Positions 1 through 64,000 of a stretch of DNA of 64,000 nt are shown here, piece after piece. How positions within the stretch are numbered: position 1 is the first letter of the stretch; every line of letters begins with the position of its first letter. Below the pieces are notes generated by a model, which worked only from the letters and a program-made list of their open reading frames with translations, was not told where the DNA came from and did not search any database. The position numbers were made by a program, and so were the translations under genes. Origin of the DNA: a virus. The DNA lies in IMG/VR virus record IMGVR_UViG_3300030098_006630, positions 33,176 through 97,175 of that record; one strand, 5' to 3'.

Positions 1-46
1 TTGAAAAAAAGCGTGAAATATTTTATAAATGCAATGGAGAAAGTAA

Positions 47-988
47 ATGATTGATATAAACGTCTTTGCGACAAACTCTTATCTGTATTTAATACAAAAA
101 ATCCTACTCCCCAGTATTGTAGCCTATCACCCAGGCGCAGAGGTTAATGTCCTTTTTACTGAAAAAGGTGCTCTTCCCAATATCGGTGGCTCGACTCATG
201 ACCCTCAGTTTAAAGACTTAATGACTCATCGCATGGCTCATTATTTAAGAGTTTTAAAGAAGAATAAAGGTAAGAAAGTTTTATTTCTAGATGGCGATAT
301 AATCATTTTACAACCTTTTCTACACGATTTAGAGGAGCGATTAGATAATTATGACATTCTGCACCAAGGCGGAGGGATTCTTGCTTTTAATTCAAACGAA
401 CACACTATTAAGCTGTTTGAAGATTTTGTAAACCAGTGTATAGCAACAAAACCAGAAGATCGACCCCCTGGTTTCCCGGAGTTCGAACTGCAAGCAGCTT
501 TTAAAGAATATTACGACTCTTCTTTGGTGTCGCTCCTTCCTGAACAATATGGTTATTTGTGCGAAGATCCTTACATGTATCACGCCATGAATAGTGGAAA
601 TACAATGCCTGAAAAAATGGTCATTCTTACTTGGGCAGAACAAATAGCTATTAAACTTAGAAATGTCAAACCAACTGAGTCAGAGCGATTTAAAAGATTT
701 AAGAAAAATAAAGAAAATATATTATTTGGGTGCGGTTATGTAAAATATAACGACCCCGCCGACCCCTCTAAAGGATTAGATTATTTTGCCTTCGACTCTT
801 CTAAAACCGAAGCCTTTGTGGATTTGGACATTATTAAAGCCCATGCTGATCATCTTTATTTTTGTTTTGAAGCCTCTTGGGATAACGAAGAGGGTATAGA
901 AAAAGACGATAAAATAGTATATTTCGCTGATATGCGAGAGCCTGGTTTTCCAATTTTTGTTACTCAAAAAGCGGCTCCGTTCTTTTAA
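47..988 (+). CDS. GT-A fold glycosyltransferase-like protein (nucleotide-diphospho-sugar transferase family)
   Basis: Hydrophobic strand followed by a DxD motif (KVLFLDGDIIIL), then GGILAF and a later MYHA motif. Lies at the start of a sugar-nucleotide gene cluster. Confidence 0.6.
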   Translation: MIDINVFATNSYLYLIQKILLPSIVAYHPGAEVNVLFTEKGALPNIGGSTHDPQFKDLMTHRMAHYLRVLKKNKGKKVLFLDGDIIILQPFLHDLEERLDNYDILHQGGGILAFNSNEHTIKLFEDFVNQCIATKPEDRPPGFPEFELQAAFKEYYDSSLVSLLPEQYGYLCEDPYMYHAMNSGNTMPEKMVILTWAEQIAIKLRNVKPTESERFKRFKKNKENILFGCGYVKYNDPADPSKGLDYFAFDSSKTEAFVDLDIIKAHADHLYFCFEASWDNEEGIEKDDKIVYFADMREPGFPIFVTQKAAPFF

Positions 989-1004
989 CGTCAAAGGAAA
1001 AATT

Positions 1005-1406
1005 ATGACTAATAGAAAATATTTACCCACACTATCCGAGCTTATAGATCGCCTCTCTATTGTTCAATTAAAAGAGGTGTTTATTCCTGAGCACAAAATG
1101 GAATATTCTCAGGAAATCAAAGATATTGTTCACGATATCCAACTATCTCTAAATGAAGGTGGAAAAATTACTGCCGAAACAATTAGAGCAATCGTTGTTC
1201 TTTCACAGATGAACTTACACATTTGGCACAATGAATCCAACTATCGCAAAGGAATTAAAGATGGCAACAATCTTGAATTAACTCACGGTATCAATGGCAT
1301 TAGAAACACTGCTAAAAATAAAATCCAAGAGATTGTTGGAGGCAGGAAAGACTACAAAATTGATTGTCTCGCCGCAGATTTCAAAGATTGGGAAGTAAGC
1401 TGGTAG
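1005..1406 (+). CDS. Helical hypothetical protein of a type seen in phage sugar clusters (DUF6165-like)
   Basis: TLSELIDRLSIVQLK...NLHIWHNES...NGIRNTAKNKI pattern. ATG at 1005 has an AAGGA SD and is preferred over the track start at 957. Confidence 0.45.
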   Translation: MTNRKYLPTLSELIDRLSIVQLKEVFIPEHKMEYSQEIKDIVHDIQLSLNEGGKITAETIRAIVVLSQMNLHIWHNESNYRKGIKDGNNLELTHGINGIRNTAKNKIQEIVGGRKDYKIDCLAADFKDWEVSW

Positions 1407-2149
1407 TGAAAGTTTTAGTCATAGGAGACGCTTGTGAGGATGTTTATATCTATGGAGACTGCTCCAGGCTAGCACCAGAAGCCCCTATTCCGGTATTTGT
1501 ACCCCAAGATAAAACGACCAATGGAGGCATGGCTATGAATGTTTTTGCAAACTTAAAGTCACTGGGTACGGATTGCGATATTCTTCATAATGTTGAAGAA
1601 ATTACCAAAACACGATATGTGGACAAAAAGACTAATCATATTTTCCTGCGAGTAGATACAGATGATAAAAAATTAAAGAGGATTGAAGAGAATAATCTTG
1701 ATAAAGATTTCCTTAATCAATATGATGCTATTGTAATATCCGATTACAATAAAGGCTTTCTAACCGAAGAGGATATTGAAAAGATTTGTTATAATCATCC
1801 TTTGACTTTCATGGATACAAAAAAAAATTTAGGTCGTTGGGCAAAAGATTGCACTTGGATTAAAATAAACGAAGAAGAATATAATAAAACTTTTAATAAA
1901 ATCGCCAACTTAGGGCACATTTTTGATGATAAACTCATCGTAACTTTAAGCGAAAAAGGTTGCCGCTATAAGGGAGACATATTCCCAGTAGAAAAAGTAG
2001 AGATTAAAGATTTAAGCGGAGCTGGAGATACTTTTCTCGCAAGTTTTGTTTCGGATTATCTTAAAAATAAAAATGCTACACAAGCAATAATTTTTGCTAA
2101 TGAATGCGCTACGCAGGTTGTACAAAAGAGAGGGGTAAATGTCATTTAA
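1406..2149 (+). CDS. hldE: PfkB-family sugar kinase resembling the HldE/RfaE domain I (heptose-7-phosphate kinase)
   Basis: VLVIGD..D.Y.YG.C.RLAPEAPIPV, GGMAMNV, KTRYV, ISDYNKGFL, KINE.E and the anion-hole motif DLSGAGDTFLA. GTG start overlaps the upstream TAG. Confidence 0.85.
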   Translation: MKVLVIGDACEDVYIYGDCSRLAPEAPIPVFVPQDKTTNGGMAMNVFANLKSLGTDCDILHNVEEITKTRYVDKKTNHIFLRVDTDDKKLKRIEENNLDKDFLNQYDAIVISDYNKGFLTEEDIEKICYNHPLTFMDTKKNLGRWAKDCTWIKINEEEYNKTFNKIANLGHIFDDKLIVTLSEKGCRYKGDIFPVEKVEIKDLSGAGDTFLASFVSDYLKNKNATQAIIFANECATQVVQKRGVNVI

Positions 2150-2429
2150 AGAATATTACGAGCACTATCTAACACTACATCAAAACAAATGGAATCGAAG
2201 ATTACACGTTCTTGGGAACGCTGCGACTATTACATTCGTAACTCTTTGTATTTTACATTCGCTCTGGTTTATGCTACTATTAACACCATTCATAGTTTAT
2301 CCTTTTGCTTGGAGCGGGCATTTTTTCTTTGAGAAAAACAAGCCTGCTGCCTTTTCTAACCCTTTATGGGCAAAAGCGTGCGACTGGGTAATGTTAAAAG
2401 ACATCCTAACAGGAAAAATAAGGTGGTAA
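2139..2429 (+). CDS. Mpo1-like / DUF962 membrane protein
   Basis: YLTLHQNKWNRRLHVLG, two hydrophobic helices, FAWSGHFFFEKNKPAAF and the conserved His pattern of DUF962. Confidence 0.8.
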   Translation: MSFKEYYEHYLTLHQNKWNRRLHVLGNAATITFVTLCILHSLWFMLLLTPFIVYPFAWSGHFFFEKNKPAAFSNPLWAKACDWVMLKDILTGKIRW

Positions 2430-2432
2430 CAA

Positions 2433-3362
2433 ATGGCTAATGTATTAATTACAGGGGGAGCAGGCTACATTGGAAGTGAGTTGGTCGAGTTTCTTCTTCC
2501 AGAGCACAAGGTAACAGTGGTAGATAACCTGATGTACGACAGAGATTCGCTTTTACGATATGTTCCAAATAAGAACTTTGATTTTATCAGAGGAGATGTA
2601 AGAGACACTGCTTTATTTGAAAAGCTCTTAAAAAATTCTGACATTATCATTCCGCTTGCAGCATTGGTGGGGTTTCCTTTGTGTGACCGCAAACCTGTGG
2701 AGGCTATCGATGTTAATTGTGGAGCGAATGAGTGGCTTGCACAAAAAAAATCCAATGATCAGATTGTTATTTATCCTTGCACAAACTCTGGCTATGGCAA
2801 AAGCATCGATGGCTCTGTGGTCACAGAAGAATCTCCTCTTAATCCTGTATCTTTGTATGGAAAAACCAAAGTTGAAGCCGAGGATGTTTTTAGACAAACT
2901 GACAACTGCGCTACTTTTCGCTTAGCTACCGTTTGCGGTCCATCTAGCAGAATGAGAACTGACCTTTTAGTTAACAACTTTGTCCTGCGAGCCCTACGCG
3001 ATAGAGTTTTGGTTCTTTACGAATGCGAGTTTATGAGGAACTATGTTCATATTCATGATGTCTGTCGCTCGTTTAAGTTTTTGATTGATAATTGGGATGA
3101 TTGTAAAAACGATACTTATAACCTTGGTCATGATGCAATGAACATGAACAAGCTTCAGTTAGCAGAGAAAATCGCTGGGCACACTCCGCTTGAGATTATC
3201 AAGGCAGAGTTCACCAAAGATCCAGATGTAAGAGATTACATTGTCAGCAGTCAAAAGATTTACGACAAAGGCTTTGAGTGTCTATACGACCTCGACACCA
3301 GCATTGAGCAGCTTATAAAGGCTTACAAGATTATTGACTCTCCTTGGTACGCGAACTACTAG
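2433..3362 (+). CDS. NAD-dependent nucleotide-sugar epimerase/dehydratase (extended SDR)
   Basis: ITGGAGYIG Rossmann motif, catalytic YGKTK (YxxxK), RNYVHIHDV. Confidence 0.9.
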   Translation: MANVLITGGAGYIGSELVEFLLPEHKVTVVDNLMYDRDSLLRYVPNKNFDFIRGDVRDTALFEKLLKNSDIIIPLAALVGFPLCDRKPVEAIDVNCGANEWLAQKKSNDQIVIYPCTNSGYGKSIDGSVVTEESPLNPVSLYGKTKVEAEDVFRQTDNCATFRLATVCGPSSRMRTDLLVNNFVLRALRDRVLVLYECEFMRNYVHIHDVCRSFKFLIDNWDDCKNDTYNLGHDAMNMNKLQLAEKIAGHTPLEIIKAEFTKDPDVRDYIVSSQKIYDKGFECLYDLDTSIEQLIKAYKIIDSPWYANY

Positions 3363-3767
3363 ATGAAAGTTATCTGGACTAATGGCTGTTTCGATATTCT
3401 TCATCGAGGGCATGTAGAGCTTTTTAAGTTTTGTAAATCACAAGGGGACTACCTTGTTGTTGGCATAGATACCGACAGTCGCGTAAAAGAAAGTAAAGGA
3501 CCCAGCCGCCCTTTCAACAGCCAAGAAGACCGAAAGTTTTTCCTTGAAGCAATCAAGTACATTGACAAGGTTGTGTTATTTTCAACCGATAACGAGCTAC
3601 GACAAAGGCTTGCTGAAAGCAATGTAGATACAATGATTGTTGGCTCTGATTGGAAAGGTAAACGAGTCGTAGGACAGGAAAAAGTTAACAAAGTTTTATT
3701 TTTTGATAGAATAGGAACATACTCTACCACAAGCATTTTGGAGGCAAATAATGACGTATGTAGTTGA
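3363..3767 (+). CDS. Nucleotidyltransferase resembling the HldE/RfaE domain II (heptose-1-phosphate adenylyltransferase; cytidylyltransferase-like fold)
   Basis: TNGCFDILHRGH (HxGH), LVVGIDTD, KGPSRP, VGSDW, YSTT. Confidence 0.85.
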   Translation: MKVIWTNGCFDILHRGHVELFKFCKSQGDYLVVGIDTDSRVKESKGPSRPFNSQEDRKFFLEAIKYIDKVVLFSTDNELRQRLAESNVDTMIVGSDWKGKRVVGQEKVNKVLFFDRIGTYSTTSILEANNDVCS

Positions 3768-4080
3768 TATTGATGGAACAATCTGTGAAAAGGTCTCTGG
3801 TAACGACTACACACAAGCAGAGCCGCTACACAATCGTATAAAGGTTATTAACCAGCTTTACGACGACGGTTGCGAGATTATTTATTTTACTGCGAGAGGA
3901 ATGGGTCGTCACAACAATGATGCTGAAAAAGCCATCGCTCAGTTTTACGATCTAACCGAAAAACAACTTGCCTCTTGGGGAGCTAAGTATCATAAGCTTA
4001 TGCTTGGCAAGCCGGCTGGAGATTTTTACATTGACGATAAAGGAATAAGTGCTCATGTCTACTTTGAATCAGGCTCCTGA
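3751..4080 (+). CDS. Small HAD-family phosphatase (capsule-biosynthesis-phosphatase / GmhB-like role)
   Basis: DIDGT (DxDxT), FTARG, GKP..DFYIDDK. Confidence 0.8.
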   Translation: MTYVVDIDGTICEKVSGNDYTQAEPLHNRIKVINQLYDDGCEIIYFTARGMGRHNNDAEKAIAQFYDLTEKQLASWGAKYHKLMLGKPAGDFYIDDKGISAHVYFESGS

Positions 4081-4423
4081 AATAATTCATGTCGAAAAAG
4101 GCTGGGGTTATGAAAAATGGATAGTAAATAAGAAAGAATACTGTGGGAAGCTTTTATTTTTTCATCAAGGCAAGAGATGTTCATGGCATTATCATAAGTT
4201 AAAAGATGAGGTCTTTTATCTTCAATCTGGAGAAATGTTAGTAAAGTTTTCAGAAGAGGATGATATTTCTAAAGCCGAAGAGTTGGTACTAAAACCAGGA
4301 GACAATTTTCATGTCTATAGAGGACTACGCCATCAAATGATAGCGCTAAAGCCATCAGAGTTGTTTGAGTTCTCTACAGAACATTTCGATTCAGATTCTT
4401 ATAGGGTTATAAAAGGAGATTAA
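4055..4423 (+). CDS. Cupin-fold sugar(-phosphate) isomerase (mannose-6-P / D-lyxose isomerase-like)
   Basis: KGWG.E.WI, CSWHYHKLKDE.F and H.M cupin motifs. Confidence 0.75.
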   Translation: MSTLNQAPEIIHVEKGWGYEKWIVNKKEYCGKLLFFHQGKRCSWHYHKLKDEVFYLQSGEMLVKFSEEDDISKAEELVLKPGDNFHVYRGLRHQMIALKPSELFEFSTEHFDSDSYRVIKGD

Positions 4424-4424
4424 G

Positions 4425-5375
4425 ATGAAGTTAGTTGTTATTACAGGATGTCTAGGTTTAATTGGCTCATATGTCACCCGTAAATGCCTCTCTAAGGGCT
4501 GGAAGGTCTATGGGGTAGACAACCTTACCTATGCGGCAAACAAATCGTTTCTAGAGGCATTTAAGAGGGATTCTAACTTTACCTTCTTAGAAGAAGATAT
4601 CGCCCAGCTTAAATCTTTGCCAGATTGTGATTATGTTATTAATATTGCTGCGGAATCTCACGTAGGTAATAGTATCATTGATAGTAGTGATTTTATTGAA
4701 ACAAACGTGAATGGAGTAAAGAATCTGCTAGATCTTATCCGCCGCAAGCCCGACAATACAATGAAGCGCCCTGTTTTCTTTCATTTTAGCACTGATGAAG
4801 TCTATGGAGATATTGCCGATGGTGAGCATGTAGAGACAGACCCGCTTATCCCAAGTAACCCTTATTCAGCTTCCAAGGCATCGTCAGACATGCTTATTTT
4901 GGCTTGGGCAAGAACTTACGGTGTAAAATATGTTATTGTTCGCCCAACAAACAATTATGGCGAAGGACAATACCCAGAAAAGCTCATACCTTTGTGCGTA
5001 AAGCTTCTCCAGAGAGGGAAAAAAATTAGACTTCACGATGAAGGAGAGCCAATTCGAAACTGGCTTCACGCAGAAGATACAGCAGAGGCAGTTACAACTA
5101 TTGTAGAATCAGGCAAAGTAGATGAAATCTTTAACATTCCAGGAGATTTTGAACAAAAAAACTGGTTAACTGTTAAAAAAATCATTGAAGCGTACTATAA
5201 TAGTGAGGTAAACTGGAAAGATTACGTGGACTTAAGCCACAAAAGACCTGGACAAGATGTTAGATATGCTCTTAATGGAGATAAATTAGAAGCACTTGGC
5301 TGGAAACCTACAAAGGTTTTCGACGAAGAGATTGTAAAGCTTGTTCAGTTTTACAAAGAAAATTTCAAATGGTAA
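4425..5375 (+). CDS. rmlB: dTDP-glucose 4,6-dehydratase-like SDR
   Basis: TGCLGLIG, DNLTYA, AAESHV, STDEVYG, PYSASK, NNYG..QYPEKLIP, RPGQDVRY. Confidence 0.85.
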   Translation: MKLVVITGCLGLIGSYVTRKCLSKGWKVYGVDNLTYAANKSFLEAFKRDSNFTFLEEDIAQLKSLPDCDYVINIAAESHVGNSIIDSSDFIETNVNGVKNLLDLIRRKPDNTMKRPVFFHFSTDEVYGDIADGEHVETDPLIPSNPYSASKASSDMLILAWARTYGVKYVIVRPTNNYGEGQYPEKLIPLCVKLLQRGKKIRLHDEGEPIRNWLHAEDTAEAVTTIVESGKVDEIFNIPGDFEQKNWLTVKKIIEAYYNSEVNWKDYVDLSHKRPGQDVRYALNGDKLEALGWKPTKVFDEEIVKLVQFYKENFKW

Positions 5376-5385
5376 GGAGAAAAAA

Positions 5386-5577
5386 ATGAAACTTTCAAAT
5401 CAAGGAATGGGCACTCTAATGATGTGCTTACAAAAATCATTATTAGAACAGAGCGATATTGTACCACTGTTACAGGAGCTTAACTTTGAAGTCGATGGAG
5501 ATGAAATTGTATGTACAAACCCTCCTAAAATTGAACTCAATACAACAGAATTTTTTCAAGAAACTGAGGATGCCTAA
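5386..5577 (+). CDS. Small hypothetical protein
   Basis: AAGGAG SD before ATG 5386. Fills the gap between flanking genes. Confidence 0.6.
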   Translation: MKLSNQGMGTLMMCLQKSLLEQSDIVPLLQELNFEVDGDEIVCTNPPKIELNTTEFFQETEDA

Positions 5578-5851
5578 ATATCTTTATAAATGTACAAACA
5601 CTGAGTGTGCTAAGGTGTTTGAAATTGTTCATTCTATGAAAGAAAAGCTAAAATCGTGCTCTGAATGTCTTGATGATTGTGACAAAGAATTCCCTCTAGA
5701 GAGATTACCAGCTCTATCTATCTCTATTTCTAAGCCATTATCACCTACACAAGATAAAAAAGCAGGTACATTAGTGAAAAAGAATATAGAAGAATTTAGA
5801 AAAGCCCTAAAAGAAGAACAACAGAAGCTGCGAGAGGTGGAATATAAATGA
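5570..5851 (+). CDS. FmdB-family zinc-ribbon protein
   Basis: MPKYLYKC....C...FEIVHSM......C..C pattern. GAGG lies immediately upstream and there is an ATGA overlap with the next gene. Confidence 0.7.
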   Translation: MPKYLYKCTNTECAKVFEIVHSMKEKLKSCSECLDDCDKEFPLERLPALSISISKPLSPTQDKKAGTLVKKNIEEFRKALKEEQQKLREVEYK

Positions 5852-6270
5852 TTAAAATAATTTTATCTTTATCTATAGTGGTTAATTTAGTTCTTATGGC
5901 ATTGGTTGTTGGATTGATGCCATTTTTATTATCTCTATCCATAGTGGTGATAGGCGTTTTAATTTGGTATATTTCCAAACTTACAAGTCAGCTAAATGAA
6001 ATAACAGATAATTTTGACGATTTTTATTCTAAAGTTCAAAACTATGAACAACATGTCGAGAATATACATGGCTTAGAGATGTTTTATGGAGATCAGACAC
6101 TTCAGAGCTTAATGAATCATTCGCGCACTATTTTAAATGATATTTATGATTTCCAAGAGAAATTTATTATGACCGAGGAAGAAGAACTTGAGCGAGAACC
6201 CGAAACCCCGCCGCAGGCGGAAAAAGAAAAATCTATACTTTACAGAGACTCACCAGAAGGCGATAGTTGA
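5848..6270 (+). CDS. Membrane-anchored coiled-coil hypothetical protein
   Basis: Two N-terminal hydrophobic segments followed by a helical region and an acidic tail. Confidence 0.6.
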   Translation: MIKIILSLSIVVNLVLMALVVGLMPFLLSLSIVVIGVLIWYISKLTSQLNEITDNFDDFYSKVQNYEQHVENIHGLEMFYGDQTLQSLMNHSRTILNDIYDFQEKFIMTEEEELEREPETPPQAEKEKSILYRDSPEGDS

Positions 6271-6889
6271 TTACGCCTTAACAGACTGTAGAAAGATTAG
6301 AACAGAACTTTATATTCAATATATTGGTCCTGTTTTCGATGAGATGGTAGATAAAATTACTTATACCTACAAGTTTACTACATTGCCAAACATCGAAGTT
6401 CTCAAGGACGAATGTAAGATCTGGCTTACAACCATCTTAGATAAGTTCGACCCAGAGAAAGGCTCCAAAGCCTTTTCTTATTTTAGTGTGATTACCAAGA
6501 ACTGGTTTATTCACAAGGTCAAAAAGAACTCTAAAAATCTTAAGAAAGAAGTAAATTACGAAGACGCAGTAGGTGAAATAGAGCAGCAATATTTATCTGA
6601 AGAAAACATTTATTTAGAAAAAAGAGAGAAATATGAATTTTGGCAATCGCTGATGAAAGAATTTGATATCTGGGAGAAACAAAACCTTAAAGAAAACGAA
6701 AGAAAAGTTTTAAATGCGATTATTGATCTTTTTGATAATGTTGATGAACTTGAAATTTTTAATAAAAAAGCTATTTATATGCATATAAGAGAATTAACTA
6801 ATCTCAACACGAAGCAAGTAGTAAATAACTTAAATCGACTTAGAGAAAAATATAGAAATTTCAAAAAAGAATATAATAAGGATATTTAG
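6188..6889 (+). CDS. Phage late sigma factor (T4 gp55-like)
   Basis: LYFT, and KFDPEKGSKAFSYFSVITKNWF which resembles the gp55 region-2 motif (FDPEK...FAYFT.I..NAF). Followed by a C-terminal helix-turn-helix-like segment. Sits directly upstream of the virion genes. Confidence 0.75.
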   Translation: MSENPKPRRRRKKKNLYFTETHQKAIVDYALTDCRKIRTELYIQYIGPVFDEMVDKITYTYKFTTLPNIEVLKDECKIWLTTILDKFDPEKGSKAFSYFSVITKNWFIHKVKKNSKNLKKEVNYEDAVGEIEQQYLSEENIYLEKREKYEFWQSLMKEFDIWEKQNLKENERKVLNAIIDLFDNVDELEIFNKKAIYMHIRELTNLNTKQVVNNLNRLREKYRNFKKEYNKDI

Positions 6890-7183
6890 ATGTCAGCGCC
6901 TGATTTAGAAAATTGCCTGGATGCAGCTTTAGAAAATGTTAAAAATGATAGAGCCTTGGCTTTAACATTATTGACTGATCTAATGAAATATATTCAAGCA
7001 GAAGAGGCTCGACATAAGGAAGTGGGACTTACAGCAGCAAAATATCTTGAAACCCTTCAGCGCTCTAATGAACAATTGGTGAAGTTGTCTGGCTTGTTAT
7101 ACAAAAAGAATAATCAAGAAGTAGGGTTATCAGCCGACGATAAGGAAGATTTATATTCTCTTATTCAAAGCAATGAGGGCTAA
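6890..7183 (+). CDS. Small helical hypothetical protein
   Basis: Abuts the sigma gene stop; amphipathic helices. Confidence 0.6.
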   Translation: MSAPDLENCLDAALENVKNDRALALTLLTDLMKYIQAEEARHKEVGLTAAKYLETLQRSNEQLVKLSGLLYKKNNQEVGLSADDKEDLYSLIQSNEG

Positions 7184-7185
7184 AA

Positions 7186-10100
7186 ATGGGGACTAAATCT
7201 TTTCGTAGAGCGCTAGACGAACAAAGAAGAGGCGAGGATGGCTTAAGATTTGTCAGTCGAGCTTTAGATTTGCTAGCGCAGAAAGATGAGATTTTAGACC
7301 ATGGACCTTTTCTCGCTTTTGTATTGCGCGTAGAGATACAAGAAGGCGCAAATCCTAAAACAAGCGATAATGATTGGTTATCTATGCTCCAAGCTCAAGA
7401 AGCCACTTATCAATCATCAGCCGGCGGCACCAACAAGCAAGGGAAGCTACCTAATCCCGTCAGAGGAATAAAGAAGATGATTGTGACCGCACGGGTCGCG
7501 AAAGATATCTTTCCACGAACGAAAATAAGTTCAGCTCCTGGTTCGTTTCCTCAACCAGACATCCACGCATGGATTCCTTTCCCTCAACAATTTGGGAATA
7601 TAACTGAAGTAGACGCCGTTTCTAACTATTATATTTCTCAGCATACTCAATTTATTTCTGAGTCTGAATCTGTGTTTGAGTATGGAATCCCCGCCCCTGG
7701 AAGCTTGGTTCTGGTTGATTGGATAAAAAAAGGTCAAGATGGACCTCGTATGCCCATTTATAAGAAACCTTTACGAACGGGTCAATCGGGAACCAAATCG
7801 CTAAATCCTGATTGCGATAAAGAAAAAAATAAATCACAAACCAACCCTCCACCTGGTGGTAATAAAAAACAAAAAACACATCCTGGAAATAATAAAAAAG
7901 GCAAAGTGGCACCTCCACCGCCCGCCGGGTTTCGCAATTACCCTATATACAGTCACTTAACACCCCGTCTTCGCGGAAAAGGAATTATTCAGGGCAACGC
8001 TGCGAGCAAGAATTATTTTAAAAGCTCTCAAAGTCTTTTGAATAATATAAATTATCTTTTAGCTTCCATGCAGGTAATGCAATATTACGTTCAAGACCTG
8101 GCTTTATCAGGATGGATTCAAAAGCAATTTAAAATTTGTTCCACTTGGCCTGGTGTACGAGCGAAGGTATACTACACGGGAAACGGAGGAGCGACCTATA
8201 AGGGACACGCTAAAGCCTCTCAACACAAAACAGGTAAAGCGGTAGATTTTGGGATTAAAATCTTTCCCGTAATAGATAAAAATAACGCTCAACATCAACA
8301 AATAATGACGGATTATGTTACCGCTCATCATAAGAGAAGTTTCATGAAGTGGCGCAAAAAACGAAAATCGCGAAGACGCATGTCTGATGCCGACGCCTCG
8401 ATCGCCTTCGCAAAAAAAGGGGTAAAATTGAGCTATGATTTTGCTTATGCCGTCATAGCTTCTTTAGTTGTAAAAGGAAAAATTAAAGATGGAGGCTGGG
8501 GAACTTACAAAAATGGAAGTTCACGAACCGGCACCAATCGACCCGGTAAGACATATTACGATAGTTATAAAAATTTGTCTACCGTTCCAGTAGATTCTAC
8601 TCATTGGGATTACAAGAGTAATCGTCGCTGGATGTGGGTGGCAGTTGGAAGTTCGAAACGAGTACATTGGTTTAAAAAATATTGGAAAGCATGGCGTAAA
8701 AAGAATAATTTAACGAAATCCCAAGCCTCAAAGATGAAACTTTGGATGAAATTTCAGATGGATTCTAATTTTACCACACCCCAGGTTGATAGTTGGTACA
8801 ATGCTTTAACTGTTGGTGCTGGTGCTGCTTTTGGACAACCCATTCCATCTCCAGAGACAGTGTTAAAATATTGGACCGACAATAATTTAATTTTAAGAGT
8901 AAAACAGAAGCCGTATGATAAAAGCTCTTTAAAGATAAAGATCCCACCAGTGCTTCCAACACCGACTAGTACATCTCAAGTTCCGCCACCCGCATCAGCA
9001 ACTCCGCCCGTGTCTACTGCTACTGTGATGCCTCCTCCCAAACAAGGACCTGGAACTACAGGAGCACAACATAGAGCAATGTCTATGGGCAACGTAGGAA
9101 CTCCAGTAGGCGGTGGAGGTGGTGCAGCATCACCAGCCGCAGCCGCAGCAGCATCCGCAGGGGCAGGAGTAGGAAACACAGCGCCTGGAACGGCAGCATC
9201 TAAAGCAGGCGCAGCCGCCGCGAAGATTGCAACCAAGACAACTCCCAAAAAATCTACCCCATCACAACCAAATGCCGAGTGTGAAGAAAGCCAGACAAAA
9301 TCCACCTCTAAGAGTCAAACTTCAAAGAAAAATACAAATGCGAACAAAAATCAAATAGCACCTGGAAAATCTCAACCTGTAGCAAATGCTCCCGCAGGTA
9401 CAATACAATATCCTTCTCAAAAATTAGAGTGGCAAAAGAAGAAATATAATACGGCTTTGAAAGCCACCATGTTGGTAATCCATGAAACAGGCAAATCTAA
9501 ACCAGCTTACCACGTAGCTAAAGAAAACTTTGAACGCTCTCAAAAACGCAAAAAAGACGGCGCAGGGTGGATGCATTTTTATGGTGGTCGCGCAGGAGAA
9601 ATTATTCAACAGCTCCCGACCAATTCTCCTGCTCTGCATGCCAACTGGGCTAGCACTAACGCTATTGGTTATGAAGTCTGTAATCTTGGTGCAATCTCAT
9701 CCACATCATCACTTCTTAGTAAAACCAAGATAAATAAACTAGGGTATAAGATTTTAGGACCCGAGGGTAACGTTGGAGGTAAATTAGGAAACGGCAAGGT
9801 AAAATCTTTGGGATTGTATCCTGGAAAAAACTACGCCCTTCCTGGTGAAAAACAATGTCTAAGAGTATGGGAAACAATCAAGTGGCTCGTAGGAACATCC
9901 AAACCTCATCCAGAATTAGCATTAAGTATTGTTTTCCCAGCGGTTCTTAACGATACAGCCAAAACCATCGGAACAGGATTGCACAGTTCAAAACTCGGCG
10001 GCTCTTCAAAAGAAAAGGTTTTTGTATGGGGCAGGTTTAACCCACTTAAACCTCCTTTCTATAAAAATGGAAATTACATGTCTTCGTGGAAAAAAGGACA

Positions 10101-10491
10101 ACCTTCTACTTTTGAAAGTCGATTGGCATGGAAAGTGGAGAAACCTTTCCAGCGCGGAATCGTAGGACATCATCGCTGGCAGGATAATGATGGGTGCTTT
10201 ATAGAATTCTATTGCCTGGGGCGAGCATTAGGAATGACGTCGCCGGATGCATACTTCGCTGCTATTGGAGCCCTTGCAATGACTTCAGATAAGAATGCCA
10301 CAGGCGCTAAAAATGTAACATTCTTGCCGGATTATAAAAAAGCCAACTATGTAAAGACCGGGCGAGATATTTGGGGTAATAATGGCGATATTAACTGGAA
10401 ACAATGGATGAGCAGCATACCTCTGGCTCTTCCCAAAGACAGGGACAAGAAATACGAAACCGGAGTAGGAATTTATGAAAAATTTATTTAA
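7186..10491 (+). CDS. Virion-associated peptidoglycan hydrolase with peptidase M15-like and amidase_2-like domains joined by a Pro/Ala-rich linker (baseplate hub / gp5-like role)
   Basis: M15 zinc motif SQHKTGKAVDF...THWD; amidase motifs LVIHETG, HFY, ALHA, AIGYEV and IVGHH; low-complexity linker at about 8940-9400. Confidence 0.7.
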   Translation: MGTKSFRRALDEQRRGEDGLRFVSRALDLLAQKDEILDHGPFLAFVLRVEIQEGANPKTSDNDWLSMLQAQEATYQSSAGGTNKQGKLPNPVRGIKKMIVTARVAKDIFPRTKISSAPGSFPQPDIHAWIPFPQQFGNITEVDAVSNYYISQHTQFISESESVFEYGIPAPGSLVLVDWIKKGQDGPRMPIYKKPLRTGQSGTKSLNPDCDKEKNKSQTNPPPGGNKKQKTHPGNNKKGKVAPPPPAGFRNYPIYSHLTPRLRGKGIIQGNAASKNYFKSSQSLLNNINYLLASMQVMQYYVQDLALSGWIQKQFKICSTWPGVRAKVYYTGNGGATYKGHAKASQHKTGKAVDFGIKIFPVIDKNNAQHQQIMTDYVTAHHKRSFMKWRKKRKSRRRMSDADASIAFAKKGVKLSYDFAYAVIASLVVKGKIKDGGWGTYKNGSSRTGTNRPGKTYYDSYKNLSTVPVDSTHWDYKSNRRWMWVAVGSSKRVHWFKKYWKAWRKKNNLTKSQASKMKLWMKFQMDSNFTTPQVDSWYNALTVGAGAAFGQPIPSPETVLKYWTDNNLILRVKQKPYDKSSLKIKIPPVLPTPTSTSQVPPPASATPPVSTATVMPPPKQGPGTTGAQHRAMSMGNVGTPVGGGGGAASPAAAAAASAGAGVGNTAPGTAASKAGAAAAKIATKTTPKKSTPSQPNAECEESQTKSTSKSQTSKKNTNANKNQIAPGKSQPVANAPAGTIQYPSQKLEWQKKKYNTALKATMLVIHETGKSKPAYHVAKENFERSQKRKKDGAGWMHFYGGRAGEIIQQLPTNSPALHANWASTNAIGYEVCNLGAISSTSSLLSKTKINKLGYKILGPEGNVGGKLGNGKVKSLGLYPGKNYALPGEKQCLRVWETIKWLVGTSKPHPELALSIVFPAVLNDTAKTIGTGLHSSKLGGSSKEKVFVWGRFNPLKPPFYKNGNYMSSWKKGQPSTFESRLAWKVEKPFQRGIVGHHRWQDNDGCFIEFYCLGRALGMTSPDAYFAAIGALAMTSDKNATGAKNVTFLPDYKKANYVKTGRDIWGNNGDINWKQWMSSIPLALPKDRDKKYETGVGIYEKFI

Positions 10492-10508
10492 TATAAAGGA
10501 ACTTCAAC

Positions 10509-11459
10509 ATGGTCGAATTTAAACAAAACAACCCTTACGAAGGAATGGCAGAGCCCGAAAAGACAAATTTTTCCAGTCTTAATTCAAGCACAATACCACA
10601 CCAGACTGGGATTGCGGGAGCCGAATTAAAAGAAGCAATCGCGAGATTTAATCAGCTTCCTTGCGAGAAAGTTATTAAAGGAAAAAATGATGCTTTTATT
10701 GTACTAGGGAGAGACCGTACAGGAACTGCCCTACAAGGTAAAGGAATGGAGGGTGCACCAAAAAGCTCTGCTATCGACCTAGTGGTAGGTCGCTGGGGCG
10801 GCGCAGTGCCTGAAACGGATGCCGCCAATGAACACCTATATTTAGATCCTGAGTTTCATGAAGACGCAGCTCGAATATACATTTCTCAAAACACAGATAT
10901 CGACAAAAGTTTCGGACTGGCTGATGGAAAAGTTGGACATTACACTGACCGCTCCGCCATCGCGCTAAAGGCTGACGGCGTAAGAATAATTTCTAGAGAG
11001 GGAATAAAGTTAATCACTAAAAATGTGCCCGATATTGACGAAAAAAATTCAAAAAATATGTCCATTGAGGTCCCTCAGTTTGGAATCGATTTGATTGCCA
11101 ACAATAATGATGAAGATTTGCAGCCGTTGGTTAAAGGAAAAAATCTTGTTTTAGGTCTGAGGTCTTTAACTCGACATATCCATGCTTTAAATAACATAGT
11201 AAAGAATTTTTTAATATTTCAAATGAAATTCAATAGAGCAGTACAAGATCATGTACATGTAAGCCCTTTTTGGGGGGATGAGTGCGCTCCATCGGATAAT
11301 TTAAGCATGTTTGATGGACCTATAAACATGAAAAGCTTGCAAGAAATTGTGGATGAGGACACAAAAAAGTTCAAACGCAATTTGATTGGCTTTGAACTAA
11401 AGTATCTTAAAGATAGCGGTAAGAAATACATTAATAGTGAATATAACAATACAAATTAA
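10509..11459 (+). CDS. Putative baseplate central spike protein
   Basis: Beta-rich repeats (IVLGRDR, ARIYISQ, IALKADGVRIISRE), PLVKG..L and a C-terminal HVH metal-binding motif typical of spike tips. Baseplate gene context. Confidence 0.5.
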   Translation: MVEFKQNNPYEGMAEPEKTNFSSLNSSTIPHQTGIAGAELKEAIARFNQLPCEKVIKGKNDAFIVLGRDRTGTALQGKGMEGAPKSSAIDLVVGRWGGAVPETDAANEHLYLDPEFHEDAARIYISQNTDIDKSFGLADGKVGHYTDRSAIALKADGVRIISREGIKLITKNVPDIDEKNSKNMSIEVPQFGIDLIANNNDEDLQPLVKGKNLVLGLRSLTRHIHALNNIVKNFLIFQMKFNRAVQDHVHVSPFWGDECAPSDNLSMFDGPINMKSLQEIVDEDTKKFKRNLIGFELKYLKDSGKKYINSEYNNTN

Positions 11460-11502
11460 TTATTTTATGATATATAATGAAATTACTAAGTTAGGATAAA
11501 CA

Positions 11503-14500
11503 ATGGCAGAAATATTAGATTTTCTTGATAAACGAGTCACCAAAATAGAGGGCGAGTATGGAAACATGCTAGAGGTTTCTGAATACACCCCCGAAGAGAC
11601 TGCGGATAAATATTATATCTACGACATAGGATTCGAGGAAGATACTGGACCCGTAGTGAACGCTTCTGATAATTTAAATTATTGGTTCTCGCAAGATTCT
11701 ACAGATGCTAAAGCCCCATATCATTTGAAAAATTATACTTTAGTGGCGTGGGATGGGGTTAGATATTTTCTTAACAATAGTGAAAATAGATGGGTCGGAA
11801 AAATTACCGTAGTTGATAAAAGTAAAGAATATGCTAGACAACCCGAGGAGCCAGATTATTTAAAAGATTTTAGCGGAGGCTGGTCAACTGTCGAAGATAT
11901 ACCTGATTTTGATAAACAAGACAGTTTCTGGAAAAATACCTGGTACGAGCCTACTGTCGTCCCAGATGCTAAAATTTTAAGAACGATAGGCAAGCCAACC
12001 AGGGGCGTTGAATATTGGATAGATCTTAGCAAGATGCTTACCGTAGGACCAAGTGACTTTCAAGAAAGCAATTCTTTGGTAGTAAAAGATGTCATATTAG
12101 ACAATGCAGAGGATTTAGAGTCCTTAGATCGTTCTACTCCTTGGCGAGACTCGCCAGACAATACAATATATCAGGATACTTTAAATTATTATGTTCATGT
12201 AAATTCGTATAAAAAAACTATCCCGCTTGAATCTCAAGATGCAGACCGCAAGAAATTTTTTCGGCAATTTGTTATCAATGCAGTAGAGGTCTTAGCAGAC
12301 AAGCAACACAGAAACATTTCTCAAGCAAATGCAGAATCAATAGCCAATTATCTTGTAAAGTTGCCCCGAAAGGACGTTTTTACTACCAGTATAAAACCGA
12401 GACCTAATTCATTTTGGAAAGCCTTGGTTAAAATACCGAGAGCATATATTGATCCTTATGAAATTGTTCCAAAGGTTCAATCTACGCATGTAGGAGTCTT
12501 TAGATCTTGGCACGACTTAGAAGAAAGTTATAAGAAAGTAATTAAATATTTCAATAAGTTAATCCCTCTTGTTGAACAAAACACCGTCAGATTAGACATG
12601 AAGCAGGAAATAAAATTTTTAGAAAAGGTGTGGACTAATCTTGCATCTATTAAACAAGCTCCTGTACTTCAAGAAGGCACTATTAGATACTATGGCGCTA
12701 AACAACCATCTAATATTCAAATAACTGATGATACAATCGTAAAATTTGCGTTCAACAGGCGTAATAATTTTTCTCTTGAAAATATAGAAATTGTGAATCA
12801 AATGGAAGGCTCCGGCGTCGTAAGTATTACTGAACGAATTTTACGAGCAATGATAGATCTCAATAAATCTGGCATTAAAAATAATGACGTTTTTAAACGA
12901 GCCCGAACAATGATTTATTTGATGAATTTAGATCTCATGGCTCGCGACATAGATGATAAGGCTTTCGGTGGAGAAAACAAATGGATTGATTTTTTGTTCA
13001 AATACACCTACAAAATGCCTGATTTTCTTCCTTCTAACACTGACTTTGATAAAATAAATTTTCAAAATAATGAAGTGACATCGTTCTTAAACAAGATAGA
13101 CCGAGCTTTAGACGGACCAAAGACTTTATTTTCCAACAACAAAATAATGAGAGAAATATCTCCCGATGTTAGGGGGCTTTTAGCAGACGTTAAAAAGTCG
13201 GTCTATTCCAAGATAGAAGATCCTACTTTACAAAAAATATTTCAGACAATCGATGGGGTTAATTCGTTAGAATCTTTATATAGCGATGTACTAAACAAGG
13301 CACCTATTGATAAGCTAATAGAAATGGGAAGACAAGTTGCAGACCCTATAGCTAAGCAGCAAATGTTTATGAAGAAGTCGTCACTCTTAAAGTCCCAAGC
13401 AAGGCTAAGCGAAGGGCGTTTGGAAAATTTAAGAGGGAAAAAATCTTTACGCAAAGTGCAGGTTACAACACCTCAAGAGAAAGCCATCACGGACCTTACC
13501 GGGCAACAGCCCGACATGATTATGAAGGCTATTGAGGAGCTTTTTGTAGAGGGCTTGTGTAATAATATAAAACACATTATCAAGACCATTAGGAGAATGG
13601 CATTTTCTCCTACCACCACTCAAGATACGAAAGATTTTGGAAAGCTTAATATTCAAGATACTGTAAAAGAAAGTCAAGATGAAATAATAAAAAATATCTT
13701 GAATTCCATACCCGAGGGAAAAGATTTAGATTTATTTGATGTCAAAAAGATACTTACAATAATTTCAGAAAATTGCATTCCTAGAGAGATTGTGGCTCTT
13801 GTCGAAGGTGAGGCTTCCTTACCTGTTTTAGAGATTTTAGGATACTTGATCGGTTATGAGTTTCCCATTCTAGGAGCGAGGCTCGATAGTGTTTATGATA
13901 TAGAAGAGTTTTTAGCGTTGATATTGAAGCCATTAAGAGAGCAAATAATTCAAGCTACTGCCAAAATCGAGCTGGACCGAAAAGATGAAGAAGAAAAGGC
14001 TACCTATTGTGCGCCTGATTATGAAGAAGTGACTAATCATCTCGTAGACCGCTTCCCTGAAGATATTGCTAGAGCAGCTATGGACGGCGAAAAAAGCAGC
14101 AAGATTGATTTTTTAAATCTCTTGAATGACATCGACAGTGCACTTAATAAAGATATAAATGAATTTATTTTTGGAAATAAGCTGGATTCAATTTTAAATC
14201 AAATTATGACAGAAGATCAAGGTTCTTCTTTTCTCACTAGCATGGTTATAGAGAGCTTTTTCTCTCCTTTCATAAGAAATTTTTCTATCGAGGGTTTAAA
14301 TATTTCAACTTTCTTCTTAGAACCGCAGCTGGTAGATAAAAACCCTTCAGATACCACCTCTAGAACAGTTTCCCCTCCTGAAATTACATCTAGAATTGGG
14401 GAATTGACAGCGGAAAGAGATTCTTTAGTTTTAAAGAGAGACTCTTTAGATAAAGACGATAACAAAGCACAACGAAAGAAACTAAAAGAACAAATCGACA

Positions 14501-17500
14501 ATATAAATTCTTTTTTAGAAGCAACTACGAATTCCAAAAAAGTTGTCTTGGGATTAAAAAATAGAGTACAATTTTTAAAAGACGTATTTGCAGAAGGGGT
14601 AGGTACATGGACAAGAACCTCGACAGACCCCATAACATATATTCTATCTATCCCTCTTACACAAGAAGACGAAGCCGGAACTTCCAGTTTTATAGAAATG
14701 AAGATATATCCGATGGAGGAGGTTTATCAAATAGATCCTGATAAACCTTTAGCTTATGATGCTTCCTGGAAGAAGCCTGGTAATTTTCAAGAAAAAGATT
14801 CAGTTAGGATAGAAATAAGAGCAGTTATTACTGACACAGTAGTTGTAGAAAGTAGCAGCATCATAAACACTCGTGAATTATCTATATATGACTTCATATC
14901 CAACGACGATACCGGACATACCATTCAAGCTTCTGCTTTCTCTAACATTATTAAGGCGCAGATAAAAGATTATTTTCCTGACTATATCTGGACAGAGGGT
15001 TTAGGAGAAGAAGAAGAACTTGATGTAGGAAACGCATATAAACTTCAACAGTTGATAAATGATTTTAAAAGTTATTTATTTGATCTGCTAAACCAGCAAT
15101 TATTAAAACTTGTATCTAAAGAAGCCTCCAAGTCTTCCTTTTTTAAAGAAAGCGTACTGTCACAACTTAGGATTGCTTCATTACCAGGAGATGCAGAAGC
15201 AGGACCTCCTCCTCTCTGCGGCGAAGAATATAGTGAAGAAGTGGTTCCGCCCGCAGACAGGTCGTTGTTCCCAGAGCTTTTTGATTTAGATGATATTGTA
15301 GAAAATGTTAAGACTCGAAAAACGTATTTTGATGTTTTGGCTGCGACTGGTCACACAGGGGGCGTCCCCAATCGCTCGTCTTTAGATAATGCAATAATTT
15401 TTGAATCTTTAGAATTGCTAATGCAAGTAATTTGCTTAGAGTTTTTACTTAGTGGAATATCCATCTATGGCGAGGTTAGCTTAGAAACTTTTATAAAAGA
15501 AAAAAATAATTTTAAAATTTTGCAAGATGTTTTAGATTTTTCTCTTGAAAGCCTTGGTGGCGACTTTACTGGAGCTTTCTATAATGTTGTAGATGAATAT
15601 GCTACTCTTCGACAAGAAGTGGCTTTTGAGGCATCTGTTATGCCGCCTATGCCTCTTTTTGCACCTGCAACACCGGACGGTAGCATTACTCCTTCAGTTA
15701 GAGATGAAATAGTGAAATTTTGTCTTACCGAGGCTTTGGAAGAAATCTTTCCCATCTTCCAAAGCATTGTTCAGGTTTTTTCTGCTAGTGATAAATTATC
15801 GGCTAATGAGTTGTTAGATATTGTTCCAAATATGGACACCGCCCCACAAACCATATCAAATACAGTAAGATTTGATTTTAATGACGAAAAAATAAAAGAT
15901 GTGTATGATTTTGGAGGAATCGTAGTAGAGAAGTATATTAAAGCCATCTACACGCCCCCCGCAGGACTAGAAGATAAAAGCTGGTATCACCCTGCTCATT
16001 CTGCCTTGCACAAAATGCTAATAATAGATCCTCAAACTCCTTCTTCTTATGTTCAAGATGAATCTGGTCAATGGATTGAGAAAGAAGGCTCTCCTGTGAG
16101 CGCAGCCAGAAATATAAAAATTGAGGAATGGTTAGCAAGTAGAAATCAAGAATTGAACCTTAATCAAAACCCTCCTTACATGGCAGGGGTATCGTGGGAA
16201 AGTAAAAAGAAAGCCGAACGATTAAAGTCTTGGTTAGATATATTCTCTGAACAAGGATTGGAAGGAATTGAAAAGCTTAATATTGCGGGTTATCAAGAAT
16301 TTGTAATTGAGTTAAACGCTTTTGATTATTCGTCGCTAAAAAACAACGAATTTTATCCTATCGGAGGCAAAACAGGTGTTGTAAATTTAAAATCTTTTGA
16401 GTTGCTTCAACAACAAATTAATGATTATAATGCCCCTTTTATAGAAGAGTCACAAGACAAATTGGATCTTTTAACCAGCGCTTCGACATTTAAGAATAAT
16501 TTTTTAGCTCTAAAACAAGAAAAAGAACTTCATCTTTTAACGCTAGAAACTTTAGGCGCTCAGCTGGATGAATACTTAATGGACTACTTAAACACATTTA
16601 GAGACGATGGCGCTAACAAAGGAAAAGAATATATTGTTCAACACGGAACGTTCACGTTCGACGCAGAACCTTCAATGGATGAAGACCCTAGAATTTTTTC
16701 GGATAAAGTTATATTTGAATGGATCTCGGGAGATTCGCCTTATTATCATTCTTTAACAAAAATATTAGAAGGAGGACCAGTACAAAAAAATACTGAAGAG
16801 TGGTGGGGGTTAGAATATCCTGGATATGAATTGGCTCAAAAATACTGGACAGCTGTTCTTGCTATGACTGGTCTACAACAAAATGCATGGCTTGTATCAG
16901 GTTATGATATGGACACGGTGACAAATCTTTTCAAAGCTCAGATGGAAAGTTATCTTAAAGGTGATAAATACATGGCAGAGAATGACCCGTTTCTTTTTGG
17001 TCACGTAAAAAAATTACAACAATTCTTTTTTCTAAATCCTCTTTTTGGCAAGATGATTTCTACCCTTGTAGGTGGAGCTTACTATTCTGATTACACCGGT
17101 TTTGAAAACTCAACCGCCGCCGGAGATCTTTTTGATCCAGCGGGAATTCTTGGAGGAATATCTAGTTTAATTCAAGCTGTTGATAATCAAGGAACTGAAG
17201 CCTATACTGACGACCTGGAGCAAGGAGGAATGGCAGAGACGACTTCTGTCTCAACTTCTTACTATGATGGATTGATAGAGTATTATGAGAATAGAATAGA
17301 TCCTATCTGGCGCAAATGGAGCGAAACTCTCCATTATCTCTTAAACCCTCCAGAGGCAGCTTTAGAGAAATTTAATTACTGGGACACTCAAAAGAAAATA
17401 ACTGAAAAAAGAATAGAATGGTTCGAAAAAAACATGGAAGCCATGAAGACGATATATACACAATTTCTTTCTGCACAACAAGCAGTATTGACAACCAGTC

Positions 17501-18849
17501 AAGCGATGTCTTCGTTACTTGCGGAAGCTGAAGTTAATTTTGAGTCGGACATTGATGACTCTAGCCGAGCTTACGAGCTTTATACTGACCCTACACAATG
17601 GTTTGAAAATGCCGAGTTTATTAGACAATACCTTCTAGATAAAGCGGAAAAAGAAAAAAATAACAATGTCATTATGGGTGATTATAAGAAATATTTTGGT
17701 TCTTTAAAATATGGAATTAGGATTTCTTATGTTTTTCCGAACTTTGAAGATATTAGTGTTCCCTTCGGTCTCCAGCATAAATTACAGGCAATACTTCCCA
17801 GCCTCTCAGAAGATAAAGCTAGGTTGGCGGAAATTAAAGAGAATCTTAATGAACTGTTTAACGAACCTACGCATAGCAGAAATATCTTTCATAAAGCTTT
17901 TAAATTGGAAGAAAAGCTCTTAAGTAATACTGGAGTTCAAACAACTAAGATTAATTTATTGCCTCTGGTTACTTACGAAGAGGACATAGATAATTTCCTT
18001 TTTTCCGATGAGGAACAAACGGGACCTACTGTACTAGAAGGTCTCTCTGTTCCTATCGAAAATATGGACATTTCAAATGAAAAATCCTTTCCTTTTAAAG
18101 AATTAAAACAATCTTTGATGGAGACACCTGGATATAGAGGGATTTTTGGAGAGTGCATGTATTATGGAGAATTAATTAACTGTCTAGGACTCTTCAGCAG
18201 TTTGGTTATTTTAAAAGACTTCTACAACACATCGCAATCAGGGATATTTTCAGGTACAAAAATTAACTTAAAAAACATCATGGAAGGGGTTATGGAACAA
18301 AGAGATTTTAGAGCCAAATCCGCAGATTTAACTCCATTGGAAAAAATGAAAAACAACTTCCTTTCCCTGTCGAATGTGGCGGAGAATCCACGCGGAGAAG
18401 GGAAAGACCCTCCCAATAAATCAGGATATGCTGCTGTTTTTGCTGCCAAGACCGCGTTAAAAATTCTAAAAGGAGTTGTAGAGACAACTGACCCAGCTAT
18501 TATTCAAGGTAAAAAGCTTCAATCAGCTCTAGTGGGAGCGATAAATGCTTCTAAAGATATATCTCAGACTTTAGCACAGATCACTGGTAACGAGATCCCC
18601 TCCAGCGATTCAGATAGCTTTTCGCAAGCCGAAAAAACACTTGTTAATGATGCCATGCTTGGACCCGTCGTCTTTATTGGAGTAAGACCTTTCCCGCCCA
18701 TTCCTTTCCCGGTAGGGAATCCTATATTCCCCCTTACAGCCGCTGGAGCCACATATTTAGCTTTAACGACTGCCATGTCTTTAGGCGACTTGACAGGAGA
18801 AAAGAAATCTAAAGCTGAAAAAGATGAACCTTATTGCGTAGAAGGATAG
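11503..18849 (+). CDS. Giant (2448 aa), mostly helical and acidic protein of unknown function, probably virion/baseplate-associated
   Basis: Uninterrupted ORF with an AGGA SD, lying between the spike-like gene and gp25. No recognisable catalytic motif. Confidence 0.55.
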   Translation: MAEILDFLDKRVTKIEGEYGNMLEVSEYTPEETADKYYIYDIGFEEDTGPVVNASDNLNYWFSQDSTDAKAPYHLKNYTLVAWDGVRYFLNNSENRWVGKITVVDKSKEYARQPEEPDYLKDFSGGWSTVEDIPDFDKQDSFWKNTWYEPTVVPDAKILRTIGKPTRGVEYWIDLSKMLTVGPSDFQESNSLVVKDVILDNAEDLESLDRSTPWRDSPDNTIYQDTLNYYVHVNSYKKTIPLESQDADRKKFFRQFVINAVEVLADKQHRNISQANAESIANYLVKLPRKDVFTTSIKPRPNSFWKALVKIPRAYIDPYEIVPKVQSTHVGVFRSWHDLEESYKKVIKYFNKLIPLVEQNTVRLDMKQEIKFLEKVWTNLASIKQAPVLQEGTIRYYGAKQPSNIQITDDTIVKFAFNRRNNFSLENIEIVNQMEGSGVVSITERILRAMIDLNKSGIKNNDVFKRARTMIYLMNLDLMARDIDDKAFGGENKWIDFLFKYTYKMPDFLPSNTDFDKINFQNNEVTSFLNKIDRALDGPKTLFSNNKIMREISPDVRGLLADVKKSVYSKIEDPTLQKIFQTIDGVNSLESLYSDVLNKAPIDKLIEMGRQVADPIAKQQMFMKKSSLLKSQARLSEGRLENLRGKKSLRKVQVTTPQEKAITDLTGQQPDMIMKAIEELFVEGLCNNIKHIIKTIRRMAFSPTTTQDTKDFGKLNIQDTVKESQDEIIKNILNSIPEGKDLDLFDVKKILTIISENCIPREIVALVEGEASLPVLEILGYLIGYEFPILGARLDSVYDIEEFLALILKPLREQIIQATAKIELDRKDEEEKATYCAPDYEEVTNHLVDRFPEDIARAAMDGEKSSKIDFLNLLNDIDSALNKDINEFIFGNKLDSILNQIMTEDQGSSFLTSMVIESFFSPFIRNFSIEGLNISTFFLEPQLVDKNPSDTTSRTVSPPEITSRIGELTAERDSLVLKRDSLDKDDNKAQRKKLKEQIDNINSFLEATTNSKKVVLGLKNRVQFLKDVFAEGVGTWTRTSTDPITYILSIPLTQEDEAGTSSFIEMKIYPMEEVYQIDPDKPLAYDASWKKPGNFQEKDSVRIEIRAVITDTVVVESSSIINTRELSIYDFISNDDTGHTIQASAFSNIIKAQIKDYFPDYIWTEGLGEEEELDVGNAYKLQQLINDFKSYLFDLLNQQLLKLVSKEASKSSFFKESVLSQLRIASLPGDAEAGPPPLCGEEYSEEVVPPADRSLFPELFDLDDIVENVKTRKTYFDVLAATGHTGGVPNRSSLDNAIIFESLELLMQVICLEFLLSGISIYGEVSLETFIKEKNNFKILQDVLDFSLESLGGDFTGAFYNVVDEYATLRQEVAFEASVMPPMPLFAPATPDGSITPSVRDEIVKFCLTEALEEIFPIFQSIVQVFSASDKLSANELLDIVPNMDTAPQTISNTVRFDFNDEKIKDVYDFGGIVVEKYIKAIYTPPAGLEDKSWYHPAHSALHKMLIIDPQTPSSYVQDESGQWIEKEGSPVSAARNIKIEEWLASRNQELNLNQNPPYMAGVSWESKKKAERLKSWLDIFSEQGLEGIEKLNIAGYQEFVIELNAFDYSSLKNNEFYPIGGKTGVVNLKSFELLQQQINDYNAPFIEESQDKLDLLTSASTFKNNFLALKQEKELHLLTLETLGAQLDEYLMDYLNTFRDDGANKGKEYIVQHGTFTFDAEPSMDEDPRIFSDKVIFEWISGDSPYYHSLTKILEGGPVQKNTEEWWGLEYPGYELAQKYWTAVLAMTGLQQNAWLVSGYDMDTVTNLFKAQMESYLKGDKYMAENDPFLFGHVKKLQQFFFLNPLFGKMISTLVGGAYYSDYTGFENSTAAGDLFDPAGILGGISSLIQAVDNQGTEAYTDDLEQGGMAETTSVSTSYYDGLIEYYENRIDPIWRKWSETLHYLLNPPEAALEKFNYWDTQKKITEKRIEWFEKNMEAMKTIYTQFLSAQQAVLTTSQAMSSLLAEAEVNFESDIDDSSRAYELYTDPTQWFENAEFIRQYLLDKAEKEKNNNVIMGDYKKYFGSLKYGIRISYVFPNFEDISVPFGLQHKLQAILPSLSEDKARLAEIKENLNELFNEPTHSRNIFHKAFKLEEKLLSNTGVQTTKINLLPLVTYEEDIDNFLFSDEEQTGPTVLEGLSVPIENMDISNEKSFPFKELKQSLMETPGYRGIFGECMYYGELINCLGLFSSLVILKDFYNTSQSGIFSGTKINLKNIMEGVMEQRDFRAKSADLTPLEKMKNNFLSLSNVAENPRGEGKDPPNKSGYAAVFAAKTALKILKGVVETTDPAIIQGKKLQSALVGAINASKDISQTLAQITGNEIPSSDSDSFSQAEKTLVNDAMLGPVVFIGVRPFPPIPFPVGNPIFPLTAAGATYLALTTAMSLGDLTGEKKSKAEKDEPYCVEG

Positions 18850-18910
18850 GTTTTGGAAGTAATAAGGGTAATATTTTTTATAAATCTAATTAGTTAATAG
18901 AGGAATCATC

Positions 18911-19291
18911 ATGGGCAACAAAGGCTATTCTCCATCATTACCATTAAGGGCTTTCCCGGTTCATTACAAGATGATCGATAATATTGGAGCGAATATCCGA
19001 CAAAATTTAAAAAACCTTATTTTAACTATACCTGGAGAAAGAGTAATGATGCCTGAATTTGGTGTAGGTTTAAAACAATTTATTTTTGAAAACAACAAAC
19101 AAGACATTGCTGCCGAAATCGACGGAGCTATTAGAGATGCTGTAGAGGAATATATGCCTTTTGTAGAAATTATATATATTGATTTCCCAACAGCTAACAA
19201 CGGCGAACTTATAGATGAAGAAAATCTTTTTATTGTGATATCCTATGCCGTACCTCCTCTGAATTTACAAGATAATCTAATTATTACATAA
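18911..19291 (+). CDS. Baseplate wedge subunit, T4 gp25-like
   Basis: IRQNLKNLILTIPGERVMMPEFGVGL...FE...I..A...YMPFV signature. Confidence 0.95.
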   Translation: MGNKGYSPSLPLRAFPVHYKMIDNIGANIRQNLKNLILTIPGERVMMPEFGVGLKQFIFENNKQDIAAEIDGAIRDAVEEYMPFVEIIYIDFPTANNGELIDEENLFIVISYAVPPLNLQDNLIIT

Positions 19292-19304
19292 CGGAAAGAC
19301 AAAG

Positions 19305-21107
19305 ATGGTAAAAAAATTCACTCCCCCTATTGACTATACAGCTAGAGATTTTGATTCTATTAAATCTTCATTAATAGAATACGCTAAGAGATACTACCCC
19401 AATACTGCTACAGATTTTAATGATGCTTCTTTTGGTGCGTTAATGATTGATATGGTGTCGTATGTAGGAGATGTCCTTTCTTTTTACTTAGATTACCAAG
19501 CATCCGAGTCTTTTTTGGATTCTGCAATTGAACTAAAAAATGTAATACGCTTAGCCAAACAGCTAGGATATAAATATGATGGAGAGGTCACTGCATATGG
19601 TATAGTATCTTTATATCTCCAAGTACCAGCGAATGTTTCTGGTCTTGGTCCCGACACTCGCTATCTCCCAGTCCTCCGCGAAGGAACTCGCTTATCCTCT
19701 ACATCCCGAGTGCCTTTTATTTTAACTCAAGACGTTGATTTTAATTCCGGCGATGCACAGGTTCTTGTTGCACAAGTCGATGAAGAAACCGGAAATCCTT
19801 TATCTTACGGAGTAAAGATGTATGGCGAAGCAATATCTGGCGACATAGGAACCTACACCTTTCCTCTGGGAGAGGACGTTTCATTTCCCAAGGTATTTTT
19901 AGATACTCCTGCGGTAGCTGAAATATTGTCTGTATTTGACGCCGAAGGACATGAATACTATGAAGTCGAGTATCTATCGCAAGATATAATTTATAAAAGC
20001 TTGCCTAATCGAGGAAACGACAAAGACATTGTTTCATCTATTTTAAAAACAGTGTCGGTTCCGAGGCGTTTTGTTTTAGATAAAACACCTGAAGGCTCTT
20101 TCTTACAATTTGGCGGCGGCTCCACATCAGACGCCATTATTGAAAACGATGAAACCCTTAATCCTAGCAACGTTGCTTTAAAGATGCATGGAAAAAAATA
20201 TATTAGTGCTACCTCTTTTGATCCTTCAAAGTTAACTAAAAACAATAGCCTTGGGGTCGCTCCATCAAATACAACTATAACCGTCACTTATCGCTCTAAT
20301 TTATCTGGATTGGTTAATCTTGGAGTTGGAGAGCTTTCGAGCGTAGATGTGACTTTGATGTCCTTTGAAGAAGAGAACTCACTTACCCCTGGCATCATGA
20401 CAACAGTCAGGAACAGCCTAGAAGTCACTAACGAAGAGCCTATTGTAGGAGATATACAGTTTCCTACTGTTGATGAAATAAGAATACGTGCTCAAAATGC
20501 CTACTCTACTCAAAACCGAGCAGTAACTGTCGATGATTACAAAAGTCTTGTATATAATATGCCGGCTAAATTCGGAAAAATAAGAAAGTGTAAAATAATG
20601 CAAGATAAAGATTCTTTTAAACCAAACATGAATTTATATACGATTGGAGCAGGTCTCGATAATACTTTACAGCCTCTTAACAATAAAATTAAAGTAAACT
20701 TAAAAAATTGGCTTTCTAACTATAAAATGATAAATGATACTTTGGATATTTTGGATGCAAATATTGTAAATCTAGGCATAAAGTACAAGGTAATAGGAGA
20801 AACTAACATTAATAAGTTTGATTTAATGCAAGATATTTCTGTCGCGCTAGAAAATCACTTTAGCAAAATTCCTGAAATTGGAGAGCCTTTTTACATTACA
20901 GACGTGTATAATGTTATAAATGTTTTAGATAATGTAGTAGACACGGTTGATGTAGATATTTTTATTCAAAACGGTGCGCTTTATTCCGATTACAGCATTA
21001 ATCTCACTGAAGCTCTGTCTCCTGACGGACGCTTTATTAAAATACCCCAAGATGCTATATATGAAATAAAATTTATAGAAGATGATATTCAAGGTAAGAT
21101 TGTATAA
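19305..21107 (+). CDS. Baseplate wedge subunit, T4 gp6 / baseplate J-like
   Basis: YTARDFDSIK, DF..AS.G....D..SYVGDVLSFYLD....ESFLDSA, QFGGG, STQNRAVTVDDYK. Confidence 0.95.
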   Translation: MVKKFTPPIDYTARDFDSIKSSLIEYAKRYYPNTATDFNDASFGALMIDMVSYVGDVLSFYLDYQASESFLDSAIELKNVIRLAKQLGYKYDGEVTAYGIVSLYLQVPANVSGLGPDTRYLPVLREGTRLSSTSRVPFILTQDVDFNSGDAQVLVAQVDEETGNPLSYGVKMYGEAISGDIGTYTFPLGEDVSFPKVFLDTPAVAEILSVFDAEGHEYYEVEYLSQDIIYKSLPNRGNDKDIVSSILKTVSVPRRFVLDKTPEGSFLQFGGGSTSDAIIENDETLNPSNVALKMHGKKYISATSFDPSKLTKNNSLGVAPSNTTITVTYRSNLSGLVNLGVGELSSVDVTLMSFEEENSLTPGIMTTVRNSLEVTNEEPIVGDIQFPTVDEIRIRAQNAYSTQNRAVTVDDYKSLVYNMPAKFGKIRKCKIMQDKDSFKPNMNLYTIGAGLDNTLQPLNNKIKVNLKNWLSNYKMINDTLDILDANIVNLGIKYKVIGETNINKFDLMQDISVALENHFSKIPEIGEPFYITDVYNVINVLDNVVDTVDVDIFIQNGALYSDYSINLTEALSPDGRFIKIPQDAIYEIKFIEDDIQGKIV

Positions 21108-22639
21108 TGGCTATTAAAAGATATTCCGCAATTAAAGATACGACAATTTCTAACGCTTATAAATCAAACTTAAGCGGAACGGCTACGGGCTCTAATATGG
21201 GCTCCGCCGACGCATTGGAAGTTTTTTCCATATATGGACAGATATCCAATAGCTCTGGTTTTTCAAAAGAGTTGTCTCGTATTTTGGTACAATTTCCAAT
21301 CACGGGGACCACTAGTATTAAATCTGATCGAACCTCTGGAGACATTCCAGCCTCCGGTAACGTATCTTTTTATTTAAATCTTTATAATGCAGTAACGCCC
21401 AATACTGTGCCGAAAAAGTTTAAATTAAATTTATATGCAGTCGATGCCGGCTGGGATGAAGGTTTCGGACTAGACATGGAAGAATATAAAAATATCGGAG
21501 TTGCCAATTGGGACCAAAGAGCTACGAATGCGGACTGGTCTTATACGGGAGGTTCTTATATTAACACTGCTTCTATGACCGATGGCGGAGCGTATGCGTT
21601 TTTCGAAGACGGCACTGAAGACTTATCAGTAGATGTCACCCCTTATGTAGAATCCTGGATTAAAGGCGGCGCAGCCGGCGGGTTTGATAACTTTGGATTT
21701 TTGGTTGCCTTTACTCCTACTGAAGAAAGTGCTTCTAGGTCCTATTATGATAAAAAATTCTTTGCTAGAAGTAGTGAGTATTTCTTTAAACGACCCAACA
21801 TTGAAGCAAGATGGAATAGTTCTAATACCGATGATAGAGGAAAATTTTACCTTTCTAGCGCCTTAGCTCCAGCCTCAGACAACATCAACACTCTATATCT
21901 TTATAACTATGTTAGGGGGCAACTCCAAGACATCCCAGGGCTAGGTAGCGATAAATACATTTATGTCAGCTTGTTTTCCGGCTCTCTATTAAATACCGTC
22001 CCTACAGGAGCAGCTCTTGAATTGTCTGCTGACGACGCAGGGCGCGTCCGAGCAGACTATAACACTGTAGTAACTGGTGGGATAGCTTCAACAGGCATAT
22101 ATACCGCCTCTTTTGCATTCACTGGCTCTTCCGGTTTAACTGATGTGTTTGATGTATGGTTTACGGGTAGTATGACAACTACTAACGCGGAGGATGCTAT
22201 CATACAATTCCATACAGGAAATGTATCAGTTAAGCATCTTGACGCTTCTAATATCAACCCTACTACTCGTTATGTAACTAAAATTACCAATCTAAAACCA
22301 TCATATACCCAAGACGAAGAGCCTAAACTAAGGGTATATACGAGAAAAAAAGACTGGTCTCCTAACATATACACTGTTGCCAATTCTCATATTCAAACTG
22401 ATAATATTGAAAAATCTTATTATCGAGTGGTGAGAACTGTAGACAATTTGGAAGTTATTGCCTATGGAACAGGAAGCGATCAACAAACAAAATTATCATA
22501 CGATGTGAGTGGTAATTATTTTAATCTAGACATGAGTCTTTTGGAAAGTGGATACATGTATGATTTAAAGTTTGCTTATTATTTAAATGGAACCTACAAG
22601 GAACAACCAGAGAGCTTTAAGTTTAGAGTGGAGGATTAA
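21107..22639 (+). CDS. Virion structural protein with an N-terminal DNRLRE/CBM96-like beta domain
   Basis: KDTTI, SRILVQF, L.LY.V...WDEG.G, DL.VDVT..V..WI and NFGFLV pattern. Follows gp6. Confidence 0.55.
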   Translation: MAIKRYSAIKDTTISNAYKSNLSGTATGSNMGSADALEVFSIYGQISNSSGFSKELSRILVQFPITGTTSIKSDRTSGDIPASGNVSFYLNLYNAVTPNTVPKKFKLNLYAVDAGWDEGFGLDMEEYKNIGVANWDQRATNADWSYTGGSYINTASMTDGGAYAFFEDGTEDLSVDVTPYVESWIKGGAAGGFDNFGFLVAFTPTEESASRSYYDKKFFARSSEYFFKRPNIEARWNSSNTDDRGKFYLSSALAPASDNINTLYLYNYVRGQLQDIPGLGSDKYIYVSLFSGSLLNTVPTGAALELSADDAGRVRADYNTVVTGGIASTGIYTASFAFTGSSGLTDVFDVWFTGSMTTTNAEDAIIQFHTGNVSVKHLDASNINPTTRYVTKITNLKPSYTQDEEPKLRVYTRKKDWSPNIYTVANSHIQTDNIEKSYYRVVRTVDNLEVIAYGTGSDQQTKLSYDVSGNYFNLDMSLLESGYMYDLKFAYYLNGTYKEQPESFKFRVED

Positions 22640-22641
22640 AA

Positions 22642-25600
22642 GTGTCTCTAAAAGACTTATTTAAAGACATTGAAAGAATCGGGACAACCACCACAGCATC
22701 AGCTCCAGATGTTCCTGTTATTAAAGAACAGGTAGAGTCTGTCAGCTTTAGTCGCGAAGTTCAAGAAAGACAAAAATCATTTGTTCCTCATGTGGATTTC
22801 ACACAGGCTAAGAACTTTGCTAAATATGGGTCGGCGGAAGAATATTATGCTAAAGGTATTGAATATATTTATTCCTATTATCCTTACGACGGCTCTCTCA
22901 AAGAAAAAGAAGAGTGGTATAATAATGTTACTTATTTAGAACAATATGTGTTTGATCATGAATATCCCCGCACTAATGGATACGTGATTTTGTCAGCCGA
23001 TGGATGGGGGACCACCACTGTAACTGACGGGTATGGTTTGCCATCATCACTAGAATACATACAAGTGAAGAGTGGACCTCATGAAAAAAACATATGGGAT
23101 GAAAGTAAACACAGAGAAGAAAATTTAAAATTTGCTCTGACGGGTGGTCTTACGGTAGAATTTTGGCTAAACAAGACTGAATTTGTTACCAGTAAAACTC
23201 AAAAAGAAGTTATTTTTGACCTGTGGAATGGTAAACATTTTAATGATACTGAATATGGTCGATTTAGAATCGAACTCTCAGGAACGTCACCAGGAGCAGC
23301 ATTCCGGCTCACTGCTCTGTCAGGCACCAGTGGATTTCATGATGCACCGGTTGGTGAGACTGTAACCCCTTCTATTGTTTCTAATAGTGACTGGTCTCAC
23401 TATGCTTTTTCATTGTATAACACTGGTTCCTCGGTACTGGTTGAAATGTATAGAGACGGCGTGTTCATAGAATCCATGACCACGGGAAGCGCGATTGGGC
23501 ATGTTACGGGAACTATGATTGCGAACATAGGGGCGCTTCGTACTCCTCCTCGAAATACCTCTGCCGCAACCGGTTCAGGAAAGCTTTCCGGCTCTTTAGA
23601 TGAGTTTAGGTTCTGGAAATCACGTCGTACCGCTAGAGATATTGGGAGATATTATATCTCTCAAGTGGGAGGAGGGACAAATACTGATGACGCTAATACT
23701 GAACTAGGGCTTTATTATAAATTCAATGAAGGGATTACCGGCGATAGCACGTATGATAGGGTCGTTTTAGATTATTCAGGTCGCCTTAGTAATGGAACTT
23801 GGACTGGATATAACTCTAATTCTCGTAATACCGGCTCTGCAATGGTTTTATCAGGAGAGACTACCTTCGAGTTTAAAGACCCTATTATTTACCCAACTCA
23901 CCCAGCGGTAGTTGCTCTTTTAAATTCTAAAAAAGAACTTGGAGAAGAGTACGATATTAATAATCCTGCTAACATGTATAATAGCTTTCCTTCTTGGATT
24001 ATAGATGAAGATAGCGATGCGGGGAGTGAGCTAAAAAGCCTTACTCAGATAATGTCTAGCTACTTAGATGAGTTATATCTTCAGATAGAAAACGTCCCTG
24101 CGCTCAAGGACAAAGAATATCCTTCTGGTAGTTTATTAACTGGAAGTCACAAGCCTTATCCATTCTCTAAACAACTCCTCACGAGCCATGGCTTTAACAC
24201 GCCAGAATTGTTTGTAGATACCAGTGTTATAGAACAATTCTTATCACGCAATGAAAAAATTAAATACGAAGAGAAAATTTATAACACAAAAAACCTTATT
24301 TATCATAACATTTATAACAATCTAATAAATATTTTCAAATCCAAAGGAACAGAAAAATCTATTCGCAATTTAATTCGCTCCTATGGCGCTGATGAAGATA
24401 TCATAGCAATCAATGTTTATGGACATAACGAACCATTTGAATTAAGAAAAAATGTCGAACAACGCACTTTTAAAAATAAAGTTATTGATTTTAATCAAAG
24501 CGATAGAAATGTAGCTACCATCTTCCAATATCAAACTGGCTCTGGTACAACTTCTTACATCTCCGGTTCTCGATTAAACGATCTTACGGTCCCTAATACT
24601 GTTGAATGCGAAGTGTTCTTTCCTCATAAAGCACAAGAGGGTAATCGTAGTTACTATTATTATCCTGATATCTCCTCTTCATTGTTTGGGCAACATACGG
24701 TTAACCTTGGAGCAGCGGACATTAATGTCTTGCAATGGGCAGACAATGATGATGCATCTTTCCAGGTATACGCAGTCCGTGACGTTATTGATTCAACTAG
24801 GGCTAAGTTTGTTATCACAGGAGCTGCTTTTTCTCCGCTCACCACAAGTTACTACTCTAATGTTTATGAAAATTCCAAATGGAACTTCGCTGTTAGATTA
24901 AAGCCGTCTCGTGAATTTGGCGATTTAGTATATTACGGCTCTAATACTGATTATGATTTAGAATTTTATGGAGTTCATGAAACAATGGGTTCTATTGAAC
25001 ATGAATTTATTCTTACGAGCAGCCTTTCCGCTACCCGAGGAGAGGCTTGGTCAAACGCCCCAAAACGTATTTACGCAGGCGCTCACCGGACAAACTTTAC
25101 CGGTAGCTTGTTAGAATATACTGATGTAAAGATAGCTAATGTGAGATTCTGGCTTTCGTATTTGACCAATGAAGTTATTCAAGACCATGCGAAAAGTTAT
25201 GCAACTTATGGACCATCCCAGCCTTTAAATGATGAAGGATTCACGCATGTAAACTTAGATAATACTGAGATTCCTTCTTTAGAAACTTTAGCATTAAATT
25301 GGAATTTCGGCAATGTTTCTTCATCGGCTGACTCTTCTGGGCGTCTTCTTGTGGATGACTTTTCATCAGGATCATCCGAATTGACTAGTCGATATTCCTG
25401 GGTTGGCGACATCACTAAACAGCTATATTCAGGAAGGGCAGATTTCTTTTTACCGAACGAGCCGAAAGCTGCCGATATCGAATATGTGTTTTCTACGAGA
25501 AATCGACTACCCGAAACCTTTATTAGCTCTGACATGATTTCTATTGGAGAAGACGCAGATAAAATTTTCACTTTAGATAGCCGACCTGTCCATTATTATT

Positions 25601-28032
25601 TTTCTATTGAAAATAGCTTGTATAGAGTTATTTCGGAAGAAATAATTAATATTTTTTCTTCTATTATAGACTTTAATAATCTTATTGGAGAACCTGTAAA
25701 TAAATATAGAGAAACTTATAAGGATTTATCTAAACTCAAACAACTGTTCTTTGAAAGAGTAGAGAACAAGCCAGATATTGAAAGATATTTCACCTACTTT
25801 AAACATATTGACAGCTTCCTACAACAGTGCCTGGAAAAGCTTTTGCCGGCTTCAGCCAATGTTTCTGATTCTGTTCTTAATATTGTTGAAAGTCACGTCC
25901 TAGAAAGAAATAAGTATAGACATAAATTCCCTACACTAGAAAGCAAACAAGGTGACCCCGAAGCTGCGATTCTCGGTATTAATGAGATGCTCTTTGACTG
26001 GAAGCATGGTCACGCCCCTATTCCTGAAAATCAAAATACTAACTGTTTATATTGGCATGACTTAGCCGAACGAGGCGGTTCTGTCTTGACTTCAGGAAAT
26101 CCAACCGTAGATGAACAGAGAGAAACAATAAAAGATATTGTAAATTCTAGTGTATCCGGTAGCAATTACGCCACAAGAAAATTTGCCCAAGTTTATAATT
26201 TAACTACCAAAGAACCTCTTGATCTCGGCGGCGGCGCAAACTTAAAATCTAACAATATATTTGGATTTTACCGCCAAGTTATTAAATTTAACGACAGAAA
26301 CAATTATATTAAAATACCTTTCGCTGAAAGCAAACTTAATAAAGATTGCAAGGAAGCCACAGAACCACAAGAATTAACCAAGAGAGTAATGGATGTTCCC
26401 GCTATCGCTTACAACGACGGAGAACCCCCGCGAGCTAATGATTATAAAGATGGAAATGCAAACTTATTGCTTCCCTTTACTATCTTTTCATCGTCTTTGG
26501 ATACAGGATATTTAGGTATTGTTGCCGACGCACACAGCGCTTCTTTTGAAAATATGCATCTAGATGTTGTTGGGACTCATGGAACACTCCCCTTACAGGG
26601 TCCATTTACCGAAAAGTATGTTGGAGGACTCCAGTACCGCCATGCCGGTTTAAATTACAAATCCCCTACCAAAGCTCTAGACAATTCCTTCACCAGACCA
26701 GAAGGATGGTTCTTAAAAATTCCCACCGCCCCAGGACGCGCTGCAAGCCTCCTGAGCGAATCTTTCTCCGCAACTGACCCTGTGGGTTGGCGGAACGTTG
26801 GAAGTACCGCTACAGGACCTTCTGGGTGGATTCTAACGCATTCTGGACCGACTCCTTCTATGAATACTGGACCAAACTCAGCATTCGATGGAGATTACTA
26901 CGCTTATGCTGAAACTTCCAACCCTAATCACCCCGGCAGTGCTTTCGGGCTAGTGACTCCAATAATCGACGCAGCCGATATGGGTGGAGATAACTTTAGT
27001 GCGTCTTTTTATTATCATATGTATGGCGTAAATGTTGGTAGCCTTAAGGTTCAACACTGTGAGAGCCCTTTATTCGGAGCAAGTGTAACTGATTTATCAG
27101 TGGTCTGGGATTTTGTATCTGCCCCTGGCGTTGAAGCGGAGCATATCGCTGGACAGCAACAAGCTAATGCAACAGATCCCTACAAACAAGCTCAAATTGA
27201 TCTTTCTGCTTATGCAGGAACAGAATTTTATTTACGATTCTTCTATGAAGGAGGTATAACTTATCTCTCTGACGTTGCTATTGATGCTATCGAGGTTTCT
27301 GGTACATCAGGAGGCTCAACTTATAAGCTTTTAGATCCTTCATGGGATAATCCAAATAAACCAAGAGCTGTTTATTATAGAGATGAAGTAGCGAAAAGAC
27401 CTCTTAATATTAGAAATATTAAAATGACGAGTTCTTCTCCTACCATTATTGGTAATTATTCTCACAATTATGAAGTTGTTAATATTCCTGGAAGAAACGT
27501 GAACAACCTATGGTTTGTTCAAAATTCGGGAGCAGTGGGGCAAACAAAGGTTTTATCCGATTTTATAACCTCTAGCTATGATTACTCGCTGAAAAACCGC
27601 GACAACCTACAAGACGGTAGTAAAAACCGTACTGTGATAGTGGAAAGGTTTTCCGCACCCGGAGGACCTGAAGTTATGAGCCGGGGATTTTTAGATGTAG
27701 CCTCAGAAACGTATTCCGTCTATAACTGTTTAAACTACAGAAATTCCACTGTCCGAAACAACTTAAATATTTGGGAAAAACATCATAGTATATGGGGAGG
27801 GTACGATGGAGTTTATGGTTTCCCCACAGCATCATACCATCAGGTTCAAAGGAATACAGGACTGAGACTTCAATTGAGTGGAAATTTAGTATTAGCAGGG
27901 TCGAGCATCAATAACGGAATGCCCGTTGTAACTGCCTCTTATTACGATAATGGCTTTGTAACACACCAGATTCCCCAAACCGACGCAGGATATGCTTGGA
28001 TTTCTGGTTCTATTACTGGCTCTCTAATTTAA
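22642..28032 (+). CDS. Large baseplate wedge/adhesin protein with two LamG (concanavalin-A-like) domains, a gp7-like KGT motif and an inserted MAM domain
   Basis: LTVEFWL...WSHYAF...GSLDEFRFW and TVECEVF...WNFAVR...IANVRFW (LamG); FKSKGTEKSIRNLIRSYG; TPSMNTGP...YYAYAETS...FYYHMYG..VGSL.V...DVAIDAIEV (MAM). Confidence 0.75.
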   Translation: MSLKDLFKDIERIGTTTTASAPDVPVIKEQVESVSFSREVQERQKSFVPHVDFTQAKNFAKYGSAEEYYAKGIEYIYSYYPYDGSLKEKEEWYNNVTYLEQYVFDHEYPRTNGYVILSADGWGTTTVTDGYGLPSSLEYIQVKSGPHEKNIWDESKHREENLKFALTGGLTVEFWLNKTEFVTSKTQKEVIFDLWNGKHFNDTEYGRFRIELSGTSPGAAFRLTALSGTSGFHDAPVGETVTPSIVSNSDWSHYAFSLYNTGSSVLVEMYRDGVFIESMTTGSAIGHVTGTMIANIGALRTPPRNTSAATGSGKLSGSLDEFRFWKSRRTARDIGRYYISQVGGGTNTDDANTELGLYYKFNEGITGDSTYDRVVLDYSGRLSNGTWTGYNSNSRNTGSAMVLSGETTFEFKDPIIYPTHPAVVALLNSKKELGEEYDINNPANMYNSFPSWIIDEDSDAGSELKSLTQIMSSYLDELYLQIENVPALKDKEYPSGSLLTGSHKPYPFSKQLLTSHGFNTPELFVDTSVIEQFLSRNEKIKYEEKIYNTKNLIYHNIYNNLINIFKSKGTEKSIRNLIRSYGADEDIIAINVYGHNEPFELRKNVEQRTFKNKVIDFNQSDRNVATIFQYQTGSGTTSYISGSRLNDLTVPNTVECEVFFPHKAQEGNRSYYYYPDISSSLFGQHTVNLGAADINVLQWADNDDASFQVYAVRDVIDSTRAKFVITGAAFSPLTTSYYSNVYENSKWNFAVRLKPSREFGDLVYYGSNTDYDLEFYGVHETMGSIEHEFILTSSLSATRGEAWSNAPKRIYAGAHRTNFTGSLLEYTDVKIANVRFWLSYLTNEVIQDHAKSYATYGPSQPLNDEGFTHVNLDNTEIPSLETLALNWNFGNVSSSADSSGRLLVDDFSSGSSELTSRYSWVGDITKQLYSGRADFFLPNEPKAADIEYVFSTRNRLPETFISSDMISIGEDADKIFTLDSRPVHYYFSIENSLYRVISEEIINIFSSIIDFNNLIGEPVNKYRETYKDLSKLKQLFFERVENKPDIERYFTYFKHIDSFLQQCLEKLLPASANVSDSVLNIVESHVLERNKYRHKFPTLESKQGDPEAAILGINEMLFDWKHGHAPIPENQNTNCLYWHDLAERGGSVLTSGNPTVDEQRETIKDIVNSSVSGSNYATRKFAQVYNLTTKEPLDLGGGANLKSNNIFGFYRQVIKFNDRNNYIKIPFAESKLNKDCKEATEPQELTKRVMDVPAIAYNDGEPPRANDYKDGNANLLLPFTIFSSSLDTGYLGIVADAHSASFENMHLDVVGTHGTLPLQGPFTEKYVGGLQYRHAGLNYKSPTKALDNSFTRPEGWFLKIPTAPGRAASLLSESFSATDPVGWRNVGSTATGPSGWILTHSGPTPSMNTGPNSAFDGDYYAYAETSNPNHPGSAFGLVTPIIDAADMGGDNFSASFYYHMYGVNVGSLKVQHCESPLFGASVTDLSVVWDFVSAPGVEAEHIAGQQQANATDPYKQAQIDLSAYAGTEFYLRFFYEGGITYLSDVAIDAIEVSGTSGGSTYKLLDPSWDNPNKPRAVYYRDEVAKRPLNIRNIKMTSSSPTIIGNYSHNYEVVNIPGRNVNNLWFVQNSGAVGQTKVLSDFITSSYDYSLKNRDNLQDGSKNRTVIVERFSAPGGPEVMSRGFLDVASETYSVYNCLNYRNSTVRNNLNIWEKHHSIWGGYDGVYGFPTASYHQVQRNTGLRLQLSGNLVLAGSSINNGMPVVTASYYDNGFVTHQIPQTDAGYAWISGSITGSLI

Positions 28033-28040
28033 TGAAAACA

Positions 28041-28048
28041 ACTATTTA
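28041..28048 (+). promoter_or_regulatory. Putative late promoter ACTATTTA
   Basis: Intergenic copy 8 nt upstream of ATG 28057. Confidence 0.6.
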
Positions 28049-28056
28049 AGAATAAC

Positions 28057-31000
28057 ATGAACGACGAAAACCTCACATTTATTAGCGCCAGTAGCGTTGG
28101 AACTTTCATGGGCACCAACACCAGCTTCAAGGGAAGGCTTTTTGGTGCAAATCATAAAAACATCGGAGAGTTTTATACAGGTATCTCTAATATTAATAAT
28201 TTTATTCCTAATGATTTCGTCGGGTTAAACACTATTATTTTTGAACCATTTGATGCCAACAGTCATACTTTGGGATATCCGGCTTTAACTTTCACGAATA
28301 ACGACAACGCCCCAGGAACGTTAAATCCTGGTCAGACTGAGTATTGTAATTATATTAATTCTTCTATTGTTGTTGGAATGGACCCTTCTACGGGAAAGAT
28401 AGATAACACGATAAACATGAAAGACCCTAGCGGAAACGGCTGGGGAGAGCTAGCTGGAAACTCTACTATACTAAATGCTATCATTCACCACCGCCAAGGT
28501 CCTTATGGTTGGCCAACGTGGAAACAAGTTCGCACTGGCAACCATCCTCTGGCGAGATATTGGAAAGAAAACAGCACCTGGACAATTACTTTAAAACCCA
28601 CCATTAATCAACTTACGAGCTTGATGTTTTATGACAATAATGCCACTAATTTAGCTGAAGCAGCTCAAGGGGCACCTATAAATCTACAGTTCGTCCAATC
28701 TCCAGTTAGCAATAGAGATAAACCTTTGGTTCATACTTTTCGTGTCCAACAAGATGGCAACACCAACTATCTAACTCTTAGAAGTTCATATGCCAATTTA
28801 AAAGATCAGTTTGCCAATAATAACCAAAACTTATGGTCTCTTAAGACTAACAAATATGCATCTAATATAGAAATAATTTATGATGACTTAAAAAATATTT
28901 ATATCGATGAAGACTATGGAGACAACACTCCTTTTAAAGAATTTATGGTCTTTAGATACGGACAAGGAATTTACCCCAAACAAACCAATAAATTCCTACA
29001 GCGAACTCGTCAAAGAACCGTATATGGAGAAGTCGCCGGAACTGGACTTAACGGCATCGATCAGATAAATCCACGAACTTTCTGGAAAGTGGTCTCTTCC
29101 TCTGCCACTCCCGTTAAGACCGTCGCTGAGTGGGATTTAAGCCCTAGACGAATAAGAACATCCGAAGCATTAAATTCGCAAGGAAACATTATAGGAGCCA
29201 GAACCATAAGTGGCTCCGCTTTAGGCGGACAGCCATATGCCGCTCTGCACTCCCCTGGAATTCGCAGTGTGTGGTCACTAGATACGGGAATTAATACTGG
29301 TAGTGCTTATTCTAACGGCACGATAGTCGCAGGCGAATTAGGGTGGAGACAGACTCAAGGGAGTGTAGGTGGATTTAGAACGCAGGCTTATAATACTTGC
29401 TCCGCAGGTGCTTATAGGCAAGACCTACGAGCAGATTATAGTGGCACCTACACCCAAATACCTGTGTATGCATCCGACCTAATTTCAGGAAAGCAAGCTT
29501 TTTTTAATTCTTACGAAGATTTCGCGGAAGATATAAGAGGTTTGGGAAAAGGAATGTCTATCTTACCAGAATTCAAAATCTCAGAGCACATGGAATATTA
29601 TGTAGTAGAAGAGGACGGCGATTTCTTGGCTCAAAACGATGCTTATCTTTCTTTAGAGGGTGCAGCTATTACCTCAAGCGCTGCAAGCGAGCTACAGTAT
29701 ACAGGCGAGCGTGATAGTGCATTTATAATAAACAGCCGCACATCAGGAATGAATGAAACATTTTTCTCTGATTATTCTCACAGCGACTTTCTTAAATATT
29801 TTGATATGTTTAAGTCGGATCACAAAGGTAAAGCTAACTTATCTTCGTATACTCTCAAAACCACAGGGATTAAAAAGCTATTACCTTATAGAGGTTTTTA
29901 TCCTCACCAACGTGCACTTCAGCTTGCTACATTATTTTCTCAGTCTTTTGCTGAAAGCTATAATTTTAACGGGACGCATACTAACACTTATTCTCCCAAT
30001 GAAAAAGCTGGCTGGAATGCAATCTTACGCCCCTTCTTTAATCCAGGCGTTTGTTTCAACTCTTTAAGATCTGCTGTGGCAGTTAACTTTCCAATGATGA
30101 CAGGCTCTTCTGTCGTCGATTTGGGAATAGAAAACGTAGGAGACATTCTTGGATACACTAGTATAGAAGGCGGAACTTCTAATTACAAACTTCCATTTGA
30201 AGCTATTATTTCACCTGATCAGTATCTTCCGTTGAGCACGGGAGCCACTACTAAATATATATTAAATGACGAAGTAACTCTAGGTGATTGGGCTGCTGGT
30301 ACATATAATTTTAATACCGCCTATGCACTTTACGGAGGGACTCATACTGAACTTTATTCACTAGCTGCAAATAACTTTTTCGGAGAAATTCCGCGATTTT
30401 TCTTAGAGAATAAAGCCTTTACGAGCATTACATCTGCTCCGCAAGGAGAGTGGCAAGAAGTTGTGCCGACAAAAACCTACTATATGGACGTGTCTCTATA
30501 TAAGACAAAGAACATGCTATTATCAGAAGGCAACGCTGAAGAAAATCTTCGCGGCTCGATATATGGGAATCCAAACGCCAGTAATTATGCGAACACTACC
30601 CATTCTAATAAATTTAAAGATCCTGCTTATGCTGCATACACACCTCCGTATTTTTATGAGAAATCGACTGCTAGAATAGCCTACACGCCCAGCACCCCTG
30701 GTCGCCCAACAGTAAAAGAACTTTTATCTCGAATTGAACAAGCTATTTCTTTAGATGATAACTTCAAAGCTAATGATTTCGGAGCCACCGCTGTTTCTGG
30801 AACTTTTTACACAGGTTCAGCCTATAATGTAAATGCTTTCGACGGTGGAGATCTGGCTTCATCTAATAGAATGAGGATTTCTGGTTCTGTTAACTTATTT
30901 GGCAGAGCAAAATATAAAAAAGTTACCTATGACAATAAAGTAAATCTCTTAGATCCTGATGGCGGATATATTCCTTTAGTATTCGAAGATACATCGGATG

Positions 31001-32019
31001 AGGCGTTTGATGCCTGGACAGTAGGGACTAAGTTTGAATGCCCCGCTCTTAACTTTGTTGATGCTACACAGTTTCATAGCGCTTCGGGTCCAAGAGGGAT
31101 ATGGGGGGGTTATGGAAGATTTCCGAAGGGGTCGGAGGGTATGTATTTGGAAGTTAAAGATCCATTCCCCGACGCAGATCCTGCTACTACTGGTTCTTTA
31201 TTACAGGTTTGTAAATTTTCGACTTTCGGCTCTACAAAGACTCGCAAAAAAATCGGGAAGATGGCAAAAGAAAAGCAAATATCTGAAGCAATTGTAGCAA
31301 TTCCTTATGTATGGAACTCGCTAGAAGGCACAAATCAGCCTGCTTTAATAACATACCCTGGAACACAAAAGAAATTCTTTAGCATAAGTCATGAGAATCA
31401 TTCAGAAACTTTACTAAATTTAAATGCAGGAGAAGAGCCGGCGAGTGTTTCGTGTGGCGATCTTTACAAAAAGATGAAGAAGTATAATTTACCACCACAA
31501 TTTGACTTCTTGACCTTTCCTTTTAACCCTACAGATAATAGCGGATTAAAGCCTATTGTAATGTTTATGTTTGAATTTACTCACACTTTATCTCGTCAAG
31601 ACTTAAGAGATATTTGGCAAGGATTAATGCCGCAAATTTCTCGACAAGCAGAAGTGCAAGAAGTAAAATTAACTTATCCCACTGGAAAAAAAGAATTCTT
31701 TGATGGAAAAGAGATACCATCTTATGTCCGATGGATGGTTTTCAAAGTTAAGAAGAAAGCTGAAACAAGCTATTTCGCTGTTACGTCAGATGTGGAGGAT
31801 GATAGCAACTTTAAATTCAAGTTCCAGGGTCAAGAAAAACCACCGGAATATAATTATAATTGGCCATATGATTATTTTTCATTAGTAGAGTTGGCAAATA
31901 TAGAGAGTATGATGAATTTTACAGGAAACGGAAATGAAATTGGAGAAGTCGAAGAAGATGTCGAGTTCCAAGGCAGCGCCTTTACCCAGGGTAATCCTTT
32001 CTTAGATCCAGACTCTTAA
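28057..32019 (+). CDS. Large virion structural protein, function unknown
   Basis: 1320-aa ORF in the baseplate module, directly preceded by the ACTATTTA motif; rich in G/S/T/N. Confidence 0.6.
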   Translation: MNDENLTFISASSVGTFMGTNTSFKGRLFGANHKNIGEFYTGISNINNFIPNDFVGLNTIIFEPFDANSHTLGYPALTFTNNDNAPGTLNPGQTEYCNYINSSIVVGMDPSTGKIDNTINMKDPSGNGWGELAGNSTILNAIIHHRQGPYGWPTWKQVRTGNHPLARYWKENSTWTITLKPTINQLTSLMFYDNNATNLAEAAQGAPINLQFVQSPVSNRDKPLVHTFRVQQDGNTNYLTLRSSYANLKDQFANNNQNLWSLKTNKYASNIEIIYDDLKNIYIDEDYGDNTPFKEFMVFRYGQGIYPKQTNKFLQRTRQRTVYGEVAGTGLNGIDQINPRTFWKVVSSSATPVKTVAEWDLSPRRIRTSEALNSQGNIIGARTISGSALGGQPYAALHSPGIRSVWSLDTGINTGSAYSNGTIVAGELGWRQTQGSVGGFRTQAYNTCSAGAYRQDLRADYSGTYTQIPVYASDLISGKQAFFNSYEDFAEDIRGLGKGMSILPEFKISEHMEYYVVEEDGDFLAQNDAYLSLEGAAITSSAASELQYTGERDSAFIINSRTSGMNETFFSDYSHSDFLKYFDMFKSDHKGKANLSSYTLKTTGIKKLLPYRGFYPHQRALQLATLFSQSFAESYNFNGTHTNTYSPNEKAGWNAILRPFFNPGVCFNSLRSAVAVNFPMMTGSSVVDLGIENVGDILGYTSIEGGTSNYKLPFEAIISPDQYLPLSTGATTKYILNDEVTLGDWAAGTYNFNTAYALYGGTHTELYSLAANNFFGEIPRFFLENKAFTSITSAPQGEWQEVVPTKTYYMDVSLYKTKNMLLSEGNAEENLRGSIYGNPNASNYANTTHSNKFKDPAYAAYTPPYFYEKSTARIAYTPSTPGRPTVKELLSRIEQAISLDDNFKANDFGATAVSGTFYTGSAYNVNAFDGGDLASSNRMRISGSVNLFGRAKYKKVTYDNKVNLLDPDGGYIPLVFEDTSDEAFDAWTVGTKFECPALNFVDATQFHSASGPRGIWGGYGRFPKGSEGMYLEVKDPFPDADPATTGSLLQVCKFSTFGSTKTRKKIGKMAKEKQISEAIVAIPYVWNSLEGTNQPALITYPGTQKKFFSISHENHSETLLNLNAGEEPASVSCGDLYKKMKKYNLPPQFDFLTFPFNPTDNSGLKPIVMFMFEFTHTLSRQDLRDIWQGLMPQISRQAEVQEVKLTYPTGKKEFFDGKEIPSYVRWMVFKVKKKAETSYFAVTSDVEDDSNFKFKFQGQEKPPEYNYNWPYDYFSLVELANIESMMNFTGNGNEIGEVEEDVEFQGSAFTQGNPFLDPDS

Positions 32020-32035
32020 TAAAAATAGGATAAAG

Positions 32036-33091
32036 ATGGAGTTTTTTAATCAAAAAGAAGATGTAATAGACATAAAGCTGACGCAATATGGAAAACGTGT
32101 GCTTAAAGCAGGAAACTTTAAACCAGCTTTCTACGCTTTTTTTGACAAAGATATTCTTTACAATAGATATGGCGATACCAGAGAGTCGGAGCTTCAAAAC
32201 CAGATAGAGCCTCGCATTCGAGAAGAAACTCCTCGCTTAAAAACTCAACACAACTTTATTGGCGTTGAGACTCAATTTAACGAAATGAAGGAAATTTTTA
32301 CTTTTAGTGAGAAATTTTCTAAATTTCAAATCGTCCAAAAACTTCAAGACACGGATAATACTTTTTTCTCTCCTAATGCTGCCATCGCCAATACTCAACT
32401 AGGAAATCCGTACAGACCAAGCTGGGATTTATCTTTTTACAACGAAAATCTTACATCGGTGACAGGTTCACTTACATCTTCTAACTCTCCAGTCGTCAAC
32501 ATCCCTCAACTCAACGCTACTCTTAATTTTACCACTTTAATGTCTAACGCTACATTGAACTTAGGAGAGTCTCCTAACGTAGCGAATAATGATTATTCTA
32601 GTGATTTAGAGTGGCTTGAAAATGAACCTCTAGAGTTTGAAGATGGTTCTATGGTAATATTAAAAGATGATTTTTTATTAATCGGAATAGACGAAAAAAA
32701 TACAGATTTTTTAAGTGACAATTTTGAGATAGAGGTTTTTAGAATTGAAGAGACAAAAGGGGATAAATCTTTCACGGGCTTAGAAGAAGATCAGAAAAAA
32801 ACTAGACTTATTCCACTTCAATTTCTTCCTTCGCGTGCACCAAATCAAGAGGACATGTTTGATGAGGAAGAACTAGAGATAAAGTTAGGCAACCCCAATT
32901 ATGTAGAATATTATTTTGATTTATTAATTGACAGTGAAATACCTGAAGGGATTTTTTGTAAAAAGGTTGGAGACGATGTTAAATCTAATTTATATGTTAA
33001 GCAGATATTTAATTGTAATGAAGTTGATTTTTCTCAACGGCAAGATTACAATATTTACGAAGATGATGATCTAGGAGAACCTTGCGAATGA
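32036..33091 (+). CDS. Baseplate/tail-associated structural protein (N-terminus paralogous to 39678-40631)
   Basis: IDIKLTQYGKRVL..G.FK..FYAFFD.DILY matches ILDAVLTDEGR.RL..G..FKI..YALGDDEINY in the paralogue. Confidence 0.55.
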   Translation: MEFFNQKEDVIDIKLTQYGKRVLKAGNFKPAFYAFFDKDILYNRYGDTRESELQNQIEPRIREETPRLKTQHNFIGVETQFNEMKEIFTFSEKFSKFQIVQKLQDTDNTFFSPNAAIANTQLGNPYRPSWDLSFYNENLTSVTGSLTSSNSPVVNIPQLNATLNFTTLMSNATLNLGESPNVANNDYSSDLEWLENEPLEFEDGSMVILKDDFLLIGIDEKNTDFLSDNFEIEVFRIEETKGDKSFTGLEEDQKKTRLIPLQFLPSRAPNQEDMFDEEELEIKLGNPNYVEYYFDLLIDSEIPEGIFCKKVGDDVKSNLYVKQIFNCNEVDFSQRQDYNIYEDDDLGEPCE

Positions 33092-36000
33092 CCGTCCCCG
33101 TAACCAACGATCAATTAATTGGAGATTTCCTCCCCAAGGTTTTTGTCACAAGGATTATTTTAACAGAATCTGGCGGTTCTACAACCACCCGAGGCGATAA
33201 TCCTCATATTGATATTCGCATTCCTAGTAATATCCCTAAGCTGGATAAAGATGGAAACTTAACTGAGAAGGAAAAAGATTATGCATGGACAATGGCGAAA
33301 CTGGAACAATCTTTTAGAGGTCTTGCAGAGGATGAAAAAACAACACTATCTACTTACGGAATGTCTTCTAATCAAGAAAATTTACCTCTTTCAGCTCGAA
33401 TTGATTTAAACTTTAAAGACAGCATAGAAAACAATCTTTTGGGAACTTGGTTTAACAACGAAGATTTAAAGAAAATGGTAAAAGTTAAAGTAATAGCTTG
33501 CTGCACTTCTATTGCATCAGAACAAATTCAAGCAACCATTCTCAAGATTAAGTCTGGAGAAGACAATATATCTACATTAGATAGCGCAATACAATCTTCT
33601 CAATCTATAATTAGCCAGTCGTTTACACTGGCTGAAGGCGGAGGAGCGTGGCAAGGAAACATAATAACTCAAAGCAATTATGATACGGAATCAGAGCAAA
33701 CAACTTATGATATAAGGTCGTCACTCCAGTTTAAACTTAACAAGCCAAACATCAATCATTTGACTTTTTTTGTTGTACCGTATGTTGACCGAGAAATTTT
33801 GCAAAATAGCTTTAATCCTCCTTTACAATTGGATTCGGTGGATAGCAGTTTGTTCTTTGGTGACTGTCGAGTTGAACCCGTTATTCAAAATGGAGATACG
33901 GTCTCTACAGGAACTGTCTATTACGATTCTTCAGGTAACCTCTACTTGGGATATGTAAATTGGATGGGCAATGATGAGATCCCCAATTCTCCATTATTTC
34001 CTTACGCCGCGACAACCGGCGCTCTTTTAGAATCGCGGGATATTACAAATACTGTTATTCAAGACTTTAGACAGCAGAATTTAACGAAAAAAATACATGT
34101 AGATTTTTCTGACGCCAAAAAAAATCTAAATGTATCAGGATTTACCAAGAAACAGTTTTTTAATGACAAATTAGACAATTCAAATTTGTTTTACACTCCC
34201 GTCATGAGCACTCGAAGCCCTAAAGGTGATGTTAAGCTGTGTTTTGGTATTAATTTAGAGTGGTTCCTAAGAACGAATTCGCCTTATGGTAAATTATGGG
34301 ATAACATGACGCCTGATCAAAAAGACAACTTGTTTAACTCCAAGCTTTTCAAAGATGTATCTCTAATACGAAGAAGAGTAAAAGGGATTGACGATGAAAG
34401 ACTCCTAGACGCGAACACTCCTATAACTGTTGTAACTACGGCGGACTCTCTTAATTCTCTAGCAGAGTCTCAACAAAGTAACGTGAACAAAAGCAGTATT
34501 TTAACGCGCATCTCCATAGACCATTTTATCAAAGACAAATCAAATAAGAAATTTGTTTATTTTAGTGCCAGAGATGCAGATATCAACAACCAAGGTCCAG
34601 GATATTATCAATATGGATTGCGCTACACGTTTGATGATTCTATACTAAAGACAGTTCAAAACTTAACTCTCGCTCTACAGCAAGATTTTAAAGTTTATCG
34701 ACAACTTGTCTATACGTCTAGAAATCCAAAATATTATGATGTTTATACAAATTCTTTTAATAAGGCATTTGGCTCCGAGGCGGCGAATTGGCTAGGTGTT
34801 GTTCCCGTAATGCTAGCAAATTTTGTCCTACTCAGAAATATTCTAACTGGAGACCACATGAATGGGGGGATAATAAATAGCCAAACTGCCCTCATTATGA
34901 TCAATTTATTAAACATTACTTCTCCAAAAACAGGCTCTCCACAAGGAATGGAGTTTTTATTAAACTTGGTAGATGAATTGCTATCTCTTACTACTGAGTT
35001 GTTTGAAATAAAAAGCATTGCCAATACTTCACAAGGATTTAGAACTCCTTCTCCTTCCTCGCCACAGAAGCATGTTAAAAGTATTACCCGTGAGGTGTAC
35101 TTTTCCTCTGCAATGGGAGGAATTGTAGACACCACTATGGATAAAAATTTAGGATATGACTTCTTGTGGAAAACAGACAGCGAAGGTTTCCTAAAAAACA
35201 CAGGCATTGGGGGAAACATAAAAGTTAATCGCACAAGTCCACAGGGATTGTCTTCTTTTTCGTATGATTATTTTACAGAAAGAACCAAACAAGAGACAGA
35301 AAAGTATTTCACCAGCGATCAGCTTGAACTCAACTTGATGCTGCCAAAGCTAGAAAACAAAAAAATCCAGACCGATCTTGAAAGCCAAAGATACACATTT
35401 CTTTCACCATCACTTGTGCAAACTCCGCAATTAGGATTTATTCCTGTACTAAGCAACGGTTCAAATAAAATTGAGTACGATCGCTTGAATACTCTTTACA
35501 CCGAAATAATCAAAAGAAGACTAAACGACTTAGACTCGGGTTTTAAAGTGGATAAAAAGGAGCTTAAATTTTTAAGCCAAAACGACAAGGAACAAAAATA
35601 TCAATTAGAGCAAATAATCTCCCTCAAAGGAGGTACAGTGGTGTCTACGGACAGAGGAGGAGCCGAGCTTTTTGGACTCCTTAACCCTCCTACAGAAGAG
35701 GGTCAAAATATTTCTTTTAACAATTTAGGATCTCCGTTAGGACCATCGCAGACAGAAATACAAGAGCAAAGCAACTTTGAAACTCTAGGCTCAGGAGTAC
35801 CTCCTGTTGATGAATCAAGCTCAGATTTGTTGCAAGAAACAAATTACAATGATGCTCTACTTGGTTTAACTATTGTAGACGCTCACGGTGGAATGAATGA
35901 GTTAAATAAATTTACTAACAGGATTAATGGCGGTGGTCGAAATAAAAATGAAATACCTTATGTAACGCTAGAAGATCTTGTTCCGTTACCTAATCAGCTT

Positions 36001-36732
36001 AAACAACTGGTTATTTTAAATTCCAACACTAACATCGGAAGTATACAAAATAATTTAAATTTCCAAACAAATACGCTTACTATGGCAGATATAGATGAAG
36101 GTGCTACACGCTTGGACACTGCCGATGCACGAAAACTTGAAAAGCAATTTGGTATTTGGATGAATTATTTTAACTTGGTCAAAGTCCAAGTATTTACAGG
36201 GTTTCAATGGTCCCAAGCAGGCGGCACTGACTATGTGATGCAAAATGTATTTGTAGATATGACACCAGAGCACTTTACAATGATTAAGAACTCTAATATG
36301 CGAGTAGTGTGTCGCCTAACTCCTTATGTTAATGAGCTTTTAGACATCACCACTGACAACACCTTGTCTCTTCCTATTTTTGATCAGTATTTTATTATCG
36401 AAAGCGGACCCAGCACGGCTGTTAAAACAGCAGCTCAAAACTTAGCTAGTATGACAAGGCTCCTTAATACCATGTCATCTCACATAGATGCGCTAGAAAC
36501 ACCGCCGGATTATGTCAATACCGGAGGGTTCTATGGAGGCGGAATAGGTGGCAACAAGCCTGACCATGCCTACACAAGCATTCCAGATGGTTTTACTGCA
36601 CCAGGACCCGACTCTACATCGAAGAAGCTTGGATATAACACTTCTCCAGGAAATCCAGGATTAAATAAGAGAGGAAAAACTTTTAAAAATTTCCCCGATT
36701 CAGAACTCAAGCCCAAATGGGGCTCTTACTAG
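33088..36732 (+). CDS. Large hypothetical virion protein
   Basis: Long ORF of about 1214 aa, with an ATGA overlap with the upstream gene. Confidence 0.55.
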   Translation: MTVPVTNDQLIGDFLPKVFVTRIILTESGGSTTTRGDNPHIDIRIPSNIPKLDKDGNLTEKEKDYAWTMAKLEQSFRGLAEDEKTTLSTYGMSSNQENLPLSARIDLNFKDSIENNLLGTWFNNEDLKKMVKVKVIACCTSIASEQIQATILKIKSGEDNISTLDSAIQSSQSIISQSFTLAEGGGAWQGNIITQSNYDTESEQTTYDIRSSLQFKLNKPNINHLTFFVVPYVDREILQNSFNPPLQLDSVDSSLFFGDCRVEPVIQNGDTVSTGTVYYDSSGNLYLGYVNWMGNDEIPNSPLFPYAATTGALLESRDITNTVIQDFRQQNLTKKIHVDFSDAKKNLNVSGFTKKQFFNDKLDNSNLFYTPVMSTRSPKGDVKLCFGINLEWFLRTNSPYGKLWDNMTPDQKDNLFNSKLFKDVSLIRRRVKGIDDERLLDANTPITVVTTADSLNSLAESQQSNVNKSSILTRISIDHFIKDKSNKKFVYFSARDADINNQGPGYYQYGLRYTFDDSILKTVQNLTLALQQDFKVYRQLVYTSRNPKYYDVYTNSFNKAFGSEAANWLGVVPVMLANFVLLRNILTGDHMNGGIINSQTALIMINLLNITSPKTGSPQGMEFLLNLVDELLSLTTELFEIKSIANTSQGFRTPSPSSPQKHVKSITREVYFSSAMGGIVDTTMDKNLGYDFLWKTDSEGFLKNTGIGGNIKVNRTSPQGLSSFSYDYFTERTKQETEKYFTSDQLELNLMLPKLENKKIQTDLESQRYTFLSPSLVQTPQLGFIPVLSNGSNKIEYDRLNTLYTEIIKRRLNDLDSGFKVDKKELKFLSQNDKEQKYQLEQIISLKGGTVVSTDRGGAELFGLLNPPTEEGQNISFNNLGSPLGPSQTEIQEQSNFETLGSGVPPVDESSSDLLQETNYNDALLGLTIVDAHGGMNELNKFTNRINGGGRNKNEIPYVTLEDLVPLPNQLKQLVILNSNTNIGSIQNNLNFQTNTLTMADIDEGATRLDTADARKLEKQFGIWMNYFNLVKVQVFTGFQWSQAGGTDYVMQNVFVDMTPEHFTMIKNSNMRVVCRLTPYVNELLDITTDNTLSLPIFDQYFIIESGPSTAVKTAAQNLASMTRLLNTMSSHIDALETPPDYVNTGGFYGGGIGGNKPDHAYTSIPDGFTAPGPDSTSKKLGYNTSPGNPGLNKRGKTFKNFPDSELKPKWGSY

Positions 36733-36757
36733 GCACTAGCCAGAAAAGGACTGCTAA

Positions 36758-39592
36758 ATGGCAACAAAACTTCAACAAACCCCTCTTCAAAGAGTATATA
36801 TCGAAGCAGACAATACGAACCTTGTTGATGCTCAGAACACGGACAACAATGTTCAAACCCTCACACTTGGCAGTGTTATAGCCGGCGATCCTTTCCGTCA
36901 AGATGCAAATATCTTCTGGACTCAACGAAAATTAGTACCCAACCCGGCGGAAAGAAATAATAAATATGTTTACGATCCCGATGGTCACTTAAGCTTAATT
37001 TCTACTCCTCAATATTCTCTTTCAACAACAAATAATAAAGAATTTTGTATACGAAGCCGCGCTCTCGCCGGGAAAAAAGTTTATTTTAGACCTGTGACAG
37101 TTGCTCAAGACGAAGCGATGTGGTCCATGAATGGAACAAGCCTTCCTACTAAAACGGAACAATATCGAGTTTATGTGCCAAACACTTCTGATTATACTAT
37201 GCCAAAACTCAATGAATCATTACAAGGCACGACCAGTTTTTTAATAAATAACGCCTCGCAGACTTTACAAGTTCAGTGGTGGGAACAATGGATTAATTTT
37301 AATTTTCCTCAAGGTTCTTTTTACAAAGATCATTATTTTTCTATGGATCTTCCTACGCCTAAAGACATATCTTCATTTGTTCCTAATCAAAACTTTGTTC
37401 ATATTAAGACAAATTATAATTTTTATTTTGAAGAATATGAAGATGCCATTGCGATGGATGAAGTTCCTGAAGTTTTATTGCCGAACCTCTACACTTATAT
37501 GTATGTGTCGGACTGGAATTATGATGTTAATCAAGCTAATTGGGAAGAAACGAAGTTTAAATATTTAAGTCCATTTATAAATCACGCTACGTTTGGCGGG
37601 TTACTCCCCACAGATAACGTGATTTCTATTTATGCAGAAGCAGGGCTTCCAAACGCTCCTATGTCGCTGGAGCCTTTAGGTTCTATTAATAGATACTTTG
37701 ATACATGGTCTAAAACCGTAGGTGATTTTTATAATCCTAATTTTAAATTTGGCGAGGCAATTCAAACAGAAGTTCTTGATGAAGTTGTACAAGATTTTGA
37801 TAAAATTGCCTTTGCGGAAGATTCCTACAAGACCACATTTAAGCATAATAGAGTTGCTAAACAGTTTCCTATGAATGTAGAAGTTACTTTTTCTACGGAT
37901 AATAGAAATAATTTTCTTAATATGTTGAAGCAGTCGAATCAATATGATAATTTACTTTTATATCTATTAAACAGCCCAGGAGAAACCAAAGAGGCTACAG
38001 TACTTGCTCAAGCAAATGCAAATACCTCTATCGTAACCGACATGGTAGAGTGGGATTTAACAAATTTTTTCAATGAAATAGACCCTATTTCTAATAAATT
38101 TAACAGCGTGTTGCAAAAAAAGCAAGACTTTGTTTATTTGGGTAAAAATGTGAGCCCTGCCCCCGAAAATCAATTTTTTAATCAATTAATGGCAATAGGC
38201 TTAAAAACAAAATTTAATAACTTTGCAAAAAAGCACACCAGAGGTTTCGAAGAAATATTAAACGGCGCAGAGGCTTACGAAGAGATAGTATTATATGAGA
38301 TGGAAAAATGGTCCTCTAACGTAAATGGTGAACCACAAGAGCTACTGCAACGCTTTTATCTTCCTAACGATGAAGACAAGATTCTAACTTTTTTTGACAC
38401 CCAGGTAAAATATGCTAAGTTTTATGTTTATAAAATGTATGCCTATAAGTTAGTTATCGGCTCGATGTATTCTTACAATCAAAGCTCCGTATCATCTCTA
38501 TCAAGTCCCTCTATTGGTGACGCCGGTTCTTATGGGAATGATCCTTTGGCAGGCGGCGGCTCTCCTCTTGATAGTCCAATTGCTTATTCTTCTGATACAG
38601 CTCAGCTAGGGAGCGCTAATCTTAGCGTAGAGATAACTCCTTCTCCAAAAATAATAAAAGTCCCTTATTACAACGCAGGACCTCCTCCTGTTTTTAGAAC
38701 TACGGGAGATGCTTACAGTCTTATCACTGGAGAACCAATAAACAATCAAGTCGAACATCAGACAACATATGTTTTAGATGATCCTCCTCTCGCACCAGAA
38801 ATAGAGATTGTTCCTTTAATGGAAGATAGACGAGATATCATTATCAATATTAGAGATACAATTGGACAAAGTATTGATACGCCCAAGCCCATCAACACCC
38901 CTGGTGGATTTAAAAATTTCAACGATACTACCATATTTAAACTTATTGCGACAGTACAGAAAAAAAATGAAGATAACATATCTTTAGAACAAGCACAAAA
39001 AATAATCACAGATTCTTCATTCTATACTATAAATTTTTCATCTGACGAACCAGCTAAAGAATTCCAAGTATTTAGAACTAAAACCAAGCCTGTTATTTAT
39101 CAGAATTTCTCTGATTCTTTATACGAAACTGTTTCCGGTCCAAATGGCTCTACTAAGGTAAGATTAAATTACAATGAAAAAAATTATTTTGTTTTTAGAA
39201 CTGTAGATAATCATGGTAAGTTTTCTAACCCTACCGATGTCTATGAAGTAGAAATTAAAGAAGATAGTGGAATTTCTTACCCGGTTATAAGAGCGTTCAA
39301 CTTGCTTACTGAAAATGCTAAAACTTCTAAAACAAAATATGTCTTTTCCTTGGCGGGACGAAAGTTTATTTACCTCAAGCCTGCTTTTGAACAGTGGGAC
39401 ATGACAGAAAAATATAACGAAGCAGATTACAACAGTGCCTTTGATATACCAAATTTTTCGCTCGGTACATCCAAAGAATCAGTTTTTCAAGAAAACAGAA
39501 AATTTAAAATTCGCTTAACATCTAAAAAGACTAATAGGAAAATAGATATTAATGTTTCTTGTAAACAAAAGAATAAAAAAGTAATACAATAA
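36758..39592 (+). CDS. Large hypothetical virion protein with FN3-like beta segments
   Basis: FFDTQVKY.K.Y.YK.YAY, FQVFR...KP and Y.FVFRTVDNHG.FSNPT resemble fibronectin-III strand patterns. Confidence 0.5.
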   Translation: MATKLQQTPLQRVYIEADNTNLVDAQNTDNNVQTLTLGSVIAGDPFRQDANIFWTQRKLVPNPAERNNKYVYDPDGHLSLISTPQYSLSTTNNKEFCIRSRALAGKKVYFRPVTVAQDEAMWSMNGTSLPTKTEQYRVYVPNTSDYTMPKLNESLQGTTSFLINNASQTLQVQWWEQWINFNFPQGSFYKDHYFSMDLPTPKDISSFVPNQNFVHIKTNYNFYFEEYEDAIAMDEVPEVLLPNLYTYMYVSDWNYDVNQANWEETKFKYLSPFINHATFGGLLPTDNVISIYAEAGLPNAPMSLEPLGSINRYFDTWSKTVGDFYNPNFKFGEAIQTEVLDEVVQDFDKIAFAEDSYKTTFKHNRVAKQFPMNVEVTFSTDNRNNFLNMLKQSNQYDNLLLYLLNSPGETKEATVLAQANANTSIVTDMVEWDLTNFFNEIDPISNKFNSVLQKKQDFVYLGKNVSPAPENQFFNQLMAIGLKTKFNNFAKKHTRGFEEILNGAEAYEEIVLYEMEKWSSNVNGEPQELLQRFYLPNDEDKILTFFDTQVKYAKFYVYKMYAYKLVIGSMYSYNQSSVSSLSSPSIGDAGSYGNDPLAGGGSPLDSPIAYSSDTAQLGSANLSVEITPSPKIIKVPYYNAGPPPVFRTTGDAYSLITGEPINNQVEHQTTYVLDDPPLAPEIEIVPLMEDRRDIIINIRDTIGQSIDTPKPINTPGGFKNFNDTTIFKLIATVQKKNEDNISLEQAQKIITDSSFYTINFSSDEPAKEFQVFRTKTKPVIYQNFSDSLYETVSGPNGSTKVRLNYNEKNYFVFRTVDNHGKFSNPTDVYEVEIKEDSGISYPVIRAFNLLTENAKTSKTKYVFSLAGRKFIYLKPAFEQWDMTEKYNEADYNSAFDIPNFSLGTSKESVFQENRKFKIRLTSKKTNRKIDINVSCKQKNKKVIQ

Positions 39593-39619
39593 GAAAAGTT
39601 AGAAAATTCAATAAAAAAC

Positions 39620-39627
39620 ACTATTTA
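39620..39627 (+). promoter_or_regulatory. Putative late promoter ACTATTTA
   Basis: Intergenic copy upstream of 39678. Confidence 0.65.
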
Positions 39628-39677
39628 TAGAAATAAATGAGTATCCAAATGCCACCAAGAGATAGAGGAGTACAACA

Positions 39678-40631
39678 ATGGGTTTCTTAGATAATTCAGG
39701 TGACATCATCCTTGACGCAGTTTTGACAGACGAAGGTCGTATGCGTCTAGCTAGAGGCGATGGCAGTTTTAAAATTGTAAAATATGCGCTTGGAGATGAT
39801 GAAATAAATTATAAACTTTATGATAAAAACAATGCAAGTGGGTCTGCCTATTATGACTTACAAATTCTACAAACTCCTGTTTTAGAAGCTTTTACTAATA
39901 ACGTCTCTTCTATGAAGTCTAAATTAATGTCAATGACAAAGAATAATCTTCTTTATCTCCCGGTTATTAAATTAAATCGTCTTAATGACAGTAGTCAAAT
40001 GTTCGATGCTAACACTTTTTTGATTCTCGTGGACTCAACAACAGAAGATAAGTTCAAGTCAACTAATGGAGATTCGTTTCCAAAAGGAATTTTATTCGGA
40101 CAGACATTAGATTCCGACTCACATATTCTTCTCGAACAAGGGCTAGATACAATTGAAATACCCCAATCAGTCGCCCTGGATTCTGACTTGGTTGAAACTC
40201 AATATATCTTAGAAATGGACAATCGCTTTGGAAAACCTGCCAAAGCAGGGACGGCGAATATTCAAATTGCTCAACAGTCTTTTGTCGATGATGATCAAAT
40301 CGCAAGCTATTACTTCTCCTTAGCTAACAACGCTGACTATGTGAGTGATAGTTGGACAGGTAAAGCTGACCCACCTCCCGGCGGAGTCCCCGCTAATACC
40401 AATTCTATTCGCGGACCACAAGGTACGCAGTTTAAGTTTGAAATTGCTTCGTCATTAGATTTGGCAACGAGCACTTACTTGTTCGATCAATTAGGCACTA
40501 GCACTACGATTAACGTTAATTCAACCGATATATCGTGCTTAGTGCTTGATAGCACCATTAGAGTTATGGGAGCTACAACCGGATATACGGTTGACATCCC
40601 TGTTAGATATGTTAAATATACCGCAAGTTAG
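39678..40631 (+). CDS. Baseplate/tail-collar-associated structural protein
   Basis: MGFLDNSGDIILDAVLTDEGR..LA.G...FKI.KYALGDDEINY. Strong GAGGAG SD and an upstream ACTATTTA motif. Confidence 0.6.
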   Translation: MGFLDNSGDIILDAVLTDEGRMRLARGDGSFKIVKYALGDDEINYKLYDKNNASGSAYYDLQILQTPVLEAFTNNVSSMKSKLMSMTKNNLLYLPVIKLNRLNDSSQMFDANTFLILVDSTTEDKFKSTNGDSFPKGILFGQTLDSDSHILLEQGLDTIEIPQSVALDSDLVETQYILEMDNRFGKPAKAGTANIQIAQQSFVDDDQIASYYFSLANNADYVSDSWTGKADPPPGGVPANTNSIRGPQGTQFKFEIASSLDLATSTYLFDQLGTSTTINVNSTDISCLVLDSTIRVMGATTGYTVDIPVRYVKYTAS

Positions 40632-40642
40632 AGGAAAAATGA

Positions 40643-41866
40643 ATGGCTACCGTATTTAAAACACTTACAAACAACGATATTACCACTACTAGAACGCTTC
40701 TGCACGAAGCTATTCCTATTACTGGAAGTATCATTTCAGGCACGTACAATGCTGCTGGCGCAGTGGCGCTGGGCTCAGAAGCTAATATTAAAACCTATTC
40801 CCACGGTATGTTTGAATCGGTGTATGATTATCCTTACCTAAGCTCATCAGCAAATCATATTATCGACATTACGCTTGGGTATTCTACCTCTTCTGCTGAA
40901 AATGACGCCGATAACACTCAAAACAGTAAAAAAATTAATATCTATACCGAACTTGCTCAAGTTTTGGCTGGCTATAATACCGACAATAATATTTTAAGAT
41001 TCGATGAAGATGGAAATATTTCAGACGGCGGAACAAAAATTGATGAATGTTTCTTTTTGAACTTTTCACGCCTCCTCGCTAAAGATGAAATTAAAAAAGG
41101 ATCTTTTAACCTTGAATTAGGTGTGGGGGCTCCTTTTCAAGAAAACCCCGCCAGCCAATATACAATGCAAAGTAGAATCTTAATTACAGACTATAGTGGA
41201 ACCTCGGGTTATAAAGTCAACTCCCCCGCAGGAGAATACGGCATTCTTTATGCTACAGGCGCTGCTATACAAGGAGTAACTGATTTGACCACAACTCTTG
41301 GTCCACTCTGGACGGGAAGTGCGACGGTTAACGATGCTTTTAACGACGACGGTAGAGTTGCGGTTGGACTTCTCTATTACCAAGCTGGTATAGCGGTTGT
41401 ATCCGGCTCTGTTTTTAATGGAAATCAAATCGGAGGAATTTTAGATCCCGTCTTGTGCTCCTCTTCTTATCTAGGCTCTAATACATACGGCTCTCCTTTG
41501 GCAGGTGACACGAACACTCAAGGCGGCGGATTTTATTCAGTGACGGGAACATCAATCAATGCTATGTCCAACGCTATTAGAAATCGTATTTATAATGTAT
41601 CCTTCAACAATACTACAGAGTTAAATTCTACGATTTACTTCTGCCGTGCGAACCACAATGATTTTAATTACAGCACCAACCCCACTTACCTGGCGGAAAG
41701 TAAAATAAGAGTTAAAAACACCTCCACTGATAGTCCTGTCTCTTACGCTACAACGGTAGGGTTGTATTCCTCCGACAATGCACTTCTTGCGGTTGCTAAG
41801 CTTTCAGAGCCTTTGAAGAAAACTCCTGAAACAGAGCTTACCTTAAGAGTTAGACTGGATTATTAG
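40643..41866 (+). CDS. Virion structural protein (paralogue of 41877-43061)
   Basis: IKKGSF, VGLLYYQAGI, FNYSTNPT and C-terminal TTVGLY....ALLAVAKLSEPLKK...L.LRVRLDY. Confidence 0.6.
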   Translation: MATVFKTLTNNDITTTRTLLHEAIPITGSIISGTYNAAGAVALGSEANIKTYSHGMFESVYDYPYLSSSANHIIDITLGYSTSSAENDADNTQNSKKINIYTELAQVLAGYNTDNNILRFDEDGNISDGGTKIDECFFLNFSRLLAKDEIKKGSFNLELGVGAPFQENPASQYTMQSRILITDYSGTSGYKVNSPAGEYGILYATGAAIQGVTDLTTTLGPLWTGSATVNDAFNDDGRVAVGLLYYQAGIAVVSGSVFNGNQIGGILDPVLCSSSYLGSNTYGSPLAGDTNTQGGGFYSVTGTSINAMSNAIRNRIYNVSFNNTTELNSTIYFCRANHNDFNYSTNPTYLAESKIRVKNTSTDSPVSYATTVGLYSSDNALLAVAKLSEPLKKTPETELTLRVRLDY

Positions 41867-41876
41867 GCGATATGTT

Positions 41877-43061
41877 ATGTCTTTATACAAGTTTGGTCGA
41901 AATGATGTATTTGTAACAAATATAAAGACCTATCCAAAAGCAAATTTTTTAATTTATTCGGGTTCTTATTATTACAACCATGAAGCCCCTCAATCAGGCA
42001 CATGGTCCGACCCGGTAACTAACGTACCAGTAGGTAATCTTAGCTTATATGAGTATAATGTTGATCGCCCTGCGAATCAATTTATCTATCCTTTTGTAAC
42101 CAAGCAAGGCACTCTTACAGCTTTTAAAACCATATCTAAAGACTCTTTCATGGGTTTTGATTATGGCGATGTTATATCTGGTAGTTATCCTCTATCTGCC
42201 ACTATAGATAGAAAATTTTATTTAGAGTATACAGGCAAGCTTCCTATACCTACAACGGATGCAACTTATCGTCCGCATGTGATGGCTTTGAGAAACATCC
42301 TTAATGACAACCGAAGATTAAGCCCGCGTTATGCATACTCCGCTTCTTTTGGGGATAAAGACACTCAAATGATGACGATGATAAGTATTCCGTCCATTTT
42401 CTACGGGTCATCGATCAAGCAAGGCTCTGTAGATCTCAAATTTTACACCACAGGTTCTTTGGCAGGACAACTTATTGACTATTATAAGAATGGAGAGTTA
42501 ATTCAATATTCTGGGTCGGTTTCCGAAAATGACGGAAAAGTGGCAGGAGTTGTCCTCTATAATCAAGGAATTATTCTATTGACCGGCTCGTGGGCTATAT
42601 CTGGACATCAAGACAAATATAGGAATAGCGCGACTGATTATAATGCTGCTTGGGTTTATTATGGAGCCTCGGGTTCGGCTGGGAATGACTATCTTAGAGA
42701 ATCCAGTTATACTTTAGACTTTGAAGGATCTCAAACAATCCCGAGTCTCACTATGTTTGCACATGCTAAAAAGCATCAACTGAACAACTCTTCTAATCCT
42801 ACCTTTGTGGTGAGCAGTTCGTATAATACCAACATTATCACTGGCTCATCTAAATATATGGAATATGACAAAGTAAAGGTTAAAAATATTGTTAGTAGCT
42901 CTTATAATAATTATAGCGCGAGCTTTGCTCGACAAACTTACATTTCTGAAATAGGGATATATGACGAAGACAGAAATCTTCTGGCAATTGCTAAATTGGC
43001 AAACCCTGTTAAGAAAACTGAAGAAAACGACTATACATTCAAACTTAAGATAGACATTTGA
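41877..43061 (+). CDS. Virion structural protein (paralogue of 40643-41866)
   Basis: IKQGSV, GVVLYNQGI, NNSSNPT and C-terminal SEIGIYD...NLLAIAKLANPVKK...F.LKIDI. Confidence 0.6.
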   Translation: MSLYKFGRNDVFVTNIKTYPKANFLIYSGSYYYNHEAPQSGTWSDPVTNVPVGNLSLYEYNVDRPANQFIYPFVTKQGTLTAFKTISKDSFMGFDYGDVISGSYPLSATIDRKFYLEYTGKLPIPTTDATYRPHVMALRNILNDNRRLSPRYAYSASFGDKDTQMMTMISIPSIFYGSSIKQGSVDLKFYTTGSLAGQLIDYYKNGELIQYSGSVSENDGKVAGVVLYNQGIILLTGSWAISGHQDKYRNSATDYNAAWVYYGASGSAGNDYLRESSYTLDFEGSQTIPSLTMFAHAKKHQLNNSSNPTFVVSSSYNTNIITGSSKYMEYDKVKVKNIVSSSYNNYSASFARQTYISEIGIYDEDRNLLAIAKLANPVKKTEENDYTFKLKIDI

Positions 43062-43594
43062 TTTTAGCCTTAGACATTTCAACCAGCATCACAGGAATAA
43101 CAATACTTGAAAAAGATGGAACCCTTGTTTATAATGATGCATGGGATACAAGAAAATATAAGAACTTTTTCGAGAAGGTAGAGCATGTTGAAAAAAATAT
43201 TAATAAGCTTTGTAGCAAACCTTGGAGAATCGAGAGAGTATATATCGAGCAATCTCTCCAGTCTTTCAGATCTGGATTCTCGTCGGCTAAAACTTTGTCA
43301 ACTCTCGCTAGTTTTAATGGGGTGGTGTCATGGTTGGTATATCGAATATTGCAGATTGAACCACAATACCTAGCCGCAACCTCCGCCCGTAAATTGTGCG
43401 GGATTAAAGTTCCCCGAGGAACGAAAGCAAAGCAAGTTGTTATTCAACATATTTTAGATAATGTCCCTGAAATCGAAATAGAATACACAAAGCAAAACAA
43501 CGTGAAGCCTCATTGTTACGATAAGGCAGACAGTTGGGTTATTGCTAAAGCAGGACTTATTCAATGTCAACAGGAAGAAAAACAGCAATCATAA
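43058..43594 (+). CDS. RuvC-like Holliday junction resolvase
   Basis: ILALDIST..TG, YIEQ, L..FNG, ARK..G.K and DKADS acidic catalytic pattern. Confidence 0.85.
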   Translation: MILALDISTSITGITILEKDGTLVYNDAWDTRKYKNFFEKVEHVEKNINKLCSKPWRIERVYIEQSLQSFRSGFSSAKTLSTLASFNGVVSWLVYRILQIEPQYLAATSARKLCGIKVPRGTKAKQVVIQHILDNVPEIEIEYTKQNNVKPHCYDKADSWVIAKAGLIQCQQEEKQQS

Positions 43595-44505
43595 GGGATA
43601 TTTTCGGAGACTGTTATGGCTCCGGTTCCGAAATGCTGTTTCACTGTCCTAAATGCGAACACCACAAGCGCAAGCTCTCTATCAATATAGAGAAAGATTG
43701 CTGGAAGTGTTGGGTTTGTGATTGGTCAGGACGAAACTTAACCAAGATTGTACGTCGCTTTGGTGATGTCTATCACAAAAAGAAATGGTCAGAACTTGTA
43801 AACAAAGTCGAACTTGCTTCTTTTGAAGAGAAAATGTTTGCCGTTGAGGAGCCAGAACCAGAACAAAGAGTTGAACTTCCACAAGAATTTAAGTCGCTAG
43901 CTAACAAGAATGTCCCTCGTTCAGCAGGACAAGCCTTGCGTTATTTGCGGGACAGAGGAATAAAAAAAGATGACATTATAAGATGGAAGATTGGTTACTG
44001 TGAAGAAGGCGAATTTGCCCGCCGCATCATCATACCATCCTTTTCTTTAAATGGACATAGCAACTACTTTATTGCCCGTTCCTACGATGGGCACTGGAAG
44101 AGATACCTAAACCCCAAGGCATCCCGTAACATCGTTTTTAACCACCTTTTCTTGGACTTTGAGGACGATTTAACAATAGTCGAGGGAGCATTTGACGCAA
44201 TCGTAGCAGGACCTAACGCAGTTCCTCTTTTAGGCTCGACCCTTCGCGAATCATCCAGGTTGTTTCAAGAGATTGTAAGAAACGATACAACAGTCTACAT
44301 GGCACTTGACCCTGACGCTTATAAGAAAGAGACCAAAATTATTGAATTGCTTCTTAAATATGGAATAGAGGTTTACAAAGTCGATTTAGCAGAGTATAAT
44401 GATGTAGGCGAGATGCCTCCTAGTGTCTTTGTCGAAAGAAAACAAAACTCTTCTCTTGTAGAAGATAAATTCTATTTACTTGCTGAAAGGTTGTTTTCCT
44501 TATAA
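43564..44505 (+). CDS. DNA primase (zinc-binding domain plus TOPRIM; DnaG / T4 gp61-like)
   Basis: CPKC.HHK.KL...CWVC, YL..RGI, RIIIPS, IVEGAFDA, LDPDA, DVGEM. Confidence 0.9.
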   Translation: MSTGRKTAIIRDIFGDCYGSGSEMLFHCPKCEHHKRKLSINIEKDCWKCWVCDWSGRNLTKIVRRFGDVYHKKKWSELVNKVELASFEEKMFAVEEPEPEQRVELPQEFKSLANKNVPRSAGQALRYLRDRGIKKDDIIRWKIGYCEEGEFARRIIIPSFSLNGHSNYFIARSYDGHWKRYLNPKASRNIVFNHLFLDFEDDLTIVEGAFDAIVAGPNAVPLLGSTLRESSRLFQEIVRNDTTVYMALDPDAYKKETKIIELLLKYGIEVYKVDLAEYNDVGEMPPSVFVERKQNSSLVEDKFYLLAERLFSL

Positions 44506-44509
44506 AACA

Positions 44510-44517
44510 ACTATTTA
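44510..44517 (+). promoter_or_regulatory. Putative late promoter ACTATTTA
   Basis: Intergenic copy upstream of the internal-protein genes, immediately after the primase stop. Confidence 0.65.
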
Positions 44518-44540
44518 TTTCAGATAAAAGAGGCATTTTT

Positions 44541-44801
44541 ATGAAAATTACATCATCCCGACTTAAAGAAATTATTAAAGAAGAAGTTGAACTAGCCCTA
44601 AAGGAAGCCTGGAAAGGAGATCCTGAGATCGACCAAACCGGAGAATACGCAGATAAATCAAAAGAAGAGCTTTGTAAGATGCGAGATGATTTAAAGAAAA
44701 AAGAAAAACGAACCAAAGCCCAATCTAAAAAACTTAGACAAATAAATTTTGCTTTGCGTTCTAAACAAAAAGGACCCAAGTTTGGAAAGGTAGATTGTTA
44801 A
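44541..44801 (+). CDS. Small putative internal head protein with an MKIT..RLKEIIKEE leader
   Basis: N-terminal motif shared with 44802. GAGG SD and an upstream ACTATTTA motif. Confidence 0.6.
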   Translation: MKITSSRLKEIIKEEVELALKEAWKGDPEIDQTGEYADKSKEELCKMRDDLKKKEKRTKAQSKKLRQINFALRSKQKGPKFGKVDC

Positions 44802-44850
44802 ATGAAAATCACAAAACAGAGACTTAAAGAAATTATTAAAGAAGAAGTTG
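44560..44850 (+). repeat. 30-nt exact direct repeat GACTTAAAGAAATTATTAAAGAAGAAGTTG at 44560-44589 and 44821-44850
   Basis: Read directly from the sequence; encodes the (R)LKEIIKEEV leader in both genes. Confidence 0.95.
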
Positions 44851-45149
44851 TCAAAATCTTGGAAGGTAAAAAAACTAATGCCTCTGGAACCAAGGATAAA
44901 CAAGGCGGATGGCAAAGCGGCGTAATCGCTGAGCCGGTGTTCGAAGAAGAAGAACTAGATGAAACTTCTGCCATGGGCGGAACTCCTACAGGCGCAGTCG
45001 CGGGATATTCGGGACCCGTGAAGAAAGAAGAGAAGCTTTCTCCCAAACAAAGCAAAGAGATGGACACCGACAAGGACGGCGACATCGATGCAAAAGACTT
45101 AAAGACCCTTCGACTTAAAGAAGATGGCTGGGACGAGCCTATATCTTGA
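44802..45149 (+). CDS. Putative internal head protein with an MKIT..RLKEIIKEE leader and an EF-hand-like DTDKDGDIDAKD loop; may extend to 45242 by UGA recoding
   Basis: Shared leader and a DxDxDG loop. The frame stays open for 30 more codons after TGA 45147-45149, up to TAA at 45240-45242. Confidence 0.6.
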   Translation: MKITKQRLKEIIKEEVVKILEGKKTNASGTKDKQGGWQSGVIAEPVFEEEELDETSAMGGTPTGAVAGYSGPVKKEEKLSPKQSKEMDTDKDGDIDAKDLKTLRLKEDGWDEPIS

Positions 45150-45153
45150 CCTG

Positions 45154-45187
45154 ATGATCTTAAATGGCCAGGTAGGTCAGAAGACAT
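45154..45187 (+). promoter_or_regulatory. Candidate bacterial SECIS-like stem-loop downstream of the in-frame UGA
   Basis: Pairings ATG/CAT, TCTT/AAGA and TGGCC/GGTCA, with apical loop AGGTA starting 20 nt after the UGA. Alternative pairings also exist. Confidence 0.35.
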
Positions 45188-45246
45188 AAGAAAAGAAAAA
45201 GCTCGTAAAAAATCAAATCAGAAAAAGCCCAATAAAAAATAAACCC

Positions 45247-45274
45247 TTGATTAACTGCAAATAGTGTTTATAGT
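45247..45274 (+). promoter_or_regulatory. Sigma70-like promoter (TTGATT-N16-TATAGT) that would give a leaderless Mre11-Rad50 mRNA
   Basis: -35 at 45247-45252 and -10 at 45269-45274. ATG at 45281 lies 6 nt after the -10 box and has no SD. Confidence 0.55.
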
Positions 45275-45280
45275 ATACGC

Positions 45281-48200
45281 ATGAAAATTGCTCATATTAG
45301 TGATATTCATATTCGTAATTATCGTTATCATTACGAGTATGAACAAGTGTTTGAACAACTCTATACTAAACTTAAAGAGTTAAAACCAGACATCATTGTC
45401 AATACCGGCGATACAGCCCACACCAAACTAAATCTTAGCCCGTCTTATTTTGACATGGCTGCGAGGATGTTTGAGAAGTTGGCTGATATTGCTCCGTATC
45501 ATATTATCTTGGGTAACCACGATCTTAATCTTCGTAACCTTTCCAAGATTGATGCCGTTTCCCCCCTTGTTGCGGCACTCGACCACCCTAACATTCACTT
45601 TCACAAGTATTCTGCGGAAGTAGATGTTGGCGGTGGTATTTGTTTTCATGTCCTGTCTATTGTAGACGAAGAAAACTGGACACTTCCAACAGATATGGAT
45701 AAAGTACACATAGCTCTTTTCCACGGCTCTGTTGCTGGTGTTCAAACTTCTACTGGCTGGACAATGACCCACGGCGACATTAGCTTAGACCGCCTTACAG
45801 AATACGATTATGCCCTTCTTGGCGACATTCACAAGCCTAATCAAGAGTTAGATAAAGAAGGTCGTATTCGCTATGCTGGCTCTCTTGTCCAACAAAACTT
45901 TGGAGAATCAGAAGAAAAAGGATTTCTTCTTTGGGATATTAAAGATGCTGATACTTTTAAAGTAAAGCATCACGCCCTTGAAAACCCCAAGCCTTTTGTA
46001 ACTATCAATCTAACCAAAAAGGGAAAGATTCCCACAAAGGCACAAATTAAAGAAGGTTGTCGCCTTCGTTTGGTTTCTAGTGTTAATCTTCCGATAGATG
46101 TCATTAAACGTACCATTGACGTTGCGAAGACCAAATATAAGCCAGAAACAGTAAATTATTATTCTAATGTCTTCGGGAGAAAAGATAAGAATGAGATTAT
46201 CAATTCGGTTTTTAAAGATGACCTAAGAAGCTTAGAAGTTCAACAAGATCTCATAACTGATCATTTGATAGATTACGAACTTGAAGAAGACATGCTAAAT
46301 CAAATCTTCGACCTTAACCAGAAGTATAATAAACTTGTGACCGAAGAAGAAGAGGTAAGCCGCAATATCCACTGGTCAGTAAAAAACTTTGGATGGGATA
46401 ATCTGTTCAATTATGGTGAACAAAATTCTATTGATTTTGAGAAGTTAGAAGGAATTGTAGGTATTTTCGGTAAGAATTTCTCTGGCAAGTCTTCTATTAT
46501 TGATTCTTTATTATACACAATGTTCAACACGACTTCCAAGAATGAAAGAAAGAATCTGAATGTCATTAATCAAAACAAAGATAATGGTGCTGGAACGATT
46601 GAAATAGACATTGGAACGAACACTTATAGAATTGAACGTTCCAGCGAGAAATATGAAAAGAAACTTAAAGGAAATGTCTCTACCGAAGCACGCACAAATG
46701 TAGAGTTTACCAAAATAGATAACCTAACAGGAGAAGAAACGCCTCTTAATGGAGACACCCGAGCACAAACCGATAAAAACATTCGCTCTGTGTTTGGCTC
46801 AATAGATGATTTTCTTCTTACCTCGATGGGATCCCAGGTAGATTCTCTTGCTTATATCAACGAGGGTTCAACGAAAAGAAAAGAGATTCTTGCAAAGTTT
46901 CTTGACCTTGAAGTCTTTGAGAAGAAGTTTAAGAAAGCAAAGGATGACGCCGCTGATTTGCGCGTTGCCATCAAGAAAATGAAAGGAAGAGAATTTGGAA
47001 CTGAACTAAAAGAGAAAAGAAAAGAACTGGCTATTAATGAAGCAAAGATTGATGTAAGACGCAGAGAGTGTGATGAGCTAAAGAGGCAAGTAGTAGAATT
47101 TAGAGACTCTCTATCAGCCTTGCAGGAAAAAATCAACTCCATTCCTACGGAAGTCATTCAGATTAAAAATGTTTTAAAACAAATAAAAGACAAAAGCACA
47201 CAACTTGAAACTATTTCCAAAAAAGAAAAGCAATCTTTAGAAGAGATTGAGAGTAAGGTGGAGTTTATCCACAAGTTTGAAAAGTTTCAGAATATATTCA
47301 ACATTGATGACGCCACAGAGAAAAAAGAAAAAGCCGATGCTTTAATCAGCGAACTTGAAACTCTTGAAAAAGATATTGAGGTAACATCCTTAAAGTATCA
47401 AAATCAAGTGAAAAAGGTATCTCTTTTGAATGAAGTTCCCTGTGGCTCTGAATATTCGTCATGTAAGTTCATTAAAGACGCCTACAAGGCATCGGAAGTA
47501 ATAGAGAATACCAAGGTCGCCTTAAATGACTTAACTCTCTTAAAACGCCAAAAAACTGCTCATTTGGATGATTTAGAATATGAACAAAATAACGAGTATA
47601 TTGAGAAGTATAATAATGCGAAAGTAAAGAAGAATCAATACGAAAAAGAAATAAAAGATATTAAACTGGAAATTCAGAAAAACAAAACTGCAAGTTTAAA
47701 ACTCAACAATGAAATCAACGACTTAATTGAAAAAAGAGAAGAGTATGAAGAGCATAAAGAAGCTATTGAGAACTTAGAAACTCTCACGCAGGAAAAAAAG
47801 CGAATTGAAAAAATCATCACCACTAACGAAGCAGCTTGCGAGCGCTGCAACGAAGGGTTGTTAGAGCTTTATAAATCTAATGGCTTTCTAGAACAACAAT
47901 ACAAACAAATTGAAATTGAACAGAAAGAATGCGAGAATCTAAACACCAGTTATTCTGTCTATGATTTATACATGAAAGCGGTTCACTCTAACGGCATTCC
48001 GTCCAATCTTATTAATCGTAGCCTTCCTGTTATTAATCAGGAGATACAAAAGATTTTGTCTAATGTGGTAGATTTTGAGGTTATGTTCGAGAACGAAGAT
48101 ACAAAACTCGATATTTTGATTAAACATCCCAAGTATGATGCTCGCCCTATTGAGATGGGCTCTGGCGCTGAAAAGACAATTGCTGCGATGGCTATACGCC

Positions 48201-48433
48201 TAGCGTTGTTGAATGTTTCAACACTCCCAAAAGGAGATATTTTTATTCTTGACGAACCAGGGACAGCCCTAGATGAGGAAAATATGGAAGGTTTTATTCG
48301 TATTTTGGATATAATTAAGAGTGAGTTTAAAACAATTTTCCTTATTTCCCACCTAGAGGTCTTAAAAGACATTGTGGATAAACAAATAATCATTAACAAA
48401 GAAGATGGTTATGCTAAAGTAAATGAAAGTTAA
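45281..48433 (+). CDS. Fused Mre11/SbcD nuclease and Rad50/SbcC ATPase (T4 gp47 + gp46-like)
   Basis: Phosphoesterase motifs DIH, TGD, GNHD, FHG and GDIH; Walker A GKNFSGKS; long coiled coil with central Cys pair; GSGAE signature; Walker B FILDEP; ISH. Confidence 0.92.
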   Translation: MKIAHISDIHIRNYRYHYEYEQVFEQLYTKLKELKPDIIVNTGDTAHTKLNLSPSYFDMAARMFEKLADIAPYHIILGNHDLNLRNLSKIDAVSPLVAALDHPNIHFHKYSAEVDVGGGICFHVLSIVDEENWTLPTDMDKVHIALFHGSVAGVQTSTGWTMTHGDISLDRLTEYDYALLGDIHKPNQELDKEGRIRYAGSLVQQNFGESEEKGFLLWDIKDADTFKVKHHALENPKPFVTINLTKKGKIPTKAQIKEGCRLRLVSSVNLPIDVIKRTIDVAKTKYKPETVNYYSNVFGRKDKNEIINSVFKDDLRSLEVQQDLITDHLIDYELEEDMLNQIFDLNQKYNKLVTEEEEVSRNIHWSVKNFGWDNLFNYGEQNSIDFEKLEGIVGIFGKNFSGKSSIIDSLLYTMFNTTSKNERKNLNVINQNKDNGAGTIEIDIGTNTYRIERSSEKYEKKLKGNVSTEARTNVEFTKIDNLTGEETPLNGDTRAQTDKNIRSVFGSIDDFLLTSMGSQVDSLAYINEGSTKRKEILAKFLDLEVFEKKFKKAKDDAADLRVAIKKMKGREFGTELKEKRKELAINEAKIDVRRRECDELKRQVVEFRDSLSALQEKINSIPTEVIQIKNVLKQIKDKSTQLETISKKEKQSLEEIESKVEFIHKFEKFQNIFNIDDATEKKEKADALISELETLEKDIEVTSLKYQNQVKKVSLLNEVPCGSEYSSCKFIKDAYKASEVIENTKVALNDLTLLKRQKTAHLDDLEYEQNNEYIEKYNNAKVKKNQYEKEIKDIKLEIQKNKTASLKLNNEINDLIEKREEYEEHKEAIENLETLTQEKKRIEKIITTNEAACERCNEGLLELYKSNGFLEQQYKQIEIEQKECENLNTSYSVYDLYMKAVHSNGIPSNLINRSLPVINQEIQKILSNVVDFEVMFENEDTKLDILIKHPKYDARPIEMGSGAEKTIAAMAIRLALLNVSTLPKGDIFILDEPGTALDEENMEGFIRILDIIKSEFKTIFLISHLEVLKDIVDKQIIINKEDGYAKVNES

Positions 48434-48450
48434 TCTTAAGGAGAAAGAAG

Positions 48451-48645
48451 ATGGAAAAAATTAAAGCACTTTTAGATAGAATGACTGAAAAAGTTATTAG
48501 CCGCAAGTTTCTTGCGTGGATTACAGCGACTGTATTGTCTGCCTACAATCATATTGATTCTGCGGACTGGGTTGCCGTAACGGTGATGTATATTGGCTCT
48601 GAAGCTCTTGTCGATCTTGCTGCTCGGTGGAAACACGGAGCCTGA
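48451..48645 (+). CDS. Putative holin (64 aa, two transmembrane segments)
   Basis: ISRKFLAW...W......YIG.EA.VD pattern; AAGGAG SD. Confidence 0.55.
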   Translation: MEKIKALLDRMTEKVISRKFLAWITATVLSAYNHIDSADWVAVTVMYIGSEALVDLAARWKHGA

Positions 48646-48649
48646 TATT

Positions 48650-49045
48650 ATGCTTACTTTAAAGAAAGCTTGGATATGGATAAAAAAGCACTGGTATGTT
48701 CCGGTGCTTTTTGTTTTGTTTCTCATTGGCAGTGTTGTTGGTCTTATGGGGTTTTCTCATAATAAAAAACTAATCAAAATGCTCGAAATAAACAAAGAAA
48801 GCTATGAAAAACAAATCAAAGCCATAGAAGAAAACCATGCAGCCGAGCTTAAGAAACGAGACGAACTTTATGCCAAATATGTTGAAACAATGAAGAAGCT
48901 CAATAAAGAACATGAGATAGATTTAGATAATCTTTCCAAAGAAAAGAAAGAAAAAATGGACGAGATGGTAAAGAAATATAAAGGAACTCCCGATGAGTTA
49001 GCTAAAGAACTTGCAGAGATGTTCGGAGTAGATTATGTTGAGTAA
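48650..49045 (+). CDS. Membrane-anchored coiled-coil protein, i-spanin (Rz)-like
   Basis: N-terminal transmembrane segment followed by a charged coiled coil; adjacent to the holin-like gene. Confidence 0.45.
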   Translation: MLTLKKAWIWIKKHWYVPVLFVLFLIGSVVGLMGFSHNKKLIKMLEINKESYEKQIKAIEENHAAELKKRDELYAKYVETMKKLNKEHEIDLDNLSKEKKEKMDEMVKKYKGTPDELAKELAEMFGVDYVE

Positions 49046-49514
49046 ATTATTAGCAGTATTTTTAAGTTGTCTTGTGGCTTTCATCCCGTCTGTTGTTATG
49101 GCTGGACAAGCTGACCCCGACGATTCTCTTTCTGCCAATGGAAGAGTAATGGTGATTGGAAAAGGCGAAAAAACCCCTTTTGGAGGGCTATTGTTTGACT
49201 TGCGAGCATCACTTAAACTTAAATTGGACAAGGAGTTTGCGGAAAAGAAATACCAACTACAGCTGGATTTACAAAAGAAGCTCATTACATCAGAGTTTAC
49301 TTTAAAGCTCGGATTACTCCAGACAAAACATGATTCTTTGCAAGACAAACACACATCTTTATTAAAGATTAAAAACGAAGAAATAACCCGCTTACAAGAG
49401 TTGGTTAAAAAAAGCCCCAACGAGTATAATCATTGGTGGTTTGTAGGAGGAATCCTCGCAGGGTGTCTTCTCTCTATAGGGGTATACTACGCTGCGGTAA
49501 AAATTGGAGAATGA
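49035..49514 (+). CDS. Signal-peptide, coiled-coil and C-terminal transmembrane protein; spanin-like
   Basis: Hydrophobic N-terminus containing Cys12, a coiled coil and a C-terminal hydrophobic helix. Confidence 0.4.
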   Translation: MLSKLLAVFLSCLVAFIPSVVMAGQADPDDSLSANGRVMVIGKGEKTPFGGLLFDLRASLKLKLDKEFAEKKYQLQLDLQKKLITSEFTLKLGLLQTKHDSLQDKHTSLLKIKNEEITRLQELVKKSPNEYNHWWFVGGILAGCLLSIGVYYAAVKIGE

Positions 49515-49909
49515 AAGATAAAGACCCAAACTATGTTGTCAAGTTAGAAAAAGCGATTGCCGAGAAATACGGCGAACAAGCTATTCAAAACCCCAAGTCT
49601 GGCTGGACACCCGAAAAAGAAAAAGAATACATTGAGCAAGTAAAGAAAATCCAAGAAAAGAGAAACCAAAAACAAGATGCCTCAGAAAAGGTTGAAACTA
49701 ATGGGTTTTTGATTAATAAAAAACTACTTAATAGAGAACAAAAAAGAAACTGTCCTGTTTGCGAAAGTTATTCGCTAGAAAAAAAAGATGATGTCTATAT
49801 GACAAAATTCGAGTGTTGTTTTAAATGTTATTTAACTTATGTAGAAGATAGAGAGGAACGCTGGAAAACAGGATGGCGACCAAACACAGGAGATAAAGAT
49901 AATGTCTAG
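49511..49909 (+). CDS. Hypothetical protein with a CxxC...CxxC zinc site
   Basis: CPVC and CCFKC. ATGA overlap places the start at 49511. Confidence 0.6.
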   Translation: MKDKDPNYVVKLEKAIAEKYGEQAIQNPKSGWTPEKEKEYIEQVKKIQEKRNQKQDASEKVETNGFLINKKLLNREQKRNCPVCESYSLEKKDDVYMTKFECCFKCYLTYVEDREERWKTGWRPNTGDKDNV

Positions 49910-50414
49910 TAAAGAAGATTTAGAAGTGATTAGAGCGATTGGGCAGTGCGCTGCCAATGCTTATGATGGTGCTTTAGACGATAAAGGCGAACCTATCGTC
50001 ATTGGACTTTCTAGGGATGTAGGAAATCCAAATATTGATAGCCGCATTGTTGACGGATTCAAAGTAAAAATGGTTGGCAAAAAGCTTATGATCTCCTATC
50101 AATCTGATGTGTTTTTAAAAGATGTTCATGATAAAGGCTTTGAAAACGATCTTGAAAGAAAAATGGGAGATATTGTCTCTTATCTGAAAAAAGAATTTAA
50201 AAAGATTACTAAGAAAGCCCTTAATTTAAAATCTCTTGGAGATGTAGATGCCTTGGTACAACAGACTTCCCGCGTTAGAGTATTTGTTGTCGCTACGAAA
50301 ACTTACGAAGTAGGCAATCTTTCCAGCGTTGATGCTGTGGAGGGGGACACGACAGTGAAGAATACTCACCGCAACTTCCAAAATTTCCTCGCAGAAGGTG
50401 CATGGAAGGCTTAG
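49902..50414 (+). CDS. Hypothetical protein upstream of the terminase
   Basis: AGGAG SD; overlaps the upstream stop. Confidence 0.6.
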   Translation: MSSKEDLEVIRAIGQCAANAYDGALDDKGEPIVIGLSRDVGNPNIDSRIVDGFKVKMVGKKLMISYQSDVFLKDVHDKGFENDLERKMGDIVSYLKKEFKKITKKALNLKSLGDVDALVQQTSRVRVFVVATKTYEVGNLSSVDAVEGDTTVKNTHRNFQNFLAEGAWKA

Positions 50415-50436
50415 TAGACAACTTATCTAAAAAATA

Positions 50437-52011
50437 ATGTCATATGAGCTAACCAAAAAACAAATATTATCTGAGATTGTTAAAGCGGGAAAAGATCCAT
50501 CTTATTTTATAAACAACTACGCCAAAATCGCTCACCCGATGCGAGGATTAATTCCTTTTAAGTTGTATCCCTTTCAGGAGCAATTACTTGATGATTTTAA
50601 CGATCATAGATTTAATGTTATCTTAAAAGCAAGACAGCTCGGTATTTCAACTATTACCGCAGCATATATTGCTTGGATGATGATGTTCCACCGAGATAAA
50701 AATATTCTTGTTATCGCTACAAAGTTTGGAACAGCCGCAAACCTTGTAAAAAAAGTAAAATCTATTATCAAGTATCTTCCTTCCTGGATGAAGATCGCCA
50801 ATATTCATATTGATAATAGAACTTCTTTCGAGCTTTCGAATGGCTCTCAGATTAAAGCTTCTTCAACTTCTTCTGATGCAGGTCGTTCCGAAGCTTTGTC
50901 TCTTTTAGTTGTTGATGAGGCTGCACACGTAGACGGATTAGATGACCTTTGGACGGGTCTATACTCTACTCTATCGACTGGAGGACGGTGCATCGCCCTC
51001 TCTACCCCAAATGGCTGCGGCAACTGGTTTCATCAGACCTATGTAGACTCTACAGCAGAAAAGAATGATTTTTATCCCACAAAGTTAATGTGGGATGTAC
51101 ACCCAGAGCGCAATCAAGAGTGGTTTGAGAAAGAAACTAGAAATATGTCTCGTAGACAAATCGCTCAAGAATTAGAGTGCAATTTCAATATGTCAGGAGA
51201 AACCGTTTTTCATCCTGATGATCTAATTTATATCGCGGATAGTGCAAGAGAACCCAAATATAAAACGGCTTTTGATAGAAACTTTTGGATTTGGGAAGAA
51301 TATCAAAAGGATTCCACTTATCTTATTTCAGCTGATGTAGCCAGAGGCGATGGAAAGGATTATTCTACATTTCATGTTGTTAAAATAGAGACAAACGAGG
51401 TGGTAGGAGAATATCAAGGAAAGTTAACACCTGATATTTTTTCTGGTATACTTTATGATGCGGGAAAGGAATATGGCGACTGCATGATTGTTGTTGAGAA
51501 CATGGCTGCTGGACACACAGTATTAAACAAACTAATTGAGCGCGATTATCCCAACGTATATCATTCTTACAAATCCACTCATGAGTATGTCGATCAAGTG
51601 ACTGCTGAGTATTCTAACAGCGCAGTCGCAGGTTTCACAACCTCTAGCAAGACTCGTCCTCTAATAATCGCAAAAATGGAAGAATTCATTAGAAATAAAC
51701 TACTTACGATATATTCGACAAGATTACTTGAGGAGATGAAAACATTCATTTGGCACAATGGTCGTCCACAAGCTATGAGAAAGTATAACGACGACTTGGT
51801 TATGGCTTGCGCGATAAGCTGCTGGGTGAGAGATACAGCTTTTGAAACAAACAAGAGAGAGCTTGAATATAAAAAGGCTTTCTTAGGCGCAATGACAACA
51901 ACAAAAAAAGAAATGAACACAACAATACCTGGAATGCAGGGTTACAAATCAAACAAGATGAAGAAAATAGAGAAGCAATACAAAGACTACAACTGGCTTT
52001 TAAAAGGTTAA
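50437..52011 (+). CDS. Terminase large subunit (T4 gp17-like)
   Basis: LYPFQ, LKARQLGIST (Walker A variant), LLVVDEAA (Walker B), STPNG, QELEC.F, ADVARG...DYS and NDDLVMA nuclease motifs. Confidence 0.95.
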   Translation: MSYELTKKQILSEIVKAGKDPSYFINNYAKIAHPMRGLIPFKLYPFQEQLLDDFNDHRFNVILKARQLGISTITAAYIAWMMMFHRDKNILVIATKFGTAANLVKKVKSIIKYLPSWMKIANIHIDNRTSFELSNGSQIKASSTSSDAGRSEALSLLVVDEAAHVDGLDDLWTGLYSTLSTGGRCIALSTPNGCGNWFHQTYVDSTAEKNDFYPTKLMWDVHPERNQEWFEKETRNMSRRQIAQELECNFNMSGETVFHPDDLIYIADSAREPKYKTAFDRNFWIWEEYQKDSTYLISADVARGDGKDYSTFHVVKIETNEVVGEYQGKLTPDIFSGILYDAGKEYGDCMIVVENMAAGHTVLNKLIERDYPNVYHSYKSTHEYVDQVTAEYSNSAVAGFTTSSKTRPLIIAKMEEFIRNKLLTIYSTRLLEEMKTFIWHNGRPQAMRKYNDDLVMACAISCWVRDTAFETNKRELEYKKAFLGAMTTTKKEMNTTIPGMQGYKSNKMKKIEKQYKDYNWLLKG

Positions 52012-52014
52012 TAA

Positions 52015-53961
52015 ATGGCAAGTAATAAAAAAAATACCAAAAATCCTCAAAGTAAACTGTTCCGTCAACTTACGCGGCTTTTTTCTGGACCTATTACCGA
52101 CTATAGAAGGCAAAACCCTCGTAAGCTGAGACGCCGCCAGTTAGATAAGTTTAATTTTCAGTCAGCCGGAGGGTTAGAATTTAAAAAAAGCGCTTACGAT
52201 CCTTATCGTAATCTTGGAGCAGGGTTCTTCAATAATCAAAGTCGTATGGAGAGGTATATTGACTTTGATCAAATGGAATACTCACCAGAACTTCACTCTG
52301 CCCTTGATATTTATGCTGATGAGATGACTACCTCTAATGAGTTTAGCCCTTTGTTGACGATTAAATGCCCTAATGAAGAAATACGCTTTACTCTTGACAA
52401 CCTTTACCATAATGTCCTAAATATCGATTTTAATCTTTTTGGTTGGTGTCGAACAATGTGTAAGTATGGAGATTACTTTCTTTATTTAGACTTAGACGAT
52501 GAGACAGGCGTTAAGAATGTTATTGGATTGCCAGCAAAAGAGATTGAGCGCCTAGAAGGCGAAGACCCAACAAATCCAAACTACGTCCAGTTCCAATGGA
52601 ACTCGGGCGGCTTAACTTTTGAAAACTGGCAAATGGCTCATTTTCGTATTTTAGGCAACGACAAGCACGCTCCCTATGGGACTTCTGTCCTCGACCCTGC
52701 CCGTCGTATTTGGCGGCAACTGACGCTCCTTGAAGATGCTATGATGGCTTATCGTATTGTCCGAGCACCAGAAAGAAGAGTTTTCTATATTGATACTGGT
52801 AATATTTCTCCCGAAGATGTCGAACAATACATGCAGAAAGTCATGACTCAGATGAAGCGAAATCAAGTTGTAGATACCGATACTGGTCGAGTTGATCTTC
52901 GCTACAACCCTATGTCGGTTGAAGAAGATTATTGGGTTCCCGTAAGAGGAGCAACTAACACTCGCATTGAAAACCTTCCAGGTGGAACTTATACAGGAGA
53001 CATTGATGACGTTAAGTATTTGCGAGATAAGTTGTTCAGTGCGATCAAAATCCCTGCCTCTTACTTGTCCGCTACCGAGGATACCGAAGACAAGACAACG
53101 TTATCTCAGAAAGATATTCGATTTGCCCGAACAATCCAGAGACTACAGCGCTCAATCATTACAGAATTGGAAAAAATCGGGATTATTCACCTCTTCACAT
53201 TGGGCTTCCGAGGACCTGACTTAATTTCGTTTAATTTAACTTTGAATAATCCGTCGAAGATTGCAGAATTGCAAGAACTTGAACATTGGAGAACAAAATT
53301 TGAAGTTGCATCTGCCGCAACTGAAGGATTCTTTAGTAAGCGCTGGATTTTTGAGAAGTTATTTAATCTTTCTCATGAAGAGATTAATCAAATTCAGAGA
53401 GAGAAGTTTTATGATAAGGCATACGAAACCTCTCTTGAAACAACATCTGAAGATTCTTTAGGCGGCGGCGGTGCTTTCGACACCGGCGCAGGTGGCGATC
53501 TTTTTGGAGATGATGAGTCTGACGATCCTCTAGCAGATATAGATCTAGAAGAAGACCCCACTGATGCAGACTTGCCCGGACTCGACGACCCCGCCGGCTC
53601 AACAGGAGAAGACTCCCCCACCGGAGGTCTTATTACCGCCCCAGCAAAAAGAGATGATGAAAATTATAAAATAACAAAGCAAGATTTTATGAATCGTCCA
53701 AAAACCACAACCTCTAAATCTAAGCTTAAGTGGTATGAACCCGTAGATACTGACGGTCGCAAATCCACTGGTCCTCGCAAGCGTCAATGGAACGCACAGG
53801 CGACTCCCGGTATGGGACCAATGAAAAGTTTAGGTAAAGGTATAGTCGCAGAAGAACTTGCTACTACTTATAAGAAGGAAGAAGAACTTTTGTTCCAAAC
53901 AAAGCAAAGCATTGATAATCTAATAGCTGGATTGGAGAGTAAGAAAAAAGATGAAGTTTAA
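52015..53961 (+). CDS. Portal protein (T4 gp20-like) with an acidic/basic C-terminal extension
   Basis: PYGTSVL..ARRIWRQL.LLEDAMMAYRIVRAPERRVFYID.GN, EDYW.PVRG, LPGG....IDDVKYL..KL..A.KIP, DIRFARTI.RLQ. Confidence 0.95.
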   Translation: MASNKKNTKNPQSKLFRQLTRLFSGPITDYRRQNPRKLRRRQLDKFNFQSAGGLEFKKSAYDPYRNLGAGFFNNQSRMERYIDFDQMEYSPELHSALDIYADEMTTSNEFSPLLTIKCPNEEIRFTLDNLYHNVLNIDFNLFGWCRTMCKYGDYFLYLDLDDETGVKNVIGLPAKEIERLEGEDPTNPNYVQFQWNSGGLTFENWQMAHFRILGNDKHAPYGTSVLDPARRIWRQLTLLEDAMMAYRIVRAPERRVFYIDTGNISPEDVEQYMQKVMTQMKRNQVVDTDTGRVDLRYNPMSVEEDYWVPVRGATNTRIENLPGGTYTGDIDDVKYLRDKLFSAIKIPASYLSATEDTEDKTTLSQKDIRFARTIQRLQRSIITELEKIGIIHLFTLGFRGPDLISFNLTLNNPSKIAELQELEHWRTKFEVASAATEGFFSKRWIFEKLFNLSHEEINQIQREKFYDKAYETSLETTSEDSLGGGGAFDTGAGGDLFGDDESDDPLADIDLEEDPTDADLPGLDDPAGSTGEDSPTGGLITAPAKRDDENYKITKQDFMNRPKTTTSKSKLKWYEPVDTDGRKSTGPRKRQWNAQATPGMGPMKSLGKGIVAEELATTYKKEEELLFQTKQSIDNLIAGLESKKKDEV

Positions 53962-54769
53962 ACATAATAAAAAAAGAAATACTGCTTTTGTATTTGAAAG
54001 TTTAACCAGGGAAGTGGTAAAAAGTATTATAAATGAAAATTTAGAAAAGAAAAATATCATCATTAATACATTAAAAAAATTCTTTAATAAAGAGACAGAG
54101 CTTTATAAAGAGCTTCAAATCTACAACTCTATTCTCGAAACTAGAGAGATGGATAAAAATACTAAAGAAAAAGTAATAAAAGAAGCAAGATTTCAACATT
54201 CTAAGCTTGATAAAGATAAGATTTTTCAATCTCAAACTGCGCTTATCAACGAAATCAATAAGACTGTGACAAAAGATCTTTTTAATAATTTTGTTCCTAA
54301 TTACAAGAACTTAGCTACTATCTATAACTTTTTAAACCTAGATGTAGCTCCTAAAAAGAAAGTTATCTTGGAAAATAAACTCGTAGAAGAGCTTAAACAA
54401 CTTGAGGAAGAAAAGAAAATCCCTACCGATAAGCTAACCTTTAATGTTTTCTTGAAGAAATATAACCAACAATATGGCGATGGACTTCTTCAAGAACAAA
54501 AGATACTCCTTAATAAATATATTACGTCTTTTTCAGATAACGGACTGGGATTAAAAGTTTTCCTAAATGAAGAAGTTGGACGTATCAAAACAAAACTTAA
54601 AAAAACACTTGACACTGAAATTGTAAGAGAAAACGAACAGATTAAAGAAAAAGTTTTTAAAGTCACCGAGATTGTTGAATCTTTTAAGAGTAAACCCGTC
54701 ACTCAAGACGTTTTAAAAAGTATTCTTAAAATACAGAACTTACTAAGTGAGCTAGAGACAAATGACTAA
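53951..54769 (+). CDS. Head-module hypothetical protein
   Basis: KHNKKRNT..VFE.L.R and NYK.LATIY motifs; overlaps the portal stop. Confidence 0.6.
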   Translation: MKFKHNKKRNTAFVFESLTREVVKSIINENLEKKNIIINTLKKFFNKETELYKELQIYNSILETREMDKNTKEKVIKEARFQHSKLDKDKIFQSQTALINEINKTVTKDLFNNFVPNYKNLATIYNFLNLDVAPKKKVILENKLVEELKQLEEEKKIPTDKLTFNVFLKKYNQQYGDGLLQEQKILLNKYITSFSDNGLGLKVFLNEEVGRIKTKLKKTLDTEIVRENEQIKEKVFKVTEIVESFKSKPVTQDVLKSILKIQNLLSELETND

Positions 54770-55286
54770 ACAAATCAACATTACTTTAAAACAAAAAAAG
54801 CTTGTCGAGGTTGCTTTAGATGTCAAAAAATCTCTTGATGGAAATATTATGATTTTTGATCATAAAGATATTGATATTGTTATCATTCCCGAGGGCAAAA
54901 AGGTGGTCACCTTTCCCAAGAGCGAATACTCTAAGCACGTCTACCCTACACAAGATAAGTTATTTAATTATTTAAGGCGAGATGGCGTCATTAAATATGA
55001 CAGTATTAGAGGTGGGAATATTTTTATGTCTATGGAAGCCATTATAGCCGAGTCTGAAGAGGTGAACTCTATTGATGCAACGTTGTACTCTATTTCCAAG
55101 TTTATGATAGGAGAGAGAGAAATATTCGACTACGAATACGACATGACACAACAAGAAGAAGATTATCTGACAGAACCTACGCCGGAGGATTCTACTGCAC
55201 TGGGCGAGGTTCCCCAAGAACCAAGAAAGGGCAGTATCATCCCAGGAGTTAATCCCTACGGAATGCCTGGTCAGTATAACATGTAA
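54762..55286 (+). CDS. Hypothetical protein
   Basis: Coupled ORF within the head module. Confidence 0.6.
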   Translation: MTKQINITLKQKKLVEVALDVKKSLDGNIMIFDHKDIDIVIIPEGKKVVTFPKSEYSKHVYPTQDKLFNYLRRDGVIKYDSIRGGNIFMSMEAIIAESEEVNSIDATLYSISKFMIGEREIFDYEYDMTQQEEDYLTEPTPEDSTALGEVPQEPRKGSIIPGVNPYGMPGQYNM

Positions 55287-55290
55287 TTAA

Positions 55291-55605
55291 ATGGATTTAG
55301 TTTATTTTATTCTATGCGCCTATGGAATGACGCAAATCATTCTCTACGGCTCAATATTCAATAAAATCCGACCTTCCAAAGATTGGCTCGGAGGTTTCGG
55401 AAAATTATTTCACTGCGCGATGTGCATGGGCTTTTGGGTAGGGGTTTTTCTTGCTTTTTTAAGTCCTTTTTGTTCTTTGTGGCAGTATGAACTTGCAGTT
55501 GCTAATATTTTTCTTTTAGGGTGCCTATCGTCGGGAACATCGTATATTTTAAACCGCCTTGTGAATGACGACGGAGTTTCTATCACTTTAAATAAAAATG
55601 AATGA
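55291..55605 (+). CDS. Small membrane protein with a CxxC motif (DUF1360-like)
   Basis: Three hydrophobic segments; LFHCAMCMGFWVG. Confidence 0.6.
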   Translation: MDLVYFILCAYGMTQIILYGSIFNKIRPSKDWLGGFGKLFHCAMCMGFWVGVFLAFLSPFCSLWQYELAVANIFLLGCLSSGTSYILNRLVNDDGVSITLNKNE

Positions 55606-55625
55606 TGCTTTAAGTGCTTAAAGAT

Positions 55626-55633
55626 ACTATTTA
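55626..55633 (+). promoter_or_regulatory. Putative late promoter ACTATTTA
   Basis: Intergenic copy upstream of the small ORF and the protease. Confidence 0.65.
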
Positions 55634-55665
55634 TTGTGGTATTTTATATTTAGGAGTCTAATAAA

Positions 55666-55731
55666 ATGCGAAGACAAAACACACCCCAAGTTCGACGCTG
55701 TTGCAGTGGAAGCAATATCAAGCAGGGGTGA
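55666..55731 (+). CDS. 21-aa small ORF MRRQNTPQVRRCCSGSNIKQG, possible leader peptide (not in the ORF track)
   Basis: AGGAG SD at 55652-55656 and an ACTATTTA motif at 55626. The stop codon lies in the loop of a hairpin. Confidence 0.5.
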   Translation: MRRQNTPQVRRCCSGSNIKQG

Positions 55732-55746
55732 GCCCTGCTTCTTTTT
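55720..55746 (+). terminator. Intrinsic terminator/attenuator-like hairpin AAGCAGGG-GTGAG-CCCTGCTT followed by CTTTTT
   Basis: Perfect 8-bp stem with a U-rich tail, just upstream of the protease SD. Confidence 0.6.
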
Positions 55747-55758
55747 AGGAAATAAAAT

Positions 55759-56385
55759 ATGACTAAACAACTTATTAGAGAATTTTATGAACTTTGTTCT
55801 GACGGGAACTGTGTCATGGATGTATTGACCGAAAGCGAAAGAATCCGTCGTGATAACGGAGCAGTGTTTCTTGTTGGTATTTGCCAAAAAGCAGGCACAA
55901 AAAACGGAAACGGTAGAGTTTATCCTAAAAACGTCTTGGAACGAGAGATAGAACATTACCAGCAACTTGTTCGCGAAAGGCGAGCCCTTGGAGAGCTTGA
56001 CCATCCAGACGATTCTGTTATTAATCTTAAAAATGTTTCTCACCTTATTACAAAGATGTGGTGGGACGGTGATAGTGTAATGGGCAAGATCGAAGTTTTA
56101 GACACTCCATCTGGTAAAATACTCAAAGATCTTTTAAGCTGCGACATCAAGCTGGGTGTGTCTTCCCGAGGCATGGGTTCTGTTAAAGAATCTATGGGTG
56201 CCCTAACTGTAGAAGACGATTTTCAACTTATCTGTTTTGATATGGTAGCAGATCCTTCAATCGGAGAGTTTATGAACCGCACTTCCGGTCTGAATGAAAA
56301 CAAAAACCCTTCTTTCATAAAGGAACTTACCCAAGTTGATAAAATCAACTTTGCTTTGAATGATATTTTAAAGGAAACGAAATGA
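55759..56385 (+). CDS. Prohead core protease (T4 gp21-like)
   Basis: KNGNGRVYP, ALGELDHP, VSH.I, LGVSSRGMGS, FDMVADPS. Confidence 0.95.
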   Translation: MTKQLIREFYELCSDGNCVMDVLTESERIRRDNGAVFLVGICQKAGTKNGNGRVYPKNVLEREIEHYQQLVRERRALGELDHPDDSVINLKNVSHLITKMWWDGDSVMGKIEVLDTPSGKILKDLLSCDIKLGVSSRGMGSVKESMGALTVEDDFQLICFDMVADPSIGEFMNRTSGLNENKNPSFIKELTQVDKINFALNDILKETK

Positions 56386-56786
56386 AAAAAGCAGAACTAA
56401 AAAGAGCCTTAAAACCACTAGTCAAAGAATGCATCAAAGAAGTTCTCTTTGAAGATGGTGTATTGTCTGGTATTATTGCCGAAGTCGTCACAGGTCTTGG
56501 AGCAGGTCAAGTTGTCATGGAACAAAAAACCCAACAAGTTGACCAAGAAGCCCTTCTTCGCGAAAAAGCAGAGAAGATGGAAGCTCAACGACAAGCAAAA
56601 ATAAAAAGACTCAATGAAAGTTCTGGTTTGGGTAAGAAAGTCAATGTATTTGAAGGCGTTAAGCCTATGCAAGAGTCCAAACAAAGCGGTCCTTCTCCGC
56701 TTGCCGGGACAGCTCCAGGCGACAGCGGAGTTGACATTTCAGGCATTTTAAATGTCTCACGCCATAATTGGAAGGACCTCATCTAA
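56382..56786 (+). CDS. Prohead core / internal protein, hypothetical
   Basis: N-terminal MKKAELK..LK.LVKECIKEVL resembles the IKEE leader; contains L-x-E sites. ATGA overlap with the protease gene. Confidence 0.55.
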   Translation: MKKAELKRALKPLVKECIKEVLFEDGVLSGIIAEVVTGLGAGQVVMEQKTQQVDQEALLREKAEKMEAQRQAKIKRLNESSGLGKKVNVFEGVKPMQESKQSGPSPLAGTAPGDSGVDISGILNVSRHNWKDLI

Positions 56787-56795
56787 GGGAAAACA

Positions 56796-57014
56796 ATGGC
56801 AAAACCAAAAAATTTAGAAGTGACTCTTCGTCAATGCAAAGGAGACCAGAACAGATTAATTAAGCGATTTATCAAGAAATTTAAAAAATCAGGAATCCTT
56901 GACGAAGTTAAAAATCGCAGGTTTTACGAAAAACCTTCAAAGAAAAGAAGAAGAAAGAAAAATCAAAGAAAGAGAATACTTATGAAAGAACAGAAAAAAT
57001 CAGGAGTTAAATAA
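56796..57014 (+). CDS. rpsU: Ribosomal protein bS21 homologue
   Basis: V..R.....LIKRF.KK.KKSGIL.EVK.RRFYEKPS.KRRRK, the bS21 signature; 72 aa and highly basic. Confidence 0.9.
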   Translation: MAKPKNLEVTLRQCKGDQNRLIKRFIKKFKKSGILDEVKNRRFYEKPSKKRRRKKNQRKRILMKEQKKSGVK

Positions 57015-57484
57015 TGGCAACTTTTCAACAATATACACCAGGGCTAGGCAGTGTAGGTAATTATCAAGTGGCAGGAGTTCCTTGGATAACAAGTTCTGTT
57101 TTACCTCCAAGCGGAAATACAGATGGTTTAAATAGCAGCACTCACCATATCAAGTTTCCTTATGTGACAAAAAGCTTTACTGTCTGCAATATAGGACAAA
57201 CTGATATTGATGTTCGACTTGCAAACGATCAAGGCTCTATTGGCATTACCAATCAAGGCGGACACGCCTTTTTGATTCCAATGTCAGGTACGGCAACGTC
57301 CAACAGAAGAGCTGAGTTCACGTTTGAAGCAAAGGTAAAAGAAATATTCATCTCTAATCGCGAAAGCGCAATAGGAGCTTTCCAGATTTTTGCTTCTTGT
57401 ACTAGGATTGATCGCAAGCACATGTTTGAACTTACAGGCTCTGGGGTCAATAGCGAGCCAGGTGACACAACAATCACACCATAA
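57014..57484 (+). CDS. Small beta-rich virion protein (decoration/adaptor candidate)
   Basis: GLGSVGNYQVAGVPWITSS, I.FPYVTK..TV.N and LTGSG. Coupled between bS21 and the fibre gene. Confidence 0.5.
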   Translation: MATFQQYTPGLGSVGNYQVAGVPWITSSVLPPSGNTDGLNSSTHHIKFPYVTKSFTVCNIGQTDIDVRLANDQGSIGITNQGGHAFLIPMSGTATSNRRAEFTFEAKVKEIFISNRESAIGAFQIFASCTRIDRKHMFELTGSGVNSEPGDTTITP

Positions 57485-57503
57485 GGATTTTTAAGGAAGA
57501 ATA

Positions 57504-60224
57504 ATGCCATCATTTATTGGAGCAGGAAAGTTTTTAGGCTATTGGAACGCGAGCACAAATAGTGGCTCTGCGGCTGATTTAGCACCTCCTTTGCAACCTC
57601 TTTTGGAAACCGGCGGTTATGACAGCAGTACAAGTCTAACGCCTTCTGTAGGAGACTACTGGCAAATAAACACTGCCGGAAACAACAGCGGAACGGCTAT
57701 TGATGGTATTACTGTATGGACCGTAAACGATTGGATGGTCTATACAGAAGGAAACAAGTGGGAAAGGTTAAGCGCTAGCGATACTGTAGCAGCGGTAATG
57801 GTTGGTGATGCATCTTTCCAAGGATTAAAAGACGCCCTATTAGCATCAGGAAGCGCCACCGCAGTTGCTGCTACCCACCCAGGCGGCAAAGAGGTTACGT
57901 TCGTCGCTTCTAACAACGATGGCAAGTATTTTGACGGTGACCCTCGACTTACTTATGATACGAACGCCGGAACTCTTTATGTTACTGGAAATATTTTTCT
58001 TACCGGTACTCTAGAAGCAAGCATTTTTCACACTACTACTGTTTCTTCGAGCGTTATTTACGAGAGCGGCTCTACAAAGTTTGGTGACACCAACGATGAT
58101 ACACACCAATTCACGGGCTCGGTTTATGGAAACTTGGGAATCACATCGTCTTTAGGAATGTCTGCTTCTTATTTTATGGGCGACGGTTCTCGATTAACCG
58201 GCATCCAAGGCGGCGGCTCCTCTTTGGGTAATCCTGCTTATGTAAACGCTGCTTCCTCTAGCGTGCCTTTCTGGGGCGCAGTCGATGGCTCTGGCGAATA
58301 CGGTCTTACAGGATCAGGAAGGTTTAACTTCTACTCAGGCAGCTCAGAACTTCAAGTTACCGGCAATATCCGCGCCTCAAACATGTATGTTGGAGAATAT
58401 ATTTACCACGAAGGTGACGCAGATACTTTTGTTTTTGTCAGTGACGATCAATGGATTCTACGCGCTGGTGGACAAAACATGCAACGCTGGCAGGTCGGTG
58501 GGTCTCAAGATGTTGTAGCTATTAACGATCAAAATAATGATGTAGACTTTGTGGTAGAGACAGACACTTCAGACCGCACCTTCTGGGTTGACGGCGGAAG
58601 CAACAACGTAGGAATTAAATGCGCTCCATCCGGCACATCACCGGCTCTAACCGTCTCCGGTTCAACCTTACTGGGAGAAAGTCAAACTAGCATTCACCAG
58701 TTTACAGGATCCGCTAGGTTCTCTAATTCTATCTCGGTGGGGAATGGAAGCTCAGTCGATGGAATTTATCACTGGGATGATGCGGATACTCATATTAAGT
58801 TTGAAGACGATGGAATAAACTTTACAGCCGGCGCAGCCACTCTGTTGAGCCTAGACCAAGGAACTCAAGATACAGCCATAATAGGCGCTACTGGCACAGA
58901 TGTAGACTTTAGAGTTATAACATCTGGCGAAAATCATGCTTTGTTTGTCGAAGGCTCCTCCAACAAAATATCAATGGGATACACATCGCCTACTCAAGCA
59001 AAGCTTTCTGTCTCAGGGTCTTCGCAATTTGGTAGACCAGACGGACATAACGACGAGCATTGGTTCTCTGGCTCTGTATTCGTCACGGACGACCTTCACG
59101 TAGAAGATAAAATCTATGGACTAGGAGATGCCGACACCTACATTGATTTTAATACTGACAATAAGATATCTATTGCTGCTGGCGGCTTCACAATGGCGGA
59201 GTTTGTCAGGCACGCCTCTTCAGATGATTACGTTGAAATAGGAAGCGACTCTTCCTCTGGAGGATATGACATAGATGTCCGCATAGCCACTCCAAATGAC
59301 GACAGAACACTATGGGTCGATGCGGGAAGCAACAATGTAGGTATTAAGTGCGCCCCCTCTGGCACCGTCGCCGCGCTTACCGTGTCCGGTTCGAGCGTTT
59401 TTGGTTCTGGGAGTATTAGCACTCACGAGTTTACTGGATCTATCTTTACCGACAGTAGTATTCATTTTGCGAATAGATTAGTGAACTGGGCTGATGATGA
59501 CACATACATTCAATTTGATGACGATGCAATGTCTTTTGTAGTAGGAAACGCTGCATTTATTAGCCTTTCTGAGGCAGCTGATGATACCATTACTATTAAC
59601 AATAGCGGCGCTGATATAGATTTTCAATTGAAATCTAACGGAGCTACAGGAGGCGGCGCAGGAACTAATTTAACTCATACTCTTTTCGTTGAAAGCTCTA
59701 CAGCCAGAGTCGGTATCGCTGAATCTTCACCTTCTGCTCAACTTGATGTTTCAGGTTCAGTTCGTTTCGGTATCGATTCCTCTACTTACAACGCCATGTC
59801 AGGAACCTTAGAACTGACAGGAACAATCGGAGTAAATACTCCAGCTACTGATTATTCATTATCCTTGCCTAACACAGATACCGTGGCTGGTAGAGGCATG
59901 GCGTATGCGTGGTCCACTTATTCTTCGGCTCGATATAAGGAAGGGGTAGCTACAATGTCTAATCCTATCGAAACAGCAAAAAAGCTTCGAGGGGTTGAAT
60001 TTACTTGGAAAGAATCTGGGTATCAAGATTTTGGCTTTATTGCAGAAGAAGTGGGTAAAGTATTGCCACAGTTAGTTTCTTACGAAGCAGACGGAAAATC
60101 AGCAGTTGGCATGGATTATGCCAAGATCACTTCTCTTTTGGTGGAGTGTGTCAAAAAACAGCAAACTCAACTTGAAACTCAAGAAAAACGTATCAAACTT
60201 TTAGAGAAAAAGGTAAAAACTTAA
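57504..60224 (+). CDS. Fibre protein with internal repeats and a C-terminal intramolecular chaperone (peptidase S74/ICA) domain
   Basis: G/S/T-rich beta repeats; YSSARYK cleavage-like site; LRGV.F.WK, GFIAEEV...P.LV, MDYAK...LLVE..K and a terminal coiled coil. Confidence 0.85.
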   Translation: MPSFIGAGKFLGYWNASTNSGSAADLAPPLQPLLETGGYDSSTSLTPSVGDYWQINTAGNNSGTAIDGITVWTVNDWMVYTEGNKWERLSASDTVAAVMVGDASFQGLKDALLASGSATAVAATHPGGKEVTFVASNNDGKYFDGDPRLTYDTNAGTLYVTGNIFLTGTLEASIFHTTTVSSSVIYESGSTKFGDTNDDTHQFTGSVYGNLGITSSLGMSASYFMGDGSRLTGIQGGGSSLGNPAYVNAASSSVPFWGAVDGSGEYGLTGSGRFNFYSGSSELQVTGNIRASNMYVGEYIYHEGDADTFVFVSDDQWILRAGGQNMQRWQVGGSQDVVAINDQNNDVDFVVETDTSDRTFWVDGGSNNVGIKCAPSGTSPALTVSGSTLLGESQTSIHQFTGSARFSNSISVGNGSSVDGIYHWDDADTHIKFEDDGINFTAGAATLLSLDQGTQDTAIIGATGTDVDFRVITSGENHALFVEGSSNKISMGYTSPTQAKLSVSGSSQFGRPDGHNDEHWFSGSVFVTDDLHVEDKIYGLGDADTYIDFNTDNKISIAAGGFTMAEFVRHASSDDYVEIGSDSSSGGYDIDVRIATPNDDRTLWVDAGSNNVGIKCAPSGTVAALTVSGSSVFGSGSISTHEFTGSIFTDSSIHFANRLVNWADDDTYIQFDDDAMSFVVGNAAFISLSEAADDTITINNSGADIDFQLKSNGATGGGAGTNLTHTLFVESSTARVGIAESSPSAQLDVSGSVRFGIDSSTYNAMSGTLELTGTIGVNTPATDYSLSLPNTDTVAGRGMAYAWSTYSSARYKEGVATMSNPIETAKKLRGVEFTWKESGYQDFGFIAEEVGKVLPQLVSYEADGKSAVGMDYAKITSLLVECVKKQQTQLETQEKRIKLLEKKVKT
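58572..59460 (+). repeat. Internal duplication in the fibre gene; copies begin at 58572 and 59301 (offset 729 nt, 243 aa)
   Basis: DRTFWVDGGSNNVGIKCAPSGTSPALTVSGS versus DRTLWVDAGSNNVGIKCAPSGTVAALTVSGS. Confidence 0.9.
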
Positions 60225-60370
60225 GCTCTTGATTTCATTGACAGTTGTTACGCCCCCCGTTTGCATCCTTAAATAGTGTTGCTTTTTTGCTTTTTTATGC
60301 CTACTTATTAGCGTTATGGATAGGTGTAACTTATTCATACGCATAATAACAAACAAGGGAGAAAATTATT

Positions 60371-62905
60371 ATGGCTGCACCTTTTGATGCAAATGCTGTC
60401 ACTATTTATGGACAGTATTCACAATTCGAACTACTCACAAGTGGTTCCTCCATGCCCGCCGCATCACAGTCGGTTTTACGACTTTTTGCTCAGGATGATG
60501 GAAAACTTTATTATATGCCCGCAGGAGCTTCTGGCTCTGCGGCGAAAGAAATTGCTACCGGCGACGGTGGTCTTTCTTTTGCTCTAACACAAGGCGCTGG
60601 TATCGCGTCTTTTACCTATAATGGATCTGCTGCTGCTACAGTCGCAGTTGACATTAATGGTCAAACGGCTACCACAACGGCTGCTGACGTTGATGAAATG
60701 CTCATCGACGACGGTGCTGGTGGTACTATCCGCAAAATTACTCGTGCTAACTTCCTCGGAAGTGCTCTTGCTAGCCTCGACGCTGGTATTGATGTTAACG
60801 GTGCGAACTTCGCGGTTTCCACCGCAGGTGCTGTTACTTCGGTAAGCACTATCTCTGGTTCAGGTGCTGGTTCTTTCGGAAGTTTAACTCTCGATGGAGT
60901 CGCAAACCTACAAAGTGCTGGTATTAGCAATGCCGGTGCCATTGCAGGAGTTACAACTATTGATGCAACCGGTCTTGCCTCGCTCGACGGCGGTATTGAT
61001 GTAAATGGTAACCTAACAGTCAGCACTGCTGGCGCGGTTGCCGGTGCCACAACCGTTTCTGGTTCGGGACGCTTCTCGGCTCAAGCTCTTACTGTCCACG
61101 GCGGCGCAAACTTGCAAAGCAGTGGTATCGCTAATGCCGGAGCAATCGCCGGTGCTACTACTATCTCGGGTTCTTCAACTATCTCTGGTTTCGACCTCGA
61201 TATGGAAGGTTCGGGTAACTTCCTCGGAGACCTCACCGTTCAGGGTAATCTTGTCGTTGAAGGTAAGAGAACGTTGCTCGATACTGTAGATTTGTTGATT
61301 GAAGACAATCTCGTTGAGCTAAACAGAGGAACAGGTGCTTCGGGTACTGCTAGTACAAACGCTGGCGCAGGTTTCTTTATTTCTGGCTCTAATGCCGATC
61401 GTGGTATCAGTATTACTGGTGCTTCGGATGGTGGACGCTTAAAAGTGTCTGGTTCTTCGGTTGTAGGCGCTGGTTACGATGTTGTCGCTGGTGGTGATTA
61501 CGCCATTGACGGTACTTCGGTTCTTACCGCAACTACACTTGGTTCTGGTGTTGTTAACTCTAGCTTGACTTCTGTTGGTTCGCTTACGAGTTTAACTGTT
61601 GCTGGTACATTGACTGCCAATGGCGATGTAGACCTCGGTAACGCCGCAACAGACAGCATTACCTTCACAGGTCGCGCTGACTCGGATTTCTTACCAATCG
61701 CTGACAGTGCTCATGATCTTGGATCTTCGGCGCTTCAATGGGCTGAACTCCATGTAGATACTGCCAACATTGACCAACTTGGCTCGGCTCTTGATGCTAA
61801 TGGCGAAAACATCACTAACGTCGGTACATTCGAAGTTGATGGTGGAGCTACATTCAACGGAGCCGTTACTCTTGGTGATGCTGCTTCTGATGTAATCACT
61901 GTTACTGGGCAACTGTCTTCATCGGTCGGAATGTTGATTAATGATAATCAACTTTTAAATTTCGGTGATGATGCTGACGCTGCCATTAAGTTCACCACTG
62001 CAAGTGGTGGAGCACTGGTTATCAGTGGTTCTTCTCAAGGTATTGCTACTGTTGGAGCACTCGCTCCAAGCGCAGGTAGCCTTTTCGATATTGGAAATTC
62101 TACCTTTAAGTATAGAAATCTCCACATCGATGCTTTTGGTTCCAACTGGACCAATGCTGGTCGTACTGTAGCTGACCTTGGTAATGTGACAACTGTTGAT
62201 ATCAACGGTGGTTCAATCGACGGAACAGTTATCGGCGCTGCAAGTGTTGCTAATGGTTCTTTTGCCGCCATCGTCGGTACAACAGCTACTTTAAGCAGCA
62301 CTCTTACTGCTAATGGCGATGTAGACCTCGGAAATGCTACAAGTGATACAATCACCTGCACAGGTCGTTTTGACTCGGATCTCGTGCCTTCTACTGATAG
62401 TGCTCGTGACTTAGGAACAAGCGCACTTCAGTTCCGCACAGCTTACGTTGATGAAGTTGAGTCCGCTACTGGCGTTCTTAACCTTACAACGGCTGCTGGT
62501 GTTGAAATTGCTGGTACAGCAAATTCTGACGGTTACCTTTTACAGCTTCCAACAACTGGAGACGCTCGTGCTCGTGCTTGGGTTACTTACTCATCGGCTC
62601 GTCATAAGACCAACGTCAAGACAGTTAAGAATCCAATTGATACTGTGAAGTCTCTTCGCGGTGTTACTTACGACTGGAAAGGAACTGGACAGGCTGACGT
62701 CGGGTTTATCGCTGAAGAAGTTGGAGCAATCGTTCCTGAAGTTGTGTCCTTCGGTAAAGACGGACGCGCAGAAGGTATTGACTACGGTCGTTTAACTTCT
62801 GTCCTCGTTGAAGCTATGAAACAACAACAGAGCGAGATTGAGAAGCTACAAAATGTAGTTCAAAATCTTACTTCTGAGCAACCTAGCCTCTTAGAAGCCA
62901 AGTAG
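60371..62905 (+). CDS. Second fibre protein with internal repeats and a C-terminal S74/ICA chaperone domain
   Basis: A/G/S/T-rich repeats; YSSARHK; LRGVTYDWK, GFIAEEV...PEVV, IDYGRL..VLVEA.K. Confidence 0.85.
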   Translation: MAAPFDANAVTIYGQYSQFELLTSGSSMPAASQSVLRLFAQDDGKLYYMPAGASGSAAKEIATGDGGLSFALTQGAGIASFTYNGSAAATVAVDINGQTATTTAADVDEMLIDDGAGGTIRKITRANFLGSALASLDAGIDVNGANFAVSTAGAVTSVSTISGSGAGSFGSLTLDGVANLQSAGISNAGAIAGVTTIDATGLASLDGGIDVNGNLTVSTAGAVAGATTVSGSGRFSAQALTVHGGANLQSSGIANAGAIAGATTISGSSTISGFDLDMEGSGNFLGDLTVQGNLVVEGKRTLLDTVDLLIEDNLVELNRGTGASGTASTNAGAGFFISGSNADRGISITGASDGGRLKVSGSSVVGAGYDVVAGGDYAIDGTSVLTATTLGSGVVNSSLTSVGSLTSLTVAGTLTANGDVDLGNAATDSITFTGRADSDFLPIADSAHDLGSSALQWAELHVDTANIDQLGSALDANGENITNVGTFEVDGGATFNGAVTLGDAASDVITVTGQLSSSVGMLINDNQLLNFGDDADAAIKFTTASGGALVISGSSQGIATVGALAPSAGSLFDIGNSTFKYRNLHIDAFGSNWTNAGRTVADLGNVTTVDINGGSIDGTVIGAASVANGSFAAIVGTTATLSSTLTANGDVDLGNATSDTITCTGRFDSDLVPSTDSARDLGTSALQFRTAYVDEVESATGVLNLTTAAGVEIAGTANSDGYLLQLPTTGDARARAWVTYSSARHKTNVKTVKNPIDTVKSLRGVTYDWKGTGQADVGFIAEEVGAIVPEVVSFGKDGRAEGIDYGRLTSVLVEAMKQQQSEIEKLQNVVQNLTSEQPSLLEAK
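61613..62440 (+). repeat. Internal duplication in the second fibre; copies begin at 61613 and 62306 (offset 693 nt)
   Basis: TANGDVDLGNAATDSITFTGRADSDFLPIADSAHDLGSSALQW versus TANGDVDLGNATSDTITCTGRFDSDLVPSTDSARDLGTSALQF. Confidence 0.9.
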
Positions 62906-62925
62906 TAACAACTACTATTTTTATC

Positions 62926-62988
62926 CCTGCCGGGGGTTTATCCCCCGGCAGGTTTAAGCCGGAAGGAATACCACCTTCCGGTTTTTTT
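62926..62988 (+). terminator. Tandem hairpins ending the fibre transcript: an 11-bp stem (62926-62952), then an 8-bp stem (62959-62981) with a T7 tail
   Basis: CCTGCCGGGGG/CCCCCGGCAGG and CCGGAAGG/CCTTCCGG-TTTTTTT read directly. Confidence 0.85.
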
Positions 62989-63038
62989 ATATGACATTTT
63001 ATAAAATTTTCCATTTAAGTCTTTTACAACAATAAGAT

Positions 63039-63046
63039 ACTATTTA
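63039..63046 (+). promoter_or_regulatory. Putative late promoter ACTATTTA
   Basis: Intergenic copy downstream of the terminator and upstream of the scaffold gene. Confidence 0.65.
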
Positions 63047-63078
63047 TTAGAGACTAATTCTATTCGGAGGAGAAAAAA

Positions 63079-64000
63079 ATGTCATCTATGTTGGAACAAG
63101 CAATAATTGATGCTGAAGCTTTAAGAGAAGTTGCTCTTAAAAATGCTGAAAGCGCCGTGATCGAAAAGTATTCTACCCAAATTAAAGAAGCAGTAGAAGA
63201 GATTTTAACTACATCTCCTATTAACGAAGAAGAAGAAGAGGAAGAGACGGAAGTTGTAGGCGATGTCACTTATGCAGTGGCAGATGATGACCATGAACAT
63301 GATGATGAATGTCCTTGTCCTGATGAACAGGAAGTGGTTACGCTAGATCTTACTGACCTCTTAACTCAAATGCGACAAGATGACAGCGATGGCGAACTCT
63401 CTGTCGATGATATGGAAGAAAGAGAAGAGATTGCAGATGAAATTATCTCTGAGGAAGAAATGGAATTAGATGAGACAGTACTTCAAGATATCTTAGAAGA
63501 AGAGTCGCTTGAAGAAGATGCTGAAGAAATTGATGCAACCCCTGACTTTGATACAAATATTAACGAAGAGTCTCTTGCTTCGATGATTGAAGAGGTTGTA
63601 GCTGAAATTACGGAAGAAGTAAAAGTTGATATCGCTGAAGATCTTCCAAAAGCCGGATGGTCAGAAACTAAACCTGCCCTTTCGCAGACCGAAAAATATC
63701 AAGAGCCTTTAGAAAGCGAGATCGAAAGAATAAAAGAGAAGACTAATGAAAACAAATCACTCCAGGCTCGTAATAAAAAACTAAACGAAACACTTAATAA
63801 GGTGCATAAAGCCCTCACAGAGACTAACACAGCTAATGCACGCTTGTTATACACAAACAAGGTTTTAACAAACACCTCCTTGAATGAGCGACAAAAAATT
63901 AAAATTGTCGAAGCTTTGTCTAAAGCCAGTTCCGTTGAAGAAGCAAAGATTATCTTTGAGACTCTTCAAAGCGCAGTGGGCACTTCTGCTAATGTAAAAC
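63079..64000 (+). CDS. Prohead scaffolding/core protein (T4 gp22-like); truncated by the window end and absent from the ORF track
   Basis: Hand translation gives MSSMLEQAIIDAEALREVALKNAE, a very acidic middle region, then NARLLYTNKVL...LNERQK.KIVEAL..A.SVEEAK.IFETL. GGAGGAG SD and an upstream ACTATTTA motif. Confidence 0.8.
   Translation, partial: MSSMLEQAIIDAEALREVALKNAESAVIEKYSTQIKEAVEEILTTSPINEEEEEEETEVVGDVTYAVADDDHEHDDECPCPDEQEVVTLDLTDLLTQMRQDDSDGELSVDDMEEREEIADEIISEEEMELDETVLQDILEEESLEEDAEEIDATPDFDTNINEESLASMIEEVVAEITEEVKVDIAEDLPKAGWSETKPALSQTEKYQEPLESEIERIKEKTNENKSLQARNKKLNETLNKVHKALTETNTANARLLYTNKVLTNTSLNERQKIKIVEALSKASSVEEAKIIFETLQSAVGTSANVK

Follow-up and report, generated by a model that had tools for sequence, protein, structure and literature searches.

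Comparison of sequences from independent marine assemblies indicates that a small gene in the genome of a T4-like phage contains a site of programmed UGA recoding, and not a nonsense mutation or a sequencing error. Judged from the same comparison, this site belongs to a single-copy, movable translational recoding unit of marine T4-like phages, which occurs in two gene contexts. Protein sequence is conserved on both sides of the UGA, and ribosomes must therefore sometimes read through it. As for the decoder, we favor, with middling confidence, a leaky near-cognate tRNA over the insertion of selenocysteine (Sec).

The stretch of DNA analyzed here (the window, 64,000 nt) comes from a 97-kb IMG/VR contig that is about 54% complete. 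PHROG matches (baseplate wedge, TerL, portal) mark the phage as a T4-like myovirus, and the closest cultured TerL proteins, those of Flavobacterium phage immuto and Microcystis phage Mel-JY01, are 43-45% identical. Two complete relatives measure ~185 kb each. Searches of cultured-phage DNA and proteins with the gene and its region returned no match, and a pattern scan of GTDB genomes gave 14 matches, all of them chance matches in high-GC genomes, with no prophage and no host clue. Shine-Dalgarno-like motifs precede 40 of 72 genes. The gene and its surroundings comprise the following features:

44541 to 44801, plus strand: upstream paralogue of 86 aa, which has an N-terminal motif in common with the next gene (MKITSSRLKEIIKEEV) and is without the recoding unit
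44802 to 45149, plus strand: small ORF of 115 aa with the N-terminal motif MKITKQRLKEIIKEEV, ending at the recoded TGA
45126 to 45146, plus strand: heptapeptide directly 5' of the UGA, G-W-D-E-P-I-S in the window, consensus G-[WF]-[YD]-E-P-H-[ILV]
45147 to 45149, plus strand: in-frame TGA with C as the next base, both unchanged throughout the family
45150 to 45242, plus strand: read-through tail of 30 codons plus TAA, PDDLKWPGRSED and then a basic stretch
45247 to 45283, plus strand: putative sigma-70-like promoter TTGATT-16-TATAGT (motif at 45247-45274), the 3' boundary of the unit in the window

The gene is located in the interval between primase and SbcCD. Beyond the TGA its frame stays open for 30 codons (PDDLKWPGRSEDIRKEKARKKSNQKKPNKK) up to the TAA at 45240-45242, as the original prediction had it, and the tail indeed ends 4 nt before the promoter motif, and 6 nt separate the end of this motif from the ATG at 45281, where a fused SbcD-SbcC gene starts (45281-48433; Pfam Metallophos and SMC_N). 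The promoter call comes from a consensus scan only, which found 2 sites where 2.1 were expected; the sequence of this region is conserved in four relatives (L001-L003 and L012). Logan contigs from four sequencing runs that include RNA libraries end at ~45033 and resume at 45167 or 45245, none of them spanning the TGA. Against Pfam and PHROG, the 115-aa protein gave only a sub-threshold EF-hand loop at residues 85-103, and none of the proteins that carry the unit matched a family of known function. As to the earlier description of the protein as capsid-targeted, our data speak neither for nor against it.

A protein-guided scan retrieved orthologues with the common N-terminal motif, two contigs among them having the same TGA and tail as well. 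A degenerate pattern for P-D-[DE]-L-K-W-P-G, in which the preceding codon was left free, was then run against viral and metagenome collections. All 16 distinct sequences with the right context (from IMG/VR, TARA, JGI and ENA assemblies) had TGA at this codon, the other matches to the pattern being unrelated chance matches, and so did two further variant copies (P-D-E-L-D-W-P-G-G-S-E-N). Altogether TGA-C was found in 18/18 distinct DNA copies from independent marine assemblies, each of them having a tail that is open and conserved. When 5 related genomes, 2 of them complete, were searched with a profile of the 38-residue unit, each gave exactly one copy with one TGA inside.

The two lineages that carry the unit are well separated, their primases being 50% identical and their orthologous proteins averaging ~53%. 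Ordinary TGA stops turn over at this divergence, with TGA kept in 4/16 orthologues (G001 versus G005) and in 3/9 (G000 versus G005), whereas the TGA-C of the unit is the same throughout. The 18 independent copies from two lineages thus exclude a sequencing error as well as a recent nonsense mutation, the caveats listed in the original prediction, and the comparison indicates that both the identity of the stop and its context are kept beyond neutral expectation. No homologue of the unit had TAA or TAG at this position, none had TGG in readable DNA, and the 30 downstream codons are conserved, so that the original prediction stood up to these of its own refuting tests. We also screened across the genomes for other conserved in-frame TGAs; the screen was swamped by off-frame and antisense shadows, and on the coding strand it returned only this unit and ordinary gene junctions.

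Elsewhere in these phages TGA is an ordinary stop. It ends 18/86 crude gene calls in the window genome, and 46/188 and 42/208 in the two complete relatives, and ORFs of up to 2448 aa in the window genome contain no TGA, in line with the earlier statement that there is no genome-wide recoding. The tRNAs encoded by the phages are for Thr, Arg, Met, Asn, Leu, Ser, Pro and Ile only, and a tmRNA is present in all of them. No suppressor tRNA, including tRNA(UCA), is encoded by these phages, and no tRNA-Sec, SelA or SelB was found in the five phage genomes. Decoding of the UGA therefore depends on the host. Genome-wide reassignment of TGA (codes 4, 25) and recoding by a phage suppressor were both rejected, TGA being an ordinary stop and tRNA(UCA) absent.

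That the UGA is passed can be seen from selection on the protein. The alignment of the unit (123 nt) has no gaps. Over the 27 codons after the TGA, entropy by codon position is 8.5/4.8/20.9, and the first 12 of these codons vary almost only at third positions (dN/dS 0.046/0.815). In the sense frame, dN/dS over the tail is 0.19, and 0.06 when further sequences are included. For the other five frames the ratio is 0.3-3.1, with stops in 5-12 of 12 sequences over the tail and in 12/12 over the module; both remaining sense frames and two antisense ones have ratios of ~1-3 and stops in every sequence compared. Switches between Leu CTN and TTA and between Arg CGN and AGA are synonymous in the sense frame only.

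Upstream of the UGA, dN/dS is 0.26 for the family. In the heptapeptide, E and P are invariant but third codon positions vary, and all four Pro codons occur. The copy in the window is the most diverged and yet constrained, with dN/dS of 0.25 in the tail and 0.11 upstream when compared to its closest relative (L022). Since the downstream codons are under purifying selection in the sense frame, the UGA must be decoded at some level. That part of the original prediction, which had proposed Sec insertion or readthrough, thus stands, while the proposal of Sec specifically fares less well, as described below.

The conserved unit reads G-[WF]-[YD]-E-P-H-[ILV], UGA, P-D-E-L-[KD]-W-P-G-G-S-E-V and then a basic K-K-Q-K-x-R-K-K-A-N-x-x-K-P; the family consensus of the tail is PDELKWPGGSEV-(V/I)KKQKxRKKANxxKP. 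The unit spans 38 codons (~115 nt), 27-30 codons of which lie past the UGA. AlphaFold2 predicted coil for residues 1-19 and a basic helix for residues 20-35 (pLDDT ~78); mean pLDDT was 69.6, with no fold usable as a search query.

In the lineage of the window, the unit forms the C-terminus of small proteins in the interval between primase and SbcCD, and its tail ends with TAA. The body of these proteins is highly variable (87-204 aa). In the second lineage TAG closes the orthologue of the window gene, which is without the unit; there the unit constitutes a 13-codon mini-ORF, for example M-K-N-N-K-Q-G-W-Y-E-P-H-L. The ATG of the mini-ORF overlaps the stop of the upstream gene (TAATG), so that the mini-ORF is translationally coupled to that gene, and its tail, which has no stop, runs in frame straight into the ATG of the next gene. 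The tail had been regarded as filling an unexplained gap in a packed genome; it is rather part of a movable unit that elsewhere runs into the next gene.

Folding of the RNA that follows the UGA gave three elements:

45165 to 45179, plus strand: hairpin H1, made of UGGCC (45165-45169), the loop AGGUA (45170-45174) and GGUCA (45175-45179), from the RNAalifold consensus and per-sequence folds
45154 to 45187, plus strand: possible lower stem around H1, AUGA (45154-45157) with ACAU (45184-45187), from RNAalifold
45147 to 45179, plus strand: competing helix H2, UGACCU (45147-45152) with AGGUCA (45174-45179), from the folds, with the UGA itself inside

The fold described at the outset (AUG/CAU, UCUU/AAGA, UGGCC/GGUCA, loop AGGUA) is what ViennaRNA returns for the window RNA as the fold of minimum energy, and the competing helix UGACCU/AGGUCA that had been pointed out exists as well. 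The loop of H1 begins 20 nt past the UGA and has a G at its second position. Its stem is invariant in the 18 copies except for one A-to-G change that preserves a U-G pair. Two synonymous sites in the 3' arm are frozen, at a rare Gly GGG (10% usage) and at Ser TCA (15%), unlike eight other four-fold sites in the same sequences, which vary. In the K-to-D variants, the change from AAA to GAC gains a C-G pair for the hairpin.

In the lower stem one pair shows the types U-A, C-G and U-G, and 3/4 pairs form in the window. The covariation proposed as a check on the hairpin was not significant for H1 with the lower stem, the observed score being reached by 61/500 shuffles, because the H1 stems never vary beyond the change noted above. 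For H2, five pairs never vary and the sixth pairs in 9/15 distinct sequences, and covariation was again not significant (169/500 shuffles reach the score). The 3' arm of H1 pairs equally well with the UGACC that holds the stop.

The hairpin with its weak lower stem satisfies published criteria for bacterial SECIS elements (loop of 3-9 nt, stem of 4-16 bp, G in loop position 1-2, spacing of 16-37 nt, MFE <= -7.5 kcal/mol; PMC13188914) in 14/16 copies. An approximation of these criteria was also passed by 66 of 400 random TGAs of the window genome (16.5%). Fold energies are unremarkable (z-scores from +0.2 to -2.0), and a search against Rfam in E-value mode gave noise only (E > 2).

Weighing the evidence on the decoder, we rank leaky readthrough first and Sec second. 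Under the first explanation, most ribosomes would probably stop at the UGA, and a fraction would go on after an ordinary near-cognate tRNA, in all likelihood tRNA-Trp, had read the codon. In the window this would yield a minor isoform of 146 aa, whose acidic aromatic end would acquire the full pattern W-x5-W-x5-W ahead of a basic helix; in the second lineage, readthrough from the 13-codon mini-ORF would lengthen the next protein at its N-terminus. Readthrough may be made more frequent by the weakness of the UGA-C context, by the small hairpin that follows and perhaps by the nascent peptide, and the long form would be a functional product of low abundance.

In favor of near-cognate reading are a TGA that is invariant in 18 copies although the search pattern left the codon free, the free turnover of ordinary TGA stops at the same divergence, and a tail that is coding in the sense frame only. 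Such reading also agrees with the single copy in each of five genomes, with the different contexts in the two lineages, with the coupling of the mini-ORF through TAATG and with the C that follows the UGA in every copy. Poole et al. (1995) reportedly found UGA-C to be the weakest RF2 signal in E. coli. Such a context, however, also ends ordinary genes (10/42 TGA stops in G005), so that context alone cannot make a stop very leaky, and we know of no established mechanism of structure-stimulated readthrough in bacteria.

Reading the UGA as Trp places W at positions -6, 0 and +6 and adds to a repeated W-P (xWPDELK / WPGGSE), a periodicity that was spotted post hoc. Decoding of UGA by tRNA-Trp(CCA) is a documented mechanism (PMC13092985). 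Among 1.84 billion representatives and in a 5.8-billion-cluster word index, no homologue with Cys or another sense codon was found, and the only full-length matches carry W, although W in database proteins is indistinguishable from gene calls made with code 4. Four proteins that span the site (P0001, P0003, P0007, P0008), from short ENA contigs of 569-754 nt, carry W at the UGA position. The cluster of one W-bearing protein includes identical members of 105 aa that end right before the W, and for another the DNA of relatives shows TGA, which makes code-4 gene calls the most likely source of these W residues. The mini-ORF also weighs against near-cognate reading: its short product has only 13 aa, which leaves the rare long form as the only plausible functional product and suits an efficient decoder such as SelB at least equally.

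The explanation ranked second, which we consider unlikely but the best of the alternatives to leaky readthrough, is that SelB and tRNA-Sec of the host read the UGA, with UGGCC-AGGUR-GGUCA as the SECIS element, making a selenopeptide of ~40 residues on varied carriers. The SECIS loop of E. coli fdhF resembles the AGGU(G/A) loop of the unit hairpin. In favor of Sec insertion, the UGA is strictly conserved and coding continues past it, the 3' arm of H1 is frozen at synonymous sites where eight other four-fold sites vary, the AAA-to-GAC change gains a C-G pair, and the mini-ORF leaves the long product as the only plausible functional one; the published SECIS criteria are satisfied in 14/16 copies. 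The Sec trait occurs in some abundant marine bacteria, for example Actinomarina, but SAR11, as one marine example, is without selC (doi 10.64898/2026.04.03.716425).

A Cys homologue exists for nearly all selenoproteins (PMC13188914), yet neither a profile search of 1.84 billion representatives nor a 5.8-billion-cluster word index yielded Cys at the UGA position; the alternation of TGA with Cys that had been suggested as a sign of Sec was not found. As had been cautioned at the start, there is no redox motif (CxxU, UxxC, TxxU or similar) around the site. The context is E-P-H-x-UGA-P-D-E, the unit contains no Cys and offers no Cys, Ser or Thr partner motif, and its predicted coil and basic helix make no fold. 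Moreover, 16.5% of random TGAs pass the approximated SECIS criteria, the stems are invariant, with covariation that is not significant, the 3' arm pairs equally well with the UGA, and fold energies are not unusual. The five phage genomes are without tRNA-Sec, SelA and SelB and have no other conserved in-frame TGA on the coding strand. Sec as originally put forward is thus not supported, with no Cys homologue in these searches, no redox motif and frequent SECIS-like hits among random TGAs. A phage selenopeptide cassette of ~40 residues with one Sec (E-P-H-x-U-P-D-E), a minimal SECIS element and no Cys relatives, moved between carriers, is a doubtful proposal.

Next in the ranking is a peptide-mediated gate, which we regard as quite improbable. 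Here the G-W-Y-E-P-H-x peptide would act in the exit tunnel at UGA-C, in a TnaC-like manner, slowing RF2, and the gate or sensor (of RF2 activity, of charged tRNA-Trp or of rescue by the phage tmRNA) would set the flow of ribosomes into the tail and the next gene. The residues directly before the UGA persist even in the 13-codon ORF, whose translation is coupled to that of the preceding gene and whose frame leads on into the following one, the UGA-C is invariant, and all these phages have a tmRNA. Pure regulation, however, leaves the strong protein-level selection on the 27 downstream codons unexplained, and we know of no experimental precedent for stalling by this peptide. A regulatory stop also overlaps with the readthrough model rather than excluding readthrough.

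A host that efficiently decodes UGA as a standard amino acid in some contexts, by a tRNA-Trp with a 4-bp anticodon stem or through a weak RF2, is very unlikely. It would have a precedent in tRNA-Trp(CCA) variants with a 4-bp anticodon stem, which are found across diverse bacteria and can read UGA when in E. coli (PMC13092985), and it would fit the W-x5-W-x5-W pattern. Against such a host, TGA closes 20-25% of the genes of three phage genomes, very long ORFs contain none, the distance to a back-up stop is not clearly shorter after TGA than after TAA, and no TGG variant was seen in DNA.

That there is no recoding at all, the TGA reflecting a recent nonsense mutation, a sequencing error, a conserved non-coding element or an antisense gene, is barely credible: an antisense ORF of 129 aa (44798-45187) does share wobble positions with the sense frame in the window and has a dN/dS of 0.32 over the tail, but TGA is found in 18/18 independent copies, the sense frame has the lowest dN/dS and the synonymous six-fold switches of Leu and Arg, no Rfam family matches, and the antisense gene was rejected because its frame has stops in 12/12 sequences across the module. 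A +1 or -1 frameshift, hopping and internal initiation were likewise rejected, because the frame is identical on both sides, the codon before the UGA varies and the tail has no conserved start codon.

Our full-text literature searches found no description of a phage selenoprotein or of a conserved UGA readthrough signal in tailed phages. To our knowledge, programmed stop recoding in bacteria and DNA phages is known almost only as cellular Sec insertion and as the leaky UGA of the RNA phage Q-beta. With Trp as the residue inserted, the unit would represent a readthrough signal conserved among tailed phages, and with Sec a phage selenoprotein without Cys relatives. Being compact and self-contained (~115 nt), present once per genome in widespread ocean phages and moved between genes, it makes a natural cassette for testing what lets a bacterial ribosome pass a UGA. 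Since gene callers truncate at the UGA or use code 4, products of this kind are missing or mislabeled in viral protein catalogues.

Several known systems share features with the unit. The RF2 (prfB) site CUU-UGA-C has the same poor RF2 signal, UGA-C, but the unit has no slippery codon, and its codon before the UGA varies (GTT, ATT, TCT, ATA, TTA, CTA). Past the UGA it is the zero frame that is conserved, and the unit, unlike prfB, is therefore not a frameshift. Stalling of the TnaC type likewise involves a conserved nascent peptide acting at a UGA stop. We know of no demonstrated bacterial equivalent of the structure-stimulated readthrough of alphaviruses and MuLV. In these eukaryotic RNA viruses a weak UGA-C is likewise combined with a conserved nearby 3' structure, such as the MuLV pseudoknot, but theirs is a eukaryotic ribosome and release-factor system (PMC13517186).

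Bacterial selenoprotein genes, such as E. coli fdhF, resemble the unit in their conserved in-frame UGA with continued coding and in a small hairpin whose loop starts 20 nt past the UGA and has a G at the second position (PMC13188914). The unit differs in having no Cys homologue, redox motif, fold or phage Sec machinery, and in a hairpin of only 5-6 bp without covariation. In the A1 read-through coat protein of Q-beta, too, a phage gene ends with UGA, and insertion of Trp by near-cognate decoding in a minority of cases gives a functional minor isoform extended at its C-terminus. Here, by contrast, the phage is a ~185-kb dsDNA T4-like phage, the predicted extension has only 27-30 residues, and the stop of the unit is preceded by a conserved peptide and followed by a small hairpin that is likewise conserved. 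Unlike the A1 site, the unit has changed its carrier gene, and what it would lengthen in one lineage is the N-terminus of the protein encoded next.

Around the recoding unit of the window (the conserved peptide, the invariant in-frame TGA-C and the conserved tail), the following features were mapped:

44541-44590 and 44802-44851: copies of the DNA encoding a repeated M-K-I-T motif
45054-45110 (residues 85-103 of the ORF at 44802-45149): one EF-hand-like loop of the calcium-binding type, D-T-D-K-D-G-D-I-D-A-K-D
45247-45283: sigma-70-like promoter, TTGATT-16-TATAGT
45281-48433: SbcD-SbcC fusion, one 1050-aa polypeptide

The EF-hand-like loop, which lies directly upstream of the recoding unit and is common to the window ORF and its closest relative, L022, scored 17.6 bits, under the Pfam cut-off of 25.9. 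In one relative (L001 3231-3540, genome G004) the orthologue has lost the unit, and this contig is only 33% complete, so that a copy may lie elsewhere in that genome. The orthologue ends in P-V-K-E-Q TGA CCG GAC CTC GAT CGC TAG, apparently a vestige of TGA-CCN-GAY.

In two independent marine DNA runs, Logan contigs are broken on both sides of the unit, over the stretch 45034-45166, ending at about 45031-45033 and restarting at 45167 or 45245; these breaks may be due to strain-level variation or to sequence common to several phages. The M-K-I-T-x3-L-K-x-I-I-K-E-E motif forms the N-terminus of 3-4 small proteins per genome (further copies at 5669 in G000, the window's own genome; 71214, 125621, 126336 and 147934 in the related phage G001; 21762, 105612 and 164219 in the related phage G005). 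Its coding DNA, about 50 nt, is itself repeated, has several-fold raised contig depth in metagenomes and is the branch point of many metagenome contigs.

The downstream gene fuses SbcD, a Mre11-like phosphoesterase, to SbcC, a Rad50-like SMC ATPase. Since its promoter ends 6 nt upstream of the ATG and no Shine-Dalgarno sequence precedes this codon, the arrangement suggests a leaderless mRNA; the same promoter-to-ATG layout is kept in four relatives (L001-L003 and L012).

These phages (G000, G001 and G005) also encode a tmRNA, found at:

G000:C1:12237-12659, outside the window
L057 1094-1576, on DNA of a relative
L096 4567-4878, on DNA of a relative

The tag peptides are ANDNVVNDYALAA in G000, ANDNVELNYAQAA in G001 and ANDNVTFDYALAA in G005, and a tRNA-Thr(TGT) immediately follows the tmRNA in G000 and G001. 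Whereas the tmRNAs of published marine myophages (pelagimyophages and Melnitz; PMC9004378) are two-piece, those described here are one-piece.
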